IMG/VR virus record: IMGVR_UViG_3300036770_008730 | Strand: one strand, 5' to 3' | Source of the DNA: a virus | Taxonomy: Duplodnaviria; Caudoviricetes | Length of the DNA: 64,000 nt | Shown: one piece after another, positions 1 through 64,000 of the stretch | Layout of the letters: each line of letters opens with the position of its first letter | How positions within the stretch are numbered: the first letter of the stretch is position 1 | The notes under the pieces: model-generated | What the model was told of the DNA's origin: nothing | The model's input: the letters and a program-made list of their open reading frames with translations, nothing else | Database searches by the model: none | Made by a program: the position numbers and the translations under genes

Positions 1-309
1 TCAGTTTTAACAAATCCTGATACTTATACATACATCGGCACTTGTATTGAAGGTCAATATAAACATGGTAAGAAATCTCATATCACAAAAGATGCTCAAT
101 CTGTTAAAGTATTCGATTTTATGTTGAATAGACTTAAAACAAATAACTTACCTGACTTTTTAGAAGTTTGGCACGAAGGTCATTGTGGTAAATGTGGTCG
201 TAGATTGACTGTTCCAAGTTCTATCGAGAATGGATTGGGACCAGAATGTATAAAAACTCTTAGTCTAGCAGACAAAAGAGATAAATTCTTAGAAGTGATT
301 TTAGCATGA
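1..309 (+). CDS. 5'-truncated Zn-ribbon protein (DUF6011-like)
   Basis: Frame is open from base 1. C-terminal GHCGKCGRRLTVPSSIENGLGPEC motif. Confidence 0.6.
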   Translation, partial: SVLTNPDTYTYIGTCIEGQYKHGKKSHITKDAQSVKVFDFMLNRLKTNNLPDFLEVWHEGHCGKCGRRLTVPSSIENGLGPECIKTLSLADKRDKFLEVILA

Positions 310-755
310 TAAAAGTAATATTATCGTTAATTAATATAATACTTCTTTTTGTAACTCTCTTTCGATTCAAAAGAGATATGAGGTGGCAACTAAGGTCTGG
401 CGCAAATTGTTATAATTGTAAAGAACCAATTGATAATGAAAATTCAAAAAGGTCTTTTTTAGATGAAGATTTTAGATTATGCCAACCCTGTGAAAGAGAA
501 AGAAAAATAAAAATTGTAAAAAATAAGTTTTCTATTGACACTATTTATATTAAAAAATATTTCTTATCGAAAAAGTTTCACAATGTTCAGTGGTATATGA
601 TATTTTTTATGATGGTCCTTTTATCAGTTGATTTGTTTGTCTCTATCAATTATAATTCAAATTTAGTTGGATATATTAGCACTAGCTTCAATACCATTTT
701 TTATATACTTTGGATTTACTCGGTCAATTTAGCCAGAAAACCAAAAGGTAAATAA
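306..755 (+). CDS. Membrane protein with CxxC...CxxC Zn finger
   Basis: N-terminal TM segment, CYNC/CQPC pairs, two C-terminal hydrophobic segments. Confidence 0.6.
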   Translation: MIKVILSLINIILLFVTLFRFKRDMRWQLRSGANCYNCKEPIDNENSKRSFLDEDFRLCQPCERERKIKIVKNKFSIDTIYIKKYFLSKKFHNVQWYMIFFMMVLLSVDLFVSINYNSNLVGYISTSFNTIFYILWIYSVNLARKPKGK

Positions 756-756
756 A

Positions 757-783
757 AAACCCTCTATTTTTAGTAGAGGGTTT
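757..783. terminator. Intrinsic terminator between convergent genes
   Basis: AAACCCTCTA/TAGAGGGTTT inverted repeat with an upstream A-tract (U-tract on the minus strand). Confidence 0.7.
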
Positions 784-833
784 AGGGCCGACTTCTCGGG
801 ATCCACCACTTTGTTTTTTGAAAACAAAGAAAA

Positions 834-1037
834 TTACTTTACCTTTTCTATATATTTTATTATTCCACGAACAAAAAGTTCTTTAATTACCGACTCACAA
901 GTGTAAGTTTTATCAAAATAAAATTCTATGTTATCTCTAATATTTTCTAATCCTGCGTTATATAGTGTGTCAATTGCATAATTTTTAACATCTATATTTC
1001 TTTCAGAAAGAATTTCTTTTATTTTGTGTTTCATCAT
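834..1037 (-). CDS. Hypothetical protein
   Basis: 67-aa ORF directly downstream of uvsX on the same strand. Confidence 0.55.
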   Translation of the reverse strand: MMKHKIKEILSERNIDVKNYAIDTLYNAGLENIRDNIEFYFDKTYTCESVIKELFVRGIIKYIEKVK

Positions 1038-1051
1038 ATAGAAAATTAATT

Positions 1052-2278
1052 TTATTTGAATATATCGTCTGCGTCTGCTGAATCAACAAATCCATTTGAT
1101 TCATCATCGTCTCCTATCATTTGATTGAATTCATTTTCTACTTTATCCATTTCATCAATTGATTTGAATCTAAAATAATCATTTACAATTGGCGCCATTC
1201 TCTCAAGTACTTCTTGTGTGAAGACTTCGGAATTAAATAATTGCTTAGTAGTTAATGATTTATTTAAGTGTCTAACAAACCATCTGTTTCCGCCTGGAAC
1301 GAATTTAATTTCACCAGTTGACTTATCAACATCTTCTTTACCTTGAGCAATTCCAATTTGATTAAAATATTCTGGTCTACAGAAGGCATCTAAACCAGTA
1401 TATGGATTAAGACCATTTAAGAAAGAGATATCAAATCTTATTTTTTTAGGCTTTGCTAAACGATTCTTTTGAGTTTTGAAGAGAACTGAGATACCTGATT
1501 GACCTAAGTCCATATCGTCTTCTTCTCCTGTTTTTAATTTAGATTTAGAAAGGAATCCTAAAACTGATGCTGAATAAACAAGACCCATGCCACCTTTACT
1601 GATTTCCTTAGGGAATAAATCTTGTGTCAAATAGGTATGGTTGCAACAGATCATTGGAATATCAAGGTATCCGAGGTCAGAGCTTATACTTCTGAATAAA
1701 GCATTAAGCTGTTTAGCTCTAGTCATATCTTGTTTTATATCACCTTTTAATAAATCTGCTTTTTCTTTATTAGATGACATCATGCCGATTGAATCTAAAA
1801 CTATTAGAATTTTAGGAATTTCAAAACCACCCAGTTTAGCTTCTTTTAATTCATCTAATAATTGGGTTAAGGAAATATTGATATCTTCAACTTTATTAGA
1901 CCTAATTAGTCTGAATTTGTTAGGATCATTATCTATACCCATTTTGGTTATTCCTTCTAAATCAATTGAATTTTCAGTATCTATATAAATAACAGAGTAA
2001 CCATCTTTTTGAGATGATTTACATATTGAGTAAGCAATAAATGATTTACCAGCTCCTGATTCTCCTAATAGACCGAAAATACGACCTGCTAAGATTCCAC
2101 CGCCAACTAATTTAGCTGATAAGGCAGCGTCTAATAAATAAACACCGGTTGATATGTAGCTTCTTTCTTTAATTTCTTTTTCTATTTGAATTGGAACTGA
2201 TTTTGCTATGTTATCCAAAATAGTTCCTACTTTACTGAATTCAAATTTTTTTGAATCTTTTGATGTAGTCTTTGCCAT
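1052..2278 (-). CDS. uvsX: RecA/UvsX-like recombinase
   Basis: Walker A GESGAGKS, YIDTENS, IVLDSIG, KNR motif; T4 UvsX-like layout. Confidence 0.92.
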   Translation of the reverse strand: MAKTTSKDSKKFEFSKVGTILDNIAKSVPIQIEKEIKERSYISTGVYLLDAALSAKLVGGGILAGRIFGLLGESGAGKSFIAYSICKSSQKDGYSVIYIDTENSIDLEGITKMGIDNDPNKFRLIRSNKVEDINISLTQLLDELKEAKLGGFEIPKILIVLDSIGMMSSNKEKADLLKGDIKQDMTRAKQLNALFRSISSDLGYLDIPMICCNHTYLTQDLFPKEISKGGMGLVYSASVLGFLSKSKLKTGEEDDMDLGQSGISVLFKTQKNRLAKPKKIRFDISFLNGLNPYTGLDAFCRPEYFNQIGIAQGKEDVDKSTGEIKFVPGGNRWFVRHLNKSLTTKQLFNSEVFTQEVLERMAPIVNDYFRFKSIDEMDKVENEFNQMIGDDDESNGFVDSADADDIFK

Positions 2279-2392
2279 TGTAATTATTATTTTTTATACT
2301 TTATATATTAAAAATAGACCTCCTGTTTTATAATTGTGAATAATTTTTATCATAAATATCAAATGGTAGAACTAAAATTAATATATACTATT

Positions 2393-3457
2393 ATGAAAAA
2401 ACAATCATTTTTGGAAAAAGCGAGAAATAAACACGGTTATCGTTATGAGTATATTGATTTGCCTGATATAGTTATGCAAAAAGACCTTATAAAAGTAAAA
2501 TATAATGATTCAATTTATGAGCAAAGAGTATTGAAGCATTTGAAAGGTAGTAGGCCTGAGAAAAAAACCGTAAATAAGACCACTGAAGAATTTATAAGAG
2601 AGTCTGTGAAAGTTTGGGGAAATAAGTATGATTATTCTTTAGTTGATTATAAAAATGCAAAAACTAAAGTAAAAATAATATATGATAGCATAGTCTATGA
2701 GCAACTTCCAAACTCACATTTGATTGGATGTCCAGTCGAGGGATATTTAGATCAAGAAGTTTTTATACAAAAGTCCATAAAAAAGTGGAAAAACAAATAT
2801 GGCTACTCTTTAGTAGAATTTGTAAATGCTAATACTAAAGTAAAAATTATTTTTAATGATAAGATATATGAACAAACACCACATAATCATTTAAAATATG
2901 CTCCTGAAAAAAGATTAAATAAAAAAAGCACTGAAGAATTCATAGTTATGTCTAAGGAAATTCATGATAATAAATATACTTATGAAAAGACAAATTACGT
3001 TTCAGATAGAGCAAAAGTTATAATAACATGTCCACTGCATGGAGAATTTGAACAATCATGTAATGCTCACCTCAGAGGTCAAGGTTGTCCTAGTTGTAAA
3101 GAGTCAAGAGGTGAGAAGATAATTTCTTCATTTTTGAATAAATATGATATAAATTTTGTTAGGCAAAAAACATTTCCTGATTGCAAAGATGAAAGTCACC
3201 TTAGGTTTGACTTTTATTTACCAAGTGCTCGGACTTGTATTGAGTTTGATGGTATTCAACATTTTCAACCATTGAAATGCTTTGGTGGTCATGTATCTTA
3301 CTTTAAATTAAAAAATAGAGACAAAATCAAAAACGATTATTGTGAGGATAATTACATCAATTTAGTTAGAATCAGGTATGACCAGATAGATGATATTTAT
3401 CAGATTTTGTGGGAGAATTTAAAGAATTGGATAAAAGTTAGCAATAAGGTCAACTAA
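2393..3457 (+). CDS. Free-standing homing-type endonuclease (repeat DNA-binding units + PD-(D/E)xK nuclease)
   Basis: Three to four KYDYSLVxYxNxxTKVKII repeats, CPLHG...GCPSC Zn site, RFDFYLP...IEFDGIQHF nuclease core. Start moved to the ATG behind the AATATATA box. Confidence 0.8.
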   Translation: MKKQSFLEKARNKHGYRYEYIDLPDIVMQKDLIKVKYNDSIYEQRVLKHLKGSRPEKKTVNKTTEEFIRESVKVWGNKYDYSLVDYKNAKTKVKIIYDSIVYEQLPNSHLIGCPVEGYLDQEVFIQKSIKKWKNKYGYSLVEFVNANTKVKIIFNDKIYEQTPHNHLKYAPEKRLNKKSTEEFIVMSKEIHDNKYTYEKTNYVSDRAKVIITCPLHGEFEQSCNAHLRGQGCPSCKESRGEKIISSFLNKYDINFVRQKTFPDCKDESHLRFDFYLPSARTCIEFDGIQHFQPLKCFGGHVSYFKLKNRDKIKNDYCEDNYINLVRIRYDQIDDIYQILWENLKNWIKVSNKVN

Positions 3458-4042
3458 TTTATCCATTAATATTCCTATATTTTCCCTGGTTTCATAATTT
3501 ATTTCAAATGATTCTTTTAGGTATTTTGATAGAAATTCTACTTGTTTGAAATCTCTGTTATCTAGTGCTATATCAATTAGGTCATTGATTTCTCTTTTGG
3601 ACATATTTTCATAGTCTAATTCTTTGAGTTGTTTCCATTCTTCGCCTTCGGAATCCATTTGTTTTTTCATATCTTGAAGAAAATCTATTAGGAAGTGTAT
3701 TGATTTTTCTACACCTTCTTGAAATGATTTATCTATGAATATTGGTCGATTGGTTTTAAGAGTTTTATCGAATTTTTCGAGAATTACTCCTTTGAATTGT
3801 TCTGATAGAGATGGATGGTTATTTACTGATCCGGCAAACATTTCGAATAGAGTGTCGATTAGGTAGTCAGCCCCTTGTTCTAGTTTTTGTTTGTTATTAA
3901 CTATTCTTACCATTTTTTCTACTATGAATACTGGTTCGAGGCTTTTTACAATAGATTTTTTAATCGCCTCGACGCTTGCTTTGAATTCGTCATCGTTGTT
4001 TATGTTTTCTAGAAATAATTTCCAGTTTAATATTTTTTTCAT
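3419..4042 (-). CDS. Hypothetical protein with capsid-targeting-like leader (MKKILNWKLFLE)
   Basis: Leader motif; start moved to the second Met. Confidence 0.6.
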   Translation of the reverse strand: MKKILNWKLFLENINNDDEFKASVEAIKKSIVKSLEPVFIVEKMVRIVNNKQKLEQGADYLIDTLFEMFAGSVNNHPSLSEQFKGVILEKFDKTLKTNRPIFIDKSFQEGVEKSIHFLIDFLQDMKKQMDSEGEEWKQLKELDYENMSKREINDLIDIALDNRDFKQVEFLSKYLKESFEINYETRENIGILMDKLVDLIANFYPIL

Positions 4043-4084
4043 CTCTTTTTTATGGATTTTCATTTCAGATATGAATCATTGATT

Positions 4085-4753
4085 TTATTCCTTTTTTGGA
4101 TTAATCTTATAATAAAGAATAACTCCTAAAATTAAGATGTTAGTTGCGTAATTTAGTAATAAAGGTAAATCTAATTTATCATATACATATGCTAAGGCAA
4201 ACACTTCACCGAAAGTCCAAAGTAAAATGAATCCCCAAGAAATACCTTCAGAGTTTTTGTCTTTGTATGATTGCCAAGCTTGAGGTAATCCACATATTGC
4301 TAAACATATTGATCCTAACCAACCTAAGATTTCGAATATAGTCATTGATTTAACTTTATCTGTTATGGTGGATGCTGATACTTCTTCTAATTTATGTTCT
4401 GGTATTCTATACCCATATTTATCTTCAACATGGTTTATAAGTTTGTGAGATAGTTCTATTAATTTAGCGGAATCTTTATTTCCTAGATTAGTTTCAATTT
4501 CAAAAAGTATATTAGAAAGTTGTTCGTCATTGCTTTTAGTTTTTCTGATTGTTGAGATTTCTTTTACTTTATCTATTGTTTCTTTTGCATTTAATTTAGT
4601 CTCTGAAGATTGTTCAATTTGATTTGTATTAGATGCAATTGTTTGTTGAGGTTGTGATACTGCAAGAGTTGTTCCTAAGGCAGCTGTGGTTAGTGCTTTT
4701 CTGAGGTCAATTTCTTCATTGATGAAATCGTTATATCTTTTAACCTTTTGCAT
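4085..4753 (-). CDS. PQ-loop/SemiSWEET-like membrane transporter with N-terminal extension
   Basis: C-terminal ILGWLGSICLAICGLPQAWQSYKDKNSEGISW unit with three TM helices; leader MQKVKRYNDFINE. Confidence 0.75.
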   Translation of the reverse strand: MQKVKRYNDFINEEIDLRKALTTAALGTTLAVSQPQQTIASNTNQIEQSSETKLNAKETIDKVKEISTIRKTKSNDEQLSNILFEIETNLGNKDSAKLIELSHKLINHVEDKYGYRIPEHKLEEVSASTITDKVKSMTIFEILGWLGSICLAICGLPQAWQSYKDKNSEGISWGFILLWTFGEVFALAYVYDKLDLPLLLNYATNILILGVILYYKINPKKE

Positions 4754-4767
4754 TTCTAAAGTATATA

Positions 4768-5082
4768 TTAAAATTTATGTGGAAAAATACTTCTCCATTC
4801 ATGTCCTTGTGGAACATCTTTAGTTCTAACTCCGAATATCTTTTTTTCAGGACAAGTGTCTTTACCATCCATTAGGAAGTTATTATTACAAGCCCAAACT
4901 TCGGCAGTTCTATTTAGAATTTGACCAACTGAGAAGGGAAATCTCATTCCAGAGTTATTTTCAATGCTGGTGATTCTACCGTCAGGTGTTTTTGTTACGG
5001 TTATTTCAAGTCTTGAATTTCTTTTATGAGTGAATTTAACTTCTCTAAGATTTAGAGATTCAAAGTTTTTAAGATGTTTCAT
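4768..5082 (-). CDS. Hypothetical protein with MKHLKNFE leader
   Basis: Leader motif; start at the second Met. Confidence 0.6.
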   Translation of the reverse strand: MKHLKNFESLNLREVKFTHKRNSRLEITVTKTPDGRITSIENNSGMRFPFSVGQILNRTAEVWACNNNFLMDGKDTCPEKKIFGVRTKDVPQGHEWRSIFPHKF

Positions 5083-5519
5083 TTTATTACTCCCCAAATG
5101 GTATCAACATTTATATTGTAGTCAATTAGGATATTCTCAATCTCTTGAAAGTTGATATCATTATATCCTATTACATTTACAAGTCTATCACTATACCAGC
5201 CTTTAAATATATCCCAATTATCACAATAATCAAAATTACCATCTTCATTAGATGTTAAATATTCAACGGCATCATCTAGTGTTTCATGAACAGAAGTATA
5301 GCAACTATAATCTATATTGATCATCATATATTTTCCCATTTCGCCTGGATTTTCCCATGATGATATACTTTCTGAAAGTTCTATAAATAGGACCGAATAA
5401 ACACGGTTGATAGGTAACTTATCGACTTGTGGTGATAATTTAGATTTCATAAGAGCCAACTCTAAGGAATTTGCTTGCTGTGGACTTAGATTCTCATTAA
5501 AATTTTTCAAATGTTTCAT
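5079..5519 (-). CDS. Hypothetical protein with MKHLKNFNE leader
   Basis: Leader motif; AATATATA box 5 nt upstream of this ATG. Confidence 0.6.
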   Translation of the reverse strand: MKHLKNFNENLSPQQANSLELALMKSKLSPQVDKLPINRVYSVLFIELSESISSWENPGEMGKYMMINIDYSCYTSVHETLDDAVEYLTSNEDGNFDYCDNWDIFKGWYSDRLVNVIGYNDINFQEIENILIDYNINVDTIWGVIK

Positions 5520-5535
5520 AGTGTATATATTAAAA

Positions 5536-6408
5536 TTAAAGACAAGATAAATATCTTTCACCTCTATCACATAGTATAGTTATGATATTTCCATCCATAT
5601 CTGGATACTTTTCTAAAAGTCTTTCTGATGCTAATATATTGGCTCCTGAACTAATTCCAACAAATAGACCTTGTTCTTTAGCAAGTCTTTTAGCTCTCGC
5701 TTTAGCTTCTTCAGTTGAAATAATTATAATATCATCAACTTCTTTTAAATCTACTAAAAACTTGGATCCATCTCCAATACCTTGTATTCCGTGAAGACCA
5801 GGTAATCCACCAGACATAACAGGTGATTCAGCTGGTTCAACCGCCACTGTCTTCATATTATGGTTATACCACTTTAAAACACGAGAAGTACCCATAAGAG
5901 TACCTCCTGTTCCTGTTCCATCAACAAATGCAGCAATTCTGTTTGTATGTTGGTGTAAAATCTCAACAGCTGTTCCTTTTTCATGCGCTTCAATATTTAA
6001 AGGATTACTAAATTGTTTAGGATTAAAATATCCATTTTCCTCAGCTAATTTGTCTCTAAGTGCAATAGCCTCATCAAATTTACCATCTTCTACTTCAATT
6101 AGTTCAGCACCATATAATCTTAACATTTGTTTACGTTCTTCAGACATATTTCTTGGCATAACTATAATACATTTATATCCTCTTTCTGCTGCTAAGAAAG
6201 CAAAGGCAATTCCAGAGTTTCCAGATGTCGCTTCAATAATTGTATCACCTTTTCCAATAAGATTATTCTTCTCGGCGTTATTAATTATATAGGAAGCCAT
6301 TCTGTCTTTTATTGATCCGCTTGGATTTTGTCCTTCGAACTTTGCAAATATTCTATCTGATATTTTTATTAACGGGGTGTTGCCTACTTGATTGGAGAGT
6401 TGTTTCAT
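5536..6408 (-). CDS. cysK: Cysteine synthase (PLP-dependent, CysK/CysM family)
   Basis: KFEGQNPSGSIKDR (PLP lysine), EATSGNSG, GTGTGGT, QGIG, GISSGAN, DRGERYLS. Confidence 0.93.
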   Translation of the reverse strand: MKQLSNQVGNTPLIKISDRIFAKFEGQNPSGSIKDRMASYIINNAEKNNLIGKGDTIIEATSGNSGIAFAFLAAERGYKCIIVMPRNMSEERKQMLRLYGAELIEVEDGKFDEAIALRDKLAEENGYFNPKQFSNPLNIEAHEKGTAVEILHQHTNRIAAFVDGTGTGGTLMGTSRVLKWYNHNMKTVAVEPAESPVMSGGLPGLHGIQGIGDGSKFLVDLKEVDDIIIISTEEAKARAKRLAKEQGLFVGISSGANILASERLLEKYPDMDGNIITILCDRGERYLSCL

Positions 6409-6492
6409 AAAGAGATTTATTTTGTAATTTATATATTAAAATGGTTTATTTTGACGGATAAAATTCGTAAATTTGTATATAATATTTTAGAT

Positions 6493-7071
6493 ATGGACAT
6501 TTGGTTTATTTCAGATACGCATTATGGGCACACAAACATTACCGGGTCTGATATTTCTCGTTGGAAAAGTGGATATAGAAACTTCAAAACACTTCATCAA
6601 ATGAATAAGGTTTTGGTAGATGGTATAAACAAATATGTCAAAGAAGATGATGTGCTTTATCATTTAGGTGATTGGAGTTTTGGAGGAGTTGATAACATAA
6701 AATTATTTAGAGATAGTTTGATATGTCAAAATATACACTTGATTAGAGGAAATCATGATGATAACATAGAAGGGTCTCAGATTGATTTATTTTCATCTGT
6801 TCAAGATGTACTAACTTTGAAAATTGGTAAAATGACTATTTTCCTTTCTCACTATTCACATCGTGTGTGGTTAGGTAGTCATAAAGGTGTTATTCATTTA
6901 TATGGACACAGTCATGGTTCAATTCCGGATATTGGAAAGTCAATGGATGTTGGTGTGGATGTTGCTTATAAAATGTTTGGTGAATATCGACCCTTTAATA
7001 TATCAGATATAAATAGAATTATGGAAAAGAGAGAAATACATAAAATTGATAGTCATGTTAGAGAAGAATAA
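6493..7071 (+). CDS. Calcineurin-like metallophosphoesterase
   Basis: SDTHYGH, HLGD, GNHD, HGHSH motifs. Confidence 0.88.
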   Translation: MDIWFISDTHYGHTNITGSDISRWKSGYRNFKTLHQMNKVLVDGINKYVKEDDVLYHLGDWSFGGVDNIKLFRDSLICQNIHLIRGNHDDNIEGSQIDLFSSVQDVLTLKIGKMTIFLSHYSHRVWLGSHKGVIHLYGHSHGSIPDIGKSMDVGVDVAYKMFGEYRPFNISDINRIMEKREIHKIDSHVREE

Positions 7072-7228
7072 TATAGTAAGTAAATTAGGTAAATCTAATT
7101 TGAAAATGTTAATAAATTCAATTTATGGTTCAATTCCAGGTGCTGATAATTTATGGCATAATATGTATAAAAAATATACTAGAACTGAATTTAGAAAACA
7201 AAAAATTAAAAACATTTTAAATGATTGA
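7055..7228 (+). CDS. Small protein with PolB motif-B-like segment and RxxKIxxIL tail
   Basis: KMLINSIYG followed by RKQKIKNIL; ORF overlaps both neighbours. Confidence 0.55.
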   Translation: MLEKNNIVSKLGKSNLKMLINSIYGSIPGADNLWHNMYKKYTRTEFRKQKIKNILND

Positions 7229-7844
7229 TATTTTTGATAAAAATAATATAGACCTAAGTAATATCATTTGTCATAGTGGTGGTGCTGTTGGTGCTGATAC
7301 TTATTGGGAAGAGATTGGTGAAAAGTTTGGAGTAAAGACAAGTGCTTATTCTTATAAGACTAAATATCACACTTCTGTAAATAAAGTTGAGATTAGTAAT
7401 GAAGATTTTATTGAAGGTATAGAGCAAGTTAATAAGGCAAATCTTAATCTTAAACGATATGGTATTCATAAGTTTATTAATTTACTTGCCCGAAATTGGG
7501 CACAGGTAAAATACTCAGAACAGATATTTGCTATTGGAACATTTTTAAAACCCGGTGAAAAAGATTCAAAGGGCTATGTTAATAAAGGAACTATTGATGT
7601 TGTTTCTGGTGGGACTGGATATGCTGTAATGATGGGTATTAATAATGAAAAAGAAGTATTTCTTTTTGACCAGGTTAGAGATTCTTGGTATAGATGGTCT
7701 TATACTTCAAATTCTTTTGTGGTATTGAAAAATTGTCCAAAAATTACTAAACAGAATTTTGCTGGAATTGGCACTAGAGAAATAAAACAAAATGGTATAG
7801 AACAGATAGAAAAGGTTTACGGACTTACTTTTAACAATGAGTGA
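7221..7844 (+). CDS. SLOG/YspA-like Rossmannoid protein
   Basis: HSGGAVGAD, GGTGYAV and FAGIGTR motifs. Confidence 0.55.
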   Translation: MIDIFDKNNIDLSNIICHSGGAVGADTYWEEIGEKFGVKTSAYSYKTKYHTSVNKVEISNEDFIEGIEQVNKANLNLKRYGIHKFINLLARNWAQVKYSEQIFAIGTFLKPGEKDSKGYVNKGTIDVVSGGTGYAVMMGINNEKEVFLFDQVRDSWYRWSYTSNSFVVLKNCPKITKQNFAGIGTREIKQNGIEQIEKVYGLTFNNE

Positions 7845-8118
7845 TTATTTTATAAAATATAAAAATTTAGCAATTTATGCTGAGGAGTCTCGCAAATTAG
7901 TGAGAAGAAATTACAAATGTCAAGTAGTTGCCACAGAGGCTGATACTTTATTTGATAAATATAAAACTAAGAATCCATATGCTCAATGTCGTAAATTAAC
8001 TATTGAAAGTGTTGAGAATTTGCTTCCGGTAAATCTAAAATTAGGCTTACTTGAACTGCCTGAAGTTCAAGCTTTAATCAGAGAAGATAAAATAAATAAG
8101 ATTATAGAAAATGATTAA
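7837..8118 (+). CDS. Hypothetical protein (RxxKIxxII tail)
   Basis: Overlapping operon ORF ending REDKINKII. Confidence 0.55.
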   Translation: MSDYFIKYKNLAIYAEESRKLVRRNYKCQVVATEADTLFDKYKTKNPYAQCRKLTIESVENLLPVNLKLGLLELPEVQALIREDKINKIIEND

Positions 8119-8590
8119 TATAAAAAAATGGTTTAGTTATGACCCCTTTGAGTGGAAAGTAAAAGTTTCAGCAGGTGTTATAATTATTTTAAGGAATGAA
8201 AAGATACTACTTTGTCATCCAACTGGTCATCCATGGAATGATAGTTATTCTTTTCCAAAGGGTGGAGTTGATGATGGTGAGTCGAATATTGATGCAGCAA
8301 TAAGAGAATTAAAAGAGGAGACTTCTTTAGTTATTGATGAGTCTCAAATTGATAATATAAATAGACCAATAATCGTAAATTATAGAAATAAAAAAGGTCG
8401 TAAATATAAAAAGGTTATTTTATATACGGTGAGAATTTCTTCGATATCAGAGGTCGGACTTGACAGAGATATTATAGAAAGAGAAAGATTACAACTTGAT
8501 GAAGTTGATTGGTGTGGATTTCTAACTAAACAAGATGCTCATCCAAAGATATTTCATCGATTTGCTCACTTACTTGATTTAATAAAATGA
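8111..8590 (+). CDS. Nudix hydrolase
   Basis: Nudix box GGVDDGESNIDAAIRELKEETS. Confidence 0.9.
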   Translation: MINIKKWFSYDPFEWKVKVSAGVIIILRNEKILLCHPTGHPWNDSYSFPKGGVDDGESNIDAAIRELKEETSLVIDESQIDNINRPIIVNYRNKKGRKYKKVILYTVRISSISEVGLDRDIIERERLQLDEVDWCGFLTKQDAHPKIFHRFAHLLDLIK

Positions 8591-8919
8591 AAAATGAATT
8601 AGATTTATCAAATCCTATATTTGTAATCTATGTAAATACACAGATTGCAACAGAACCTTCTAAATACTTAAATGAGGTTAAGAGTATGTTTGATATTTAT
8701 AATAATGTGACATTTTGGATAGTTTCTTCTGATGAAAATAGAATTGAGTGTGTTTGGGATGCTAAAGAGGGAGATAAAATTGAAGAACAAAAAAGACTAT
8801 TAAATGAGATAAATGCGAAAGTTAAATTATTTTCCGAGTCTAAAAATATCGAAGAGTTCAAAATGAACTTTAGAAACTGGACAATAGATGAATTAGTGTA
8901 TGGCGATAAAGAAGAATAA
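8587..8919 (+). CDS. Hypothetical protein
   Basis: Operon-coupled ORF. Confidence 0.55.
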   Translation: MKNELDLSNPIFVIYVNTQIATEPSKYLNEVKSMFDIYNNVTFWIVSSDENRIECVWDAKEGDKIEEQKRLLNEINAKVKLFSESKNIEEFKMNFRNWTIDELVYGDKEE

Positions 8920-9265
8920 AATAGAATTATTAGATATTCAGTTTTTGAAAACTGAAATGGAAAATTACTATAATCATATAGAATCTCTATATGATGATTT
9001 CTATTATTATGACCTCTGTGATTACTATTGTGAATGTGATGATTGTATGTCAACTTACACTTATTTATCAACACAGAAATCAAATTTAATTTATCGAGTT
9101 GGTAGAAAGCAAATGCGTTTTGTAGGTGAACCAATACTTGGTCAAATGATTGATATGAAATCTTTTTATCCAAAGGATGTTATTAGACAACTTAGAATAG
9201 ATTATTTACTTGGAATAAAAAATGAATTTACTAAACCAACGATAGGGGATATTTTTAATAAATAG
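8900..9265 (+). CDS. Hypothetical protein, Cys/Tyr/Asp-rich patch
   Basis: Operon-coupled ORF; CDYYCECDDC; RQLRIDYLL. Confidence 0.55.
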   Translation: MAIKKNKIELLDIQFLKTEMENYYNHIESLYDDFYYYDLCDYYCECDDCMSTYTYLSTQKSNLIYRVGRKQMRFVGEPILGQMIDMKSFYPKDVIRQLRIDYLLGIKNEFTKPTIGDIFNK

Positions 9266-9269
9266 TGTT

Positions 9270-10427
9270 ATGAAAAATATAGAAATTTTTGAAGGTAATT
9301 TTACAGTTGAACAAGTAAATTCAAATCCAGGTAAAATATTTGTAGTTAGTGATAATCTAATGAAAGCTGGTGTAAATCCATTTAGAGATCTTCCAAATGT
9401 GATTACATTAAAAATAAAAAAAGGATCTAGTAATAAGCCAGCCGCTTACTATTCTAGTTCCGAATGTGATTTATTTAGTAAAAATTTACTCACAGAGATT
9501 GTTAAAATAAAAATAAATTTATTACAAGATAAAAAGATAGTTTTCTCAAATGCTGGATATGGCAATGTTGAAAAAATTGATGTTTTTGGTCCTAAGATAA
9601 AAGAATTATTGAATCAATCTCTAAAGTCTAATTTTAATTTTGATAACAATGTTGGTAAAAAGTTTGTAAAAATACCATCTTATAGTGATATACAATTAGC
9701 TATTCCACTTCAATTAGACACTTTGGTTTATAACACACTCAGTTCACCACAGATTATACAGGCAATTTTACTTCAAAAAAAGTTAGCTTTTACTATAAAT
9801 AGTCAAGTTGAAGTTAATACACTAATAAAATTAATTTCTTCTAAATCTAAAGATGTTATTGTTTGTAGAGTTACTAATTGTCACTCTTGTGTAGATATAA
9901 CTCCTGAGAATTGGTCATTGTTAGAACTTAGTGATGTTAGAAATTATGATCCTAATAAATTTCAAATATTTACTGAATTTATTTGTTCAGTGAACCCATC
10001 AGGTCTTATGAATTTTAATAGTGAAATATTTGGAAATCAGAAAAAAATTCAACAAAAGACTGATGTGAAAGACCAACCTGTTCAATCCACATCTACTAAT
10101 GAAATTAATATCCCCGAAAATAAAACCGATATGGAAATTCAACCATCAAATAGTCAAATTATAGAACTTTTACAGTCTATTGAATCTAAGCTTGATTTAC
10201 TTATTGAGAAAAAAAGCTCGAAAAAGCTCAACCTATTTAACATAAAGAACTTTTTTCAAAAAAAGACACTTAATGAAATTTTATTTGATGAAAATATTTC
10301 TGGAGAAGTAAAAGATATTGGTGATGGAACATATGAAATTGTAACTGATGACAAAATACTATTTGTTAAATTAAACAAAGGTTTATTCAAAAATTCTATA
10401 AAAGTAGTTTTAACAAAGTCAAAATAG
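9270..10427 (+). CDS. Hypothetical multidomain protein
   Basis: 385-aa ORF continuing the operon. Confidence 0.65.
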   Translation: MKNIEIFEGNFTVEQVNSNPGKIFVVSDNLMKAGVNPFRDLPNVITLKIKKGSSNKPAAYYSSSECDLFSKNLLTEIVKIKINLLQDKKIVFSNAGYGNVEKIDVFGPKIKELLNQSLKSNFNFDNNVGKKFVKIPSYSDIQLAIPLQLDTLVYNTLSSPQIIQAILLQKKLAFTINSQVEVNTLIKLISSKSKDVIVCRVTNCHSCVDITPENWSLLELSDVRNYDPNKFQIFTEFICSVNPSGLMNFNSEIFGNQKKIQQKTDVKDQPVQSTSTNEINIPENKTDMEIQPSNSQIIELLQSIESKLDLLIEKKSSKKLNLFNIKNFFQKKTLNEILFDENISGEVKDIGDGTYEIVTDDKILFVKLNKGLFKNSIKVVLTKSK

Positions 10428-10429
10428 AT

Positions 10430-10460
10430 TTTGTAAATCTATAAATTATCCTTATATTTG
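10430..10460 (+). promoter_or_regulatory. Bacteroidota sigma70-type promoter
   Basis: TTTG (10430-10433), 19-nt spacer, TATATTTG (10453-10460). Confidence 0.75.
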
Positions 10461-10514
10461 TATTAATTCAAGGTCCAGTTCCTTTTACGGGACCTCTAAC
10501 GGAATTTACCTATT

Positions 10515-10922
10515 ATGAGTAGAAAACTTAAAAAAATAAAAAAGTGGATTGAAAATAGTGGTTACTTATTCAAACTCGGTAATGTCGACCAGGTATGCTA
10601 CGACAATCTTGAGGTAACCATAAGTTCAAGACAAAAAGATAAAAATAAAATCTTTTCCGCACTTCACGAGTGTGGGCATATTATACTTGCTAATAAAAGA
10701 AATTATTCTAAAATGTATAAGGCTATTGAGAAATCATATTTCGATTCAAGAATAAAGAGGTCGGATTTATTTAAATATCAACATTTAAAAGAAGAAATTG
10801 ATGCTTGGCAAAGAGGATTAAAACTTGCTAAATCATTGAATATAAAAATAGACAAAGATGAATATGATAAATACGCAGCCAAATGTGTAAAAACTTATAT
10901 TCAACTTTACGGAACAAAATAA
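10515..10922 (+). CDS. HExxH zincin (ImmA/IrrE-like) metalloprotease-fold protein
   Basis: ALHECGH plus downstream EEIDAW. Confidence 0.65.
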   Translation: MSRKLKKIKKWIENSGYLFKLGNVDQVCYDNLEVTISSRQKDKNKIFSALHECGHIILANKRNYSKMYKAIEKSYFDSRIKRSDLFKYQHLKEEIDAWQRGLKLAKSLNIKIDKDEYDKYAAKCVKTYIQLYGTK

Positions 10923-10993
10923 GGTCTGGTGGTCGAGCGTTTAGACGGAGGATCGCAAATCCTTTTACGGTGGTTAGAATCCATCCCAGACCT
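10923..10993 (+). tRNA. trnC: tRNA-Cys(GCA), non-canonical; no encoded CCA
   Basis: Acceptor GGTCTGG/CCAGACC, anticodon stem GAGGA/TCCTT with GCA at 10955-10957, T-arm GGTGG-TTAGAAT-CCATC, U73 discriminator. Confidence 0.8.
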
Positions 10994-11007
10994 CTAATAT
11001 AATATTT

Positions 11008-11625
11008 ATGGCTCCTGGTATGCGCGCGATGGCGACTGATAGACTCAGTAAAGAAGAACTAATTTCCGAGAATAGAAATTGGAAGTTAAAAGTTCTTCAT
11101 GGTGAAATTAAATTTGCTTTTGATAAAAAACAAATTGATAAATATATTGATAGGCTTAATTTCATTTATGAAAATTTTCCAAATGAGATAGTTAGTGGCT
11201 CATTAGCCTTAAATCTATTTGGTCTAATTAGTAGACACTCAAATGATATAGATATTCTTATATCTGATAAAAATAAATTCTCAGGATATACTCTATCAAC
11301 TTATGGTGATGAAGAAATTAAAACACCTAATAGATTGGGTTATATTGAATATAAATGGAAATCTAACATTTTTTCTGAGACTCGTCATTATGAAGTTGAC
11401 TTCTTTGAGGATCCAGAGGCTAATTTTATTGAGTTAAAATTTGGAATGCTTAATAATAAAACTTTGAAAATACATAATCCAGTTGATATTGTGGGGTATA
11501 AGTTAAAATTGGCCTTGAGTGGTCAGGGATTTTCATCAACTCGTATTAAACATAATACAGACTTAACTTATATTTTTGGTCAAAATCCTTGGCAACTTGT
11601 GTTGAAAGGAGACTTGATAATTTAA
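11008..11625 (+). CDS. Pol-beta superfamily nucleotidyltransferase-like protein
   Basis: VSGSLAL...NDIDIL (GS/DxD) motif. Confidence 0.6.
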   Translation: MAPGMRAMATDRLSKEELISENRNWKLKVLHGEIKFAFDKKQIDKYIDRLNFIYENFPNEIVSGSLALNLFGLISRHSNDIDILISDKNKFSGYTLSTYGDEEIKTPNRLGYIEYKWKSNIFSETRHYEVDFFEDPEANFIELKFGMLNNKTLKIHNPVDIVGYKLKLALSGQGFSSTRIKHNTDLTYIFGQNPWQLVLKGDLII

Positions 11626-11641
11626 TTTTAATTTCATATAT

Positions 11642-12283
11642 TTGTATATGCCAAAATACGAAAATTACAGATATATCTATCCACCAAGACCTAAAAATGC
11701 CATTCCTGACTCTGAATTAGATTTTTGGGATAATGGTAGTTTAATTGCTCAGCCTAAACTAAACGGATCAAATTGTCTTATCTTCACAAATGGTCAAAGA
11801 TTTGTTGTTATGAATAGACATAGCCAGAGATTAACTAATTTTCAACTTTCTGAAAATGAGATTAAAGATATTTACAGAGGTGATGGTTGGATGATTCTCA
11901 ATGGTGAGTATTTAAATAAAAATAAAAATGATGAAACTGGTCAATCATTTAATCATAAATTTGTGATATTTGATATACTTTGTTATAATGGTGAATATTT
12001 ATTAGGAAAGACATTTTCAGAAAGAGTTGAACTACTTGATAGTTTATTTGGAAAAATTGAATCTGAAAAGAGTTATCTTTATAAGATTACTGAAAATGTA
12101 TATAGAGTGAGATCTTTTGACACAGGATTTAAGCCTTTATATGACACTTTGACACCTATTGATGTTATTGAGGGATTGGTGATGAAGAGAAAAAATGCCA
12201 GATTAGAAGTAGGTGCTACTGAGAATAATAATATAAAAAGCCAATTAAAATGCAGAAAGCCAACAAAAAATTACAAATTTTAA
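11642..12283 (+). CDS. ATP-dependent ligase-type nucleotidyltransferase (adenylation domain only)
   Basis: Motif I PKLNG, motif III LNGEY, IIIa FVIFDIL, IV EGLVMK, V QLKCR; no OB domain. Confidence 0.75.
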   Translation: MYMPKYENYRYIYPPRPKNAIPDSELDFWDNGSLIAQPKLNGSNCLIFTNGQRFVVMNRHSQRLTNFQLSENEIKDIYRGDGWMILNGEYLNKNKNDETGQSFNHKFVIFDILCYNGEYLLGKTFSERVELLDSLFGKIESEKSYLYKITENVYRVRSFDTGFKPLYDTLTPIDVIEGLVMKRKNARLEVGATENNNIKSQLKCRKPTKNYKF

Positions 12284-12285
12284 TT

Positions 12286-12301
12286 TTGGCACAATATTTG
12301 T
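12286..12301 (+). promoter_or_regulatory. Sigma54-like -24/-12 element
   Basis: TTGGCAC-AATAT-TTGT upstream of the UVR-domain gene. Confidence 0.5.
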
Positions 12302-12337
12302 TAATATATAAAAAAATAAAAAAAATAATATAAAACT

Positions 12338-12772
12338 ATGAACAACAGAAATTTTTTCGGAGACTTCGATTCATTCTTTAATGAATTCGATTCATTTTTT
12401 AATCAACCATTCAACATTATGGGTGAGACAAAAACAGAAAAAGGACAAGACTCAAAAGGTGAGTGGGTAAAACAAACTTTTACATCAAAAGATGGTTCTA
12501 TTAGAACTACTACTTTTGTAAGAACCGTAGGTTCAAATAAAACAAAAAGCGCATCTTCAGTAAAGATTGGTGATCTGAAATCAGAATTAGAAGCTTGTGT
12601 AGAAAAACAAGAATTTGAAAAAGCGGCTGAGCTTCGTGACCTAATTAAGTCAATTGAAAACAACAAACAAAAAATTGATGATTTAAATAGTGAATTAGAA
12701 GTTGCTGTAAAAAATCAAAACTTTGAAAAGGCAATTGAACTTAGAGATAAGATTAAAAAATTGCAAAAATAA
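12338..12772 (+). CDS. UvrB/UvrC (UVR) coiled-coil domain protein, two repeats
   Basis: LEACVEKQEFEKAAELRD and LEVAVKNQNFEKAIELRD. Confidence 0.85.
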   Translation: MNNRNFFGDFDSFFNEFDSFFNQPFNIMGETKTEKGQDSKGEWVKQTFTSKDGSIRTTTFVRTVGSNKTKSASSVKIGDLKSELEACVEKQEFEKAAELRDLIKSIENNKQKIDDLNSELEVAVKNQNFEKAIELRDKIKKLQK

Positions 12773-12793
12773 ATCTAATCAAATATTTTTTAT

Positions 12794-12819
12794 AACCCAC
12801 TTAAAGAGTGGGTTTTTTT
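12794..12819 (+). terminator. Intrinsic terminator
   Basis: AACCCACT/AGTGGGTT hairpin followed by a T-tract. Confidence 0.8.
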
Positions 12820-12854
12820 ATTTAATATATAAGATAAATCCTTAATATCAGAAG

Positions 12855-13424
12855 ATGGAAAAGTTTAGCAAGTTAAAACCAAAAGATGGTTTGAATATTG
12901 ATAGTAAAGACAAAGTAGTTTTTGACAGTGACCATTTTAAAATAGTTGATTTTGAGGATTGGCAAGTATTGAAGGATAGAGATTGTGTTGTTTGCATTCC
13001 ATACTTGATTGAAACAAATCAATTTGTTGTTAGATATGAATATATTCCTACCTTCAAATATGTAGATGGTCAAGAATATCATGTTACTGTTGTTGGTGGT
13101 GGTATTGAACTTGGTGAAACTCCACAGAAAGCAATGCTTAGAGAGTTAGAAGAAGAAGCCGGTATTGTTTTAAGAGAAGATTATAAATTAGAGGATATGA
13201 AACCTCTTTTTATCAGTAAGTCACACGCTAATAAGTATTATCCTTTTATTATTCCTCTTAATGATAGAGACTATCATGAGGTGATTGCGACTGGTGATGG
13301 TTCCGAAATTGAAAAGATTAGTAAATCAGTAAAAGTAGATATAAAGTATTTAAGTAATTTGAATCCTTCTGATTTAATCACTGATTATATGTTAATGAAA
13401 CTAAAAGAATACTTGAACATTTAA
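12855..13424 (+). CDS. Nudix hydrolase
   Basis: GGGIELGETPQKAMLRELEEEAG. Confidence 0.9.
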   Translation: MEKFSKLKPKDGLNIDSKDKVVFDSDHFKIVDFEDWQVLKDRDCVVCIPYLIETNQFVVRYEYIPTFKYVDGQEYHVTVVGGGIELGETPQKAMLRELEEEAGIVLREDYKLEDMKPLFISKSHANKYYPFIIPLNDRDYHEVIATGDGSEIEKISKSVKVDIKYLSNLNPSDLITDYMLMKLKEYLNI

Positions 13425-14809
13425 CGAAGTCCTGTATTGCCTTTTTCTAGATATCTTTTAAGTTCCGAAATTATTTCCTCATTTAGTTGTTTGTTATCAA
13501 CATGTCCATAATCTGAAAAGTATGGATCTAATTCATTTCTAAAGTAAGATTCATCACCCCACTCCACTAATAGAGTTCTTAATGATTTTGAGTTAATAGA
13601 ATCAGCATCAACTGATTCTAACCAATCATTAGTATATGGTAGAATATAATAAGTCATTTCTACTTTATATTCTTTCTTTTCCTTTTCACCTTCTTTATTT
13701 GTTATGAAGTAGTGTTTAGTTATTTCTTTTGTTGTCTTTTCAAAAGAACCAATATCATTACTAACTACTCTATCAAATGCTTGTACAATGTCTTTGTAGT
13801 TTTGATAAGCGTGTGCATCACACTCTGCTTGAGCAACTGCTGAAGTAACATCTCTCCAAACATCAGAGTCATTAAATTCTGTTTTAATCCATTTTTTTAA
13901 CAATTCATTGAATCTTTCATTTACAAAAAACTCAACAAGTTCTTCTTCTGTTTGAAAATCTTTTGGAAAACTATTTTTTGCTGATGTAACACTATTTTTT
14001 TCCCATTTTTTTACTTCTTCAAATCCACCAAATTCTTTAATAAGAGATTTTGCTAATAACTCTTTTGTTTCTTTATCAAATACATATGAAAACAAGCTGT
14101 TGATATCTTGCTCATAATCAACAGAGTAATAGTTGTCCCAGAAATCATCAATAGGTCCTTTGACTAATACATCTTTATAGCTTGATTTACTACTTAGTAA
14201 TATATCTGCCATATCTTCTATACTAACGTGTAGAAATACTTTATCACCTCTGAGCTCTGTATTTTCATCGATTTTTATATTGTAGTAATCTATGATGTCT
14301 TTTTCGGTCAGTTTAACTTCTTCTTTTTGTTTCACAAAAAGTGCGATATAATCATCTGCTCCTATATCTGAATCGCCACCTATTGAACTTTCATCAATCC
14401 ACAATCCACCTTTTATTCTAATTCTATCTAGTTCTAATTCACTAGATGAATCGTAAATACCTATGTCAGTGTTTGCCTCAACTGATATATAACTAACTGC
14501 AAATTTTAGGTTTGATGTTACATCTTCGTCCGTTATTTTATCTCCAGAAAATATCTTAATAAAGATGGCTGGTCTTTTATATTCACCTGCTAAAACCTTA
14601 TCAGTGAATACATCTTTACCCACATTAGATCCAAGTTTTGTCGTCATATTTCCTTTTTCAACAAATCCGAATTCAATTTCTAAAAAGTATCCTTCATCAG
14701 TAGATTCTAAAAACAATTCTTCAATGTCTTCTTTTGACATATTCCAAATTGATTTTTTAGATTCCTCAACTGATTCTTTTATGAAGTCGATATACTTTTT
14801 AAGTTTCAT
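13421..14809 (-). CDS. Acidic hypothetical protein with MKLKKYIDFIKE leader
   Basis: Long ORF; leader motif; AATATATA box 8 nt upstream. Confidence 0.65.
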   Translation of the reverse strand: MKLKKYIDFIKESVEESKKSIWNMSKEDIEELFLESTDEGYFLEIEFGFVEKGNMTTKLGSNVGKDVFTDKVLAGEYKRPAIFIKIFSGDKITDEDVTSNLKFAVSYISVEANTDIGIYDSSSELELDRIRIKGGLWIDESSIGGDSDIGADDYIALFVKQKEEVKLTEKDIIDYYNIKIDENTELRGDKVFLHVSIEDMADILLSSKSSYKDVLVKGPIDDFWDNYYSVDYEQDINSLFSYVFDKETKELLAKSLIKEFGGFEEVKKWEKNSVTSAKNSFPKDFQTEEELVEFFVNERFNELLKKWIKTEFNDSDVWRDVTSAVAQAECDAHAYQNYKDIVQAFDRVVSNDIGSFEKTTKEITKHYFITNKEGEKEKKEYKVEMTYYILPYTNDWLESVDADSINSKSLRTLLVEWGDESYFRNELDPYFSDYGHVDNKQLNEEIISELKRYLEKGNTGLR

Positions 14810-14842
14810 TATATAATATATATTAAAAATTATCAATATTAA

Positions 14843-15703
14843 ATGAAGTATTTGAAATTATATGAGGATTTTATGGAAGGTGAATCACTTCCAGGAGTTG
14901 ATATATCTCCGGATGAACAAAAAGAGCTACCGAGACCCTCAAAACAAATACTTTTAGATGGAACTTCAAGTTCTGGTAAAAGTGTAGCTTTAAAGAATTT
15001 AGGATCTGACTGGTGTGTTTTGGCGGCTGATGAGTTTTATGACTTGATTGGTGAAGATTTAGGTAAAGTTAATTTCAATAATAAACAAACTATTAGTGAG
15101 GTTTATCCAGATTGTCCTTATAAATTCTCAGAACCGGGTGGTGATAACTATGAGTTTGCTTGTAGGTGGTATATGGCTCAAGAAGTCAAATTTGGAAAAG
15201 TAAAATCTCTGGGTATGATTTCAAGAAATAAAAATATGGGTAGAAGTGATGAACAGATGAATATAATATATGATGATGTTCAGGGAACAATATTGAATGA
15301 GGTAACAAAAGCCGGACTTGCTAAACCAAAATGGATTTTAGTTCATGCTCCAATCGATCATTTAATCTCAAATATATTAAGCAGACCCGAAGGTGACCGC
15401 AGAGATCCAGAAGGTGTATTTTGTGGAGCTTATTGTTTTAAGTATGAAGCAAAACCTGAAAAAGGAGGAGTTGATCCTGAAAAATCTTGGACTATATCTT
15501 CGGTAAAAGAATTATTTAAAGATCAAAATTGGACCAATCTATTCTTAGATAAAGTCGGAATTAAAGAAGATGGTGTTGAATACTGGATGCATATTAAAAA
15601 TATGCCAGAAGGAACATATGATGTTATAGTAAATACAAGAAATGATGAAGGTGGTCAAAAGACAATTAGTGAAGTGGCTTCGGAAGTTAAAAGACATTTC
15701 TAA
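14843..15703 (+). CDS. P-loop kinase (chloramphenicol-phosphotransferase/NMP-kinase-like) with MKYLKLYE leader
   Basis: ILLDGTSSSGKS Walker A, ADE, YDDV. Confidence 0.6.
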   Translation: MKYLKLYEDFMEGESLPGVDISPDEQKELPRPSKQILLDGTSSSGKSVALKNLGSDWCVLAADEFYDLIGEDLGKVNFNNKQTISEVYPDCPYKFSEPGGDNYEFACRWYMAQEVKFGKVKSLGMISRNKNMGRSDEQMNIIYDDVQGTILNEVTKAGLAKPKWILVHAPIDHLISNILSRPEGDRRDPEGVFCGAYCFKYEAKPEKGGVDPEKSWTISSVKELFKDQNWTNLFLDKVGIKEDGVEYWMHIKNMPEGTYDVIVNTRNDEGGQKTISEVASEVKRHF

Positions 15704-15735
15704 AAAAAAGAGAGACTCAAAGGTCTCTCTTTTTA
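15704..15735. terminator. Bidirectional intrinsic terminator
   Basis: A-tract, AGAGAGAC/GTCTCTCT hairpin, T-tract; between convergent genes. Confidence 0.85.
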
Positions 15736-15764
15736 TTTTATAAGCTGTTCGTCAATTTTAATTT

Positions 15765-16724
15765 TTAGATTTTAGATAATAATTCTGCCTTTTTTGATGA
15801 GAATTCATCATCTGTTAAAATGCCAGCTGAGTGTAACTCACCTAACTTTTTAATTAACTCGATTATTTCACCAGACTCTCTTTTTAAGATATCTTTTGCC
15901 ATAACTTTATTTAGACTTCCTTTTATCTCTTTGATTTCAGCTGGTTTTCTACTTTCAGGAAGTAATTGAATGATAGTAGAAGCGATATAATTCGTCTCAA
16001 AATCCATATCAACTTCTGTAAATTTTTGTGAAGATACACTACCCTTTTCTATTCTACCAGTTTCGATTGATGCTGAATTAGTTGTAATAGTTCCAGTTGT
16101 GTTATTAAAAATATCCCCATTGGTTGTTGTATATGTTCCAATTGAACCTTTAAGATCTGAGTAATTTACATTGGTTGTTGTAACGATACCACCAGTATTA
16201 GTTAAATTATATGATGATGGATTACTACACCACACAGTGAATGGTTGATAAGCTGGATAAGATGGGTAGTATACCGGATACCATCTTTCAACTATTACTC
16301 TATCAAATCTTTTTTTCCAATCTTTAATAGAGACAACATCTTCTTTATAGAAAAATACTTCTAATAATCCATTATCTGATGTTGCTTCTAAAGAAACTTC
16401 GGTGTTTTCAATTTCATATGTTTTAAATATGAATTTCTTTTTATCATCAATAAAACAATCAAGATAGATTCTTTGACCTGGTTTTATCACAAGTCCTGTT
16501 TTAGAAATTGATTGACCATTTAATTTGATATCTGCTAATACAGAAACTTTAAGAGGATTGAATAATTCTATTTCGAATTCTTCATCATTTTGTAGATAGA
16601 CTTTTCCGGATGTAGATTCAGAACGATGTCCTTCTGAACTTTTTATTGATTTTCTTCCTTTGTCTTTAGGATTTACGATCCAAGCACCTGGGCTTGAACT
16701 AGTTTGTGCAATTGTTTTTGCCAT
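15765..16724 (-). CDS. Hypothetical protein with C-terminal SHOCT domain
   Basis: IKKLGELHSAGILTDDEFSSKKAELL at the C-terminus; Thr-rich linker. Confidence 0.7.
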   Translation of the reverse strand: MAKTIAQTSSSPGAWIVNPKDKGRKSIKSSEGHRSESTSGKVYLQNDEEFEIELFNPLKVSVLADIKLNGQSISKTGLVIKPGQRIYLDCFIDDKKKFIFKTYEIENTEVSLEATSDNGLLEVFFYKEDVVSIKDWKKRFDRVIVERWYPVYYPSYPAYQPFTVWCSNPSSYNLTNTGGIVTTTNVNYSDLKGSIGTYTTTNGDIFNNTTGTITTNSASIETGRIEKGSVSSQKFTEVDMDFETNYIASTIIQLLPESRKPAEIKEIKGSLNKVMAKDILKRESGEIIELIKKLGELHSAGILTDDEFSSKKAELLSKI

Positions 16725-16837
16725 AGTTATTCTTTTTATTTTTTTGACCTATATCATTGATTCATTTCTAAATCTCAAAGGCATCCAAATGATACCTGAC
16801 ATAAGTTAGCGAACAGCTAGATTATATATTGAAAATT

Positions 16838-17389
16838 TTAGTTTTGTTTTAATTTAGTTCCACAATTTGGACAAAATGCAAAAGAGTCATTTGGTGTTCC
16901 GCAGTTGAAACAGAATTTTATATTTGAAATAATAAGTGATTCACTCTGTTGATTTTGAGTCACTGCTTCACTTTTATTGTAGCTATTTCTTGATGCAATA
17001 ATTATGTAATTTGTAGTCTTTATTTGTGGACTTCTTAGACCCGATATTTTTATTTCAGGTGTTTCAATTGTTGAATTCCAATTCTCACCCATATATCTAG
17101 TAAAAACATTGGCTTTTTTCAAAGATTCATCTTTATCACCACTAATTAACATGATAACTCTATTACCTCCAACTTTATCCATGTGTTCTTTACATATTTC
17201 AGATAGAACTCTCATAGTTCTAAAAATTTCTATAATTGGTGCGTTTCCGGAAGGTCGTATAAATTCAATAGTCCATAGACCAGATTTATGAGATGATTCT
17301 CTCATTTTTATCATATAAGTCGCTCCGGAATCTGATGTGAATTTGTAGAGACCATCCCAACTTAAACTTCTATCAATACTATAAGCCAT
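16838..17389 (-). CDS. Hypothetical protein with C-terminal double Zn ribbon
   Basis: KFCFNCG...FCPNCGTKL. Confidence 0.7.
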   Translation of the reverse strand: MAYSIDRSLSWDGLYKFTSDSGATYMIKMRESSHKSGLWTIEFIRPSGNAPIIEIFRTMRVLSEICKEHMDKVGGNRVIMLISGDKDESLKKANVFTRYMGENWNSTIETPEIKISGLRSPQIKTTNYIIIASRNSYNKSEAVTQNQQSESLIISNIKFCFNCGTPNDSFAFCPNCGTKLKQN

Positions 17390-17423
17390 ATTCTATATAT
17401 TTAATAAATAAACCTCTCAATTA

Positions 17424-17454
17424 TTTGACAATTCAAAATAATTGCTTATATTTG
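17424..17454 (+). promoter_or_regulatory. Bacteroidota sigma70-type promoter
   Basis: TTTG (17424-17427), 19-nt spacer, TATATTTG (17447-17454). Confidence 0.75.
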
Positions 17455-17473
17455 TATTATAAATTATAATATA

Positions 17474-18661
17474 GTGATTAAAAGCAAAGATTTCATACTC
17501 AATACATTTCTAACTCTTACCTCAGAAACTTATCCTTATGGCACTGAAAGTGTTATCTTTGATAAAATGGTAAAAGAAAATCTATTACCAGAAACTGTTC
17601 AGACCGACCAACATGGAAACTATTTCTTAAAGATTGGAGAATCTCGTACAATTTTCGCATCACATCTTGATACTGTTTGTAAAGAACACACACAGGTTGT
17701 TCACCAATTTGATGGTGATCTTATAAAAACTGATGGTAAAACTACACTTGGTGCTGATGATAAAGCTGGTGTAACTATCATGCTTTGGATGATTAAACAT
17801 AATATACCTGGATTATATTACTTTTTTATAGGCGAGGAAGTTGGTTGTATTGGTAGTGGATTAGCTGCTAAATATGGTGACTTCAAAGGTAAATATGATA
17901 GAATTATTTCGTTTGATAGAAAAGGTACAAATTCGGTTATTACTTATCAATCCTCAAGTCGTTCTTGTTCTGATGATTTTGCAAAACAATTGGCAAAAGA
18001 ATTGAACAAAAGTGGTCTTTCATATAAATTAGATGATACTGGTGTTTATACCGACTCGGCTGAGTTTGTTGATGTTATACCAGAGTGTACTAATCTTTCA
18101 GTAGGTTATTATTCAGAACATACATTTAGAGAAAGTCAAGATATAAAACATTTGACTAAATTGGCAAATTCTTGTCTTTTAGTTGATTGGGAAAATTTAG
18201 TCACAAAAAGAGATATGTCCAAAATGGAATTGAAGAGTATGTATACCAATACTTACTCAACTTATGAAACTTCTGATTGGAGAAATCGTGACCATGATTA
18301 TGGATACTCTTCCGGTTCAAGAAAAAAAAGAAATAGAAGAAGTAAATCTAAAAGTAGATACCATGATGATTGGTATGACCAAAATACCAGTTACAATAGT
18401 TACAACAACAATTGGACTTCTTTTGTTCCAGCTGGTAAATCTTATTATGATGGAGTTGATGGATTAGTAGAAGTAAAAAAATCTGATGAAAAAAACTTCT
18501 CATACTACTCTTATGATTGGATCATGACTAAATTTACCAACAAAGATTTAGATTATGATACTTTAATGACTATTAAAGACCAATACTTAGATATGAATAA
18601 TCCATCTGACAAAGAGTTTTATAAATATTTGTTAGATGTTGCTAGCGAGCAAAGTCTATGA
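17474..18661 (+). CDS. M20/M28-family Zn peptidase
   Basis: SHLDTV, LGADDKAG, GEEVG, FDR, TDS, NLSVGY..EH. Confidence 0.82.
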   Translation: MIKSKDFILNTFLTLTSETYPYGTESVIFDKMVKENLLPETVQTDQHGNYFLKIGESRTIFASHLDTVCKEHTQVVHQFDGDLIKTDGKTTLGADDKAGVTIMLWMIKHNIPGLYYFFIGEEVGCIGSGLAAKYGDFKGKYDRIISFDRKGTNSVITYQSSSRSCSDDFAKQLAKELNKSGLSYKLDDTGVYTDSAEFVDVIPECTNLSVGYYSEHTFRESQDIKHLTKLANSCLLVDWENLVTKRDMSKMELKSMYTNTYSTYETSDWRNRDHDYGYSSGSRKKRNRRSKSKSRYHDDWYDQNTSYNSYNNNWTSFVPAGKSYYDGVDGLVEVKKSDEKNFSYYSYDWIMTKFTNKDLDYDTLMTIKDQYLDMNNPSDKEFYKYLLDVASEQSL

Positions 18662-18854
18662 TGTCTGAAATATTTATATCTTCTTCAGGTGCATTAAAAA
18701 TTTTAGATTGTTCAATATTATGAGATATTTTGTATTTTCTTTTAGAAACTTTTTCAAGTATCTTTACAGGTGTAATCATATCATTATACCAGTATTGAAT
18801 AAGAACAATATCACCTTCTTTATAAAATGATTTATACTCTAATAAAAACTTCAT
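18642..18854 (-). CDS. Small SH3/KOW-like protein with MKFLLEYKSF leader
   Basis: GDIVLIQY...PVKIL...KYKI beta pattern; AATATATA box 6 nt upstream. Confidence 0.5.
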   Translation of the reverse strand: MKFLLEYKSFYKEGDIVLIQYWYNDMITPVKILEKVSKRKYKISHNIEQSKIFNAPEEDINISDIIDFAR

Positions 18855-18869
18855 AAAACTATATATTAA

Positions 18870-19832
18870 ATGTTTACTACACTTATTTTTGATGATGAAA
18901 TGTTAGATTTCATTTGTAATTGTCCGAGTAGAAAAATTGCTGAACTTTTACTTGATGGTAATACAGAAAATGGTTTGATTAGTTTACCTGGTAATTTTAT
19001 TAGACGAGAGGATGGTCCCAATGAGATTGATGTTCTTTCATATCTTCCAAAATCAAAACAAATTGATGGTGATCAATCACCGTGGGAAAAGGGAATAGGT
19101 CGAACCAAAATAAGAATAGGTAGATTTTTAAGAAAGTTTTTATCTGAATCATCTATTCAACAATACAACATTTTAGATAAAGACATTGAACAATTTGTTA
19201 ATTTTTACAAATCATATTTCAATAGTTCAACCTCTGATATAAAAATAGTTGAAGGTTCTGAAATTCTAAATCTATACTTAGAAGAAAACTATTATAAACC
19301 AAATGGTCAGAGAAAAGGCACTCTTTGGAATTCCTGTATGAGATACAGAGATAGGAATAAGTTTATGAAATTATATGCTAATAATTCAAATATTAAAATG
19401 GCTGTTCTTTATGAAGATGGTTTAGTAAGAACAAGAGCTCTTTTATGGACTGATGTTAAAGATTCGGACGGCAATGAATACAAAGTTATGGATAGGATTT
19501 ATTCTGTTTATGACCACGATTTTTTACTATTCAAAAAATGGGCACATGAAAATGGGTATCTTCCTAAGTTTCATCAAACTGCAAAATCTGAAAAAGTATT
19601 TGATGTGGCTGGTTTTCCAGTAAATAAAGACTTAGTAGTTAAATTAGAAAACTATGACTTTAGTTATTACCCATATTTAGATACATTTAAATTCTTTAAC
19701 TTTTATAAAGGCACATTTGCGAACTCAACCTACTTTAACTATGATTATGTTCTAGTTCAAAGTAATGGCGGCTTAGAACCAGAACCCGAGCCAGAAGAAC
19801 CAGAATATTATGATGATAATGAATGGAATTAA
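18870..19832 (+). CDS. Conserved phage hypothetical protein (NSCMRY motif)
   Basis: LWNSCMRY, RALLW, MDRIY, YPYLDTF. Confidence 0.65.
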   Translation: MFTTLIFDDEMLDFICNCPSRKIAELLLDGNTENGLISLPGNFIRREDGPNEIDVLSYLPKSKQIDGDQSPWEKGIGRTKIRIGRFLRKFLSESSIQQYNILDKDIEQFVNFYKSYFNSSTSDIKIVEGSEILNLYLEENYYKPNGQRKGTLWNSCMRYRDRNKFMKLYANNSNIKMAVLYEDGLVRTRALLWTDVKDSDGNEYKVMDRIYSVYDHDFLLFKKWAHENGYLPKFHQTAKSEKVFDVAGFPVNKDLVVKLENYDFSYYPYLDTFKFFNFYKGTFANSTYFNYDYVLVQSNGGLEPEPEPEEPEYYDDNEWN

Positions 19833-20842
19833 AGTCCGTTTTGGTATTTTAGTTTTTTATTTTGTTTAAGTATTAAATTTTCTAATAGGTATTCTTTTTT
19901 TCTTTTTTTTATCCAGATATAAAATCTATACGAGTTTTTTATAAAATCACCAAGATAAATATATTTTTCAGTTTCTTTTTTTGCGGATTCTTCGGTAATT
20001 CCTCCTCTTTTCTTCATATGTGATGTGAATTTATTAATAGATTTGAGATTTAAAAGTTTAGTATATATGCCTATATTTTCTTTTCTAAATTCTGAAAAAT
20101 CTTCATATTTATTACATATCTCCCTAATTGAATCATCACTCAATATCAATTTCGAAATCTCATTCATCTCAATTTTTATGTCGAATATTGTTTTTTCATC
20201 AATTTTTTTGAATTTTCCTATGATGTTTAGATTTTCAACCAGCTGTTGTTTTATATCTAACTCATAATTTCTATTTCGTTCTTTTATTTTAATTAATGTT
20301 ATTCCCTTTCTATAACATATATCAACTTTATTAATTTTATCATTCAAGTGCCATGCCTTTCCGTCATATTCGAACGCCAATTTTATCGATGGAAAATAGA
20401 TATCTAATTCATAGGGATTTATTATTTTTCTTGTATTATACATATAGTCATTTCCAAATATTTTTTCTAAAATTTTAGATAAAATAACTTGTGGTGTGCT
20501 TATATTTTTTCTCACCATATGATTGCAAATTGCACCAAGTATTCCCGAAGTTCTAGCGATAGTATAAGCACTTGGATCATTTTGCTGAAAATCAGATCTT
20601 GTTTCATATTTTAATGCAATTTCTTTTAGAAAGTCGAATGTTAAATTTCTTCCCACCATTTTATTTCTTTTTGATATCATTTTAGATTTATGCATTTTTG
20701 ATTTTTTCAATCCCAAACGAAAAGACTTTGATCGTATTGATTTTATTGACTTATTTAAAAATTTTGATAGTTCCAAATCTGTTTTATCTGAATAGTTCAT
20801 TTTAATGTAATCTATTTCTTCACTTGTCCAAAATGTATTCAT
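19829..20842 (-). CDS. Free-standing homing-type nuclease (very-short-patch PD-(D/E)xK core)
   Basis: ELDIYFP...LAFEYDGKAWH core flanked by helical DNA-binding repeats. Confidence 0.7.
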   Translation of the reverse strand: MNTFWTSEEIDYIKMNYSDKTDLELSKFLNKSIKSIRSKSFRLGLKKSKMHKSKMISKRNKMVGRNLTFDFLKEIALKYETRSDFQQNDPSAYTIARTSGILGAICNHMVRKNISTPQVILSKILEKIFGNDYMYNTRKIINPYELDIYFPSIKLAFEYDGKAWHLNDKINKVDICYRKGITLIKIKERNRNYELDIKQQLVENLNIIGKFKKIDEKTIFDIKIEMNEISKLILSDDSIREICNKYEDFSEFRKENIGIYTKLLNLKSINKFTSHMKKRGGITEESAKKETEKYIYLGDFIKNSYRFYIWIKKRKKEYLLENLILKQNKKLKYQNGL

Positions 20843-20925
20843 TTTTGTTTTTTCTTTTATATATTAAAAAAGAAAACCGAAAAACTCGCCAATGTTTAAT
20901 TTATTATATAAAAGAAAAAAGTATT

Positions 20926-21684
20926 ATGGGCAGTCGAGAAAAAAATAAAATAAATAAAGAAATTACCGAGGGTATTTCTGATTATCGAAAAAGTAAGATA
21001 ATTAAAAGAAGCTCTTTAACAAGAGAATTCTTTCAGAATACTTCAAAATCGATTATTTTAAGTGATAAACAAAATGAACTTTATAAGAGTATTAGAAATA
21101 ATATTTTGACTGTAGTTCATGGACCTGCTGGAACAAGTAAAACTTTTACAAGTTGTTATGCTGCTCTTGCCTTACTAGCTGATAAAAAAATAGAACAGAT
21201 AATAATCACTAAACCAAATATAGAGAGTGGACCTTCTTTAGGTCTCTTACCTGGAACCATAGAGGAAAAAATAGATCCGTATAAACAATCCTATTACACA
21301 AATTTTTGTAAAATATTAGATAAACAGACAATAGATTTTCTATTTGCCACAGAAGAAATAAAGTTTGAACCATTGTCCTATATGAGGGGATCCACATATG
21401 ACAATTGTTTGATGTTACTTGATGAGTGTCAGAATTCTTCTATATCACAGCTCATGCTTTGGAGTACTAGATTGGGTAAAAATTCGAAGGCTGTGATGAT
21501 GGGTGATACATCACAATATGATGTTAAGAAAAAAGATTCCGGATATGTTGATTTCATTAAAATGACGGAAGAAATGGAAAATCTATACATTTTTCAATTT
21601 CAGAATGAGGATATCGTTAGAAACAAATTTTTAATTGAATTGACGAATCGATATGATAAATATCGATTCGAAAATGAGAAATAA
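20926..21684 (+). CDS. phoH: PhoH-like ATPase
   Basis: GPAGTSKT, LGLLPGTIEEKIDPY, YMRG, LLDECQN, R(L)GKNSK, GDTSQYD. Confidence 0.92.
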   Translation: MGSREKNKINKEITEGISDYRKSKIIKRSSLTREFFQNTSKSIILSDKQNELYKSIRNNILTVVHGPAGTSKTFTSCYAALALLADKKIEQIIITKPNIESGPSLGLLPGTIEEKIDPYKQSYYTNFCKILDKQTIDFLFATEEIKFEPLSYMRGSTYDNCLMLLDECQNSSISQLMLWSTRLGKNSKAVMMGDTSQYDVKKKDSGYVDFIKMTEEMENLYIFQFQNEDIVRNKFLIELTNRYDKYRFENEK

Positions 21685-21736
21685 GTTGTTGTATATCATA
21701 AGTTTTAATATATAAACATAAATTGATTTTACAACA

Positions 21737-21952
21737 GTGAAGTCTGAAGATGATTTGATTTATGACTTAATTTTCTCAGAAAAGTCAACCTTCAATATAG
21801 ATATCTCCGAATATATTGTGGATATCTATGAGTATGAAGATTTTGTTGACCATTTAAGAAATATTCTAAAGAAGTCAAAAGTTAAAATATTAAAAAGTTC
21901 GGTTATTGTTGATAGTAAAACAGTTGTTTGGGATTTAAAAGTAAAAAAATAA
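21737..21952 (+). CDS. Hypothetical protein
   Basis: ORF behind an AATATATA box, coupled to the next gene. Confidence 0.55.
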   Translation: MKSEDDLIYDLIFSEKSTFNIDISEYIVDIYEYEDFVDHLRNILKKSKVKILKSSVIVDSKTVVWDLKVKK

Positions 21953-21955
21953 ATT

Positions 21956-24900
21956 ATGTGGAATTATAGTACTGATTTTAATAAGTGGTTTAGTTATAAA
22001 GATGAACTAACACTAGATAATTATAATTTTTATAAACAAGAGTTACAATCGGTAAGATTTTATTCTAAATGTCTCAGTGGTGCGACTTATCTTCCTGTAG
22101 TTGATACAGATAATATTTACGACATATTGAGTAGTTATCAGCCAAGAAATTGGTATGTTAGTTTTGATGGCTCTCCATATACAAATACATTGATTCCTTC
22201 TCAATTTGCAAATCCTATAAATGCAACATCTTCATATGATTTTTATCAAAGAAGTTTAGCTGAATATGGTTTGACTTTAAAGAATCATTTCACACCGAGA
22301 AGGATAATAAAAGAATCAGCTAATAACTACATTGAGGTTGATGTTTCAACCACAACACAAATAGATTTAAATTTACCTATTTCAGTTATAGATAATGTTG
22401 CTTTGGTTACTGGACATAAAGTTTTAGTAAAAGACCAACAGAGTACTATTGTGTTGCTTAACACAGAAAATCCAAATGATTTTATACCTGGAACTTTTTC
22501 AGTTTTAGAAAGCTTTGGAGCTACTATAGAATATATTTTTTATGATAGTTCTAATGGAATTTATGAGTTTGATGGTACTAATTTAGTAAAACTTGACATA
22601 CTTGATGATTATCAGAATTGTGTAAGACTAAGTATTCTTGTGAAGTTGGGTGATACCAACAAAGAAAAGCAATTTCATCTATCAAGACTTAGAAATGGAT
22701 ATTTTCCAACCTCATTTAAACAGGAACCTATGCAATTTGTTGAGAAAAAAAATTGGTTACTAAGAAATAGAGTCGATTATAATAATCTTTTTGAAATAAA
22801 TTATTATGATGTTGTTAAATACTCTACACAGTCATATTATTTAGATGGTGTTACCTATAGCATACCAACAAGAACTATTGCAATTGGAGAATTTGGAATA
22901 ATATTAAATACTCAAGATGGAGTTTCTAATATCATAAATAATAAGTATAAAGTAAATCTTAGGTCTATATCTCAGACAGAAAAATACTACTGGATATGTG
23001 GAGATGATGGAATTCTACTTAGAGTAAGAAAACATGATTTTACAATAGAAAGGATAGAAGTGGATTGTCAGTGTCCAAGAAATTTGATTACAACTGATTT
23101 ATATTCTATTTCTTTCTTTAATGACTTGAAAGGAGTAGCGGTAGGTGAGCTTAATACAGTTTTAATTACTAAAAATGGAGGAACAATTTGGGAAAGACTC
23201 AGAATTCCTGATTTTGATGCTTTTACATTTAAACAAGCATTGTATTACTCATTAAATTCATTCTTTGTTGCTGGTAATAATGGTATATTCTTAGAGTTTA
23301 TAGAAGATATATCAGGATGGAATGCCGTCAGAAGAAGAATATCGAGATTCATAGATGATGATGATGAGTATGTATTAGTAGATAATATAAATCAGATTTT
23401 TAGAACAACTATTAATACCTGGGGCCTAAGTTATTCTTACTCTACACAAAGCACAATTGGTAGTAAAGATTTACTTTTTATTGTAGCAGATGATAGTAAA
23501 ATAATAGCATATGATATAAATGAAAGTATACCAGATCAAACATTTCTATACATTGATTTTCCAAGTCAATATGGTGATATAAAAACCATAACAAGAAAAA
23601 ATAACACAAATATTTTTTATTTTACTGGTTCTGATCCTTCTAATGATTATGATGCGATATATTCCTTTGATTTGTCAAATCACTTATACATAGGAGTTGG
23701 TAACTCATATTCAAATACCATCATTGGTATTACTCCATCAACTGAGGCTATTGATATTAGTCCGAATAAAATTTTTGATTACGAGTCTCAGAATTTTTTA
23801 TTATGTGGTAATAACTCATTATTATTGAGCTCATCTTATAGTGTTTTAAATTTAGAACTATTGGACTCGGAATTTGAATCTAAATTAAAATCAAAGATGT
23901 TATTTTTAGATTACGATATTGGATCAAAATTATCTTTTTTTACTGATTTTGGTGAATACCGATTGCCTAATTCTACAACATTTAGTTCACTTTCATTTTC
24001 TTCTGCAAGTAGTTTAATATTTTCTCCTATAATTTATTCAGCAGCTACTCCTAGTTTTTTGACTCAATCAGAGACTAACTGGTTTACATATTGGCAAGAT
24101 GTTAATAAAACATTCGAGTATTATTCTATCACACCAATGTCTGAATCTACAAAAGTTTTAATATCAACTACATTTTCATTTACTGGAATTACTTCTTCTT
24201 ACATAATAAGTCCTACTAATAGTGGTACTTGGTCGACTGCTACTTCAAGTATACTTAGTTTGGCACCGACTATTGCTAATCCAACAAGTTCTATAATCGC
24301 CTATAGTAGATTTGATGGTAATGGACTTACTCCTATAACTGCTCCTACTGCAAGTTTTGATTTCTATTTATGTGATTATATGATGATTGCACGATTTATA
24401 TCTGGTGGATTTTCAGTTGAAGTAGGTGATTTGATATATTTCCAGAGTTCTGTTGTTGATGCTAAATTATTAGTAAATAGAATAGAGACCTTCTCAGGAT
24501 TTGATTATGTTTATATGTTCAATAGTTTTAATGGTCAAATGATTAATGAAATTTCTGGTACTACTCATTCTATTAGCTTTACCAACTTAAATAGGTATAG
24601 CAATCTAAATGAACTAGTGATTAGATTTCAAGAACATCCAATATCAAACGGATATAAACTAGAGTCATTCACATCTTCAAATATTGTAGAAATATCAGCT
24701 TTGTTTAATAATCGAACAGCCTATTATAACTTAGCCACTAATGTAGAGTTGACAGGTGATTTTAAAACAATGTCATATACATCTGGATTTTTAAATTTTG
24801 GTTATACACCAACTTACAATCTTTTAGATTATTTAGAAAATATAAATGATAAAACAAGTCTGAATCCTACGTTTTTTGCAGATAAAGAATTTTATTCAAT

Positions 24901-27115
24901 GCCTGAATTTATTGCTATTCCACTTCAAGGAGTTGGAAATTTTACTTCTGATATATGTTATATTGATTATAATGGTATAACCTATTCTCAGACAACCGGA
25001 AATACAATATATTTTGGATTAAATAGAAAATTAGAATGGGAAAGTCTACTAATAAATACATTTGTTGATGTGACATTATATCACACAACAACTTGGGGAA
25101 CTTCTCCTTATTTAACAGAAAGGCTATTAATAACGAATAAGTACTATAAATCTGATGAGGGTTATTATGTAATTGAATTTCATAAGAATTTTAATTTTAA
25201 CTTGACTTTTCCTCTTTACTATGTTGATATTAGAAGTCGTAGAAAACTATGGGAGATAAGTTCTGATTTACAAGAACTTAACAATATACAAAGACCTCGA
25301 TTACAAAAAAGAAATCTTTTCTTGGGTAGTGAATTTACTAACTATGAAAGAGAGTTAAATTATAAAATAAACACGGATTCTTATGCTAAGGTTTTATTGT
25401 CAGATGTTGATGTTGTAAAAAATCTCAGTGCTGTAATCTATACCGATTATAAGAACGAGTTATCCATGAATATAACAAATCTTGGAAAAGATTATAATAT
25501 ACCTATATTAAACACATCTAATTTTGCTGGTCAGTTATTTATAACTTGTGGTGAAAAACATGAATTAACTAATGGAGAAGGTGTGGTTTTAGAATTTAAT
25601 GGAGGTACTGGCTCATCACAGGAACTTAATCAACAATATTTTGGTTATTTTCCAGTTAATGTTGTTTCTGATTATAACTTTACAATAACAATGCCTTTCG
25701 GTACAACTCCAATTGTTGGTAATGATTCTGGTTTTGTAAAATACTCTAAGAAAGATCCATTTTTAAATTATCAACCAGTTGATGTTATTGATTTGGGTAT
25801 CGACAAGAGAGGAAAACAGTCTGTAGAATTAAAGATTGAAAATGTTGTCTTACAAGATAACAAATTTAGACTTAGTGGTGTTGATTTTACAAAATATAGA
25901 TTTAGACTTGTTGATTTATTGAATGTCGAAACTCTATCTGAAAAATATCCTTGGATACTTGAGGCTGAAATTTCAGATGCTATTTTAGGACAAGATAGTA
26001 ATGGTTTGGTTTGGTATAAGGGAACTTGGGAATGTGGTAGATGGTTCGGTGGAACTTGGATATCAGGTGCTTGGATATCAGGTGATTGGTATACTGGATT
26101 ATGGAGGTCATTGACAATTAATGACAAAATTTTATCAGTTGAAATAGATGAAAAATCATCAAATACTTTGAGTTCTACTTGGTTTGGTGGAAGATGGTAT
26201 GACGGAACATGGCAAAATGGATTGTGGGTAGATGGTAGATGGTATGGTGGTACCTGGACTGATGGTCTATGGTATAACGGAATTTGGAATGATGGAAATT
26301 GGCTCAATGGAAGTTTCACCGGGGGTGTTTGGATTTTAGGAAATTGGGATAATGGAATATTCAATTGTGATAATAATCCAGCTTATTGGTTAGATGGTAA
26401 GTGGTTCGGAGGTGATTTTGAAAATGGTATGTGGTACAATGGTTTATTTGATGAGAAAGATCTTAATAATCAACGATTGATTGTTCCAAAAAAATCAAGA
26501 TTTGGAACAAAATCATACAATAGTAGAACTTCGACTTGGCATGGTGGTAAATGGGCACGAGGTAGTTTTTATTCAAGTATTAATATAAATGATGATGGTA
26601 AAGAAGATGTTAGTGATGTTCATAAATACTCGATATGGTATACTGGTCAGTGGTTAAGTGGCAATTGGTATGGTGGTATAGCTTATAATATTGATTTCAA
26701 GTCGGGAACTTGGCATGGTGGTATTTTAGATGATATTCAAATAATAGGAATGGATAGCACTGATAATTACTTTATTGCTAATGGTATTTTTAAATTTAAT
26801 ATTGGTGATGAAATTACTGTGACTGATAACAGACTTGATTCACCATTGGGTAGCTCCTATGGAACTAATTTTATACCAAAAAGATATACTGTGCTTTATA
26901 CAGTAGAAGATACTCTAAATAAATGGACAAAGATTTATGTTTCTTCAAACATAGTTGATAATGTTACAGCACCTACTTATACTGGATTATGGATAGTAAG
27001 TAGATTTAAAAATGCCAATTGGAAATCCGGAATTTGGACTAATGGTGTTTATGAGTCTGGCAATTGGGAGGGTGGTATTTGGTATAATGGTATATTTGAA
27101 GCAACTTGGATGTAA
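21956..27115 (+). CDS. Large virion protein (fibre-type N-terminal motif, BNR/Ycf48-like propeller, Trp-rich GxWxx repeats)
   Basis: 1719 aa. TTTQIDL..IDNV...GHKVLVKDQ..NGIY; GDDGILL/GELNTVLITKNGGTIWE; many G-x-W-x-x units in the C-terminal part. Confidence 0.6.
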   Translation: MWNYSTDFNKWFSYKDELTLDNYNFYKQELQSVRFYSKCLSGATYLPVVDTDNIYDILSSYQPRNWYVSFDGSPYTNTLIPSQFANPINATSSYDFYQRSLAEYGLTLKNHFTPRRIIKESANNYIEVDVSTTTQIDLNLPISVIDNVALVTGHKVLVKDQQSTIVLLNTENPNDFIPGTFSVLESFGATIEYIFYDSSNGIYEFDGTNLVKLDILDDYQNCVRLSILVKLGDTNKEKQFHLSRLRNGYFPTSFKQEPMQFVEKKNWLLRNRVDYNNLFEINYYDVVKYSTQSYYLDGVTYSIPTRTIAIGEFGIILNTQDGVSNIINNKYKVNLRSISQTEKYYWICGDDGILLRVRKHDFTIERIEVDCQCPRNLITTDLYSISFFNDLKGVAVGELNTVLITKNGGTIWERLRIPDFDAFTFKQALYYSLNSFFVAGNNGIFLEFIEDISGWNAVRRRISRFIDDDDEYVLVDNINQIFRTTINTWGLSYSYSTQSTIGSKDLLFIVADDSKIIAYDINESIPDQTFLYIDFPSQYGDIKTITRKNNTNIFYFTGSDPSNDYDAIYSFDLSNHLYIGVGNSYSNTIIGITPSTEAIDISPNKIFDYESQNFLLCGNNSLLLSSSYSVLNLELLDSEFESKLKSKMLFLDYDIGSKLSFFTDFGEYRLPNSTTFSSLSFSSASSLIFSPIIYSAATPSFLTQSETNWFTYWQDVNKTFEYYSITPMSESTKVLISTTFSFTGITSSYIISPTNSGTWSTATSSILSLAPTIANPTSSIIAYSRFDGNGLTPITAPTASFDFYLCDYMMIARFISGGFSVEVGDLIYFQSSVVDAKLLVNRIETFSGFDYVYMFNSFNGQMINEISGTTHSISFTNLNRYSNLNELVIRFQEHPISNGYKLESFTSSNIVEISALFNNRTAYYNLATNVELTGDFKTMSYTSGFLNFGYTPTYNLLDYLENINDKTSLNPTFFADKEFYSMPEFIAIPLQGVGNFTSDICYIDYNGITYSQTTGNTIYFGLNRKLEWESLLINTFVDVTLYHTTTWGTSPYLTERLLITNKYYKSDEGYYVIEFHKNFNFNLTFPLYYVDIRSRRKLWEISSDLQELNNIQRPRLQKRNLFLGSEFTNYERELNYKINTDSYAKVLLSDVDVVKNLSAVIYTDYKNELSMNITNLGKDYNIPILNTSNFAGQLFITCGEKHELTNGEGVVLEFNGGTGSSQELNQQYFGYFPVNVVSDYNFTITMPFGTTPIVGNDSGFVKYSKKDPFLNYQPVDVIDLGIDKRGKQSVELKIENVVLQDNKFRLSGVDFTKYRFRLVDLLNVETLSEKYPWILEAEISDAILGQDSNGLVWYKGTWECGRWFGGTWISGAWISGDWYTGLWRSLTINDKILSVEIDEKSSNTLSSTWFGGRWYDGTWQNGLWVDGRWYGGTWTDGLWYNGIWNDGNWLNGSFTGGVWILGNWDNGIFNCDNNPAYWLDGKWFGGDFENGMWYNGLFDEKDLNNQRLIVPKKSRFGTKSYNSRTSTWHGGKWARGSFYSSININDDGKEDVSDVHKYSIWYTGQWLSGNWYGGIAYNIDFKSGTWHGGILDDIQIIGMDSTDNYFIANGIFKFNIGDEITVTDNRLDSPLGSSYGTNFIPKRYTVLYTVEDTLNKWTKIYVSSNIVDNVTAPTYTGLWIVSRFKNANWKSGIWTNGVYESGNWEGGIWYNGIFEATWM

Positions 27116-27147
27116 AATTTGGTTTTCATAAAAAAATATATATCTAT

Positions 27148-27645
27148 ATGAAAAAGTTTAGCCAAATAGAAAGCCAAAATGAAGGTCTTAAAGAAAAGAT
27201 AGTTAGTGGTTTAGCTGGACTATCTATGTTAGTTTCCTCTTGTCAATCAATAACACCTGAAGAAAAACAAAGATTACAGACTGAGATTGAACATCTTAAT
27301 CAACAGCAGGATCATGATAAGAAAATGGTTAATTACTATGATGCTCAATCTAAAGATAGAATGTCGAAGGTTAGAGAACTTGAAGATGAAATAGGTGAGT
27401 TAGAAAAGAAATTAGGAATTCTAAAAACTGGAAAAAAACCTAAATTTATACTAAAGCTTCACCTTGAAGAAGGTGGATTGGACAATATTGGAAATTTTGA
27501 TAGATTACAATTTGATATTGAAATCCCTGTTGATGAAGAATATTTTAAAAAGTGTAAAGTTGGTGAGGAGCTAGCAAAAGATGTTAGACTTACAAACATA
27601 TTTCAAAACTGTAATCTGACTGTTGAAGATAAAAGAATGGAATAA
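27148..27645 (+). CDS. Putative lipoprotein, coiled-coil, with leader MKKFSQIESQNE
   Basis: IVSGLAGLSMLVSS-C lipobox-like segment; AATATATA box 6 nt upstream. Confidence 0.55.
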   Translation: MKKFSQIESQNEGLKEKIVSGLAGLSMLVSSCQSITPEEKQRLQTEIEHLNQQQDHDKKMVNYYDAQSKDRMSKVRELEDEIGELEKKLGILKTGKKPKFILKLHLEEGGLDNIGNFDRLQFDIEIPVDEEYFKKCKVGEELAKDVRLTNIFQNCNLTVEDKRME

Positions 27646-27649
27646 CTCT

Positions 27650-28039
27650 ATGATAAAAAGATATTTAAATTTTATAGTTGAGGCTGATGAGGTTAACGTT
27701 GATAAATTGGAAACCGATCAATCTTCTTCATCCGATTTTATCGAGGTTAAGGATGAATTAATGTCGATGATTGAAGAAACTGCAAAAAAACAAAAACAAG
27801 AACCAAATTCATTTTTGAAAGAATTTCTAAAAAATCCAAAAGATGTTAAGATAGACGGTCTAGTAACAGATTCTGATGTATTTGAATTTTATAAAAAATG
27901 GGGAAATGATATTGATGAAATTTTGAATAAGATAAAATTTTTCAATGAAAGACCAAGTGATTTGAATGCAATAGGTTTATATAAATATCTAATAATTGCA
28001 ACCGAAAAGGCTATAGTAGAATTCCTAAAAACAAAATAA
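27650..28039 (+). CDS. Hypothetical protein with MIKRYLNFIVE leader
   Basis: Leader motif; start at the second Met. Confidence 0.6.
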   Translation: MIKRYLNFIVEADEVNVDKLETDQSSSSDFIEVKDELMSMIEETAKKQKQEPNSFLKEFLKNPKDVKIDGLVTDSDVFEFYKKWGNDIDEILNKIKFFNERPSDLNAIGLYKYLIIATEKAIVEFLKTK

Positions 28040-28486
28040 TCATTTCATTAAATATTGTAAGATATCGAAATGTATATGAAAGTGATTTATTATTAATAAA
28101 ATATAAGTTGAGACTTTAACGACTAAAAATGAAATTGATAATATTTTTATCAAAATATTATATCTTATGGATTTTGTAGATAGATTTATTATTAGCGAAC
28201 ATATCAAAATTGCTAAATAGACATACCAAGATTTAGTTAAAAGACCACCAAATAAAAGAAATAACTCTAAAAAATTTATAATTCTATAAGCGGAAAGTGA
28301 ATTGTATTCTTCTTCTTCTCTAAAGTCTTCTTTATTGGCTTTTTTACCTGTAACCTTCTCATATTTGTCAAACCATTCTTCAATATTTTTAATTGAAAAA
28401 AATTTTGAAATTATGCCTAAAAGTAAAAAAGATGTAAAAAGTGCGTATATGTAAAATACATGTCCCATTGGTCTGTTATATACCAA
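28040..28486 (-). CDS. Multi-pass membrane protein
   Basis: Three to four hydrophobic segments. Confidence 0.6.
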   Translation of the reverse strand: MVYNRPMGHVFYIYALFTSFLLLGIISKFFSIKNIEEWFDKYEKVTGKKANKEDFREEEEYNSLSAYRIINFLELFLLFGGLLTKSWYVYLAILICSLIINLSTKSIRYNILIKILSISFLVVKVSTYILLIINHFHIHFDILQYLMK

Positions 28487-28568
28487 TAATTTTTTTTGTT
28501 TAATTTTTTAAAAGTAAACAGAAAGTGTTTTTTAATATATATAGTTAATAAAATTATTTTTATTTTTA

Positions 28569-31262
28569 ATGGCATCTACACCACTTTATAAAAAAATTAA
28601 ATCCAACGGAACAACATTTTATGCTTTTCCTGGTGCGTCGGAAGACATCTCATCAGCTTATCAGAATAGTAACTACAAAATGTATTTTTCAAAATATATT
28701 TTGTTGAATCTTCCTAAGCAGAACTTAAATGCAGGAACTCAATCAAATCCTATATACTTTGATTTTGATAATTCTTTTGCTAAATCATCTGTTGCTCAAG
28801 CAGCATCTAATTATCAAGATGCTATAGTAGAGTCTCTTAGAAATTATGTAGCAAATCAAGAAGTGGTCATTCGTGAATCAAGATTAAACAATACTGATTA
28901 TTATTATGATACAAATGTTTTAGAAACATCTTCTGAGAAAATATTCTGGAAATGGTGTAAAAAATTAAACATAATTCAATTTGAACCATCTATTCCAGAT
29001 GATGAGTATTTTCCAAATTTACCTGAGTTTGGTTCTAAAAATATAAATGATGATGAATTCTTTCCTGAGATTCTTTGGAAAGAAAGAGAAGTCATTTCCT
29101 ATGATACACTTTATTATTATGAGTCCGGTGAGGTTGGATATTCTTCTAAGTTAGAAGTTGAATTTTCCGGTGTTACTAATTTTAAAGTTGGTGATACGGT
29201 AAATATATTTAATGTATCGAACTCTACCATAACCGCCAATTCAAGTTCTCCAGTGTCTTTAGCTGAAGCAGGAACTGAACAAGGTTACAATACGAAAATT
29301 TTGAAAATAATACCATCTGGTGCTACTCAAGGACAGAGAATTATATTTGATATCGAATCTTATTTACCAAAAAATTCAGAATTTGATGGTCAAGCAAAGT
29401 TAGTATATCACAGATTAGTTCAATATATAGGTGAGGTTAATGGTATTAGTAATGTTGCAGAGGCTAACAGGTCATATACTGAAGTTTATGCTCATATTCC
29501 TGACCATACTGGAATGACTCCTGATATTTTATTTCGAACAAAATATGATGTTAATTATCGACCCAATTTAACTTTCCCGATTATACCTGGACAATATCAA
29601 CCAGAAATTGTCGGAGCTGAAAATTTTAATTTTCCTATAGTTTCCACACCACAAGATTATCCTGGTTCATATTTTGGACAATTTGATACATTAGACTTTA
29701 CCTATGAGACATCAACTGGTGATGAAATAAGAAGAAGTGGTGATTATTTTGGTGTTACTGGTGATACTAATGTTCCAATAACTTACGCTACTGATCTTGA
29801 TGGATTGACTGTTGATTTCAATCCTAGTCATTATGTGAAAATGAATATTTTTAATAGAGAAGTTACAAATTTTGATCAGTTTAATGCACAAGAGGTTAAT
29901 AATGAACCACCTCGTGATTTCGAATTTAATGCCATATTATGGTATTATACTGTTGAAAATATAAACGGTCAATCTACTACTAATTTATATGGTATAACAT
30001 TTTTAGATAATCCAGATAACAATTTGATACCTGAAGAAGTGGGTTTAAGATTTCCAACATATAAGAAGTTAGTATCAAATGGTCAGCAGGATGGAACATC
30101 TTTTGCTTTTAGTTTGATGTTGAACTTTAATATTATTAATGATAACGTTCAAGATTCTTATAATCCAGAAGCTATAAATTCACTATTCTCAATGAATTTA
30201 TTCAATAATGCTATGTCAAGATTGGCATCTTTGAATGATAGCTTTTTGAATATTCTAGCTGAAAATGGGGCTCTAAGAGATGAGATTTTAAACATAAAAA
30301 GCTTATTATATACTCAGAACGATTTGAACACTATTAACACAAAGATAGCTAGTCTTGAAAATCTGTTAAAATTATACTCAACGAATCAAATTGTGAGTAG
30401 TCCAACAGTAGAAGTTTCTACTTCTTTTGGGAGTCCACCTCAAATACAATTAAATTCTATAGATACTGCTTATAGTAAAATAGACACATTATTAACTTCT
30501 CAAATGTATAATAATGTAGGTGTGATACCTATTAATGTTTCTGTTCCATTAAATAAAAGTTTTCTTGTTTCAGTTATAAATAATGATGAGGTTGAGGTAC
30601 AGTTTGCTCAACCAGAAAATCTTACAATTATATTAGATAGAGAATTAGATATAAATCAAACCTGTGAATTTTTAATTACGGCTAGTGAGTTTTCTTCTCA
30701 AAATAAAAAAATTGATATTTTAGTTAGAAATTCATTAAATGGTCAATTAACTGAGACTCTAATCTTAGGAGATATAGATTTACCAGTATTTTACAATACA
30801 ACAACTCAATTAGCAAATTCATCATTTCTTTGGAAGGATTTCAATTTTGAAATTGATTTGACTCAGCCTATAAATTTGGATGGTAATTTATTACTTGAGG
30901 TTCCTTTTGCTGGAAACACTACTATTATTAATAACTCTATAAAAGTTGGTGATGTTTTATACTTGAATAACTTTTTTGTCGGAACTGTTTCTGTTTATGA
31001 TTTTTCTGGCCAGTATGAAGTGAACTCATCTATTGGGTCTACAAGCTCATACTTTAGATTTGATATAAGTTCTAATCCAGACTTTATTGCTTATGGTAGC
31101 TCAGCATCTCTTCCTTTACAATTACACGGCACATCTTCTACACTACTTTCAAATAATCCTTATTTCTCTCTTAACAAGGGTAAGAAAATAAAGCTTTATA
31201 GAGTTAGTAGTTCAAATATATTCAGTGAAAGATACAGGATTGAAACTCAAGATATAAATTAG
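28569..31262 (+). CDS. Putative virion structural (baseplate/tail) protein
   Basis: 897 aa, central coiled coil, beta-rich; AATATATA box upstream; structural gene cluster. Confidence 0.55.
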   Translation: MASTPLYKKIKSNGTTFYAFPGASEDISSAYQNSNYKMYFSKYILLNLPKQNLNAGTQSNPIYFDFDNSFAKSSVAQAASNYQDAIVESLRNYVANQEVVIRESRLNNTDYYYDTNVLETSSEKIFWKWCKKLNIIQFEPSIPDDEYFPNLPEFGSKNINDDEFFPEILWKEREVISYDTLYYYESGEVGYSSKLEVEFSGVTNFKVGDTVNIFNVSNSTITANSSSPVSLAEAGTEQGYNTKILKIIPSGATQGQRIIFDIESYLPKNSEFDGQAKLVYHRLVQYIGEVNGISNVAEANRSYTEVYAHIPDHTGMTPDILFRTKYDVNYRPNLTFPIIPGQYQPEIVGAENFNFPIVSTPQDYPGSYFGQFDTLDFTYETSTGDEIRRSGDYFGVTGDTNVPITYATDLDGLTVDFNPSHYVKMNIFNREVTNFDQFNAQEVNNEPPRDFEFNAILWYYTVENINGQSTTNLYGITFLDNPDNNLIPEEVGLRFPTYKKLVSNGQQDGTSFAFSLMLNFNIINDNVQDSYNPEAINSLFSMNLFNNAMSRLASLNDSFLNILAENGALRDEILNIKSLLYTQNDLNTINTKIASLENLLKLYSTNQIVSSPTVEVSTSFGSPPQIQLNSIDTAYSKIDTLLTSQMYNNVGVIPINVSVPLNKSFLVSVINNDEVEVQFAQPENLTIILDRELDINQTCEFLITASEFSSQNKKIDILVRNSLNGQLTETLILGDIDLPVFYNTTTQLANSSFLWKDFNFEIDLTQPINLDGNLLLEVPFAGNTTIINNSIKVGDVLYLNNFFVGTVSVYDFSGQYEVNSSIGSTSSYFRFDISSNPDFIAYGSSASLPLQLHGTSSTLLSNNPYFSLNKGKKIKLYRVSSSNIFSERYRIETQDIN

Positions 31263-31305
31263 TTTATTAATTTTAATATATATGTTAAAATTAAAAACTT
31301 AAATT

Positions 31306-32457
31306 ATGTCTGTTTGTGGTGCATCGCTTTTTGGAAATACAAGTCAATATATTAAAATTAATAATGGAGACTTTATAGCTATCCAAGGTTCAGATACGAG
31401 AGAAAGGCTTATAACTTCTGATTTAAGAATGCCTTACAAACAAATTCTTAAAAGTAGAGTTATTCTAAAACCTGGTCAAATTAACTATCTTCTAAATCAT
31501 TTAGGTCTGGGTGATAATGCTACATTTTTAGCTCTAAGAGCTACTTACGACCCTAAATCGGTAATAGCTGAAGACAATTATATCAGTTGGTCTTATTATG
31601 ATGACTTAACAAGAATAAACAATTTTGCACAATTATTGGTATTGACTGGTAATTCTGCAAAAAGAATACCTCAATTATATCTTACCAATCCTAATACAAA
31701 ATATCAAGTTTTAATTGATGTTATGGTCGCATCAATAGATGATACGTACTCTATATTTACTGACACTTTGAATCAATCAGGTACTTCTTTTGTTGGATTA
31801 GAATATACAGATATTAAATCTTATGTAGTTGGAGAGTCAATAGTTTTCTTTGACAAAAGTTCTCCTAAGCGCCCTTTGATATATGTTGATTTGACAAATA
31901 TAGATGCAATTACTAAAAATGGAAGTATATTAGTTATAGATGATGGAACTCTTGGAACTTTATTTTTTCAATTCAAAACAGAATATGATGCTAATCAAGC
32001 CAATTCTTTATTAAATTATGTTTTAGTAAATCCAAATGTAGATATAGATAGTCTTTCTCCTTTAGCTGATGATGAGGTTCCTGTAATTAATTTCAATTCT
32101 ACATCAGGTATTGGTGGTGATTACATCTCATTTAATGGTGCTACCTCCGGTGTTCCATACAATACATCTGTTGGATTCACATTTTCGACTTCTATTTCTC
32201 TTTCAACATTTGGAACTGTATCAGGTCCAAATACTGTTATAGATAAACAAAAATTGATAGATTTAATAATTGCATCAGCTTCTGATAATAGAGATGGAAT
32301 CATATTGGTTCAACCTTCAAATTTAATACTAAGTGGCACATCTGGTGTTGTGAATACAATAATACAAACAGGAAGTTATTCATTAACTTTTGATATTAAA
32401 GATATTGCACAAAATAATATGACTGGTTATATTTTGAATTTAGATATTATTTCTTAA
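31306..32457 (+). CDS. Putative virion structural protein
   Basis: Beta-rich 383 aa; AATATATA box upstream; precedes the fibre genes. Confidence 0.5.
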   Translation: MSVCGASLFGNTSQYIKINNGDFIAIQGSDTRERLITSDLRMPYKQILKSRVILKPGQINYLLNHLGLGDNATFLALRATYDPKSVIAEDNYISWSYYDDLTRINNFAQLLVLTGNSAKRIPQLYLTNPNTKYQVLIDVMVASIDDTYSIFTDTLNQSGTSFVGLEYTDIKSYVVGESIVFFDKSSPKRPLIYVDLTNIDAITKNGSILVIDDGTLGTLFFQFKTEYDANQANSLLNYVLVNPNVDIDSLSPLADDEVPVINFNSTSGIGGDYISFNGATSGVPYNTSVGFTFSTSISLSTFGTVSGPNTVIDKQKLIDLIIASASDNRDGIILVQPSNLILSGTSGVVNTIIQTGSYSLTFDIKDIAQNNMTGYILNLDIIS

Positions 32458-32473
32458 AAAAATAAAAAAATAG

Positions 32474-34981
32474 ATGAGTTTTAGTCACGATAAATTTCTT
32501 AAACCGATTACCTCAAAAGATAGGTATATTCAAATTTTAGATGATAATGGGGTTACCAAACATCTAATTAATCCATTTTCCATTATTAATGTAATGGTTT
32601 CAAATAATCTTTTGAGAATAAATCTTAGGGAGAATAAATTTATATCTATATTATTTAATTCGATAAACGAGTCTAAGCTTGCATTAGTCAATATACAAAT
32701 TCAAATTGAACAACTTACTACTAAAGTTCCTTTTAATATAGAGAAATCTGTTGAAAATTATATACTCGATAAAACTAATATAAATTATGGAAATGGTTTA
32801 AGTTTAACAGGAGCGACATTAAGTGTTGGTGGTGATCTTACAGATACATTATATATAAATGGTCAGTATAATAATTTAATTGGCGTTGGATTTGATATTA
32901 TATCTTTCACATCATCTGTTTTTGATGTTGTTTCAGATTTTATAAGTTTAGATTCCATTGATAATATTCAGATTTTGGCACAAAATGATCTTGTGATAGA
33001 TGCTGGACAAGTTATTTCTATAAGTGGTAGTAGTTCTTTAGTATCTATAAGTGATGGAAGAGGGTTGGTATATCAGTCAGATTATTCTTCTAGTTTCGTT
33101 ACTCAGTCAATTGTAGATAAATTATATGTTGATAATAAAGTAACTAATATATCCGAAATAAATAGCACAACTTTTAGTATAAATTCTGCAAATACGATAG
33201 TAGATGGCCATATTTTACCATCTCTAAATCTTACTTACGATTTAGGTTCAACTTCATCACAATGGAGAAGTTTACATGTTGGTTCTGGTTCTATTTATAT
33301 AGGTGGTGTAACATTGTCTAGTTCTGGTGATAGTTTAGTTGTTAATAGCATATCTGTCGGTGGTCCAGATTCTAATTTAGTTATTTCATCTGGTAATAAT
33401 AATCTTAATGTTTCTGGAGACTTGGTTGTTGATGGTAATATGACAGTAAATGGCACTACATCAACAATAAATACTGAAAATCTTATAGTAAAAGATGCAC
33501 TTATTTTATTAGCCTCTGATCAATCAGGAACACCGACATTGGATAGTGGTATTCTTATAAATAGAGGAACTGGATTGACCCAAGGGTTCGTCTGGGATGA
33601 ATCAGAAGGTCATTTTGCTTTATTATCAACAGAACAGTCATCTTTACTTGAACAAGAGATTCTAATTTCCTCATATTCAGATTTAAAGTTGAATAACTTA
33701 AAATCTCAGACAATTCAAATAACAGAGGGAGCTCAAAGTGATTATATTTTAATATCCGATGTTGATGGAAATGCTAGTTGGACGGCATCGATACCAGGAA
33801 CTTCCGGTACATCCGGTTCTAGTGGTAGTTCTGGGACATCTGGTTCTAGTGGTAGTTCTGGAACATCCGGTTCTAGTGGTAGTTCTGGAACATCCGGTTC
33901 TAGTGGTAGTTCTGGGACATCTGGTTCTAGTGGTAGTTCTGGGACATCCGGTTCTAGTGGTAGTTCTGGAACATCCGGTTCTAGTGGTAGTTCTGGTGCT
34001 AATGGTACATCTGGCACATCAGGTATCGGTACAAACGGCACATCTGGTACTTCAGGTATTGGTACAAATGGTACATCTGGAACTTCTGGAATAACTCCTA
34101 TTACTGCAGCGGTTAACTATAGCCAAAATAAAGGTATCAAAGTTACTGTACCAAGTGGAGCTTCTTTACCTTATACTATTATATCTACATCAATAACTAC
34201 TAATGGTGGTCCTGTGCAAGTCATTGTTAGTGGTGATGCCAACCCCGCATCACCTGGATGGGGTAGAATATCTATTTATAGGGATAGTACAGAAATTGGA
34301 CAAAGAGTTCAGTTTGAATCTGATGGTGGGAATGAAAACAATCCATATTGTTTACAAGTTATAGATACGCCATCGAGCGGAACCTACACATATAGTTTAA
34401 AATTAACAAATCAAAGTGCAACTAATGTTGACTTTGGTGAAGATCAAGGACCTATTATTTCAGTAATTGAATTACAGAATGTAATTGGGGCGACCGGTGT
34501 TACTGGAAGTACCGGAGTCGCTGGGACCTCGGGAACCAGTGGAACAACTCCGACCACAAGTCTATCCTTATCAGAGAACTTAACAGTCAGTGGAACTTCA
34601 TCTTTCAATGGACTAACTGTTTTACAAGAGGTTATAGAGGTTATAAATTCAACTCCTGGGGCTACCGCATCTACAGTTTTTTATGACTTTACTACTGGTT
34701 CTAACTGGTATCACTCCTCCGCTACTACAAACTATACGGCTAACTTTACAAATGTACCTACAACAGATAATAGAGCTATTACAGCCACAATTATTATAAA
34801 TCAAGGATCAACAGCCTATATACCAACTTCTGTTCAGATAAACAGTGTTTCACAAACAATTAAATGGTCTGGTGGTACTGCTTCAGGTAATGCTAATCAA
34901 GTTGATATAGTTGGATTCACATTTATCAGAAGTGGTGGTTCTTGGGCACAAGTCTTAGGACAAATAAACACTTTTGATTAA
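32474..34981 (+). CDS. Tail fibre-like protein with Gly-X-Y (G/S/T) collagen-like stalk
   Basis: TINTENLIVKD..I.L / DSGILINRG / FVWDES fibre motifs; GTSGSSGSS repeats. Confidence 0.7.
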   Translation: MSFSHDKFLKPITSKDRYIQILDDNGVTKHLINPFSIINVMVSNNLLRINLRENKFISILFNSINESKLALVNIQIQIEQLTTKVPFNIEKSVENYILDKTNINYGNGLSLTGATLSVGGDLTDTLYINGQYNNLIGVGFDIISFTSSVFDVVSDFISLDSIDNIQILAQNDLVIDAGQVISISGSSSLVSISDGRGLVYQSDYSSSFVTQSIVDKLYVDNKVTNISEINSTTFSINSANTIVDGHILPSLNLTYDLGSTSSQWRSLHVGSGSIYIGGVTLSSSGDSLVVNSISVGGPDSNLVISSGNNNLNVSGDLVVDGNMTVNGTTSTINTENLIVKDALILLASDQSGTPTLDSGILINRGTGLTQGFVWDESEGHFALLSTEQSSLLEQEILISSYSDLKLNNLKSQTIQITEGAQSDYILISDVDGNASWTASIPGTSGTSGSSGSSGTSGSSGSSGTSGSSGSSGTSGSSGSSGTSGSSGSSGTSGSSGSSGTSGSSGSSGANGTSGTSGIGTNGTSGTSGIGTNGTSGTSGITPITAAVNYSQNKGIKVTVPSGASLPYTIISTSITTNGGPVQVIVSGDANPASPGWGRISIYRDSTEIGQRVQFESDGGNENNPYCLQVIDTPSSGTYTYSLKLTNQSATNVDFGEDQGPIISVIELQNVIGATGVTGSTGVAGTSGTSGTTPTTSLSLSENLTVSGTSSFNGLTVLQEVIEVINSTPGATASTVFYDFTTGSNWYHSSATTNYTANFTNVPTTDNRAITATIIINQGSTAYIPTSVQINSVSQTIKWSGGTASGNANQVDIVGFTFIRSGGSWAQVLGQINTFD
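33806..33994 (+). repeat. Coding tandem repeat, 7 x 27 nt (GTSGSSGSS)
   Basis: GGNACATCYGGTTCTAGTGGTAGTTCT counted seven times, followed by GTNGTSGTSGI variants. Confidence 0.95.
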
Positions 34982-37028
34982 TATGTTAAGTAGGTTATCT
35001 TCTTTTTCTGGTCCTAAGTCTGTTTTATTCAAAATACCTGGTGGGTTTACACTTTCTGGATTAATATTGAGATATCTTATATCAGACACTGATTCATATT
35101 CGGGAACAACTACGGTAACTGACTTAAAGAGTAATTCGAACGCAACACTTAGCGGTGGTCCTACTTTTTCAGGTAATGGATATTTAAATTTTGATGGTGT
35201 AAATGATTATTTACTTACAAGTACATCACTTGATCCTGTTTTATCACCTGTTAATACATCCACTATAATTTCTTATTTTCTTTGGATTTACCCACAGGAT
35301 AATGGTGTCATAGTTAATGAGTTAGGATCATCGAGTATATTAGCAGGATGGCATGATGCACAGATTGAAATGGTTTCGGGAACTCTTAGATTTGCTGTTT
35401 GGCCTCACTTAGGAGGTTACATTACATCTTCTGTATTAACTCCGTTAAACAATTGGTATTATGTTGGGTTAACATATGATGGCTCGACATTAAGAGCATG
35501 GGTAAATTCACAATTAGCAGGAAGTCTTACAATTACAAGACAATCACCCAATAGTGGTGGTGCTGATTTATTTTATGGAATTGCAGTAGCTGATACTACT
35601 AATTTAGGGGATGGCTCATATGCCAAAATGAAATTTGGTGATTTTCATGTTTACAACATTGCTTTATCATCCCAACAAATTCTTAATAATTACAATGCTA
35701 CTAGAAATAATTATATCTTTACAACTGGTATGTTAATCTGGATAGATGCAAATGATCCTCAAAGTTTTTCAGGCGGTTCAATTAGTGATTTAAGTGGTAA
35801 TAATTACACACATACTTTAGCATCAGGTGCTACCTCATCTAATGTTTATGGATTCAAATCATTTAATTGCACAGCTGTTTCAAATAGCTCTATCAGAGTA
35901 AATGGCACAGGACCGACACTTTCTACAACCGGATACACTTATGTGACCTGGGCAAGAATAAAGTCCGATTCTTCTACATATAGAACTCTTTTTAGAAGTG
36001 CTCCTAATGACCATGCTATTTTAGTTGATATAAATACAGATAATTTAGGATTCTGGGATAATGACTCTGGTGTTTCAGGGTTCAAAGATTCTGGGTATGA
36101 TGTTACTTCAATCGAGGAAAAATGGGTTCAATATTCTGTTGTTGGTGATTCTTCAAGTAGTATATTTTATATAAATGATGTACAAGTTGGTTCTGTTTCT
36201 TTTGGTGCAGGTGGTAATAAGCATGATTATTTTGGATCAATTGATGGCCAACCTTTTGGATATGTTGGAAACATGATGTTATATAATAGAAAGTTAACAC
36301 AGACTGAGATTAAACAAAATTATGATGCTCTTAAAAATGTTTATGCTAATGGTGATTTTGTAAGCAATAATTTGATACTATATTATAATCCGGCTAGTTA
36401 TTTAAGCTATTCTGGTTCTGGAACGAATGTATCAAACTTATCATCTAATTCACTAAACGGCACTTTATCAAATGTTACTTTTGGAAAAACATACTTTACT
36501 TTCAATGGATCCAATTCTCAAATTACTATTAATGATAATAGTTTGTTAGAACCCGGATCTGGCGATTGGACTATGGAGGTTTGGATTAAACCTACATCTC
36601 TCTCAGCACCCGGACAAGTAGTTTTGGGTAAGTTTGATCCTGGTGGACTTTCAGCTGATATTTCTTATGCTATAAGAATTTCTAGTAGTAATGTTAGAGC
36701 TGATTTTAGTAATGGTACAAGCGCAGTAGTTACATCCAATTATACTCTTACCTTAAATACATGGACACATTTAGTTTATGTATTCAATAATGTTGCAAAT
36801 AATAATATAATAACATATGTAAATGGTGTCTCTTACAGTACAACAACTCATAGTTTTGCTAGTATATTAAATACATCAGCTAACCTTTATTTAGGTTCAT
36901 ATAATGGTGGAGAATATTCTCAATATTTTACTGGTCAGATGGGAATAGTAAGATTATATAATTCTGCTTTAAGTGCCTCTGATGTTTCTAAAAACTTTGA
37001 GGCAAATAGATTAATTTACGGTATTTGA
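34974..37028 (+). CDS. LamG/concanavalin-A-like domain protein (receptor-binding or decoration)
   Basis: Three tandem units: FDGVND...WYYVGLTYDG, WVQYSVV, WTHLVYVF...LYNSALS. Confidence 0.8.
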   Translation: MINMLSRLSSFSGPKSVLFKIPGGFTLSGLILRYLISDTDSYSGTTTVTDLKSNSNATLSGGPTFSGNGYLNFDGVNDYLLTSTSLDPVLSPVNTSTIISYFLWIYPQDNGVIVNELGSSSILAGWHDAQIEMVSGTLRFAVWPHLGGYITSSVLTPLNNWYYVGLTYDGSTLRAWVNSQLAGSLTITRQSPNSGGADLFYGIAVADTTNLGDGSYAKMKFGDFHVYNIALSSQQILNNYNATRNNYIFTTGMLIWIDANDPQSFSGGSISDLSGNNYTHTLASGATSSNVYGFKSFNCTAVSNSSIRVNGTGPTLSTTGYTYVTWARIKSDSSTYRTLFRSAPNDHAILVDINTDNLGFWDNDSGVSGFKDSGYDVTSIEEKWVQYSVVGDSSSSIFYINDVQVGSVSFGAGGNKHDYFGSIDGQPFGYVGNMMLYNRKLTQTEIKQNYDALKNVYANGDFVSNNLILYYNPASYLSYSGSGTNVSNLSSNSLNGTLSNVTFGKTYFTFNGSNSQITINDNSLLEPGSGDWTMEVWIKPTSLSAPGQVVLGKFDPGGLSADISYAIRISSSNVRADFSNGTSAVVTSNYTLTLNTWTHLVYVFNNVANNNIITYVNGVSYSTTTHSFASILNTSANLYLGSYNGGEYSQYFTGQMGIVRLYNSALSASDVSKNFEANRLIYGI

Positions 37029-37145
37029 TACATTTAATTAATTTTTATTCTTTTTTATTTTTAATATATAGTTTATCAAAAATTATTAACCACTATGAGT
37101 AAAATTTGGGTAAGAATTGCCTGGGATGGTACTGCATGGTAATTT

Positions 37146-37153
37146 AATATATA
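37146..37153 (+). promoter_or_regulatory. AATATATA box (putative phage late promoter; representative copy of about 20)
   Basis: Same octamer lies about 5-35 nt upstream of many start codons on both strands. Confidence 0.55.
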
Positions 37154-37157
37154 CACT

Positions 37158-38117
37158 ATGATTAAAAGATATCTTCAGTTTATAAAAGAAGGTCAAATAG
37201 AAGAATTCAATTCACTTGGTGAGTGGATTGAATCTTTATATAGTGATGATTATATCAAAAATTTAGTTGCTAGGTATACAAAGGAAATCGACCCTACAGT
37301 TAGACTGGCTAATGCAATTAACATTTTAGAGGACTTAGATAAAAAAGAATTAAAATCTCAAGTAGAATATTATCTAAAGAATGGTATTGAAGAAAAAGAA
37401 CCTAAATTTTTAATTTCTACTGATTTAGAACCTTTAACAGAATCAGAAATATCTGTAGCTGGTAAAGGTATATTTACTTCCTTTTTGAAATGTCTTACAA
37501 GCTTAGGACAGAAGGAAAAAGAACCAGATTGGAAAATGTGTCCTGATAACTTTTTACTATTCTACTATTTTCCACTTTTAGAATCTAATGTAGTAAAACA
37601 AATTTTTACAAGATTCAAATCTCTTTCTTATTATTTAGACTTAATTGATTATCAAAAAAATGAAACAAGTTTATATTTTGGTATTAGATGTGATGGTTTA
37701 TTTGAATATGGTTTGCATTATGAGACTTTCACACCAATAGGTCAATTCAAATTATCTAAATCAGTTATGAAATGGATATGTCAATTAGAATCTAAATCAG
37801 CATCATCTCTTAAAAAACAATTAGTTAATTTAACTTATGGAGATATAATAACTTTAGGTTCAATTAAAAATGATATGAAAATTTTTACACCTGGTTATCA
37901 CGAAAAGAAAATCACACCTTGTTTAAATGATAGAGTTATTAGTTTTGGTTATTATGGGTGTGGTAAATGGGATAATGGAAGATTAGACGAAGGAGAACTT
38001 AGTAATATAAAATCTAATTTTTCAACATTTGCTTTAAGTAGAAAATGGGGAGATAAGATACTAATAAGTATAAAACCAGAATCTTTCTGGATAAAAATAC
38101 ATATCAAATTGAAATGA
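37158..38117 (+). CDS. Hypothetical protein with MIKRYLQFIKE leader
   Basis: Leader motif; AATATATA box 5 nt upstream. Confidence 0.65.
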   Translation: MIKRYLQFIKEGQIEEFNSLGEWIESLYSDDYIKNLVARYTKEIDPTVRLANAINILEDLDKKELKSQVEYYLKNGIEEKEPKFLISTDLEPLTESEISVAGKGIFTSFLKCLTSLGQKEKEPDWKMCPDNFLLFYYFPLLESNVVKQIFTRFKSLSYYLDLIDYQKNETSLYFGIRCDGLFEYGLHYETFTPIGQFKLSKSVMKWICQLESKSASSLKKQLVNLTYGDIITLGSIKNDMKIFTPGYHEKKITPCLNDRVISFGYYGCGKWDNGRLDEGELSNIKSNFSTFALSRKWGDKILISIKPESFWIKIHIKLK

Positions 38118-38440
38118 GACTTATAAAAAAATTTGAAAATTATGCTCAAGATTTACCAGAGCAACTTCCATATAAAAGAGATGAGGAATCTGTAAATATT
38201 TTTCCAAAAGAAGAACTATCTGAAGAAATTCAATATGAGGAAGATGATGAATTTGTTATTACTAAAATTGTTGAAAATTTCCCATTTGATGAGGTAAAAT
38301 CAAGAATTGAAGATGAATCAGAAGATGATAAAGAAACAGTATTGTTAGATATGATTGTTTGGTTCAGAGATACCTTTGGTAAAGAAATTAAAAATGAAGA
38401 TTATATTCTCGATAGATTAAGAGAAGAATATAGTATTTAA
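38114..38440 (+). CDS. Acidic hypothetical protein with MRLIKKFE leader
   Basis: Leader motif; coupled to the previous ORF. Confidence 0.6.
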   Translation: MRLIKKFENYAQDLPEQLPYKRDEESVNIFPKEELSEEIQYEEDDEFVITKIVENFPFDEVKSRIEDESEDDKETVLLDMIVWFRDTFGKEIKNEDYILDRLREEYSI

Positions 38441-38490
38441 TAAACAACTGATGAAAACTTTTCTATAATAAAGAAAAGTTTTTTTGTTTT

Positions 38491-38991
38491 ATGAATAAAC
38501 CAAGTAAAGAAGATATAATAAACAAATGGTCATCTATTTTAGGACCTATGGGTATTACTGGATCTCAATTAGCTAATATATCTCAGTTAGTCGAAAATCA
38601 ATCAAATCACATTTTAGAAAATCAGTTAGAAAATGAAGAAGCTAGCATCGACTTTTCTTCTCTTCTACCAATTGCTATGAAAGTTGCTTCTAAAACAATC
38701 TCAAATGAATTAATATTTGCTTCTCAAGAAGAAATTGACCAAATTAAAAATAAAGTCCAATCTGAAAATCGTGATGGTAAAATTGAATCTATTGTTGAAG
38801 GTTCAGAGTTTACTGAAAAGAAATTAGAAGATGATGAAGAGTATAAAAAACTAATGAAGAAAGGAGTTTCACCTTTATCTGCTCCCTCTGGAGTATTACA
38901 TTATTTAGATTATACTTATAATGATAATTCAAAAACTAAAACACATAAGAAAACGAGAAGAGCTGGAAAAAAACATAAGAAAAATGGGTAA
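38491..38991 (+). CDS. Truncated major-capsid-protein-like (gp23 N-terminal) protein
   Basis: KWSSIL...LLPIAMKVASKTISNELI...VSPLSAPSGVLHYLDYTY; only 166 aa. Confidence 0.55.
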   Translation: MNKPSKEDIINKWSSILGPMGITGSQLANISQLVENQSNHILENQLENEEASIDFSSLLPIAMKVASKTISNELIFASQEEIDQIKNKVQSENRDGKIESIVEGSEFTEKKLEDDEEYKKLMKKGVSPLSAPSGVLHYLDYTYNDNSKTKTHKKTRRAGKKHKKNG

Positions 38992-39166
38992 ATTTGTGAG
39001 TCCTGGAGTTTATGTAAAAGAAGTTGATATCTCAACTTGGATAGTCTATAAAAATATTCAAAGAAAGAAAAAAATAGCGAAAATACTTGGAATTGATTAC
39101 TCTCCTAATGTGATTATAACTTCTACACCAAAAGGTGGTCTTGTTAACTTTCCTCAAATTTGGTAA
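38984..39166 (+). CDS. Mini-protein with tail-sheath N-terminal motif
   Basis: MGKFVSPGVYVKEVDIS; 60 aa from the ATG at 38984. Confidence 0.55.
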   Translation: MGKFVSPGVYVKEVDISTWIVYKNIQRKKKIAKILGIDYSPNVIITSTPKGGLVNFPQIW

Positions 39167-39198
39167 GAGAATCATGTTGAGTAGATATATACATTGTT

Positions 39199-39531
39199 AT
39201 GTACAATGTGTATCTCATATGCTCTGAAATCGAAGGTAAAAATCTTTACAAAATTGGATACACTAGAAGAGAAATAGAGAAACGAATAAAAGAATTCAAA
39301 ACAGGAAACGCTTCTTCTTTTTATATTGTAGATTCATTTCAATCAGAATGGGGAACAAAAATCGAAGCGAGATTACACAGAGTTTTCAATCATAAAAAAA
39401 TAAGTGGTGAATGGTTTGATCTAGATGAAAATGATATAAAAGAGTTTTCTAAAATTTGTAATTCTCTACACTCTAATTTTAAATTAATATCAACTCAAAA
39501 TACTTATTATTTAGATAGAGGTGATTTTTAA
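39199..39531 (+). CDS. GIY-YIG / T5orf172-like nuclease domain protein
   Basis: VYLI...YKIGYT...EKRIKEFKTGN...IEARLH...GEWF. Confidence 0.8.
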   Translation: MYNVYLICSEIEGKNLYKIGYTRREIEKRIKEFKTGNASSFYIVDSFQSEWGTKIEARLHRVFNHKKISGEWFDLDENDIKEFSKICNSLHSNFKLISTQNTYYLDRGDF

Positions 39532-40668
39532 TGCCTCATTTATTTTATCAATTACCATTTCAGCAGTTATTTGCTTAGTACATTCAAACTGTCTTTCTGT
39601 TCCTTTATGTAGGGGACACCAATTCCAATCTCCAGCATCTAATTTGTGAGTATTAAAGCAACCATTACAAACACTTTCATTAAAAACTCTAAATGTATTT
39701 GTTGTTGTTTCACTATATGGTTTACTAAATCCCGAAATTAAAACAACTGGTAGTCCACAAGACCAAGCTAACCAAGATAAACCAGACCCCAATCCAATAA
39801 ATAAATCACATGTAGATAAATCATCAATAACTTCTTGTAAAGACCCACCTTTGAATTTAGTAGTACCTTTTGGATGAAAGTTACCCATATATCCATCATT
39901 TTCTTTTGAATAGATAACAACTTCATATCCTATACTTTTTAAGTAATCAACTACTCTTTGCCAACCACCTGAATTATTCCAATATTTAGCCTGTGCTGTT
40001 GAGTGTAGACCTAATCCCACTTTCTTTTGTTTTTGTATATTTGGTTGTTTAAGTAGAGGTTTAATTTCAGTATATTCTAGACCAAGTATATCACAGATTG
40101 TTTGTTGTAGAGGTAGTAGTTTGAAATCTCTTGGATTTTGAGATGATTTAAATTGATCATTTTCATAATACCAACCAATTTTATACATCGCATAGATATT
40201 TTGAACTACTTGACCAGGATTTACAAATTGAATATTATTGTATTGTTCAATAAATAAATAATTGTGAAAAGTTGAAACTATAATCTCACAGTTGTGTTTT
40301 TTTCTGAACTCTTCAACATACGGAATCCAAGCTAGTGTATCACCAATTGAATTAGAATCAAATGCAATATAAACTCTTTTATTTTCAAAATTGACATTAT
40401 AATCTAAAATAATTTCTTTTGATTTAGAGTTATGAATTTTTATATTCCAATTTACAAAGTATTTGATACCTGATCTTGACCACATGTTTTTTTTCAGTTT
40501 AGATTGATAATGCAATTTACCATCATTAAACATTTGTATTGTGTATTCATCATCAATATCGCAATCAATTATTTCTACAAAAGCACCATCAACGAAATTG
40601 ATGGATATTTTAGGTAAAATTACTTTTTTGATTATTTTTTGATTTTTTGTTAAGTTATCATATATCAT
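39511..40668 (-). CDS. Aah/TibC-like O-heptosyltransferase (GT9-related)
   Basis: RVYIAFDSNSIGDTLAW, PLQQTICDILGL, STAQAKYWNN..GWQ.VVDYL, FIGLGSGLSWLAW, CNGC...CP..QFEC. Confidence 0.8.
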   Translation of the reverse strand: MIYDNLTKNQKIIKKVILPKISINFVDGAFVEIIDCDIDDEYTIQMFNDGKLHYQSKLKKNMWSRSGIKYFVNWNIKIHNSKSKEIILDYNVNFENKRVYIAFDSNSIGDTLAWIPYVEEFRKKHNCEIIVSTFHNYLFIEQYNNIQFVNPGQVVQNIYAMYKIGWYYENDQFKSSQNPRDFKLLPLQQTICDILGLEYTEIKPLLKQPNIQKQKKVGLGLHSTAQAKYWNNSGGWQRVVDYLKSIGYEVVIYSKENDGYMGNFHPKGTTKFKGGSLQEVIDDLSTCDLFIGLGSGLSWLAWSCGLPVVLISGFSKPYSETTTNTFRVFNESVCNGCFNTHKLDAGDWNWCPLHKGTERQFECTKQITAEMVIDKINEALKITSI

Positions 40669-40746
40669 GACTATTTTATTAACTTATAAAAATTTGTTTA
40701 CTAAACATATTGAAATTTAATAAATATAAAAAACAATAAATTAATT

Positions 40747-41019
40747 ATGCAATCATTAAAAGAAAGTTTTATCAGAGAGTACATAACACAAATAGATTTC
40801 AAAAGAGATAATTGGAAATTATCTAAAATGAAAGAAGATATGAGAAAATTCTTGGGCGAAGAACCAGGTATAGAAGTTGTCTATAGAAAAGATGTTATGA
40901 TTAATGAAACCACTCAAGAGCCGGTTGAGTTTGTTGATGTTGATAAAATAGAAATTATCTTTACCGATCTTGATAATAGATTCAAAAAATTGGAATTTCA
41001 CGTAAATCAAACATTATAA
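40747..41019 (+). CDS. Hypothetical protein
   Basis: First ORF of the operon leading to the gp46-like gene. Confidence 0.6.
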   Translation: MQSLKESFIREYITQIDFKRDNWKLSKMKEDMRKFLGEEPGIEVVYRKDVMINETTQEPVEFVDVDKIEIIFTDLDNRFKKLEFHVNQTL

Positions 41020-41020
41020 A

Positions 41021-41236
41021 ATGAAGATAGAAAATTATTATTTAAATTTAGAAAAAGTAAATACACTTACTAAAGAAGATAAGGATTATATTCATAGATA
41101 CTATCAAGATATGATGCATCATTTTATGGAGGGTAGAACAACTATTGCTCAATCTTTATTTCTTACTTTGATGAATCATGACTGTCTAATTGATGTTAGA
41201 GATAAAAAATTATCAAAAATCTTAGATGAAAGTTGA
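41021..41236 (+). CDS. Hypothetical protein (RDKKLSKIL tail)
   Basis: Operon-coupled ORF. Confidence 0.55.
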   Translation: MKIENYYLNLEKVNTLTKEDKDYIHRYYQDMMHHFMEGRTTIAQSLFLTLMNHDCLIDVRDKKLSKILDES

Positions 41237-41582
41237 TATTTTAGATTATTTAGGAACAATTCAGAACGGAGCATTGGTTCTCATTTCAATAGTTTATGAA
41301 AATGAGTACTATGAGGGCACGTTCTATTACAATAAAGATAATATTCTTGCATTAACTGTTGAAGAGAGATTAGAAAAGGTTTTAGGATGTTCTATTGAAG
41401 AATGGAGAGATTATAATGAAATTATGATCAGTCTTATAAAAAGAGTTGTTCCTGTCAATGAGATCGTTTCAAGATTGGATGAGATAGATATTAAAAAATA
41501 TACTATTGATGCTATAAATAAACAAATAGTTTATGTTGAGAGTGAAGAAAGTCCACTAAACCCAACTCAATCTGAAATATAA
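41226..41582 (+). CDS. Hypothetical protein
   Basis: Operon-coupled ORF. Confidence 0.6.
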   Translation: MKVDILDYLGTIQNGALVLISIVYENEYYEGTFYYNKDNILALTVEERLEKVLGCSIEEWRDYNEIMISLIKRVVPVNEIVSRLDEIDIKKYTIDAINKQIVYVESEESPLNPTQSEI

Positions 41583-41607
41583 TAATTTTTTAAATTTTTT
41601 CCAATTC

Positions 41608-41697
41608 TTAATCATCATATCTATCTTTGCATTCACCTCTACCTTTATTAAAGAGTGTCTCTTCCTTTTCTAAATCACATTTTTTACAAACCTTCAT
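41608..41697 (-). pseudogene. Remnant of a homing-endonuclease-type N-terminal Zn finger
   Basis: Manual translation MKVCKKCDLEKEETLFNKGRGECKDRYDD*; AATATATA box upstream. Confidence 0.35.
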
Positions 41698-41752
41698 AAC
41701 AAATATCGATGTTTTTACTATAACATATATATTAAAAAATAATTATTTATAG

Positions 41753-43498
41753 ATGATAATAGGTGAGATTGGTATAAGGGGATTTAAGTCCTTTGGTAAT
41801 AACGAAACTGTACTAAAACTAAATACAGAGAAAGGAGAACTAATTCTCCTTGTTGGTAACAATGGCGCTGGTAAATCATCATTATTAGATTCTTTTGATT
41901 ATACTCTTTATGGTAAGGTTAGAGGAAAGAAAAAAAGATGGACCACTCTTTCTACTTTACCCAATCGTATAAATGGTGAATTACTTAATCGTATTAAATT
42001 CATTTCAAATTCTACCGAAGTAGAAATAAAAAGAGGTATATCTCCAAATCTTTTAGAGTTATATGAGAATGGTCTTTTAAATGAAAGAGCTGGCAAAGCT
42101 AATCTTGATGAGAAAATAGAAAAGTATATTGGTATGGATATTGAAACATTTAAATCATTTATCTCCATGTCAATTAATGATTTTAAGAACTTTATTTCAC
42201 TATCAAATGAAGAAAAACAACTACTTCTAGATAAGTTATTTAATTTAGAAGTTATCAACATTTTAAATTCTATTTTGAAAGATATTAATAAAGGAAATAA
42301 AATTAGAATGGCTTCAATTGATAGTGAAATTAAAACACTTGATGAATCAATACAGTCAATTAAAAGGTCTATTGAAAAGGCACTTGAAAGAGAAAGAGAA
42401 GAACAGAGATTAGCACTTGAAAGAGAAAAAGAAGATATTCAATTTGAGATTGATAAATTGACTACCGAGATGAGTTCAAAAAAGGATGACTACAAAACTC
42501 TTAAAGACAAAGTAGAAAAAATAAAAAATAAAGAAACCGAACTTAGTGATGAATTAGAGATTGAAAAAAAACAACATCTAAATACACAAAACGATATTAA
42601 AAATGTTCAAAAAGAAATTGACCTTTATGATTCTGGTAAATGTCCTACTTGTAAGACAGATTTCAACTCAGTTCATTTCTCAAGCTTAAGAACATCACTT
42701 GTTGATAAAAAAACAGCTTTTGAAAATATCAAATTAGAAATTGAGGAAAATATAAGAAAGATTAAAGAAAAACAACAAAAACTTAAAACACTTTCAGAAT
42801 CAACAACTACTGCTTTCAATGACTTAAACTATCTTCTTAAAAACATAAAAGCAGAAATTGATAAACTTACTCAGAAAAAAACCACACAAACAGTTTCTGT
42901 TAAATCATCACCATCAATTAATACTAAAGAATTTCAAAATACTATAGATGAGCTAAATGATAAGAGAGTTGTTGCTAAGGAACAAGATACAATCTGTAAG
43001 GAAAAAGAACTTTACTACAAAGAGTTGAATAGAATTTTTAGCGAAGATGGTGTTAAAAAGTCAATTATCTCTGGTATTATTAAACCGATTAATCATTTTA
43101 TCTCCGATAACATTAAAAAGATGTCAATGAATTTTGATGTAAGATTAGATGAAACTTTTACAGCCGAAATTAAACAACTAGGTAGTATAATTGAACACGA
43201 TTCTCTTAGTACGGGAGAAACTAAGAAAATCAATATTTCAATTTTGATAGCTTACTTAAAATTAATAAGAACAAAAAGGCATATCAATATTTTATTTTTA
43301 GATGAAGTTTTCTCTTCAATCGACATTGAGGGTATTGATTCAATTTTGACATTGTTGAAGTCGTTTGCTAACGACTACAACATTAATATATTTGTAGTAC
43401 ATCATGCTATATTAAACCAAGAAATGTTTGATAGAATAATTAAAATCAATAAAGAAGTTTTTTCCTCAATTGAAGAAGTTTTATTAGATAATATATAG
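41753..43498 (+). CDS. gp46/SbcC/Rad50-like recombination ATPase
   Basis: GNNGAGKSS, CPTC Zn hook, LSTGE signature, LFLDEVF, VVHH. Confidence 0.92.
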   Translation: MIIGEIGIRGFKSFGNNETVLKLNTEKGELILLVGNNGAGKSSLLDSFDYTLYGKVRGKKKRWTTLSTLPNRINGELLNRIKFISNSTEVEIKRGISPNLLELYENGLLNERAGKANLDEKIEKYIGMDIETFKSFISMSINDFKNFISLSNEEKQLLLDKLFNLEVINILNSILKDINKGNKIRMASIDSEIKTLDESIQSIKRSIEKALEREREEQRLALEREKEDIQFEIDKLTTEMSSKKDDYKTLKDKVEKIKNKETELSDELEIEKKQHLNTQNDIKNVQKEIDLYDSGKCPTCKTDFNSVHFSSLRTSLVDKKTAFENIKLEIEENIRKIKEKQQKLKTLSESTTTAFNDLNYLLKNIKAEIDKLTQKKTTQTVSVKSSPSINTKEFQNTIDELNDKRVVAKEQDTICKEKELYYKELNRIFSEDGVKKSIISGIIKPINHFISDNIKKMSMNFDVRLDETFTAEIKQLGSIIEHDSLSTGETKKINISILIAYLKLIRTKRHINILFLDEVFSSIDIEGIDSILTLLKSFANDYNINIFVVHHAILNQEMFDRIIKINKEVFSSIEEVLLDNI

Positions 43499-43501
43499 AC
43501 T

Positions 43502-44305
43502 ATGAAACACTTTTTAATTTTTTTATTTTTACTGTTATTTAACAATATTATTGCACAAACCGATACTTCTAAATTAAACATCATTTCCTGGAATATTCAA
43601 AATTTTGGTAGATCAAAATCCGAATTGGTAGATGTTATGAATTATATTGCTTCTAAAGTAAAATCATATGATATAGTAGCTGTTCAAGAAGTTTCAACTT
43701 CTGAATTTGGATCACAAGCTGTCGCCAAATTAGATGATTTGTTGGATAGAACTGGTTCATCTTGGGACTATATTGTATCAAATCCTACTACTGGACAAGG
43801 TTCAGAAAGATATGCTTATTTATACAAAAAACATAGAGTGTCTTTAAAGTTTGCTGATTTGGAAAAATCATTACAGGATTCACTTAATCGAGAACCGTTT
43901 AGAGCGATTTTTATATTCAAAGGACAAGAATATTTTCTTTTTAATTTACACTTAGTGCCAACCAATAAGCACCCAGAAATAGAGGCCCAAAAATTAGGCC
44001 ATTTAAATAAAACCTATTCTGGTAAAAGAATAGTCCTGATGGGTGATTTAAATCTTAGTCAATCAAATTCTGGATTCAATAGTCTAAAAAAATTTACTAA
44101 ACCAACTTTAATTAGTAAAAAAACATCATTAAAAATGAAAGAAGATGGTGTTTCACCAATGAATATGGAATATGACAACTTTTTTATATCAACAAATATA
44201 AATTTAACAAAGTCTGATGTAATCGAGTTTTGGAAAGACTACAAAGATCTGAAATCGGCAAGAAAGGTATCAGACCACTGTCCAATATATTGTATAATAA
44301 AATAG
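43502..44305 (+). CDS. Secreted EEP-family (DNase I-like) nuclease
   Basis: Signal peptide MKHFLIFLFLLLFNNIIA-Q; SWNIQNF, VQEV, ERYAYLY, REPF, MGDLN, YDNFF, SDHCP. Confidence 0.88.
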   Translation: MKHFLIFLFLLLFNNIIAQTDTSKLNIISWNIQNFGRSKSELVDVMNYIASKVKSYDIVAVQEVSTSEFGSQAVAKLDDLLDRTGSSWDYIVSNPTTGQGSERYAYLYKKHRVSLKFADLEKSLQDSLNREPFRAIFIFKGQEYFLFNLHLVPTNKHPEIEAQKLGHLNKTYSGKRIVLMGDLNLSQSNSGFNSLKKFTKPTLISKKTSLKMKEDGVSPMNMEYDNFFISTNINLTKSDVIEFWKDYKDLKSARKVSDHCPIYCIIK

Positions 44306-44312
44306 TTTTATA

Positions 44313-44504
44313 ATGATAGTTATAAAAATTGACGATAAAAATTCTCTTGAAAAAGCTCTTAAGAAATATAAGAGAAAATTTGATAATCTTAAAATAGTTA
44401 AACAACTTAGAGAGAGAAAAGAGTTCAAAAAGATATCAGTAAAAAGAAGAGAACAGATTAAAAAGGCTCAGTATATTGAGAACAAATTTAGAAATATCGA
44501 ATAA
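44313..44504 (+). CDS. rpsU: Ribosomal protein bS21
   Basis: SLEKALKKYKRK...VKQLRERKEFKKISVKRRE..KKA. Confidence 0.88.
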   Translation: MIVIKIDDKNSLEKALKKYKRKFDNLKIVKQLRERKEFKKISVKRREQIKKAQYIENKFRNIE

Positions 44505-44505
44505 C

Positions 44506-44706
44506 ATGGCTTGTCCAAAATGCGATTCTTTAAATGTGAAGCGAAGATTTTACGCGCCTGTTTCAAAATATGGTCATTTACCTACACCGCCTGTTGATTT
44601 TTGTGATGATTGTGGATTTAAATCACAAGAATCATTTAGTTCTATAAACTTCAGACATCAAAGAGATTATAAATTAGAACAAATATTACAAAATGGGGTT
44701 CAATAA
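44506..44706 (+). CDS. Small Zn-ribbon protein (RDYKLEQIL tail)
   Basis: CPKC...CDDC; start moved to the ATG at 44506. Confidence 0.55.
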   Translation: MACPKCDSLNVKRRFYAPVSKYGHLPTPPVDFCDDCGFKSQESFSSINFRHQRDYKLEQILQNGVQ

Positions 44707-44899
44707 AAGATACATCAGTCGAGAAAATTTATCTTACTATAAAGTAAGAACAGTCAAAGAATTAATTTCTTTTATAAAGAATCCAGATTGTTTAATAATT
44801 GAGGATTCTTATTCAGAAAAAATTTGTAATATAGTTAATAATACAAAACAAGAATTTTTATATTCAAAGTTAAAAGAAATTGGATTTTATGAATCTTAA
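44693..44899 (+). CDS. Hypothetical protein
   Basis: Operon-coupled ORF. Confidence 0.55.
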   Translation: MGFNKRYISRENLSYYKVRTVKELISFIKNPDCLIIEDSYSEKICNIVNNTKQEFLYSKLKEIGFYES

Positions 44900-45608
44900 T
44901 AAGAACTATTATAAAATTTTAGAAGTTGATTCTTCTTCTGATGAAAAGGTAATAAAAAAATCCTACTATAAGTTATCATATAAACATCATCCTGATAAAA
45001 AAGGAGATCCTATTGTCTTTGCTGAAATCACAGAAGCTTACAACATACTTTCTACTGACAAAAGAAAAGAGTATGACTTAAAAAGTAAGTTTGGAAAGAA
45101 TTATAATGAGTATTTTGAACTCTTTGAGATTAATTTTGAATTAGATCAAAAAAAAGAAAAAGAGAGATTTGAAAACTTCAAAAAAAATGATATTGATAAT
45201 ATTGTAATTAAGATTGATGATAGTTTTGACGGAACATTAGAATATGAAAGATGGATAAAGTGTAAAACTTGTGGAGGAACTGGAAAGGACAATTCAGCAA
45301 AAATTTTAATTAAAGACACAAATGGTAATGTTATTAAAACATTTGATGCTGATGATGGTTGTGATTTTTGTGAGGGAACTGGAAAAGACTATACCGGTTC
45401 TGATTGTAGTTTCTGCCATGGTAAAGGTAAAGTAGGACTTAATAATTGCAAAAATTGCAATGGTGAGAAAAGAATTCTTGGAAAACAAAAACTCAAAGGA
45501 ATCAAATTAAATGGAAAAGAAACAAAATTAGACGCTATGGGTCATCATTCTAAAAATGAAGTAGGAAAAGTTGGATATCTTCTATTGATAAATACTGAAA
45601 ATTATTAA
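44880..45608 (+). CDS. dnaJ: DnaJ-like co-chaperone (J domain + Cys-rich Zn fingers)
   Basis: YYKILEV...HHPDK; four CxxCxGxG-type repeats. Confidence 0.88.
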   Translation: MDFMNLNKNYYKILEVDSSSDEKVIKKSYYKLSYKHHPDKKGDPIVFAEITEAYNILSTDKRKEYDLKSKFGKNYNEYFELFEINFELDQKKEKERFENFKKNDIDNIVIKIDDSFDGTLEYERWIKCKTCGGTGKDNSAKILIKDTNGNVIKTFDADDGCDFCEGTGKDYTGSDCSFCHGKGKVGLNNCKNCNGEKRILGKQKLKGIKLNGKETKLDAMGHHSKNEVGKVGYLLLINTENY

Positions 45609-48600
45609 TCCATTAAATCTATTACACTAGGACCGGAGATATCTTCTATTCCAATTCCACCACCAGAAGATGAAGGTGCAGAGAATCCTATTCCAGCTCC
45701 GATTCCACTTACAGCAACATTAGATGCATTAACAGAGAAACTATCTAATCCGATTGAAACATTATCTAAAAATTGAAAATTAGCATTTGAGTAGTCTATA
45801 AATGGTGCAATTCCTTGATATGGTATTTCAATTCCAAAATTGATATTATTAGTAGTAAAGTATTGAAAGAAAGGTATCATATCTACTTCATAATATTTCA
45901 AATTATCAATTAAAATCGATGCGGTAAGCGCACCATACCAACCAGAACCCCTGAAGTTCATAGAGAGATTAGTTTTATTGAAAAAATACTCTATCTTTTT
46001 TGAAACTGGTGTTAGTATGTGATTTACATTTTGATATACTGGAAAGAAAGACGCATTTACTGTTGTTGAAAATGTGCCTATAGCCGAACCATAATATATA
46101 TCTCTTGTTACTACATTTAAATTATCAAAGTGAAGAATTGGTTGTGATAATGTCTCCTCCTTATATAACGTTGTAATTTTAGATATTGTAGAATCATTAG
46201 ACTCATAGTAAGGTGTTTGTGCACTCCATCTAGCTAAATTAAATTCAACCATTGTATATCTAGACTTTGATACTTTTTCAGATACTCTAAAATTTGTTAT
46301 TTCCGATGGTTCTGAAATATTTAATACACCGCCTGATGAAATTGCATCTATTTGCATCTCACTACCCACAAGTAAATCTTCTCTTACATTTGTCCAAGAA
46401 TATGAAAACCCCGATCTAGAGATGTTTTTTGCTTTTGTCTCAATACTTCTTGAAAATACAATGGAGTTCAAACCACCAGATGAATAGGTCCAACCTAAAT
46501 TCAAAAAATCTGTTGCGTCTACATTTGTTGGATCAAAATAATTTTCAAAATTCGAAGCTTCACCAATATAGTCATTGAAAATTTTATACTTTGTTCCAAG
46601 ACTATAAGATAGTTCTAAGTTATTATAACTATTTCTGAAATAAGATGTACTTGAAAGCACATCATCTGTAGGATATCCATACAGATTATTCTGTGAGTAT
46701 TCTTTCAATGAAATGTTGTTTCTAATTGTATTTGGTCTTCCTATATTTACGGCAGAGTATGTATAATAGTTTACATCTAGCCACGAATTGTATAAAAACA
46801 CCGCATCAGAATCTAAATAATCTACTGATGATAGTTTTGATGTGTTGTTACTTTTAAAGGTGAAATTTTGAACTAAACCAGTTGAAATTCCAGTATAAAT
46901 CGAACCACTCTCACTCTGTGTAGGTTCTGTACCATAATCTTTATCCGTTATAATTTGATACTCATTTGTTACAGTAACAACTGATGCTGTTCCATCATAA
47001 GATGAATTTATGCCTTTATTATCTTTATCTATATAAATCAGGTCATTTGTATAGAGTTTATGTGGTTGTGAGAAAGAAAGACCTAATTTATTACCTTTAG
47101 TAAAATATGTATTTGAAAAAGTTACAGAATAAAGTTGGCTAGAAAAATGACCACCATCAAATGTCCCATCGATCCAACTTGAATCAAACATTTCGGTTAT
47201 TAGTGGATAACCTTTGAACAGACCGGAGTTCCATATTCCAGTATAATATCCATTTAGGAAAACGCCCGATAACCAAACATTTTTTGTAATTTTAATTCTA
47301 TGAAATGGAGAATCTTTCTCAATTCTCTTCAATGGAAAGTTATTTATTAACTCGACCACGAAGGAATTTGAGTTTTTATTTATTATTGTGAAATAACCTT
47401 TTAATAATTTCCTATCTTCGTTGAAGTCAATTGCAACTATGTTTCCTAAAGATACCTTATCACCAATATTGAATTTTTCAATTGTTAATGGTGGTCCGAT
47501 TATCTGAAATCTCCAAATTTTACCTCTATCCAGGCTAAAATATTGACCAATATCATATAATTCGTAGACCACCTCATCATATCTCCAACCGCTATTCCAT
47601 ACACCATTTTCCCAAATACCGGCCATGAATTTTCCATTTCCAATTTTTGAAAAAATCTGTTGAACATCTAATGATTGTGTTGCATTATATGTATTTCCGG
47701 TACCAGTATAAGCTGAAAAAGTTGCACCTGTTAATCCAATTGGCGTTAATGATGTTGGATTCAAGTATAAATTACTATTAGTTGTTAGATACCTTCTATT
47801 GTTACCAGACCAATAACCACCTTCTATGTTAATATTTGATAATGCTTGAATAGTAGATGTGTCTGTAGTTCTCGCTTTTATTATCAAGTATTGTTTTCCA
47901 GTAAGTCCAAAGTATGCACTAAATGTAGATGATCCACTCATTCCACTTTGTGTATAACTAGCAAGTAGTTCAGCAGTATCGGGTATAAATTGAGGCGAAT
48001 TTAGAATGTAATAGTCATTACTCGGTTTCTCTTGAGAAAGATATATGTCTATTCCATCATTGACGGAACCAGATGCCTTTGTGTAAGTGAATGATAAGTT
48101 GAATTTACCATAGTCAATATATTTTACTAAATAATTCAATGATGCTGATCCTATTACTACTCTTGCCTTTACGAAACCACCATATAGATTTGCTTCAACA
48201 ATTTGAGCTGGGAAAATTGTTCCAGCCACATCATCATACCAGATATATGAGTTTGTATCTGGATAATAACACCATCCTCTTCCATCAGTTGATGCTGAGA
48301 ATGATATTGCGGTAGATTGAGTTCCACTATTACCGTCTCTCCACCATGCAAAACCTTGAATATCAAAATCTATTTCATTTATTCTTGTTTCGTATAAAGC
48401 TTCTGAATTTCCACCCAATCCAAATGCATTATTAGCCTTGTAAATTACATAGTCGTTTGATGTTATATTTGTGCTTGGATTTGAATAAAAATATAGGAAA
48501 CCATTTCCTGGTGATGGTGGTTCCATTCCAGCAACAAAACTATTTCTATCAACATTTGAATAATCAATGCTATCACCCCAGACTGTATTTGCTGAAAATG

Positions 48601-48865
48601 ATGCGGAAGAGTTGAAGAAATTACCAACGTAAGTTGTATATTGATATGTTTTTTTACTATTGAATGTTGTCGCTGTAGGATTCCTATAAATTAATTTTGG
48701 TAAATTTCCAGGAAATGGATATGATATATTTACTCCTAAACCAGTTCCGGTCAATGTCCAATTAGGAATACTTGAGTCAAAGTAGCTAGTTGCCCAATAG
48801 TATCCACTACTTGGTAATCCAAATGATATTACTGCTGACATTGGAGGCGCACTAGGAAATCCCAT
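45605..48865 (-). CDS. Large putative virion protein with G-x-W repeats
   Basis: 1086 aa, S/T/G/N-rich; GIWENGVWNSGW, GIWNSGLF, WIDGTFDGG. Confidence 0.55.
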   Translation of the reverse strand: MGFPSAPPMSAVISFGLPSSGYYWATSYFDSSIPNWTLTGTGLGVNISYPFPGNLPKLIYRNPTATTFNSKKTYQYTTYVGNFFNSSASFSANTVWGDSIDYSNVDRNSFVAGMEPPSPGNGFLYFYSNPSTNITSNDYVIYKANNAFGLGGNSEALYETRINEIDFDIQGFAWWRDGNSGTQSTAISFSASTDGRGWCYYPDTNSYIWYDDVAGTIFPAQIVEANLYGGFVKARVVIGSASLNYLVKYIDYGKFNLSFTYTKASGSVNDGIDIYLSQEKPSNDYYILNSPQFIPDTAELLASYTQSGMSGSSTFSAYFGLTGKQYLIIKARTTDTSTIQALSNINIEGGYWSGNNRRYLTTNSNLYLNPTSLTPIGLTGATFSAYTGTGNTYNATQSLDVQQIFSKIGNGKFMAGIWENGVWNSGWRYDEVVYELYDIGQYFSLDRGKIWRFQIIGPPLTIEKFNIGDKVSLGNIVAIDFNEDRKLLKGYFTIINKNSNSFVVELINNFPLKRIEKDSPFHRIKITKNVWLSGVFLNGYYTGIWNSGLFKGYPLITEMFDSSWIDGTFDGGHFSSQLYSVTFSNTYFTKGNKLGLSFSQPHKLYTNDLIYIDKDNKGINSSYDGTASVVTVTNEYQIITDKDYGTEPTQSESGSIYTGISTGLVQNFTFKSNNTSKLSSVDYLDSDAVFLYNSWLDVNYYTYSAVNIGRPNTIRNNISLKEYSQNNLYGYPTDDVLSSTSYFRNSYNNLELSYSLGTKYKIFNDYIGEASNFENYFDPTNVDATDFLNLGWTYSSGGLNSIVFSRSIETKAKNISRSGFSYSWTNVREDLLVGSEMQIDAISSGGVLNISEPSEITNFRVSEKVSKSRYTMVEFNLARWSAQTPYYESNDSTISKITTLYKEETLSQPILHFDNLNVVTRDIYYGSAIGTFSTTVNASFFPVYQNVNHILTPVSKKIEYFFNKTNLSMNFRGSGWYGALTASILIDNLKYYEVDMIPFFQYFTTNNINFGIEIPYQGIAPFIDYSNANFQFLDNVSIGLDSFSVNASNVAVSGIGAGIGFSAPSSSGGGIGIEDISGPSVIDLMD

Positions 48866-48899
48866 TTACTATTTATTAATTTTTTATTATTCTCTATCC

Positions 48900-51800
48900 T
48901 CACGGGGTAAATATTACTGCCATTGGAGGCCCAGGAATAGGTGGTGGAAATGGTGAAGGAGGCGGTGGAGGAGGCGGTGTTGACACCGGAGCATCTATAC
49001 TATCATCTATAAATGGTGTCGATGCGGTAGTAAATATCTCAAATCCTTCACTCTGATATTCAAAAATATTCCAAATATGACAAGATGAAGTTCCTGACCA
49101 ACTCATACCTCTAAATAAAATTTGCTTTGTAAAGTCATCATTTATGTTTCCACCCAATTCAAATGCTGATCCATACCAGTTTCCATTTCTCCATAATCCA
49201 TCTTCCCAAAAAATGTTAAAAGCATTCATATAATTTGAAACTCCAGTTTTCCAAATCATTCCATAACCAGTTCCTATTATAAAGTTTCCTTTATTCCACT
49301 TTGATATAAAAAAGTCACCATTTTCAAAATTCCCATCTTCCCAAATACAACTATCATCAATATTAAAAGATGCTGTAGGTGATATTTTAACTATTAAATT
49401 ATCAATTGTAAGACTACCTGTTTGTCCGAAAGTTGTTACATATAATGATAAATTCCCACCCAACAGATTCACCTCAACTTTATTAGTTCCTATGTTACCT
49501 GATGTTACTGGATTTAATAATGTAGAAGTTGTTCCACCATTACCTACATAGACCGCAAGATTATTATTTATACTTGAAAATGTTACAACATCAAATGTTA
49601 TTTCATACTTACCAGCCGCTAAAGAAGTTGATGAATTTGTTAAATACAGAGCTGGAGCATTTGACTCCGCGATGAAATAAGCTTGATTTGATACCAAACT
49701 AAATGTAGAGTATTTGCCTGAAGAATTACCACTACCAGCAACCCAACCACCTAATGATGATGTGAACGAACCATTTGAAATCAAATCATTCTGAGTAGAA
49801 TAATCCCAAACATACATTGGACTTACATTTCTTCTTACATATGGATTAAATGAACTCGCATAAAATTTACCCTTATCAAAAGTACCATTCAACCAAACTA
49901 TATTATTGGTTTCACCGCTTTGATGACTAAATGTGCCGTTAAGCCATAACGCATTTGAAATTTTAGTTGGTGTATAAGTTCTTCTTAAATTTGAAACTTC
50001 ATTTCTTTCTAACTTAGAATATAGTTTTTTGTCTTTAATTAATTTGTCTTTCTGGTCTGTAAAATAACCATCTCTCCATAGACCATAGAAACTATTTCTA
50101 AATGAGTCTACGAAACTATTTGCGGCTGATGCTGATGATCCACCAACACTTGAAACTTTTGAACTTCCTTGAAACTCACCTTTTTCAAAAATACCATTAT
50201 TCCAAACTCTGCCTTTGAAAATTCCATTGTTGAACTCTCCATAGTACCAAGTAGAGTTAGTCAATCCTTCTGCATTTCCAAATTCACCTCCGTTAAATGT
50301 TCCATTTTCCCATCCGTAGATACTTGCTGAGGCTGAATCGCTTTGTGTCCATCCATAACCAGAAGTAAATTTACCACCATTAAATGTTCCTTTTTTCCAT
50401 TTAGCTAATGAAACAAATTGACCACCATTAAACTCACCATTATACCAAGTTGCTGTATTTGAAGCAGTAGTTTGTTGATAGTTGGTTCCAAATAAACCAT
50501 CATTAAATATTCCGTTTTGCCAAATTATATTATTTGTTGTTGATTCTTGTAGACTGGTATCGGATGCATAGAAGCTAGCATTTTCAACAATAACATTACT
50601 TACAGTTGCATTATAAACAACTGTATCTTGTGTGTCTATACCAGAATCTCCAAAAATACCACCATTTATTAGTCCATTGTACCACTTTGAGTAGTAAAAT
50701 TTACCACTTTCAAAAGTTCCATTCTCCCAATCACTTTTATAAAAATCAGACGCTCTATTTCGACTACCTAATCTAAATATTCCATTTTGCCAAGAATATC
50801 TATCATTTGAAATTGTTGCAGTTGTTATACCATCTTTGTAATAAGAAAGTGTATTTTCTGTGTAAAAATTTTCCTCATTTTGAGTAGGCTCACCATTAAA
50901 TGTTCTAGATTCATAAAAAGTACCACTATTAAATAATCCATCAACCCATCTTGATTCTTTTATTACACCATTTGAAAATGTCATGTTATTTATTACTGAC
51001 TTCTGTATAATACCATTTGTCCAAGTATTATCACCTCCAACAAAATTTGAATAAAGATAAGTAGCATTTGATAAAAAATTTCCATTACTTTTAAATAGAC
51101 CATCAGCAATAACTAAGTTTCTAATTCTTGAAAGATTGATATAATCCTTATCATCAACATTATATTCATCATTCTCAATCAAAGAATTAGTAATATAAGT
51201 TCTTCTAAGAATTCCTGATTTGATTTTAGTTTTATTAAATCTAGTTTTATAAATGTATCCGTATCTGTTACTTGCTCCAGGTGTATTAAAAAATCCAAAT
51301 GGTAACAACGTATTAAACACACTTGTCGTTCCAGTAACTATAAGTTCCTGTAGTCCTAATCCACCTGCAAAATCATTCGATATAACCTTATAATTAGAAG
51401 GAAGTAGTGTTACTGATGATGTTACGGAAGTTATTTGTGCTATCCCATCAAAAGATCCATCTTGTATCGTTACCAAATCACCAATTTGATATCCTATACC
51501 TGGTTGGTTTATGTATATAGAATCAATCGTTCCTAATGGAGCATCTATATTCACAATTAATCCTGTTCCTGCCCCACCAGATACTGCAACACTAGAAGTA
51601 CTAGTGTAGATAGTTCCTGGATTTGAAACTGTTATACCAGTCACATAATTTTCAACTGTATAATAAACCGAATTTAGATATACTATATTTCCAATTTCTA
51701 ATGATCTATCATCAGAATTTGGATTAGAATAATCATAGGTTGTTGTTACACTAAGAATTGAACTTGAAGTGGACGAAATCGACATATTATAATAACCACC

Positions 51801-54116
51801 ACTCAGTGTAGTAGTTGGAAATAAAGAAGTCGGAATTGTTATATTTAAGTCATTATTGTAACTTATGTTATTACCATTTATCCAATTTGATGTTTCAATC
51901 AAACCACTCTCTAATTCCGAATCAACTATGTAAGCATTTGAAATGTCTACTATTTCTCCTAAGTAATTTGACATTGTAGGAGAAGTGACTGATGACGTAG
52001 CTAAATCTCTGTTGAAATTTATGTGAGATAATGCATAACTATTAGTATCTATTGTTTTAATTATTAAATCAACTGAATATCCAGATTTCTCGTTTTCTGA
52101 AGTAATTGCGGTTGAATAACTTCCAAAAGCTCCAACACTGGTCAATTTATACGAATTTTCCAATGGTGTTGAAAGGTAAGCTGTATATTCAATGCCTCTT
52201 TTACAGAAACTATATGTTGCTGGGTTTATTTCATCTATATTTTCAGTCCATGATGATAATGTGAACTTTGTGTCAAAGAAATTAAGAACTTCTTTTGATT
52301 GATTGTTAATTATTAGACCTTTTATATAGAAATAGTCTTTATTTTTTAACCTTTCGTAGTTGCTTCTAGAAATATAGAACTTATAGATTTTATTTGACGC
52401 ACCATTTGCATAAGGATTAAACTCGGTTGCGCTATACTCATCATAGTCTGTTATTTTTATTATATTATCACTTATTACACTTGAATCTTTAATAAACGAT
52501 TCGGTCAGTTTGGAGTTAACAATTTTACTTTTAACAAATCTTGTGTTATAAGCTCTTGAATTACTTACTTCTGAGTTTCCAATTAAAACATCATTCAAAT
52601 AACAACCTTCAAAAAAACCTTTGTTTGTTTTGTTAGTAAAGGTTGTCAATGTTGAAGTCAAATAGTTTTCAACTACTGAGTAGGTCGCTGATTGTGTGCC
52701 TAAAGAAGAATTTATTATACTACCATTGTTGATTATTGAACTTTGTAGTATTGAATCATATATAAAATTATATCCCTTTCCATCATTATTTGTTTGACTT
52801 GCTTTTTGAAAAGGAATACCATTTTCATCAAAACTAGAGTAAAAACTTTCCTTTGATGTGTATTTTGAATTTATTAGTCCTTTTGTCCAAAAGGAATTAA
52901 GTAATGTTCCAGTTTGCCACTTAGAATCACCACCATCCCAAATAATCATTTTATCTTGTCTACCAAAAAGTCCTGTATTCCACTTACCTTTGAAATTCCC
53001 ATCTCTAAAATTCGCCTTAGTAATAAATGGTTTATGATAAGTTACATCGACCATCCATTCTGATTGAGTTGGTCCAATATTCCATTTATAAATATATCCT
53101 TCTTGAAACGTCTTATTATTGTAATTAAAACTACCATTTATAATTTTTAATCTATTGTTGTTACTATATGTTGGCGATAATGCAATTGAAAATGAACCTA
53201 TTATAAATGAACTTGTAATGTCTATCCAATTAGCTGGATTAGTTGAGCTGTCTCTTACATAGAATCCAGCTGATGTGATTGCGTTACAATCACCCCAACC
53301 AGTAGTTAATGGTGAGTATAAGTCATCTACATAAATTATGCTATTTTGATATTGTTCAAATTTATTACTGACAGAGGCACCTCTAGTTGTAATTTGTCTA
53401 TTTATTTGTAGTAACTCTTGACGATCCCTGATATAGTGAACTTTTATAAAATCATCAACTTCATCATCATTATATGGTAAAACTCCTGTATAATTAATGT
53501 CTAAAACTATTTTACATCTGTCTATATCTAGTATTTTATAACCATCTCTTCCTTTTTTATATTTATCGGCCTTTATAAGAAGATCATTATCATAATTTCC
53601 ATTTATTATAAATACTCTATCTCCTTTTTTTAATCCTGAGTCAACATCAGTATAGAAAAGTGTTTTATTGAATCCACTTAAATCAAATGGTTCTACCCAA
53701 TTAAGAATTCTTGGACTAAAAGATTTATCGTAGATATCTACTTCTATATTTTCTCTATTAAAAGAGACAAGCTTTACAAGACCTTTTGCTTTTTTTATTT
53801 CTTGTTTTTGAACCAATACTGGTTTAAGAGAAACCAATCCCCTAACTGTTTGAGGAGTAACAGCTTTTGGATTATTAAAAATAGATTGTATATTATCCGG
53901 TATTATTGCACCATTATTAAATACTGGTTTAGAATCTAATTCCTGAATAAGTTGATTATATTGAGTCAGTGTAATTTCACCATTTTTTAGCTTAATCGAA
54001 AGCTGACTCTTTTTTAGGTTGATTTTTTCTGTATCAAGCCTCTCATCGGAATTCATAATAGTTGGAATACTTGGTAGGTCAAAACCTAATAGTGAACTTG
54101 CTGAGAATGTTGCCAT
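48900..54116 (-). CDS. Very large putative virion protein with Trp/Phe pentapeptide repeats and Pro-rich tail
   Basis: 1738 aa; many W/F-x-N-G-x units; Ig-like 'PGTIY...GYQIGD' module; C-terminal poly-Pro. Confidence 0.55.
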   Translation of the reverse strand: MATFSASSLLGFDLPSIPTIMNSDERLDTEKINLKKSQLSIKLKNGEITLTQYNQLIQELDSKPVFNNGAIIPDNIQSIFNNPKAVTPQTVRGLVSLKPVLVQKQEIKKAKGLVKLVSFNRENIEVDIYDKSFSPRILNWVEPFDLSGFNKTLFYTDVDSGLKKGDRVFIINGNYDNDLLIKADKYKKGRDGYKILDIDRCKIVLDINYTGVLPYNDDEVDDFIKVHYIRDRQELLQINRQITTRGASVSNKFEQYQNSIIYVDDLYSPLTTGWGDCNAITSAGFYVRDSSTNPANWIDITSSFIIGSFSIALSPTYSNNNRLKIINGSFNYNNKTFQEGYIYKWNIGPTQSEWMVDVTYHKPFITKANFRDGNFKGKWNTGLFGRQDKMIIWDGGDSKWQTGTLLNSFWTKGLINSKYTSKESFYSSFDENGIPFQKASQTNNDGKGYNFIYDSILQSSIINNGSIINSSLGTQSATYSVVENYLTSTLTTFTNKTNKGFFEGCYLNDVLIGNSEVSNSRAYNTRFVKSKIVNSKLTESFIKDSSVISDNIIKITDYDEYSATEFNPYANGASNKIYKFYISRSNYERLKNKDYFYIKGLIINNQSKEVLNFFDTKFTLSSWTENIDEINPATYSFCKRGIEYTAYLSTPLENSYKLTSVGAFGSYSTAITSENEKSGYSVDLIIKTIDTNSYALSHINFNRDLATSSVTSPTMSNYLGEIVDISNAYIVDSELESGLIETSNWINGNNISYNNDLNITIPTSLFPTTTLSGGYYNMSISSTSSSILSVTTTYDYSNPNSDDRSLEIGNIVYLNSVYYTVENYVTGITVSNPGTIYTSTSSVAVSGGAGTGLIVNIDAPLGTIDSIYINQPGIGYQIGDLVTIQDGSFDGIAQITSVTSSVTLLPSNYKVISNDFAGGLGLQELIVTGTTSVFNTLLPFGFFNTPGASNRYGYIYKTRFNKTKIKSGILRRTYITNSLIENDEYNVDDKDYINLSRIRNLVIADGLFKSNGNFLSNATYLYSNFVGGDNTWTNGIIQKSVINNMTFSNGVIKESRWVDGLFNSGTFYESRTFNGEPTQNEENFYTENTLSYYKDGITTATISNDRYSWQNGIFRLGSRNRASDFYKSDWENGTFESGKFYYSKWYNGLINGGIFGDSGIDTQDTVVYNATVSNVIVENASFYASDTSLQESTTNNIIWQNGIFNDGLFGTNYQQTTASNTATWYNGEFNGGQFVSLAKWKKGTFNGGKFTSGYGWTQSDSASASIYGWENGTFNGGEFGNAEGLTNSTWYYGEFNNGIFKGRVWNNGIFEKGEFQGSSKVSSVGGSSASAANSFVDSFRNSFYGLWRDGYFTDQKDKLIKDKKLYSKLERNEVSNLRRTYTPTKISNALWLNGTFSHQSGETNNIVWLNGTFDKGKFYASSFNPYVRRNVSPMYVWDYSTQNDLISNGSFTSSLGGWVAGSGNSSGKYSTFSLVSNQAYFIAESNAPALYLTNSSTSLAAGKYEITFDVVTFSSINNNLAVYVGNGGTTSTLLNPVTSGNIGTNKVEVNLLGGNLSLYVTTFGQTGSLTIDNLIVKISPTASFNIDDSCIWEDGNFENGDFFISKWNKGNFIIGTGYGMIWKTGVSNYMNAFNIFWEDGLWRNGNWYGSAFELGGNINDDFTKQILFRGMSWSGTSSCHIWNIFEYQSEGFEIFTTASTPFIDDSIDAPVSTPPPPPPPSPFPPPIPGPPMAVIFTP

Positions 54117-54356
54117 TTACAAAAACTGTCTTTTACCTATATATAAATAATTGAGGACTTTCTATGTAGACTAAGAATTTTTTATTAATTTTAACCTGTA
54201 GTATTTTTATGAAAGAAATTAAATATCAAAGATTTATTGACAGACTTAGTACCTCTTTAAGAAAATCTAAAAAAAATAGATTAAGAGTTTTCCAAAGAAA
54301 AATTAAAATTATTAGCATTTTCAATTCTTAATATATAAGAAAACTTATTTATTTTT

Positions 54357-54911
54357 ATGAATTTACAGGAATTACTTAATAAATGGAATATCAAATGTGA
54401 TGTCAATATCTTATTATCTATGTGGAATGAATCACATAGACACTATCATAATCTTGACCATCTTAATGATTTAATACAACAAATCAATGAAAACAAATCA
54501 AAATATTCGGAAAAGCAGTATGATAAATTGATATTGACTTCACTTTTCCATGATTGTATTTATGAACCAACTCAGAATGATAATGAAGAGAGATCAGCAA
54601 AGTTTTTTGAGGACTGTTGCATAGATAAGACAAATTCTGATATACAAGAAATTAAACAAGCTATTTTAGATACAAAAACTCACAATGCGACAACTAATCT
54701 TTCAGAGTCATTTAATTACTATGATATGAATATTGTAGAAAGAGATTTTAATCAATTATTAGAATGGGAAAGAGGAATAAGAGAAGAATATAAAGCATAT
54801 GGTGAAGCTTATAAAGAAGGAAGAGTAAAATTCTTAGAATCTTTATTAGATAAATATCCTCACAATACTGAGAACTTAATTAAGTTATTAGAATTTGTAA
54901 AATTAAACTAA
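54357..54911 (+). CDS. HD-superfamily metal-dependent phosphohydrolase (COG4339-like)
   Basis: HRHYHNLDHL...LFHDCIYEP...NEERSA. Confidence 0.8.
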   Translation: MNLQELLNKWNIKCDVNILLSMWNESHRHYHNLDHLNDLIQQINENKSKYSEKQYDKLILTSLFHDCIYEPTQNDNEERSAKFFEDCCIDKTNSDIQEIKQAILDTKTHNATTNLSESFNYYDMNIVERDFNQLLEWERGIREEYKAYGEAYKEGRVKFLESLLDKYPHNTENLIKLLEFVKLN

Positions 54912-54957
54912 AAACTTTTTGAACTACATCTTATACCATTATAAAATAATATAAATA

Positions 54958-55869
54958 ATGGAACAACAAGTAGAAGTAGTATTAAGTGGTAGAATTCCAA
55001 AATATATGTTTGGAGTTTTACAAGAAAAATATAGAGATGAAGTAAAAAAAGGATTAGAACTTTGTAAAAATGATGAAATTGAAACTCCAAGTCAATTTTT
55101 AAGTTTAATCTTTGGAATTACACTAGAAGGATTTAGAGATCCAAAAGAGGAATTATTCGAATCAATTTCAAAAGAAGATTTAGAAAAATTACCAAATCTT
55201 AACGAACTAGTAAATGATTTTATAGAAAACGGTGGATCTCATTTTGAGATGTTAGATTGTCTTTTAGACTATCCAGAAGAAGGATATGGATATAGTCAAG
55301 CTTGCGTATCAATTATCGAAGATGATGCAACCTTATCAATCTATGTTGATGATAAACCTATGATTAAGGATGTTAAATTAAAAGAATTTGCTAATTGTGA
55401 ATTATTGGGAAATGCAGAAGATGATAAAGAAACAGATGAGTTCAAAAGAGTTAAATCACTTATAGAATCATCAAATGCTCAATTTGTATTTTCTGATCCT
55501 GATGAAGGTGGTCCGAGTTGGGGTATAAATAAACATGGAGCTATGTTCTTAAATGATTGGATTTCATTCACAAACTGGGAAGAGTTTTGTGATGCTAATG
55601 AGAGAGAACATTTTGTTACAATATATTTTGATGATATCACAACTTGGTCTTTTTATTTTGAAACCGAGAATTTTGATATTAAAGATTTGACTTTTGTTAA
55701 TCACAACAATACTGAAGAATTTAGAAATAGTAGATATATTGTTTTTAGTTATCTTTTCTATAAAAATGAACAGATTGAACCATCTGAAAATTGGTTTAGA
55801 GATAAAGGAATCAATCTTAACTATGGTGATAATCGATTAGAAGATTTAAACTTTTTCTTATACGCATAA
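54958..55869 (+). CDS. Acidic hypothetical protein
   Basis: 303-aa ORF. Confidence 0.65.
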   Translation: MEQQVEVVLSGRIPKYMFGVLQEKYRDEVKKGLELCKNDEIETPSQFLSLIFGITLEGFRDPKEELFESISKEDLEKLPNLNELVNDFIENGGSHFEMLDCLLDYPEEGYGYSQACVSIIEDDATLSIYVDDKPMIKDVKLKEFANCELLGNAEDDKETDEFKRVKSLIESSNAQFVFSDPDEGGPSWGINKHGAMFLNDWISFTNWEEFCDANEREHFVTIYFDDITTWSFYFETENFDIKDLTFVNHNNTEEFRNSRYIVFSYLFYKNEQIEPSENWFRDKGINLNYGDNRLEDLNFFLYA

Positions 55870-55896
55870 AAAAAGAGGTCAGAAGACCTCTTTTTT
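55868..55896. terminator. Bidirectional intrinsic terminator
   Basis: AAAAAGAGGTC-AGAA-GACCTCTTTTTT between convergent genes. Confidence 0.85.
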
Positions 55897-55900
55897 ATTT

Positions 55901-56626
55901 TTAGTAATTCATAATAATATATTCAGTTCCCATTAAAGTCATTTTTTTATCAAATCTACAATTAGGATATAATTCTTCTAATCCGTCAAAGTTATAGTAA
56001 CTAAGAATAAATTTTCCTTTTATTTTAATAAGTTTATCAGCTAATTCTTTATGAGTATTTTCGGTAAAGTCGTGATTGATATAGTATTTTTCTTTACCCA
56101 TATAAGGTGGATCTAAATAGAAGAATGTTGATTCCGAATCATACATTTCTATGATTTGATTGTAATCTAAATTATGTATGCTGTTAATTCTATCTAAGTG
56201 AAATTTATAAGCCTTATACTTTAATTTGAAAATTTCGAACTCATTAGAATTTCTCCAAGAATCTTTTCCAACCTCATAAGGAGATCCACAGGTTAATATA
56301 ATTAACCAATAAAGAGCTAAGAGACTTTGATCATTTTCAATAAATATCTTTTTAAGAGAATTATCATAAATCTTTTTATCCACTTTTGTTTTTTTAACTA
56401 ACTCAATAAATGATGAGTCATTTTTCATCTTATCGAATAAAAGATAGTTTAAGTAATTTTTATCATTATAAATAAATTTTACTTCTTTGTATTTACTAAA
56501 ATCTAAAGAAAAAAAAACACCAAACATTCCACCGAAAGGTTCCACATAAGTGGAAATTTCTTTAGGAATGTTTGGTGTTATAAAATGAGATAATTTTTCT
56601 TTATTTCCTAGGTAAGGTATTAACAT
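55901..56626 (-). CDS. dam: DNA adenine methyltransferase (Dam/D12 class)
   Basis: YLGNK, YVEPFGG, IYND, FYLDPPY. Confidence 0.85.
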   Translation of the reverse strand: MLIPYLGNKEKLSHFITPNIPKEISTYVEPFGGMFGVFFSLDFSKYKEVKFIYNDKNYLNYLLFDKMKNDSSFIELVKKTKVDKKIYDNSLKKIFIENDQSLLALYWLIILTCGSPYEVGKDSWRNSNEFEIFKLKYKAYKFHLDRINSIHNLDYNQIIEMYDSESTFFYLDPPYMGKEKYYINHDFTENTHKELADKLIKIKGKFILSYYNFDGLEELYPNCRFDKKMTLMGTEYIIMNY

Positions 56627-56864
56627 TTTTTTTAGTAGTTTCTTTAATTTCCTTATGAATCTTTTTGAAAATATCTTTTACTTGAGCAAATTTCATTTTA
56701 CCACTAATTGCATCTACATAAGCAGATTCCAATTTTGTGATATTAGATTTTAATGTTTCTGTAGAATCAACTTTAGTTTCAGCTTTTTCAGTTGTCTTTT
56801 TTGTTTCAGGTTTAACTTTCTTTGTAGTTGCCTTTACTGCCGGTTTTTTTGTTTTCTTTTCCAT
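56601..56864 (-). CDS. Lys-rich small protein (possible DNA-binding)
   Basis: KKTKKPAVKATTKKVK low-complexity N-terminus. Confidence 0.5.
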   Translation of the reverse strand: MEKKTKKPAVKATTKKVKPETKKTTEKAETKVDSTETLKSNITKLESAYVDAISGKMKFAQVKDIFKKIHKEIKETTKKNVNTLPRK

Positions 56865-56876
56865 TTTAAATTGTTA

Positions 56877-57989
56877 TTATTTTTTTTTGAACTCTTTTTT
56901 ATCATTAGAAATATATAAATTGTCAAAGTTATAATACTTATCAAATATTTCTCTAATTTTTTTTGGTTTTACTTCATCTAAGATTTCATAAACTGACCAA
57001 TCTTTTGGATTAATCCATTGATTAACATTTTTATATCTTAAGATTTCTTCTTTTTGTTTTCTTACACCATAATATTCCTTTACTATATTAAACCTATCTT
57101 TAGTTAAGTATTTACCTGGATTATCTAAAACTATTTTAATTGAATCAACAACAGCATTAAAGTTTTTATTTGAAGTTTGTGTTGATATAGTATTGATACC
57201 TTGATTATTTAGTCTTGATTGGTAACAGTGAACATAATATACCAATCCTCTTTTCTCACGAATCTCCTGATAAAGAGGTGATTTCAATCCTAAAGAAAGC
57301 ATTGCATTTATAAAATGAATATAAGCAAAGTCTTCATTAATTACCGGTGAAAGAATTGAAATAGAGGTCTTATCTTTGAAATCATTATTTAACTCTAATG
57401 GAACTTTATGGTCACCATAGGTAGTGTCTTTAACGATTATTCTGTCAGTAAAATCTAAAGTATTGTTTTTATACTTTTTGTTTTTACTAACATTAATTAC
57501 TTTAGTAGGTTTTGAATATTGAAGTTCAAAGTAGTTCAAACAATCCATAAATTTAAGATTTACTAAATCCTCTTTTAAACCAATAGGATCATAATCGTTA
57601 AATAATTTTCTCGAAAGATTTAACATATGTGATTGAGATTGGTCATTAAAGCAATCCATATATTCTTCTAATACGATGTTTCTTTCATTTTCAAACTGTT
57701 CTTTAGTAACATTGAACTGACCAAGTAAGTCCATAAACTCACCTTTCCACTTATTTACTTTTTCATCTAATCCTGTTAGATAAAACACTATTTCATTTGA
57801 TGAAGTGTAGGCATTCCATTCGATACCATCTTTATCAAAATCTTCTTGAAGATGGTCAAAGTTTTTGCACATAAGATGCTCCATTAAGTGTGATATACCA
57901 TACCACCCTTTTTTCTCTAAATTAGTCGAGCCTTCATAAACTATGTAAAAGCCAGATAAGTCTGTTTGAGATTTTAAATTAATGATCAT
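56877..57989 (-). CDS. M16 (insulinase-like) Zn peptidase
   Basis: GISHLMEH, NAYTS, ERNIVLEE, SPLYQEIREKRGLVY. Confidence 0.9.
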   Translation of the reverse strand: MIINLKSQTDLSGFYIVYEGSTNLEKKGWYGISHLMEHLMCKNFDHLQEDFDKDGIEWNAYTSSNEIVFYLTGLDEKVNKWKGEFMDLLGQFNVTKEQFENERNIVLEEYMDCFNDQSQSHMLNLSRKLFNDYDPIGLKEDLVNLKFMDCLNYFELQYSKPTKVINVSKNKKYKNNTLDFTDRIIVKDTTYGDHKVPLELNNDFKDKTSISILSPVINEDFAYIHFINAMLSLGLKSPLYQEIREKRGLVYYVHCYQSRLNNQGINTISTQTSNKNFNAVVDSIKIVLDNPGKYLTKDRFNIVKEYYGVRKQKEEILRYKNVNQWINPKDWSVYEILDEVKPKKIREIFDKYYNFDNLYISNDKKEFKKK

Positions 57990-58038
57990 TGTTGAATAAA
58001 TAGTTTATTACTATTTATATAATTTTAAAATGTTAAGT

Positions 58039-58968
58039 TTATAAAACTTCATCTAATAAGATAATTTCATTACCGGTATCTTTAAATTTAAGTTTCACAC
58101 CATTATCAGATAATGATTTTGCAATCTTTGCTATTAAATCTTCTCTGTTCATTTCTGTAAAATAAATTTGTCCAACATCTGAATTATGAATCTCCTCTAA
58201 TAGGTCATTTACACTTATTATCAATCTGTCAAAGTCTACCATGAAGAAATTTTCCATATCAATTCCTTCAAAGTCAATATCTTCGATGATTTTACTTTTT
58301 AAACTATTCAAACTTCTTTCAACAAAATCTTCTCTTAAAACACCAGCTTGTTTTAACATAAGCTCTCCGTACTTAGTATGATGATAACCATAAGAGTATC
58401 TGATTAGAACCTCTTCATCATCTGTAACATATTCACACCAACCACCTCCACCTAATTCCACAATGTTAGGATCGTGACCTAGCTTTTCAGCTAATTTGTA
58501 AAGATAAATATCAACTAATCCATTTTGATTATCTAGTCCATAGGAGTTTATGAAATCCTGGAATTGTTGAAATGTTAAAGCATTGATTTCTTGTGAAAAT
58601 AAATTTTGTATAGATTGCATATTCCAACCACAATCCTCTTCAATTTCTTTTTGAATTAGTTCAAAATCTTTATCTGGATCATCTTTCTTTTTACAAAGAT
58701 CGGAATAAGACCTTCCCATTGCACAATTTTTTATTGACTCAGCAAAATCTTCTCTCAAATAACTTAACCAGTCTTGATGATTAGTAGTAATTTGTTCATA
58801 ATTATCACCTTCGAATTTTCCAATATATTTGACCGCTGATATATTGTTCGATGAATAGTTTAAAATCAATCCCCAGTGAGTGCCCGATGTTGCTAAAAAA
58901 TCATCAACTGAATTGTAGTTGAATTGATTATTCTCTTTCAGAAATTGGTTGTATCTGTTTAATTTCAT
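58039..58968 (-). CDS. Hypothetical protein with MKLNRYNQFLKE leader
   Basis: Leader motif; 309 aa. Confidence 0.65.
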   Translation of the reverse strand: MKLNRYNQFLKENNQFNYNSVDDFLATSGTHWGLILNYSSNNISAVKYIGKFEGDNYEQITTNHQDWLSYLREDFAESIKNCAMGRSYSDLCKKKDDPDKDFELIQKEIEEDCGWNMQSIQNLFSQEINALTFQQFQDFINSYGLDNQNGLVDIYLYKLAEKLGHDPNIVELGGGGWCEYVTDDEEVLIRYSYGYHHTKYGELMLKQAGVLREDFVERSLNSLKSKIIEDIDFEGIDMENFFMVDFDRLIISVNDLLEEIHNSDVGQIYFTEMNREDLIAKIAKSLSDNGVKLKFKDTGNEIILLDEVL

Positions 58969-59092
58969 TTGTTAACTTTTCTTTTTCTTCTTCTTCGGAA
59001 TCAATGAAAATTATTTGTTCATTTTTATCAAGAAAATCCTCATCAATATATCCTATATCGCTGTCATTAAAATAGGGAAATCTTAGTTTCAT
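58928..59092 (-). CDS. Small acidic ORF missed by the track (54 aa)
   Basis: MKLRFPYFNDSDIGYIDEDFL...EEEEKEK; AATATATA box about 22 nt upstream. Confidence 0.4.
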   Translation of the reverse strand: MKLRFPYFNDSDIGYIDEDFLDKNEQIIFIDSEEEEKEKLTNEIKQIQPISERE

Positions 59093-59123
59093 AAAAATAT
59101 AAAAGGTTTTAAGTATATATTAT

Positions 59124-60089
59124 TTAATACTTTCTATTTTTTAGATGTTTTAGGAAATCAAAAGAATCATCAAATTTATTTTTCAACAAATCTTCGATAG
59201 ATTCTACTTTTGTTAATTCTGATAAAAATCTTTCTTTTTCAAAGATATGCTCAGCAGCATCTTTTGCAAATTGACTTAAATAGATATTACATTTAATTTT
59301 ATATTCTTCAAAAAAATGTTTCAAAATAGCCGATGTTCTAAGACCCACTTGGTCATTATCAGAAAATATATTTATAACCGATGGCCTTTTTTTAAGTAAT
59401 TTATAAAGTTGTATTCCTGTCCACATTGCAGAAGAACAACTAACTGTTTTTTTATTCATCTTTATCATGGCCATCATATCAAACAAACCTTCTGTCATCC
59501 ATATTTCATCTCCCTCACTGATGTTATTCAATCCCCAGACCGGAATATCAGGACATGCTAAGCTATATTTAAGTGATTTTGATGAGTTGATTTTTCTAAC
59601 CGAGCAGTTTATTAACAGCCCATCTTCAAAAAGAGGTATGATTATACCCCCACTTTCAATACCATCATCTAAAACTTTATTAAGAATTGGATGACAAGTA
59701 GCTCCTATTATTTCTAAGTGTTTTTTATCTTTTATAGATGATAGACCAAGTATTGACCATTTTAAGATTGTTTCATCTCCAATTCCCCTATTAGTGAGAA
59801 ATTCATATTCTTTCTCATTAAAGTTTCCAACATTATCCCTTATTAACTTGGTAAGAGATTGTAAGTCTTGTTTTGTAACAATGATGTCTTTTACTTTTAA
59901 GTTGAGTTCTTTCTTTTTAACTTCAACCATTCTTTTATCATTATTGAAGTTATTTCTACACTTTTCTAAAATTGATTCAACATCATTAAGTATGTTTGGA
60001 TTTATTGAATTATCAATAAAGTTAGCTACGACTCCTTTTACAGATCTGTTATTGTAAAGAATAAAAGCTAATTCTTCATTAGTCCACAT
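59124..60089 (-). CDS. DnaG-like Toprim primase-domain protein
   Basis: YEFLTNRGI, IIIPL...R, MTEGLFD, FSDNDQVG. Confidence 0.75.
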   Translation of the reverse strand: MWTNEELAFILYNNRSVKGVVANFIDNSINPNILNDVESILEKCRNNFNNDKRMVEVKKKELNLKVKDIIVTKQDLQSLTKLIRDNVGNFNEKEYEFLTNRGIGDETILKWSILGLSSIKDKKHLEIIGATCHPILNKVLDDGIESGGIIIPLFEDGLLINCSVRKINSSKSLKYSLACPDIPVWGLNNISEGDEIWMTEGLFDMMAMIKMNKKTVSCSSAMWTGIQLYKLLKKRPSVINIFSDNDQVGLRTSAILKHFFEEYKIKCNIYLSQFAKDAAEHIFEKERFLSELTKVESIEDLLKNKFDDSFDFLKHLKNRKY

Positions 60090-60628
60090 TAGTTATATGC
60101 TTGAAGCTTTATTATATAGTTATAACCCAATACCTCTTCAAATCCATATTCTTTTATTGTTGAGATATATTCGTTTTCAATTATATTCACTATATCCTCA
60201 AAGGTTAGATTTTCTTCTTCAAAATTTTCTACTTCTTCTGTCTCTATATCATATACCGATAACATAGCATCATAATTTGTATCATTAACTCTGATAGATA
60301 AAATTATCATATAATTTTCATCTGCTAGAATGAAAGCGTGATATTTATGTTCCTCATCATATCTAACCATGATATTAAAATTCTCAGTTTCAATAATACC
60401 ATTTGGTTCTTTATCCGCCTGAATAAATACTGAAATAAATGGATATTTATAATTGACTATTTTCAAAAGAAGAGTTTCAATTGTTTTTTTATCTGGTGTG
60501 TAATCAACCTTATTATATTTACTGTAATTTTTACTTAAATAGTCAATTTCAGCTGATGGATCTGTTGAAAAAACTAAGTCTTTGATTTCTTCACTATCAA
60601 ACAACTCATTAAACTTTTTTATCTTCAT
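60089..60628 (-). CDS. Hypothetical protein with MKIKKFNE leader
   Basis: Leader motif; AATATATA box about 24 nt upstream. Confidence 0.6.
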   Translation of the reverse strand: MKIKKFNELFDSEEIKDLVFSTDPSAEIDYLSKNYSKYNKVDYTPDKKTIETLLLKIVNYKYPFISVFIQADKEPNGIIETENFNIMVRYDEEHKYHAFILADENYMIILSIRVNDTNYDAMLSVYDIETEEVENFEEENLTFEDIVNIIENEYISTIKEYGFEEVLGYNYIIKLQAYN

Positions 60629-60678
60629 ACTTGTTTTTTTTATTTATTATGTATATATTTGTATTCTAAAATAGAATT

Positions 60679-61263
60679 ATGTTAAAAGTAGCACTAACAG
60701 GTAATCGTTTTTCTGGTAAGAATAGAGTTTCTAAATTATTTAATTCTATTAGTATTCCAGTTTTTGACGCTGATACTTGTATAAAATACTTAATTTGTCA
60801 CAATTTCGAATTTTCTACTAAAGTCAAACAAAAAATGGTAAACTTCTTTAATGATGATAATAAAATCGACCCAGGAAGAGTTAATACCTCAGCACTTGAC
60901 CATTGTATAGATATAATTGAGCCCGAAATATTCAGACTTTATGAAAAATATTGTGAAAAAAATAGTCATTCAGTTTATGTAATTTTCAAATCTTCAATTA
61001 TCTTTGAAAGAGGTTGGAATAAAAAGTTTGACTATACGATAAATGTATTTGCTCCGGTTCACTATAGGATTGAAAGATGTCATAAAATAGATAAAACTGA
61101 TTACGAAGATATCTATGAATTTGCAAATGGTGAAATCTTAGATGAAAAAAAGAATATGAGTTCTGATTTTGTTGTACATAGCTATGATGGTGCTCCTGAT
61201 ATAATAAAATCTATAAACGAAATTGATACAAAAATTATTGACCACTATTTAAATAAAAATTAA
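60679..61263 (+). CDS. coaE: Dephospho-CoA kinase
   Basis: VALTGNRFSGK, PVFDAD, RI.R, SDFVV; TATATTTG promoter at 60654-60661. Confidence 0.75.
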   Translation: MLKVALTGNRFSGKNRVSKLFNSISIPVFDADTCIKYLICHNFEFSTKVKQKMVNFFNDDNKIDPGRVNTSALDHCIDIIEPEIFRLYEKYCEKNSHSVYVIFKSSIIFERGWNKKFDYTINVFAPVHYRIERCHKIDKTDYEDIYEFANGEILDEKKNMSSDFVVHSYDGAPDIIKSINEIDTKIIDHYLNKN

Positions 61264-61264
61264 T

Positions 61265-61984
61265 ATGATTGTAGTTTGTAAAAAAGCAACAAAAAAACTT
61301 GTAAAGGGATTAAGATATGAAGTTCAAAATCTTTGGAATGATGGAGGAAATCAACGATGGTTAGAATCAAAGATTGAAATAAAAGGAATTGGTCGTTATT
61401 CGGTTGATAACTTTACTGATACAGATGGTAAATCTTTGCCTAAAATTAATTTTTTAACTCCAAGACCTGTCTACAGAACATTAACTTTTGAAGAATTAAA
61501 AGAGGGTGATATCTTAGTTTGCACATGTGATTCTTACAAAACTTTAGCAAAAGACTCTATGTATAGAATTAGTAAACTCATAACAAAATCAACAGATTAT
61601 AGAGGTTATAATGGAACTATTCATCAAAGGGTTGATAAGAATGTTCAATTTGAAGGGATAAAAAGAGCTATCAAATTCTCTAGTTGGAAATTTAGAAAAC
61701 TTAGTTCAGAGGAATCTCGTGAAATACAATTATCTTCTATTTTGAATGGTGAGAAGCCACCAGTTATTATTACATCATCTGCAAGAAAAATTGATTTAGT
61801 TACAAACAAAGATCGAGTTTTAATGAACTTACTAGCTAAATCAATTTTGGACTCAAATAGACATCATCTTTCGATATTAGAATGGGCTATTCAAAAAGTA
61901 GGTAATAACTATTCAATAACAGAAGAAGATTATAAATCTTTACTCAATCTTTCACTGAAGGAAGTTTTGGAAAAACTGAAATAA
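61265..61984 (+). CDS. Hypothetical protein
   Basis: 239-aa ORF coupled to coaE; contains REIQLSSIL. Confidence 0.6.
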   Translation: MIVVCKKATKKLVKGLRYEVQNLWNDGGNQRWLESKIEIKGIGRYSVDNFTDTDGKSLPKINFLTPRPVYRTLTFEELKEGDILVCTCDSYKTLAKDSMYRISKLITKSTDYRGYNGTIHQRVDKNVQFEGIKRAIKFSSWKFRKLSSEESREIQLSSILNGEKPPVIITSSARKIDLVTNKDRVLMNLLAKSILDSNRHHLSILEWAIQKVGNNYSITEEDYKSLLNLSLKEVLEKLK

Positions 61985-61997
61985 TTCCTTATCTTTG
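61966..61997 (+). promoter_or_regulatory. Bacteroidota sigma70-type promoter
   Basis: TTTG (61966-61969), 20-nt spacer, TATCTTTG (61990-61997). Confidence 0.65.
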
Positions 61998-62001
61998 TCT
62001 T

Positions 62002-62742
62002 ATGTATAATAAGATATATGATTTCTGCAAAGTCCGTAATTTTGGCAATGTCTATAAAAACGGCGATATTCCCACTCCACGTGTAGAGTTTTTACTTAAT
62101 CTTCTTACTAAAGAAGGTATTGATTTTGAATTAGATAAATTCCCAATCAACGAGACTTTTGGATATAATATTATCCTCAAAGGAACATCATCTAGAATGG
62201 TAGTTGCTCATCATGATATTGTTAATCCAAACATAGATAACGCAAACGATAATTCGGCTTCGGTTATCAATGCAATCGCACTGAAGAAGTTACTTCCTGA
62301 AATCACCGTTGTTTTACTTGATGGTGAAGAGTTGGGTGGATTAGGTTCTCAGAGATTATCAGATAGAATAAATGATAGTGATTTTGGACAGATTGATTGG
62401 GTTCTCAATTTAGAACTTACTGGTCGAGGCGGTAAACATTTTTTCATTGGTGATTATCCTGGTAAGCTCACTGACCATATCAAATCAGTCTTTGACTGTC
62501 CTATAACTTCAACACCATACAATGATTCCGTAACTTTTAGAAGAAATGGTATTGACTCTGTTGTTATTAATCCTTTGCCACCTTTGAATGAAGGAACATC
62601 GAAAGTAAAATGGAATGATACTACTTACTTAGATTATTCTATGTTATATAACTGTCATTCACAAAAAGATAGTATAGATACTATAAGTGTTGATGATATG
62701 AAAGAGTTTGTTGAAGATGTTTTACTTAAAATATTAAAATAA
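62002..62742 (+). CDS. M28-family Zn peptidase
   Basis: VAHHD, ANDNSASV, DGEE, NLEL, YND, CHSQKD. Confidence 0.8.
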   Translation: MYNKIYDFCKVRNFGNVYKNGDIPTPRVEFLLNLLTKEGIDFELDKFPINETFGYNIILKGTSSRMVVAHHDIVNPNIDNANDNSASVINAIALKKLLPEITVVLLDGEELGGLGSQRLSDRINDSDFGQIDWVLNLELTGRGGKHFFIGDYPGKLTDHIKSVFDCPITSTPYNDSVTFRRNGIDSVVINPLPPLNEGTSKVKWNDTTYLDYSMLYNCHSQKDSIDTISVDDMKEFVEDVLLKILK

Positions 62743-62743
62743 A

Positions 62744-62769
62744 AAACCCTCAGATTTCTCTGAGGGTTT
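62744..62769. terminator. Bidirectional intrinsic terminator
   Basis: AAACCCTCAGA/TCTGAGGGTTT hairpin between convergent genes. Confidence 0.85.
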
Positions 62770-62774
62770 CTTTT

Positions 62775-63854
62775 TTATGCCAATGTTAAGAAAATCTTTC
62801 TGTTTCCTCTATCAACTGATAAAACCTTAGTTTTAATTTGTTGACCGGATTGAAACTTTTTACCAAGTTTCTCCATTTCAGAAGTGTGAATTAATCCGAT
62901 TGTTTCATCGTCTAATTTCACAAGTGTTCCAAACTGTTTAACATCTTTTACAACACCATCTAATGTTTGACCATTTTTAATGGTGTCCCAAAGAGTTTCT
63001 CTTAAGATTTGAGTAAGGATAATTTTATCCTTAATAATCTCTTTTACATAGAATTCGATTCCAAATCCTGGTTTAATGTCACCAAGTTTATCTTGCCAAT
63101 CAGGGTCGATATTTGCTTTGTGAATCATTCCAGTTAAACAATCGTTGAATTCCACGAATACTCCAAAAGGAGTTGTTCCAGTTACAAAGCCACGGTATAC
63201 ATAGTTGTATTCTAATTCTTTAATTGCCGCTGGAATTAAAGATTGTAGATACTTTCTACGACTTACAATGTAAGTTCCTTCTTGGTCAGAGAACGATTCG
63301 ATCATTACTTCGAATGTTTGACCTACGATAGAATTAACATCGTAAAGTTTGTTAATACCGGCCAATGTGTTTGGCATAAATGCTGGTAGTGTTACACCAC
63401 CGTGAGAAATTTCAACATCATAACCTGCTGGGTTAACAGATTTAATGAATGCTGTTACTGATTGTCCTTCTTCTAAGGATTTCAGATTCTCGTGAGCTCT
63501 TGTTTCGTAAAGAGCTGCGATGCTACCTCTGATAAAATAATTATCATGGTTTACATCAACGATCAAAACATCGATAAAGTCATTAATTTGACTATTTTTA
63601 AGATACTTTGATTCAGATAACCTATCGTCAATTCTTACACAATCTTTATATCCAGGTACGCTAAAAAGATAATGTCCTGAAAGTTGTCCGCAATATCTTG
63701 CTGATACTACTTCACCTTTGACAGGGGATTTGATGACTTCAAGGTCATACAATTTAAGAAGGTCCATGTCTAGTTTTTTAGTTAGACCTTTTTTTCCTAC
63801 AGCTTCATCAAAGATAGAAGCTAATTCGGGGTTTCCGATTACTGTGTTTGTCAT
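62775..63854 (-). CDS. Ribosomal protein bS1-like protein (about four S1/OB domains)
   Basis: Repeated S1 motifs: GFVTGTTPFGVFVEF...GMIH, GVVKDVKQFGTLVKL...GLIHTSE, IVSRRKYL. Confidence 0.82.
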   Translation of the reverse strand: MTNTVIGNPELASIFDEAVGKKGLTKKLDMDLLKLYDLEVIKSPVKGEVVSARYCGQLSGHYLFSVPGYKDCVRIDDRLSESKYLKNSQINDFIDVLIVDVNHDNYFIRGSIAALYETRAHENLKSLEEGQSVTAFIKSVNPAGYDVEISHGGVTLPAFMPNTLAGINKLYDVNSIVGQTFEVMIESFSDQEGTYIVSRRKYLQSLIPAAIKELEYNYVYRGFVTGTTPFGVFVEFNDCLTGMIHKANIDPDWQDKLGDIKPGFGIEFYVKEIIKDKIILTQILRETLWDTIKNGQTLDGVVKDVKQFGTLVKLDDETIGLIHTSEMEKLGKKFQSGQQIKTKVLSVDRGNRKIFLTLA

Positions 63855-63912
63855 ATTTATTTTTTGTGAGTTACAATTGTTTTATGTTTAAGAAACTAAA
63901 AGTTTACAAAAT

Positions 63913-63999
63913 TTAAAGTTTTTTTATTCCCTTTCTTGCCATGTAGTCTCTTATTCGAGCAGCGTCTTCATATTGCTCATTTTTGATACACTCGTTCAA
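63913..63999 (-). CDS. 5'-truncated protein ending in a UVR motif
   Basis: Manual translation LNECIKNEQYEDAARIRDYMARKGIKKL*. Confidence 0.65.
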   Translation of the reverse strand: MNECIKNEQYEDAARIRDYMARKGIKKL

Positions 64000-64000
64000 T

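Follow-up and report, generated by a model that had tools for sequence, protein, structure and literature searches.

A truncated paralogue of the N-terminus of a T4-type major capsid protein, interrupted by a helical module, in a clade of huge phages

The question raised by this locus is why a phage should keep, away from its head genes, a short gene that reads like the beginning of a major capsid protein (MCP) and then stops. The window, which is the whole stretch of 64,000 nucleotides that was analysed, is AT-rich phage DNA found in subsurface, freshwater, lagoon and marine metagenomes (12 studies, 0 RNA). The gene, here called mini-MCP, is the following entry in the list of open reading frames.

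38491..38991, plus strand: mini-MCP gene, ATG start, 166 amino acids, coordinates including the stop codon.

The reading frame contains, in order, KWSSIL, SQLVENQ, DFSSLLPIAMKVASKTISNELI, an insert with RDGKIESIV, GVSPLSAPSGVLHYLDYTY and a basic tail. The motifs and coordinates on which the original prediction was built were reproduced exactly from the sequence.

The gene is situated between fibre genes and a Rad50-like gene and not in a head gene cluster. Fibre/virion genes (Laminin_G_3), a 319-aa gene and an acidic 108-aa gene (g108) are found on the 5' side; on the 3' side a 60-aa ORF is followed by a MUG113/T5orf172 gene, a GT9-like glycosyltransferase on the opposite strand and a Rad50-like ATPase.

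39199..39531, plus strand: MUG113/T5orf172-domain gene, GIY-YIG-like (Pfam PF13455, E 1.2e-19; PF10544, E 9.4e-13), possibly a mobile nuclease.

Closest among the records are two uncultured huge phages, LR745206 (635 kb) and LR756502 (642 kb), which have the same gene order and encode mini-MCP homologues of 157 and 165 aa, respectively, with about 40% identity. Mini-MCP is syntenic in these two and in L022, an 816-kb metagenomic contig in which the protein is 79% identical, and the MUG113/T5orf172 gene has the same position in all three. The distance from mini-MCP to the MCP gene is about 90 kb in LR745206 and LR756502. Outside the clade, relatives of the MCP are found in phages of Bacteroidota (Tenacibaculum, Prevotella, Flavobacterium, Chryseobacterium), on which basis the hosts of the clade are predicted to be Bacteroidota. 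A metagenome scan with the single mini-MCP protein gave 15 loci. No relatives were found in a scan of IMG/VR, and a search of the ESM Atlas gave no usable match.

The motif order had been likened in the original prediction to that of the T4 gp23-family N-terminus, and alignment to gp23-like MCPs bears this out. The PHROG profile phrog_138 (major head protein) matched the ORF with E 4.9e-4, residues 6-74 aligning to profile positions 3-76, and it matched the family member P0204 with E 3.7e-6; a Pfam search of the ORF, Gp23 included, gave nothing at E<=1. The window's own MCP lies outside the window and the MCP alignment therefore rests on the MCPs of related phages, which are uncultured and 635-735 kb in size; the full-length MCP has 560 aa in LR745206 and 571 aa in LR756502. 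Their family is Pfam PF07068 Gp23 (94 bits for P0270, which is 99% identical to the relatives' MCP). The mini-protein of LR745206 and the 560-aa MCP of the same phage share 41% identity over 111 columns (E 7e-22). When a profile of 38 mini-family sequences was compared with a profile of 28 MCP-family sequences using hhalign, the probability was 99.8% and E 2.7e-28, with mini-MCP 1-157 aligned to MCP 1-139 and the insert left unaligned. The same mini-family profile matched T4 gp23 itself with a probability of 88.6% and E 2.6e-6. In four more phages it picks up the MCP N-terminus at E 1e-14 to 1e-17, and that of PTm1 at 6e-4; the MCPs found in this way include those of LR756504, LR756501, LR756500 and Tenacibaculum phage PTm1. 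Searching PDB sequences with the MCP-family profile gave no match at E<=0.001. The likeness to the capsid protein is thus confirmed, at the level of sequence, as far above chance, and judged by these alignments mini-MCP is a true paralogue of the N-terminus of a gp23-type MCP. The homology is to the propeptide and N-arm of PF07068; membership of PF07068 over the HK97 core (A and P domains) was not found.

The protein can be divided into five parts.

38506..38619, plus strand: propeptide copy, residues 6-43, K-W-x-x-I-L ... E-N-Q-S-N-H-I-L-E, aligned to MCP 8-44 and T4 gp23 1-45.
38653..38721, plus strand: N-arm copy, residues 55-77, F-S-S-L-L-P-I-A-M-K-V-A-S-K-T-I..., aligned to MCP 86-107.
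38722..38862, plus strand: inserted charged helical module, residues 78-124, 47 aa, core E-N-R-D-G-K-I-E-S-I-V, unaligned to MCP.
38863..38919, plus strand: strand segment copy, residues 125-143, V-x-P-(M/L)-S-x-P-x-G-x-L-x-Y-L-D-Y-x-Y, aligned to MCP 111-126.
38932..38988, plus strand: basic tail, residues 148-166, H-K-K-T-R-R-A-G-K-K-H-K-K.

The propeptide copy consists of two helices and ends in an I-x-E site that resembles the T4 prohead-protease motif and sits where T4 gp23 is cut (T4 S-F-L-T-E/A); in T4 the gp23 propeptide is removed at Glu65. The putative cleavage motif of mini-MCP is I-L-E/N at residues 41-44, and 33 of 56 diverse representatives of the family (about 60%) have an [IL]xE site between the KW motif and LLP. 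An I-N-E-N-A-Y motif is invariant in the MCPs of the clade. The N-arm copy has an invariant P60 and the consensus L-L-P-x-A-M-K-x-A-A-x-T-I-G-x-D-L-V-x-V-x-P. The same block is covered by T4 gp23 residues 93-122, which we take to be the Gol region, a numbering consistent with the T4 sequence, and the mini-MCP N-arm is the equivalent of the T4 Gol-peptide region. Residues 125-143 correspond to the end of the N-arm and the first beta-strand of the MCP core; their consensus is P-x-G-x-L-x-Y-x-D-x-x-Y, with D140 invariant and L136, Y138 and Y143 nearly invariant.

The capsid motifs are split by an R-x-x-K-I-x-x-I helix, as had been proposed, and this helix proved to be the core of the conserved 47-aa insert. 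The core can be written N-R-D-x-K-I-x-S-I, with Asn93-Arg94 invariant and Ile98 nearly so. The module is located in the loop between N-arm and strand, inside or adjoining the Gol-equivalent block. The V-x-P motif stands before it in 49 representatives and after it in 21, the window's protein being of the latter type. A BLAST hint that the module derives from the MCP spine helix was rejected (hhalign probability 1.4%).

In comparison with the MCP, mini-MCP lacks the Gly/Ala-rich linker of 30-45 residues and everything past MCP residue ~139, so that only the first ~125-139 residues of the MCP are represented. The A-domain and most of the P-domain are absent, and mini-MCP therefore cannot be a capsid subunit, in agreement with the original prediction, which had noted that the rest of the HK97 fold is missing. 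Its length is 166 aa against 548-584 aa for the MCPs. The AlphaFold2 monomer consists of helices only, with no tertiary fold (pLDDT 61, pTM 0.25). The best predicted helix is 79-103 in the module (pLDDT ~76), and helices 6-17 and 25-45 have counterparts in helices 8-21 and 28-48 of the MCP model, itself built from a 28-row alignment with a mean pLDDT of 44, which is too low for a fold search. Mini-MCP is accordingly predicted not to fold on its own, as expected of a protein that would fold on a partner. A complex model of the ORF with P0270, a relative's MCP used in place of the window's own, scored 0.00 (alignments A4 and A3), a result that speaks neither for nor against an interaction.

The family is large. 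A word-indexed search gave 411 mini-MCP clusters at 90% identity, and an exhaustive search gave 199 clusters at 50% identity (E<=1e-3). The best 150 of the 199 clusters have representatives of 46-236 aa, and no full-length MCP is among them. The module core is present in 130 of these 150 and the order LLP (N-arm), module, strand in 81, many of the others being contig fragments. The propeptide part was found in 72, some of the others again being contig fragments. The basic tail is kept in the window's sublineage and in LR745206 and occurs in only 14 of the 150.

These counts bear on the possibility that mini-MCP is a prohead-core or internal protein, whose propeptide would dock to the scaffold, which the protease would trim at I-L-E/N, and whose basic tail would stay with the DNA, in the manner of the T4 internal proteins and peptides. 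Such a role agrees with the propeptide copy and its [IL]xE site and with the resemblance of the tail to DNA-binding tails. It agrees also with an S77-like protease ORF 2 kb upstream of the MCP in the relatives, the PTm1 counterpart of which is annotated as prohead scaffold and protease. The role is nevertheless unlikely: the tail is confined to few representatives, the propeptide part is missing from many, and the retained N-arm, the strand and the other fragment genes described below are left unexplained.

The reading frame is intact in the 20 loci inspected, and dN/dS is 0.20-0.35 in pairs with dS of 0.18-0.87, which means purifying selection. Between the window and L022 mini-MCP has 79% identity (omega 0.21), compared with 23% for the flanking g108 and 27% for the Laminin_G gene. 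Its dS is 0.70 against 1.2-1.9 in the neighbours, which may reflect high expression. Across the same lineages mini-MCP shows 35-45% identity and the MCP 76-85%, i.e. the mini-protein evolves much faster, and the family persists across MCP divergence down to ~50%. Mini-MCP is an intact, selected, working gene. The alternative of a simple pseudogene, named in the original prediction together with a test by dN/dS, would make it a functionless, decaying partial duplicate of the MCP gene, perhaps dragged along by the MUG113/T5orf172 element. A nuclease-like gene of mobile type does adjoin it, but the absence of frameshifts, the dN/dS values, the 199 diverged clusters with a block order shared by 81 of 150 representatives and the persistence of the family refute this reading, and it is extremely improbable.

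The region directly upstream of the start codon has a distinct structure.

38454..38490, plus strand: upstream element, an inverted repeat AAAACTTTTC / GAAAAGTTTT around a TATAATAAA loop, followed by a T-run and ending at the ATG.

A core TTTC-TATAAT-(A)A-GAAA is kept 5-25 nt before the start in most of 18 family loci inspected, often as an inverted repeat. RNAalifold gave no consensus structure for the element, and its 11-mer does not recur as a motif across the window. A simple scan found TAAACA-17-TATAAT, a sigma-70-like site, before mini-MCP. The gene's own promoter, a leader hairpin and a weak terminator are candidates for what the element is. No late-type or host-type box stands directly upstream of mini-MCP. 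There are TAATATATA boxes at 37062 and 37145, before the upstream 319-aa gene, and read-through of mini-MCP from this late-type unit is therefore possible. The gene may be late rather than early, the promoter classes being inferred from motifs only.

The core of the module recurs elsewhere in the clade as a tag, R-[DEN]-x-K-[IL]-x-x-[IL]-[ILF], and tagged genes usually end within 12 residues after the motif. With V also allowed in the last position (R-[DEN]-x-K-[IL]-x-x-[IL]-[ILVF]) the motif is matched by R94-D-G-K-I-E-S-I-V102 of mini-MCP, where it is internal, ending 64 residues before the stop and thus well outside the C-terminal ~12 residues. Six occurrences were observed in the ORFs of the window against 0.98 expected, four of them at C-termini. 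In a crude ORF call of LR745206, counting tags no more than 12 residues from the stop, the strict C-terminal tag was found in 69 of ~938 genes against 0.09 expected and the loose tag in 107 against 0.69, so that the tag marks ~7-11% of the genes of this phage. To our knowledge this C-terminal tag has not been described.

The tagged genes differ from the others in their upstream boxes. A late-type box (TATATATA/AATATATA), of the kind preceding the MCP, the sheath and the virion genes of the window, was found within 80 nt upstream of 2 of the 107 tagged genes and of 230 of the 831 others. In several tagged genes that come first in their operon the ATG is immediately preceded by TATATTTG, the TAnnTTTG box of Bacteroidota. 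The lack of late boxes and the presence of TATATTTG in some cases indicate that the tag marks non-late proteins; the tagged proteins are probably early, as far as promoter classes can be assigned from motifs only.

Mini-MCP is not the only gene of its kind. The 60-aa ORF that follows it encodes a fragment of another virion protein.

38984..39166, plus strand: mini-sheath gene, 60 aa; its ATG overlaps the last codons of mini-MCP, and the two genes are translationally coupled.

The mini-sheath has a tail-sheath N-terminal motif, then R-K-K-K-I-A-K-I-L and then a second sheath-like segment, and it matches the N-terminus of a relative's 1283-aa sheath with E 3e-4. It is found downstream of mini-MCP in the window, L022, L023, L024, L026 and LR756502, and its dN/dS is 0.43. 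In LR756501 (735 kb) a 456-aa ORF has a sheath N-terminal segment (E 1e-6) followed directly by an MCP N-arm segment (68% identity over 31 residues, E 1e-8). This fusion of sheath and MCP segments links the two mimics functionally.

Other parts of the MCP are found on the same module. In L017 and L019 three small genes overlap, mini-MCP coming last, and each combines a different MCP segment with the same module. The spine-helix gene scores 29.9 bits with Pfam Gp23, above the cut-off, and 1.3e-7 with phrog_138; the C-terminal-strand gene has the module in a hairpin turn (hhalign 90.7%, E 1.2e-6). A 262-aa gene before the L019 triple was considered as a sliding clamp and had no PHROG support, and a PIP-box-like reading of the tag therefore stays an idea only. 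LR745206 and LR756502 have spine-helix fragments of 67-70 aa ending in R-R-x-N-S-I-N-K-I, as well as fragments of 130-137 aa that by eye, unscored, are like the MCP around Y-V-D-P-Y-M (A-domain) and continue with A-R-D-x-K-I-x-x-I-L. LR745206 has in addition a second paralogue of the MCP N-region (E 1.7e-5) and two fragments of a 707-aa scaffold/protease ORF, one of which ends in R-K-K-K-I-K-N-L-F. Fragments with PolB motifs were discarded as evidence, as neither the window's 57-aa ORF nor the 456-aa ORF of LR756501 has a polymerase domain according to Pfam. Mini-MCP belongs to a larger group of fragments of virion proteins that share its module or tag, and since these come from MCP, scaffold and sheath, any explanation must cover all of them together.

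Whatever its purpose, mini-MCP is best read as a mimic of the MCP N-arm acting in trans, to which we give a probability of about 0.7. It would be a soluble, competitive mimic that offers MCP N-terminal surfaces to whatever reads them, and the inserted helix would couple it to a putative hub binding the shared tag. The term capsid mimic, used in the original prediction, remains the best general description of this selected, truncated MCP paralogue; the three roles then listed (immune decoy, assembly modulator and inhibitor of related phages) are candidate purposes.

In a role in assembly, mini-MCP would bind unassembled MCP or scaffold through the arm-exchange elements and would time or nucleate assembly or prevent off-pathway polymerisation. 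This is a tentative reading, possible and nearly as good as the decoy considered below; an extension, held just as tentatively, is that the coupled mini-sheath does the same for the tail sheath, or that the two proteins together form a bridge between capsid and sheath at the neck. The N-arm of HK97-type capsids and the N-terminal strand of contractile sheaths reach between subunits, and it is these segments that are copied. The retained propeptide with its I-x-E site, the S77-like protease ORF preceding the MCP and the existence of scaffold/protease fragments point the same way, as do the coupling to the mini-sheath and the fusion in LR756501. The position of the gene after fibre/virion genes and behind late-type TAATATATA boxes, the core-like conservation of an old, syntenic family and a dS that may reflect high expression are also consistent with it. 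On the other hand, the genes that bear the shared tag lack late boxes, and host-type boxes precede some of them, a timing that would be odd for assembly factors. Furthermore, in LR745206 and LR756502 some ~90 kb separate the gene from the head module, and it has no likeness to T4 gp22, gp67 or gp68.

The fragments might instead be a weapon against co-infecting related phages, poisoning head and tail assembly as dominant negatives. They do represent the best conserved parts of MCP, scaffold and sheath, and the tag class looks early, which is typical of exclusion functions. This reading is quite improbable, given that the copied motifs are near-identical to those of the phage's own MCP, which implies self-poisoning unless the fragments are removed in time, and that no evidence of self-resistance was found.

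Abortive-infection and pattern-recognition systems are most commonly triggered by capsid proteins, as seen with Lit, CapRel and Avs7/8/10 and in the escape mutants of CBASS and Pycsar. Binding of EF-Tu by the gp23 N-terminus was suggested long ago for all T4-type phages. The Gol region of gp23 is 29 residues long and, bound to EF-Tu, triggers the E. coli Lit protease, and ~100 residues of the first quarter of gp23 bind EF-Tu more strongly (PMC3014915). Short MCP motifs are what Lit and CapRel both recognise, and EF-Tu is a component of the MCP-sensing complex that Avs7 builds (PMC13581612).

With respect to purpose we lean, at odds well short of even, towards mini-MCP being a decoy or shield against host sensors, namely those host factors that recognise late virion proteins by short, conserved motifs. 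With its interrupted motif copy mini-MCP would occupy EF-Tu or a sensor and so keep the real MCP from setting off abortive infection. The lean is due to the N-arm being the Gol equivalent, the region that binds EF-Tu and triggers Lit, so that mini-MCP resembles a molecule read by host defence, and to the way in which Lit, CapRel and Avs7 recognise the MCP. It is due also to the module interrupting or abutting the Gol motif, to the panel of fragments covering several conserved motifs of several virion proteins, to the early-like tag class and to the fast evolution of the family around fixed motifs.

Several observations speak against a decoy. The tag of mini-MCP is internal and not C-terminal, and the gene, behind TAATATATA-box genes, may be late and not early. 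An old, clade-wide, syntenic family is more like a core function than a patchy anti-defence gene, and the kept propeptide with an [IL]xE site in ~60% of diverse members fits a role in the prohead. A fragment bearing the trigger could moreover activate a Lit-like sensor and not block it. Literature searches gave no published phage decoy of its own capsid protein.

A broader form of the decoy reading, somewhat less likely again, is that the clade runs a self-mimic system, in which a panel of mini-proteins on a shared adaptor helix, one that also tags about a tenth of the proteome, would blind motif-reading sensors or the EF-Tu-dependent sensing of nascent MCP. The panel would comprise at least four MCP segments, the scaffold/protease repeats and the sheath N-terminus, with the gene of the window as the N-arm/Gol-region member. 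If true, the panel would give the first example of a virus that makes decoys of its own structural proteins. Decoy, assembly control and inter-phage weapon would each be a new use of a capsid-gene duplicate. The family is widespread and easily recognised, it keeps the exact capsid segment read by Lit, and with it the suggested EF-Tu binding by the gp23 N-terminus in all T4-type phages can be tested directly. It also provides a handle on a proteome-wide tag that marks ~10% of the genes in the largest known phages. In the literature searches no gene of this kind was found described for phages.

The closest known counterpart is the N-terminal quarter of T4 gp23, which has the same order of K-W-x-P-x-L, E-N-Q, an L-x-E-type site and an N-arm with V-x-P-M and P-x-G. 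Mini-MCP differs in being a free-standing protein of 166 aa and not part of a 521-560-aa subunit, in lacking the linker and the HK97 core, and in having a 47-aa module in or beside the Gol-equivalent block. T4 gp24 and other MCP paralogues (vertex proteins) are likewise capsid-gene duplicates kept in the same genome; gp24, however, retains the complete HK97 fold and serves as a capsid subunit, whereas mini-MCP keeps only ~1-139. T4 gp22, gp67, gp68 and the internal proteins are also small, charged and helical with L/I-x-E sites, and some mini-MCP family members share a basic tail with them. Kinship to gp22, gp67 and gp68 was rejected (hhalign probabilities 0.35%, 1.6% and 0.07%), and in contrast to the T4 core proteins mini-MCP is encoded outside the head module. 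Compared with the C-terminal tag of the clade, the core of its insert matches (N-R-D-G-K-I-E-S-I-V) but is internal and extended to a 47-aa module.

Truncated homologues that act as mimics are known outside phages. Poxvirus K3L is a pseudosubstrate mimic of eIF2-alpha, and plant microProteins are truncated-homologue mimics as well. As in mini-MCP, a short paralogue keeps only the interaction surface and acts by competition. K3L and the microProteins mimic or target host or cellular proteins, whereas mini-MCP copies a structural protein of the virus itself and adds an adaptor module; we know of no phage countermeasure in which the capsid protein itself is mimicked.

Paralogues of the N-terminus of the major capsid protein (MCP) that lack the module, the 47-aa charged helical insert of mini-MCP, are found in three related uncultured huge phages, LR745206, LR756500 and LR756501, so duplication of the MCP N-terminus has been a recurrent event in the clade. 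These paralogues are listed here with other capsid, scaffold and sheath fragments of relatives and metagenome contigs:

LR745206 554784-555284 (-): MCP N-terminal paralogue without the module, 166-aa ORF
LR756500 (locus L062): MCP N-terminal paralogue without the module, open frame of 172 aa
LR756501 (locus L063): MCP N-terminal paralogue without the module, open frame of 200 aa
L019 3407-4537 and L017 3425-4477: triple of overlapping small genes, each a distinct MCP segment with the same 40-47-aa module
L061 1222-2592 (-), which is LR756501 (735-kb phage) around 497.2-498.6 kb: 456-aa ORF
LR745206 460435-460686 (-) and 194897-195382 (-): two fragments of a 707-aa scaffold/protease ORF

Between them, the segments in the triples (the spine helix, the C-terminal strands and the N-terminus of MCP) cover most of the P-domain elements of the HK97 fold. 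In the 456-aa ORF, an MCP N-arm segment (68% identity over 31 aa, E 1e-8) comes straight after a sheath N-terminal segment (E 1e-6), and the C-terminus of the ORF reads L-S-D-L-F-Q-G-L-F-E-E. Degenerate PolB-like motifs were seen by eye in the N-terminal two thirds of this ORF, in which Pfam gave no domain.

The surroundings of mini-MCP in the window comprise:

38454-38490: gene-specific conserved element TTTC-TATAAT-A-GAAA, directly 5' of the mini-MCP start
38984-39166: mini-sheath gene, 60 aa, overlapping the stop of the mini-MCP gene

In mini-sheath, a tail-sheath N-terminal motif is followed by R-K-K-K-I-A-K-I-L and, after that, by a second sheath-like segment; the protein matches the sheath N-terminus of a relative (E 3e-4). 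The gene is kept downstream of mini-MCP in the nearest lineages, with 59% identity and a dN/dS of 0.43 against L022, a syntenic 816-kb metagenomic contig. In the same comparison (window 38491-39166), dS was 0.70-0.72 for mini-MCP and mini-sheath against 1.2-2.9 for neighbouring genes; the low values could result from codon constraint in highly expressed genes or from an exchange that took place more recently. The upstream element recurs at this position in most family loci. It often has the form of an inverted repeat, after which the lineage of the window has a T-run, and its role may be that of promoter, leader hairpin or attenuator.

Another box, TAATATATA, has 21 sites in the window where 4.6 are expected (for example 28533, 31274, 37062, 37145 and 43489). 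It sits ahead of virion-type genes, as related TATATATA boxes do ahead of MCP and sheath genes in relatives, and judged by sequence is a candidate late promoter.

The motif of the module also occurs as a C-terminal tag, R-[DEN]-x-K-[IL]-x-x-[IL]-[ILF], throughout the proteome of the clade. Sites of the tag include:

The full length of the LR745206 record (loci L066-L099)
Window 7193, 8080, 41198 and 44662
Window 7055-7228, around the first of these positions: 57-aa ORF ending R-K-Q-K-I-K-N-I-L, a confirmed tag

Pfam gave no polymerase match for the 57-aa ORF, so that a short motif is the sole basis for reading it as a PolB motif-B fragment. The scaffold/protease fragment at 460435-460686 (-) ends in the tag R-K-K-K-I-K-N-L-F, and a CCA-transferase-like 339-aa protein and a 731-aa protein are also tagged. 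Among the approximately 938 crude gene calls of LR745206, 69 end in the strict tag (107 in the loose form), against 0.09 (0.69) expected. A late-type TATATATA box lies upstream of only 2 of the 107 tagged genes but of 230 of the 831 others, and several tagged genes have a host-type TATATTTG box immediately 5' of the ATG.

Follow-up and report, generated by a model that had tools for sequence, protein, structure and literature searches.

An open reading frame in an uncultivated huge phage encodes a 60-residue protein that is a conserved, cut-down paralogue of the first ~50 residues of its clade's own tail sheath, the arm that links sheath subunits, carrying an added 'address' helix. The gene family is real and previously undescribed, while its function, which we infer to be most likely docking on or capping the sheath, is a tentative proposal from sequence and modelling. 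The window, the 64-kb stretch of phage DNA that was analysed, has a GC content of 29%, and the features discussed here are the following, all on the plus strand:

38453..38483 (+), conserved A/U-rich hairpin followed by a U run, ending 7 nt before the mini-capsid start codon, terminator-like or regulatory
38491..38991 (+), 166-aa mini-capsid partner gene: three collinear pieces of the capsid-protein N-terminal region, an insert with RDGKIESIV and a basic tail, its stop overlapping the start of the mini-sheath
38984..39166 (+), mini-sheath ORF ('the mini'), 60 aa plus stop, a stand-alone truncated paralogue of sheath residues ~6-48
38993..39034 (+), residues 4-17 of the mini (FVSPGVYVKEVDIS), counterpart of the sheath N-terminal strand-exchange arm (real sheath: YKRPGIFIEEFDNS)
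39062..39088 (+), residues 27-35 (RKKKIAKIL), inserted basic helix, an internal copy of the clade-wide R-x-x-K-I-x-x-I-(L/F) tag
39107..39163 (+), residues 42-60 (NVIITSTPKGGLVNFPQIW), counterpart of the sheath segment NMVIGVSKKGPVNTPILL; the form in the window ends here, while long forms in relatives go on through the D-F-x-x-x-F-G helix of the sheath
39184..39192 (+), GATATATAC in the 32-nt spacer, candidate promoter or initiation element
39199..39531 (+), T5orf172/MUG113 (GIY-YIG-like) 110-aa gene, a constant downstream neighbour

The ORF has an ATG start, begins MGKFVSPGVYVKEVDIS and overlaps the stop of the 166-aa ORF by 8 nt (ATGGGTAA). A longer in-frame start exists at 38921, but the family alignment and the position of PG relative to the start in the real sheath favour 38984. 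The sheath-type pattern PG[VIL][YFW]x(2,3)Ex[DNS] occurs once in all six frames of the window, at residues 7-15 of this ORF, whereas the mean in 300 shuffles was 0.02, and the motif is kept in the family. The C-terminus reads TPKGGLVNFPQIW, and predicted tryptic peptides of the family include FVSPGVYVK, ILGIDYSPNVIITSTPK and GGLVNFPQIW. Searches by tblastn and phmmer with the sheath and capsid proteins of a relative identified no sheath or capsid gene in the window, which also has no terminase gene of its own but carries a gp46/SbcC-like gene at 41753-43498. The mini-capsid gene matches PHROG 138, major head protein, with E 5e-4, and the capsid protein of a relative in three collinear stretches (phmmer, E 3e-4). 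The downstream gene matches Pfam MUG113 (1.2e-19) and T5orf172 (9.4e-13). In contrast, no Pfam, PHROG or PDB sheath model recognizes the mini, and a search of the ESM Atlas gave no usable hit.

A word-indexed search of 5.8 billion proteins yielded 78 clusters (at 90% identity) of 33-105 aa, and an exhaustive profile search of 1.84 billion representatives (at 50% identity) yielded 51, almost all of 32-104 aa and none fused to another domain; the two longer hits are repeat proteins and look spurious. Typical members have 54-68 aa, rarely up to ~100 aa. Among the 43 close relatives that were aligned the whole length is conserved, and G8, K30, I31, I34, I37, T46, T48, G52 and the terminal QIW are invariant. 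DNA scans gave 28 metagenome loci and three viral contigs of 135, 176 and 385 kb, and tblastn identified a further copy in the 642-kb phage LR756502.1, while no near-identical record was present among 50,697 phage records; relatives' sheaths were therefore used. The gene order is fixed: a 319-aa gene, a gene of about 105 aa, the mini-capsid gene, the mini, T5orf172, two small genes and then gp46, with ribosomal protein S21 and DnaJ genes further on in relatives. The mini-capsid gene lies upstream in all 18 loci that could be read, with overlapping stop and start, and T5orf172 follows in 27 of 29 loci, with a spacer of 28-32 nt in 26 of them and of 47 nt in one. T5orf172 is a single-copy gene both in the window and in the 385-kb relative. 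In 29 distinct DNA copies of the mini only the forward frame is open, the other frames carrying 0-12 stops.

The selection acting on the gene is mixed. For the same genome pairs, the mini showed a pN of 0.145, a pS of 0.245 and a dN/dS of about 0.5, compared to 0.138, 0.469 and 0.21 for T5orf172 and 0.134, 0.319 and 0.35 for the mini-capsid gene, so that the higher ratio of the mini comes from low synonymous change and not from high amino acid change. The codon-position pattern is weak, with mean differences of 0.149/0.180/0.215 against 0.208/0.133/0.383 for T5orf172, and about 85 nt in the 3' half are nearly invariant at all codon positions. RNAalifold found no conserved structure across the ORF and spacer, with -3.4 kcal/mol and no compensatory pair. 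Part of this conservation is due to K/R/I-rich coding in an AT-rich genome, which lowers pS by itself, but a constraint on the DNA or RNA cannot be excluded. Within the mini, the arm varies most (pN 0.22), and the helix (0.12) and the C-terminal part (0.14) vary least.

LR756502.1 and two of the viral contigs encode a sheath of 1283-1328 aa whose C-terminal domain matches T4 gp18 residues 481-649 (PDB, E 5e-6) and whose first 48 residues are almost invariant across 21 diverse members; this sheath family has roughly 1,200 clusters. We searched the profile of the mini against four relatives' records in six frames, and in three of them (LR756502.1 and the records designated G002 and G003) the few weak non-self hits included the first 20 residues of this sheath, with E 0.13-0.43 per genome. 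The fourth record, G001, is about 30% complete and gave no such hit. Note that this place had been named beforehand in the earlier note, so that these hits are far beyond chance. More divergent family members do not stop at QIW, but run on through P-x-x-I-x-x-x-D-F-x-x-x-F-G, which is the TPILLKNVNDLESIFG of the sheath. As evidenced by profile-profile comparison (hhalign) with the whole 1,300-column sheath alignment, these long forms align to sheath residues 6-64 with 95.7% probability and E 1e-8, with a single 10-residue gap in the sheath opposite RYSRRIKIGKIF, while the short forms gave 82.5% and E 1e-5 and the form in the window reaches about residue 48. The C-terminal TPKGG..NFPQIW segment thereby aligns with VSKKGPVNTPIL in the sheath. 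One sub-lineage has an arm (IGRYVRPGIHFIEKD) that is still closer to the real one (IGKYKRPGIFIEEFD). No DNA tract is shared with the sheath gene, and a recent gene conversion was rejected. The mini thus consists of the sheath arm, an inserted helix and the next strand-turn-strand of the sheath, and in the lineage of the window it is cut right after that.

The helix is an insertion in place of the arm-to-body linker, and it corresponds to a tag that is found clade-wide. The middle part of the profile hit a 90-aa protein in three genomes, a C-terminal piece of the capsid protein with RKRKINKIF inserted. Besides the real capsid gene of 562-584 aa, the Pfam Gp23 model finds five or six small ORFs per genome that are capsid fragments, and several of these are E-loop and spine-helix pieces that end in R-K-x-S-I-N-K-I-F; a single-sequence all-against-all search in the 385-kb relative did not recover these fragments. 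In that relative, reassembled from 20 stretches, the pattern R-x-x-[KR]-[IL]-x-x-[IL]-[ILF] occurs 38 times against 3.2 +/- 1.8 in shuffled proteins, and 29 of the 38 lie within 20 residues of a C-terminus, on small unrelated proteins. The window has 5 occurrences against 0.56 expected, not counting the mini and its partner. In most tagged proteins 0-7 residues follow the motif, but in the mini it is internal, with 25 residues following, and more basic (R-K/R-x-K instead of R-D/N-x-K). In AF2 predictions of the short and long forms, helix 16-35 with a pLDDT of about 80 was the only confident element, together with the terminal helix in long forms, and the remainder was left extended. One alignment used for folding left out a sequence from an annotated-record locus.

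The observation made in the earlier note, a 60-aa ORF with a sheath-type N-terminus directly behind a capsid-like mini gene, is confirmed. Its interpretation is likewise supported, as each descriptive claim held: the N-terminus is homologous to the arm of the clade's sheath, the C-terminal part to the KGP-containing sheath segment, the helix carries the same R-x-x-K-I-x-x-I-(L/F) motif as the capsid-like neighbour and other proteins, the pair overlaps and is conserved together in relatives, and it lies outside any sheath or capsid operon as far as the window is concerned. Lack of conservation in relatives, which would have spoken against the claim, was not observed. Co-transcription and translation of the pair remain inferences, and for the suggested interference with sheath polymerization there is only the weak co-folding result described below.

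We consider the existence of the gene family, its origin from the N-terminal ~50-64 residues of the gp18-type sheath of a clade of uncultivated huge T4-like phages, the replacement of the linker by a basic amphipathic tag helix and the pairing with a similarly built mini-capsid gene as established by the analysis, and we are confident of this identity. The protein keeps the arm (PG-V/I-Y/F-x-x-E-x-D), the following strand-turn-strand (V-I-x-x-S-x-K-G-P-x-N-x-P) and, in long forms, the D-F-x-x-x-F-G helix, but it lacks the C-terminal domain that forms the handshake platform and gives the C-terminal arm, and by inference cannot be a sheath subunit. Its expression, its binding to the sheath and its mode of action are inferred, and the mechanism that we favour is more likely than each single alternative, but remains less likely than not, as does the statement as a whole. 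In contractile tails the N-terminus of one subunit pairs with the C-terminus of its ring neighbour, and this two-stranded sheet lies on the C-terminal domain of a subunit in the ring below, while on the last ring the C-terminal strand of the tail terminator takes that place (PMC10457771). The mini would act as a microprotein whose arm would occupy this platform by strand addition on free or end-of-sheath subunits and would thereby cap, time or mark sheath polymerization, and its helix would be read by the same unknown partner that reads the tag on about 8% of the phage's other proteins. The AF2 result is as expected for a protein that folds on binding. Co-folding of a relative's mini with residues 940-1314 of its own sheath gave a score of 0.42, with 0.00 in all three controls, a pass of the weak class; the mark was reached by 58 of 80 solved complexes and 2 of 110 mismatches, but at 0.60 or under by only 7 of those 80 and by both mismatches. 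The runs agreed in at least 37% of contacts with a partner pLDDT of at least 43, and because the mini is a homologue of a segment that touches this domain in solved sheaths, the score may show likeness only. Moreover, the arm is the least conserved part of the mini while the arm and C-terminal domain of the real sheath are nearly invariant across the clade, which is not what a tight arm-platform fit predicts, and the gene lies far from the tail genes, between cargo-like genes and recombination genes.

Other explanations have to be considered. The mini-sheath and mini-capsid pair might be a decoy or competitor that presents the most conserved, exposed arms of late structural proteins and would soak up or block a host sensor that detects them, or poison the assembly of a co-infecting related phage. 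Two mimics of different structural proteins in one overlapping gene pair are in line with this, the mini-capsid gene of some relatives keeps a segment that corresponds by eye to T4 gp23 residues 93-122, the Gol region, and the arm of the mini differs from the phage's own invariant arm, as an agent aimed at others might. Defence systems that sense structural proteins and phage proteins that compete at the sensor are known, for example DSR2 with the tail tube and DSAD1 (PMC11087589). We are however not aware of a sensor for a sheath N-terminus, binding to a sensor usually triggers it, nothing in the neighbourhood is a known anti-defence gene, and tblastn against the 50,697 phage records found no foreign sheath closer to the arm of the mini than that of its own clade, so that this reading is possible, but unlikely. 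Similarly unlikely is an exapted relic, a duplicated 5' end of a sheath gene that would survive as a short leader ORF serving the expression of its neighbours, by stop-start coupling with the mini-capsid gene or signals for the T5orf172 gene, with little function of the peptide itself. The elevated dN/dS, the weak codon periodicity, the near-invariant 3' half and spacer and the constant spacer length are in its favour, but the open frame, the length and the residues invariant in the 43 close relatives aligned are kept across sequences that are 50-70% identical, the open frame, the small size and the sheath-like order of segments also in members that share under 40% identity, and the tag helix is the best conserved part and recurs on other proteins.

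That the conserved stretch is merely a DNA or RNA element with a fortuitous ORF is very unlikely: in spite of the low pS and the near-invariant third positions over about 85 nt, no conserved structure was found, only this frame stays open, indels keep the frame, and the protein-level likeness to the sheath persists in members whose DNA has diverged. A scar of a homing endonuclease, with the mini as the left-over upstream piece of a sheath gene once split or carried along by the T5orf172 gene, as mobE split nrdA in phage Aeh1, is suggested by the directly adjacent GIY-YIG-superfamily gene and its weak PHROG hit to a homing endonuclease (E 2.5e-4). This is already largely refuted, as no C-terminal sheath piece lies downstream, T5orf172 is not sporadic like a mobile gene but under strong purifying selection, the other capsid-fragment mini genes have no endonuclease beside them, and there is no DNA-level identity with the real sheath gene.

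Contractile sheaths are held together by exchanged N- and C-terminal strands, and only dedicated ring proteins, the initiator and the terminator, are known to complete that mesh. Compared to the gp18-type sheath, the mini keeps only 4-5% of the protein, without C-terminal or insertion domains, with an extra helix in place of the linker and encoded far from the tail genes. Tail terminators (XM1 gp5, T4 gp15 family), by their C-terminal strand, and sheath initiators (gp25/TssE), by their handshake domain, complete the sheet at the ends of the sheath by giving or receiving one strand (PMC10457771), as is proposed for the mini, but they are hexameric ring proteins encoded with the tail genes and show no sequence relation to it. 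The evolutionary recipe, a stand-alone copy of the contact element of a larger self-assembling protein, is that of the microProteins of plants and animals such as LITTLE ZIPPER and Id proteins, which derive from the interaction part of a larger protein, regulate it by binding and are known from eukaryotic transcription factors; no phage example was found in the papers searched, and a regulatory effect of the mini is a proposal only. P4 Sid, SaPI CpmB and PLE TcaP are likewise small proteins that bind a structural lattice and change its assembly, but they are not derived from the subunit they bind and are encoded by a parasite of the phage. The tag helix may be compared to shared terminal address tags such as the T4 capsid targeting sequence, as its motif ends about 30 unrelated small proteins of a relative.

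A conserved free-standing copy of the exchange arm, encoded next to an equally cut-down capsid protein and carrying a genome-wide address helix, would be a new kind of assembly regulator or decoy and a phage example of the microprotein principle. It also gives a handle on how 1,300-residue sheath subunits and very large capsids are assembled in order and on what reads the short terminal tags that mark a sizeable share of the small orphan proteins of huge phages, and even a relic would document how structural genes shed functional-looking fragments. A more far-reaching and rather unlikely possibility is that this clade makes a whole set of 'lattice-arm microproteins', built from strand-exchange elements of its capsid protein (N-terminal region, E-loop and spine helix, C-terminal strands) and sheath protein (N-terminal arm) and each joined to the shared helix, which would dock on the growing capsid or sheath lattice through the arm and through the helix recruit, or be handled by, one still unknown reader. 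This would give the phage a general way to cap, time or decorate its very large assemblies.

The only PDB hit of the family profile was to T4 terminase gp17 residues 281-298 (E 0.045), and motif III of the clade's terminase (IIITSTPNG) was hit in three genomes. This 18-residue likeness is treated as coincidence, as the mini has no Walker A or Walker B motifs, the same residues align in order with the sheath, long forms continue into the sheath helix, and the DNA is no more alike than shared codons explain. A frameshift fusion with the mini-capsid gene is not supported either, as the mini is in the +1 frame, the A7 run in the window would favour a -1 slip into a frame that stops at once, and the A runs are not conserved. 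No RNA data set was listed as containing the 3.6-kb stretch around the gene, and in two RNA-labelled runs with a 0.07 share and two runs from the study of a data set containing it nothing covered the mini; only a 175-nt contig lay on the T5orf172 gene, in libraries that may contain DNA, which says nothing on expression either way. In the spacer, AATATATAC is invariant in 24 relatives and lies 5-8 nt before the T5orf172 start. The hairpin upstream of the mini-capsid gene has a folding energy of -12 kcal/mol (z -3.8), with different stem letters in LR756502.1.

A C-terminal tag of the form R-(D/N)-x-K-(I/L)-x-x-(I/L)-(L/F), followed by 0-7 residues, ends about 30 small unrelated proteins of the 385-kb relative (G003, read as loci L068-L087, whole genome), where 38 motifs were found against 3.2 expected. 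The tag also ends at least 5 ORFs of the window, at 7046-7228, 7837-8118, 41021-41236, 44476-44706 and 54209-54331, against 0.56 expected. The hydrophobic spacing of the motif, with positions 4, 7 and 8 after D/N, resembles a PIP-box, by analogy of pattern alone. A related observation concerns the capsid protein. Besides the real capsid gene, each genome has five or six small ORFs that match parts of the Pfam Gp23 model, namely the E-loop and spine helix, part of the A-domain, and the C-terminal strands. The following examples (loci L052, L059-L066) come from G003 and from a second relative, G002:
G003: 81791-81994, 85134-85403, 127442-127714 and 304199-304318, small ORFs matching parts of the Gp23 model
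G002: 103039-103215, 110473-110820 and 100499-100852, small ORFs matching parts of the Gp23 model
Several of these ORFs end in or contain the same basic helix, and the capsid protein seems to exist a second time 'in pieces' scattered over the genome.

Two candidate expression signals were found. At window 38453-38483, a conserved 12-bp A/U-rich hairpin plus U run ends 7 nt before the start codon of the mini-capsid gene (-12 kcal/mol, z -3.8). It is present in all 18 relatives read and has other stem letters in LR756502.1, and it could be either a terminator of the upstream two-gene unit or a translational control element. The second is the sequence AATATATAC, which in a genome-wide analysis of G003 lies within 35 nt upstream of 47 of 478 crude gene calls, including the sheath gene. 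In the window it also lies directly before several gene starts (6 matches, 2.4 expected), and it is a candidate phage promoter or initiation signal. Positions in the window include:
37146-37154, AATATATAC
39184-39192, AATATATAC with one mismatch
4761-4769 (-), AATATATAC
5523-5531 (-), AATATATAC
60651-60659 (-), AATATATAC

With respect to gene content, a glycosyltransferase family 9-like gene (Pfam E 3.8e-6) at window 39511-40668 (-), on the opposite strand, sits between T5orf172 and the 90-aa gene. It is absent at this place in the relatives read (L004-L008, the corresponding loci of relatives), so it is a lineage-specific insertion. In the relatives, ribosomal protein S21 and a DnaJ-domain protein are encoded a few kb downstream of the mini, at L004:16152-16343 and L004:17024-17740 and at the same places in L005-L008.

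The tail sheath protein of the clade, read at L003:3822-7673(-) and L067:228-4172(+), has 1283-1328 residues and is twice the size of T4 gp18. Its ends are very conserved, with the first 48 residues nearly invariant and the C-terminal domain 82-98% identical over more than 1,200 clusters, while its roughly 850-residue middle is variable. Note that the I-I-T-S-T-P-K-G strand of the mini (window 39107-39163) is letter for letter like the coupling motif III strand of the large terminase of the clade, I-I-I-T-S-T-P-N-G (loci L012, L053 and L054), a striking resemblance that we nevertheless judge to be coincidence.
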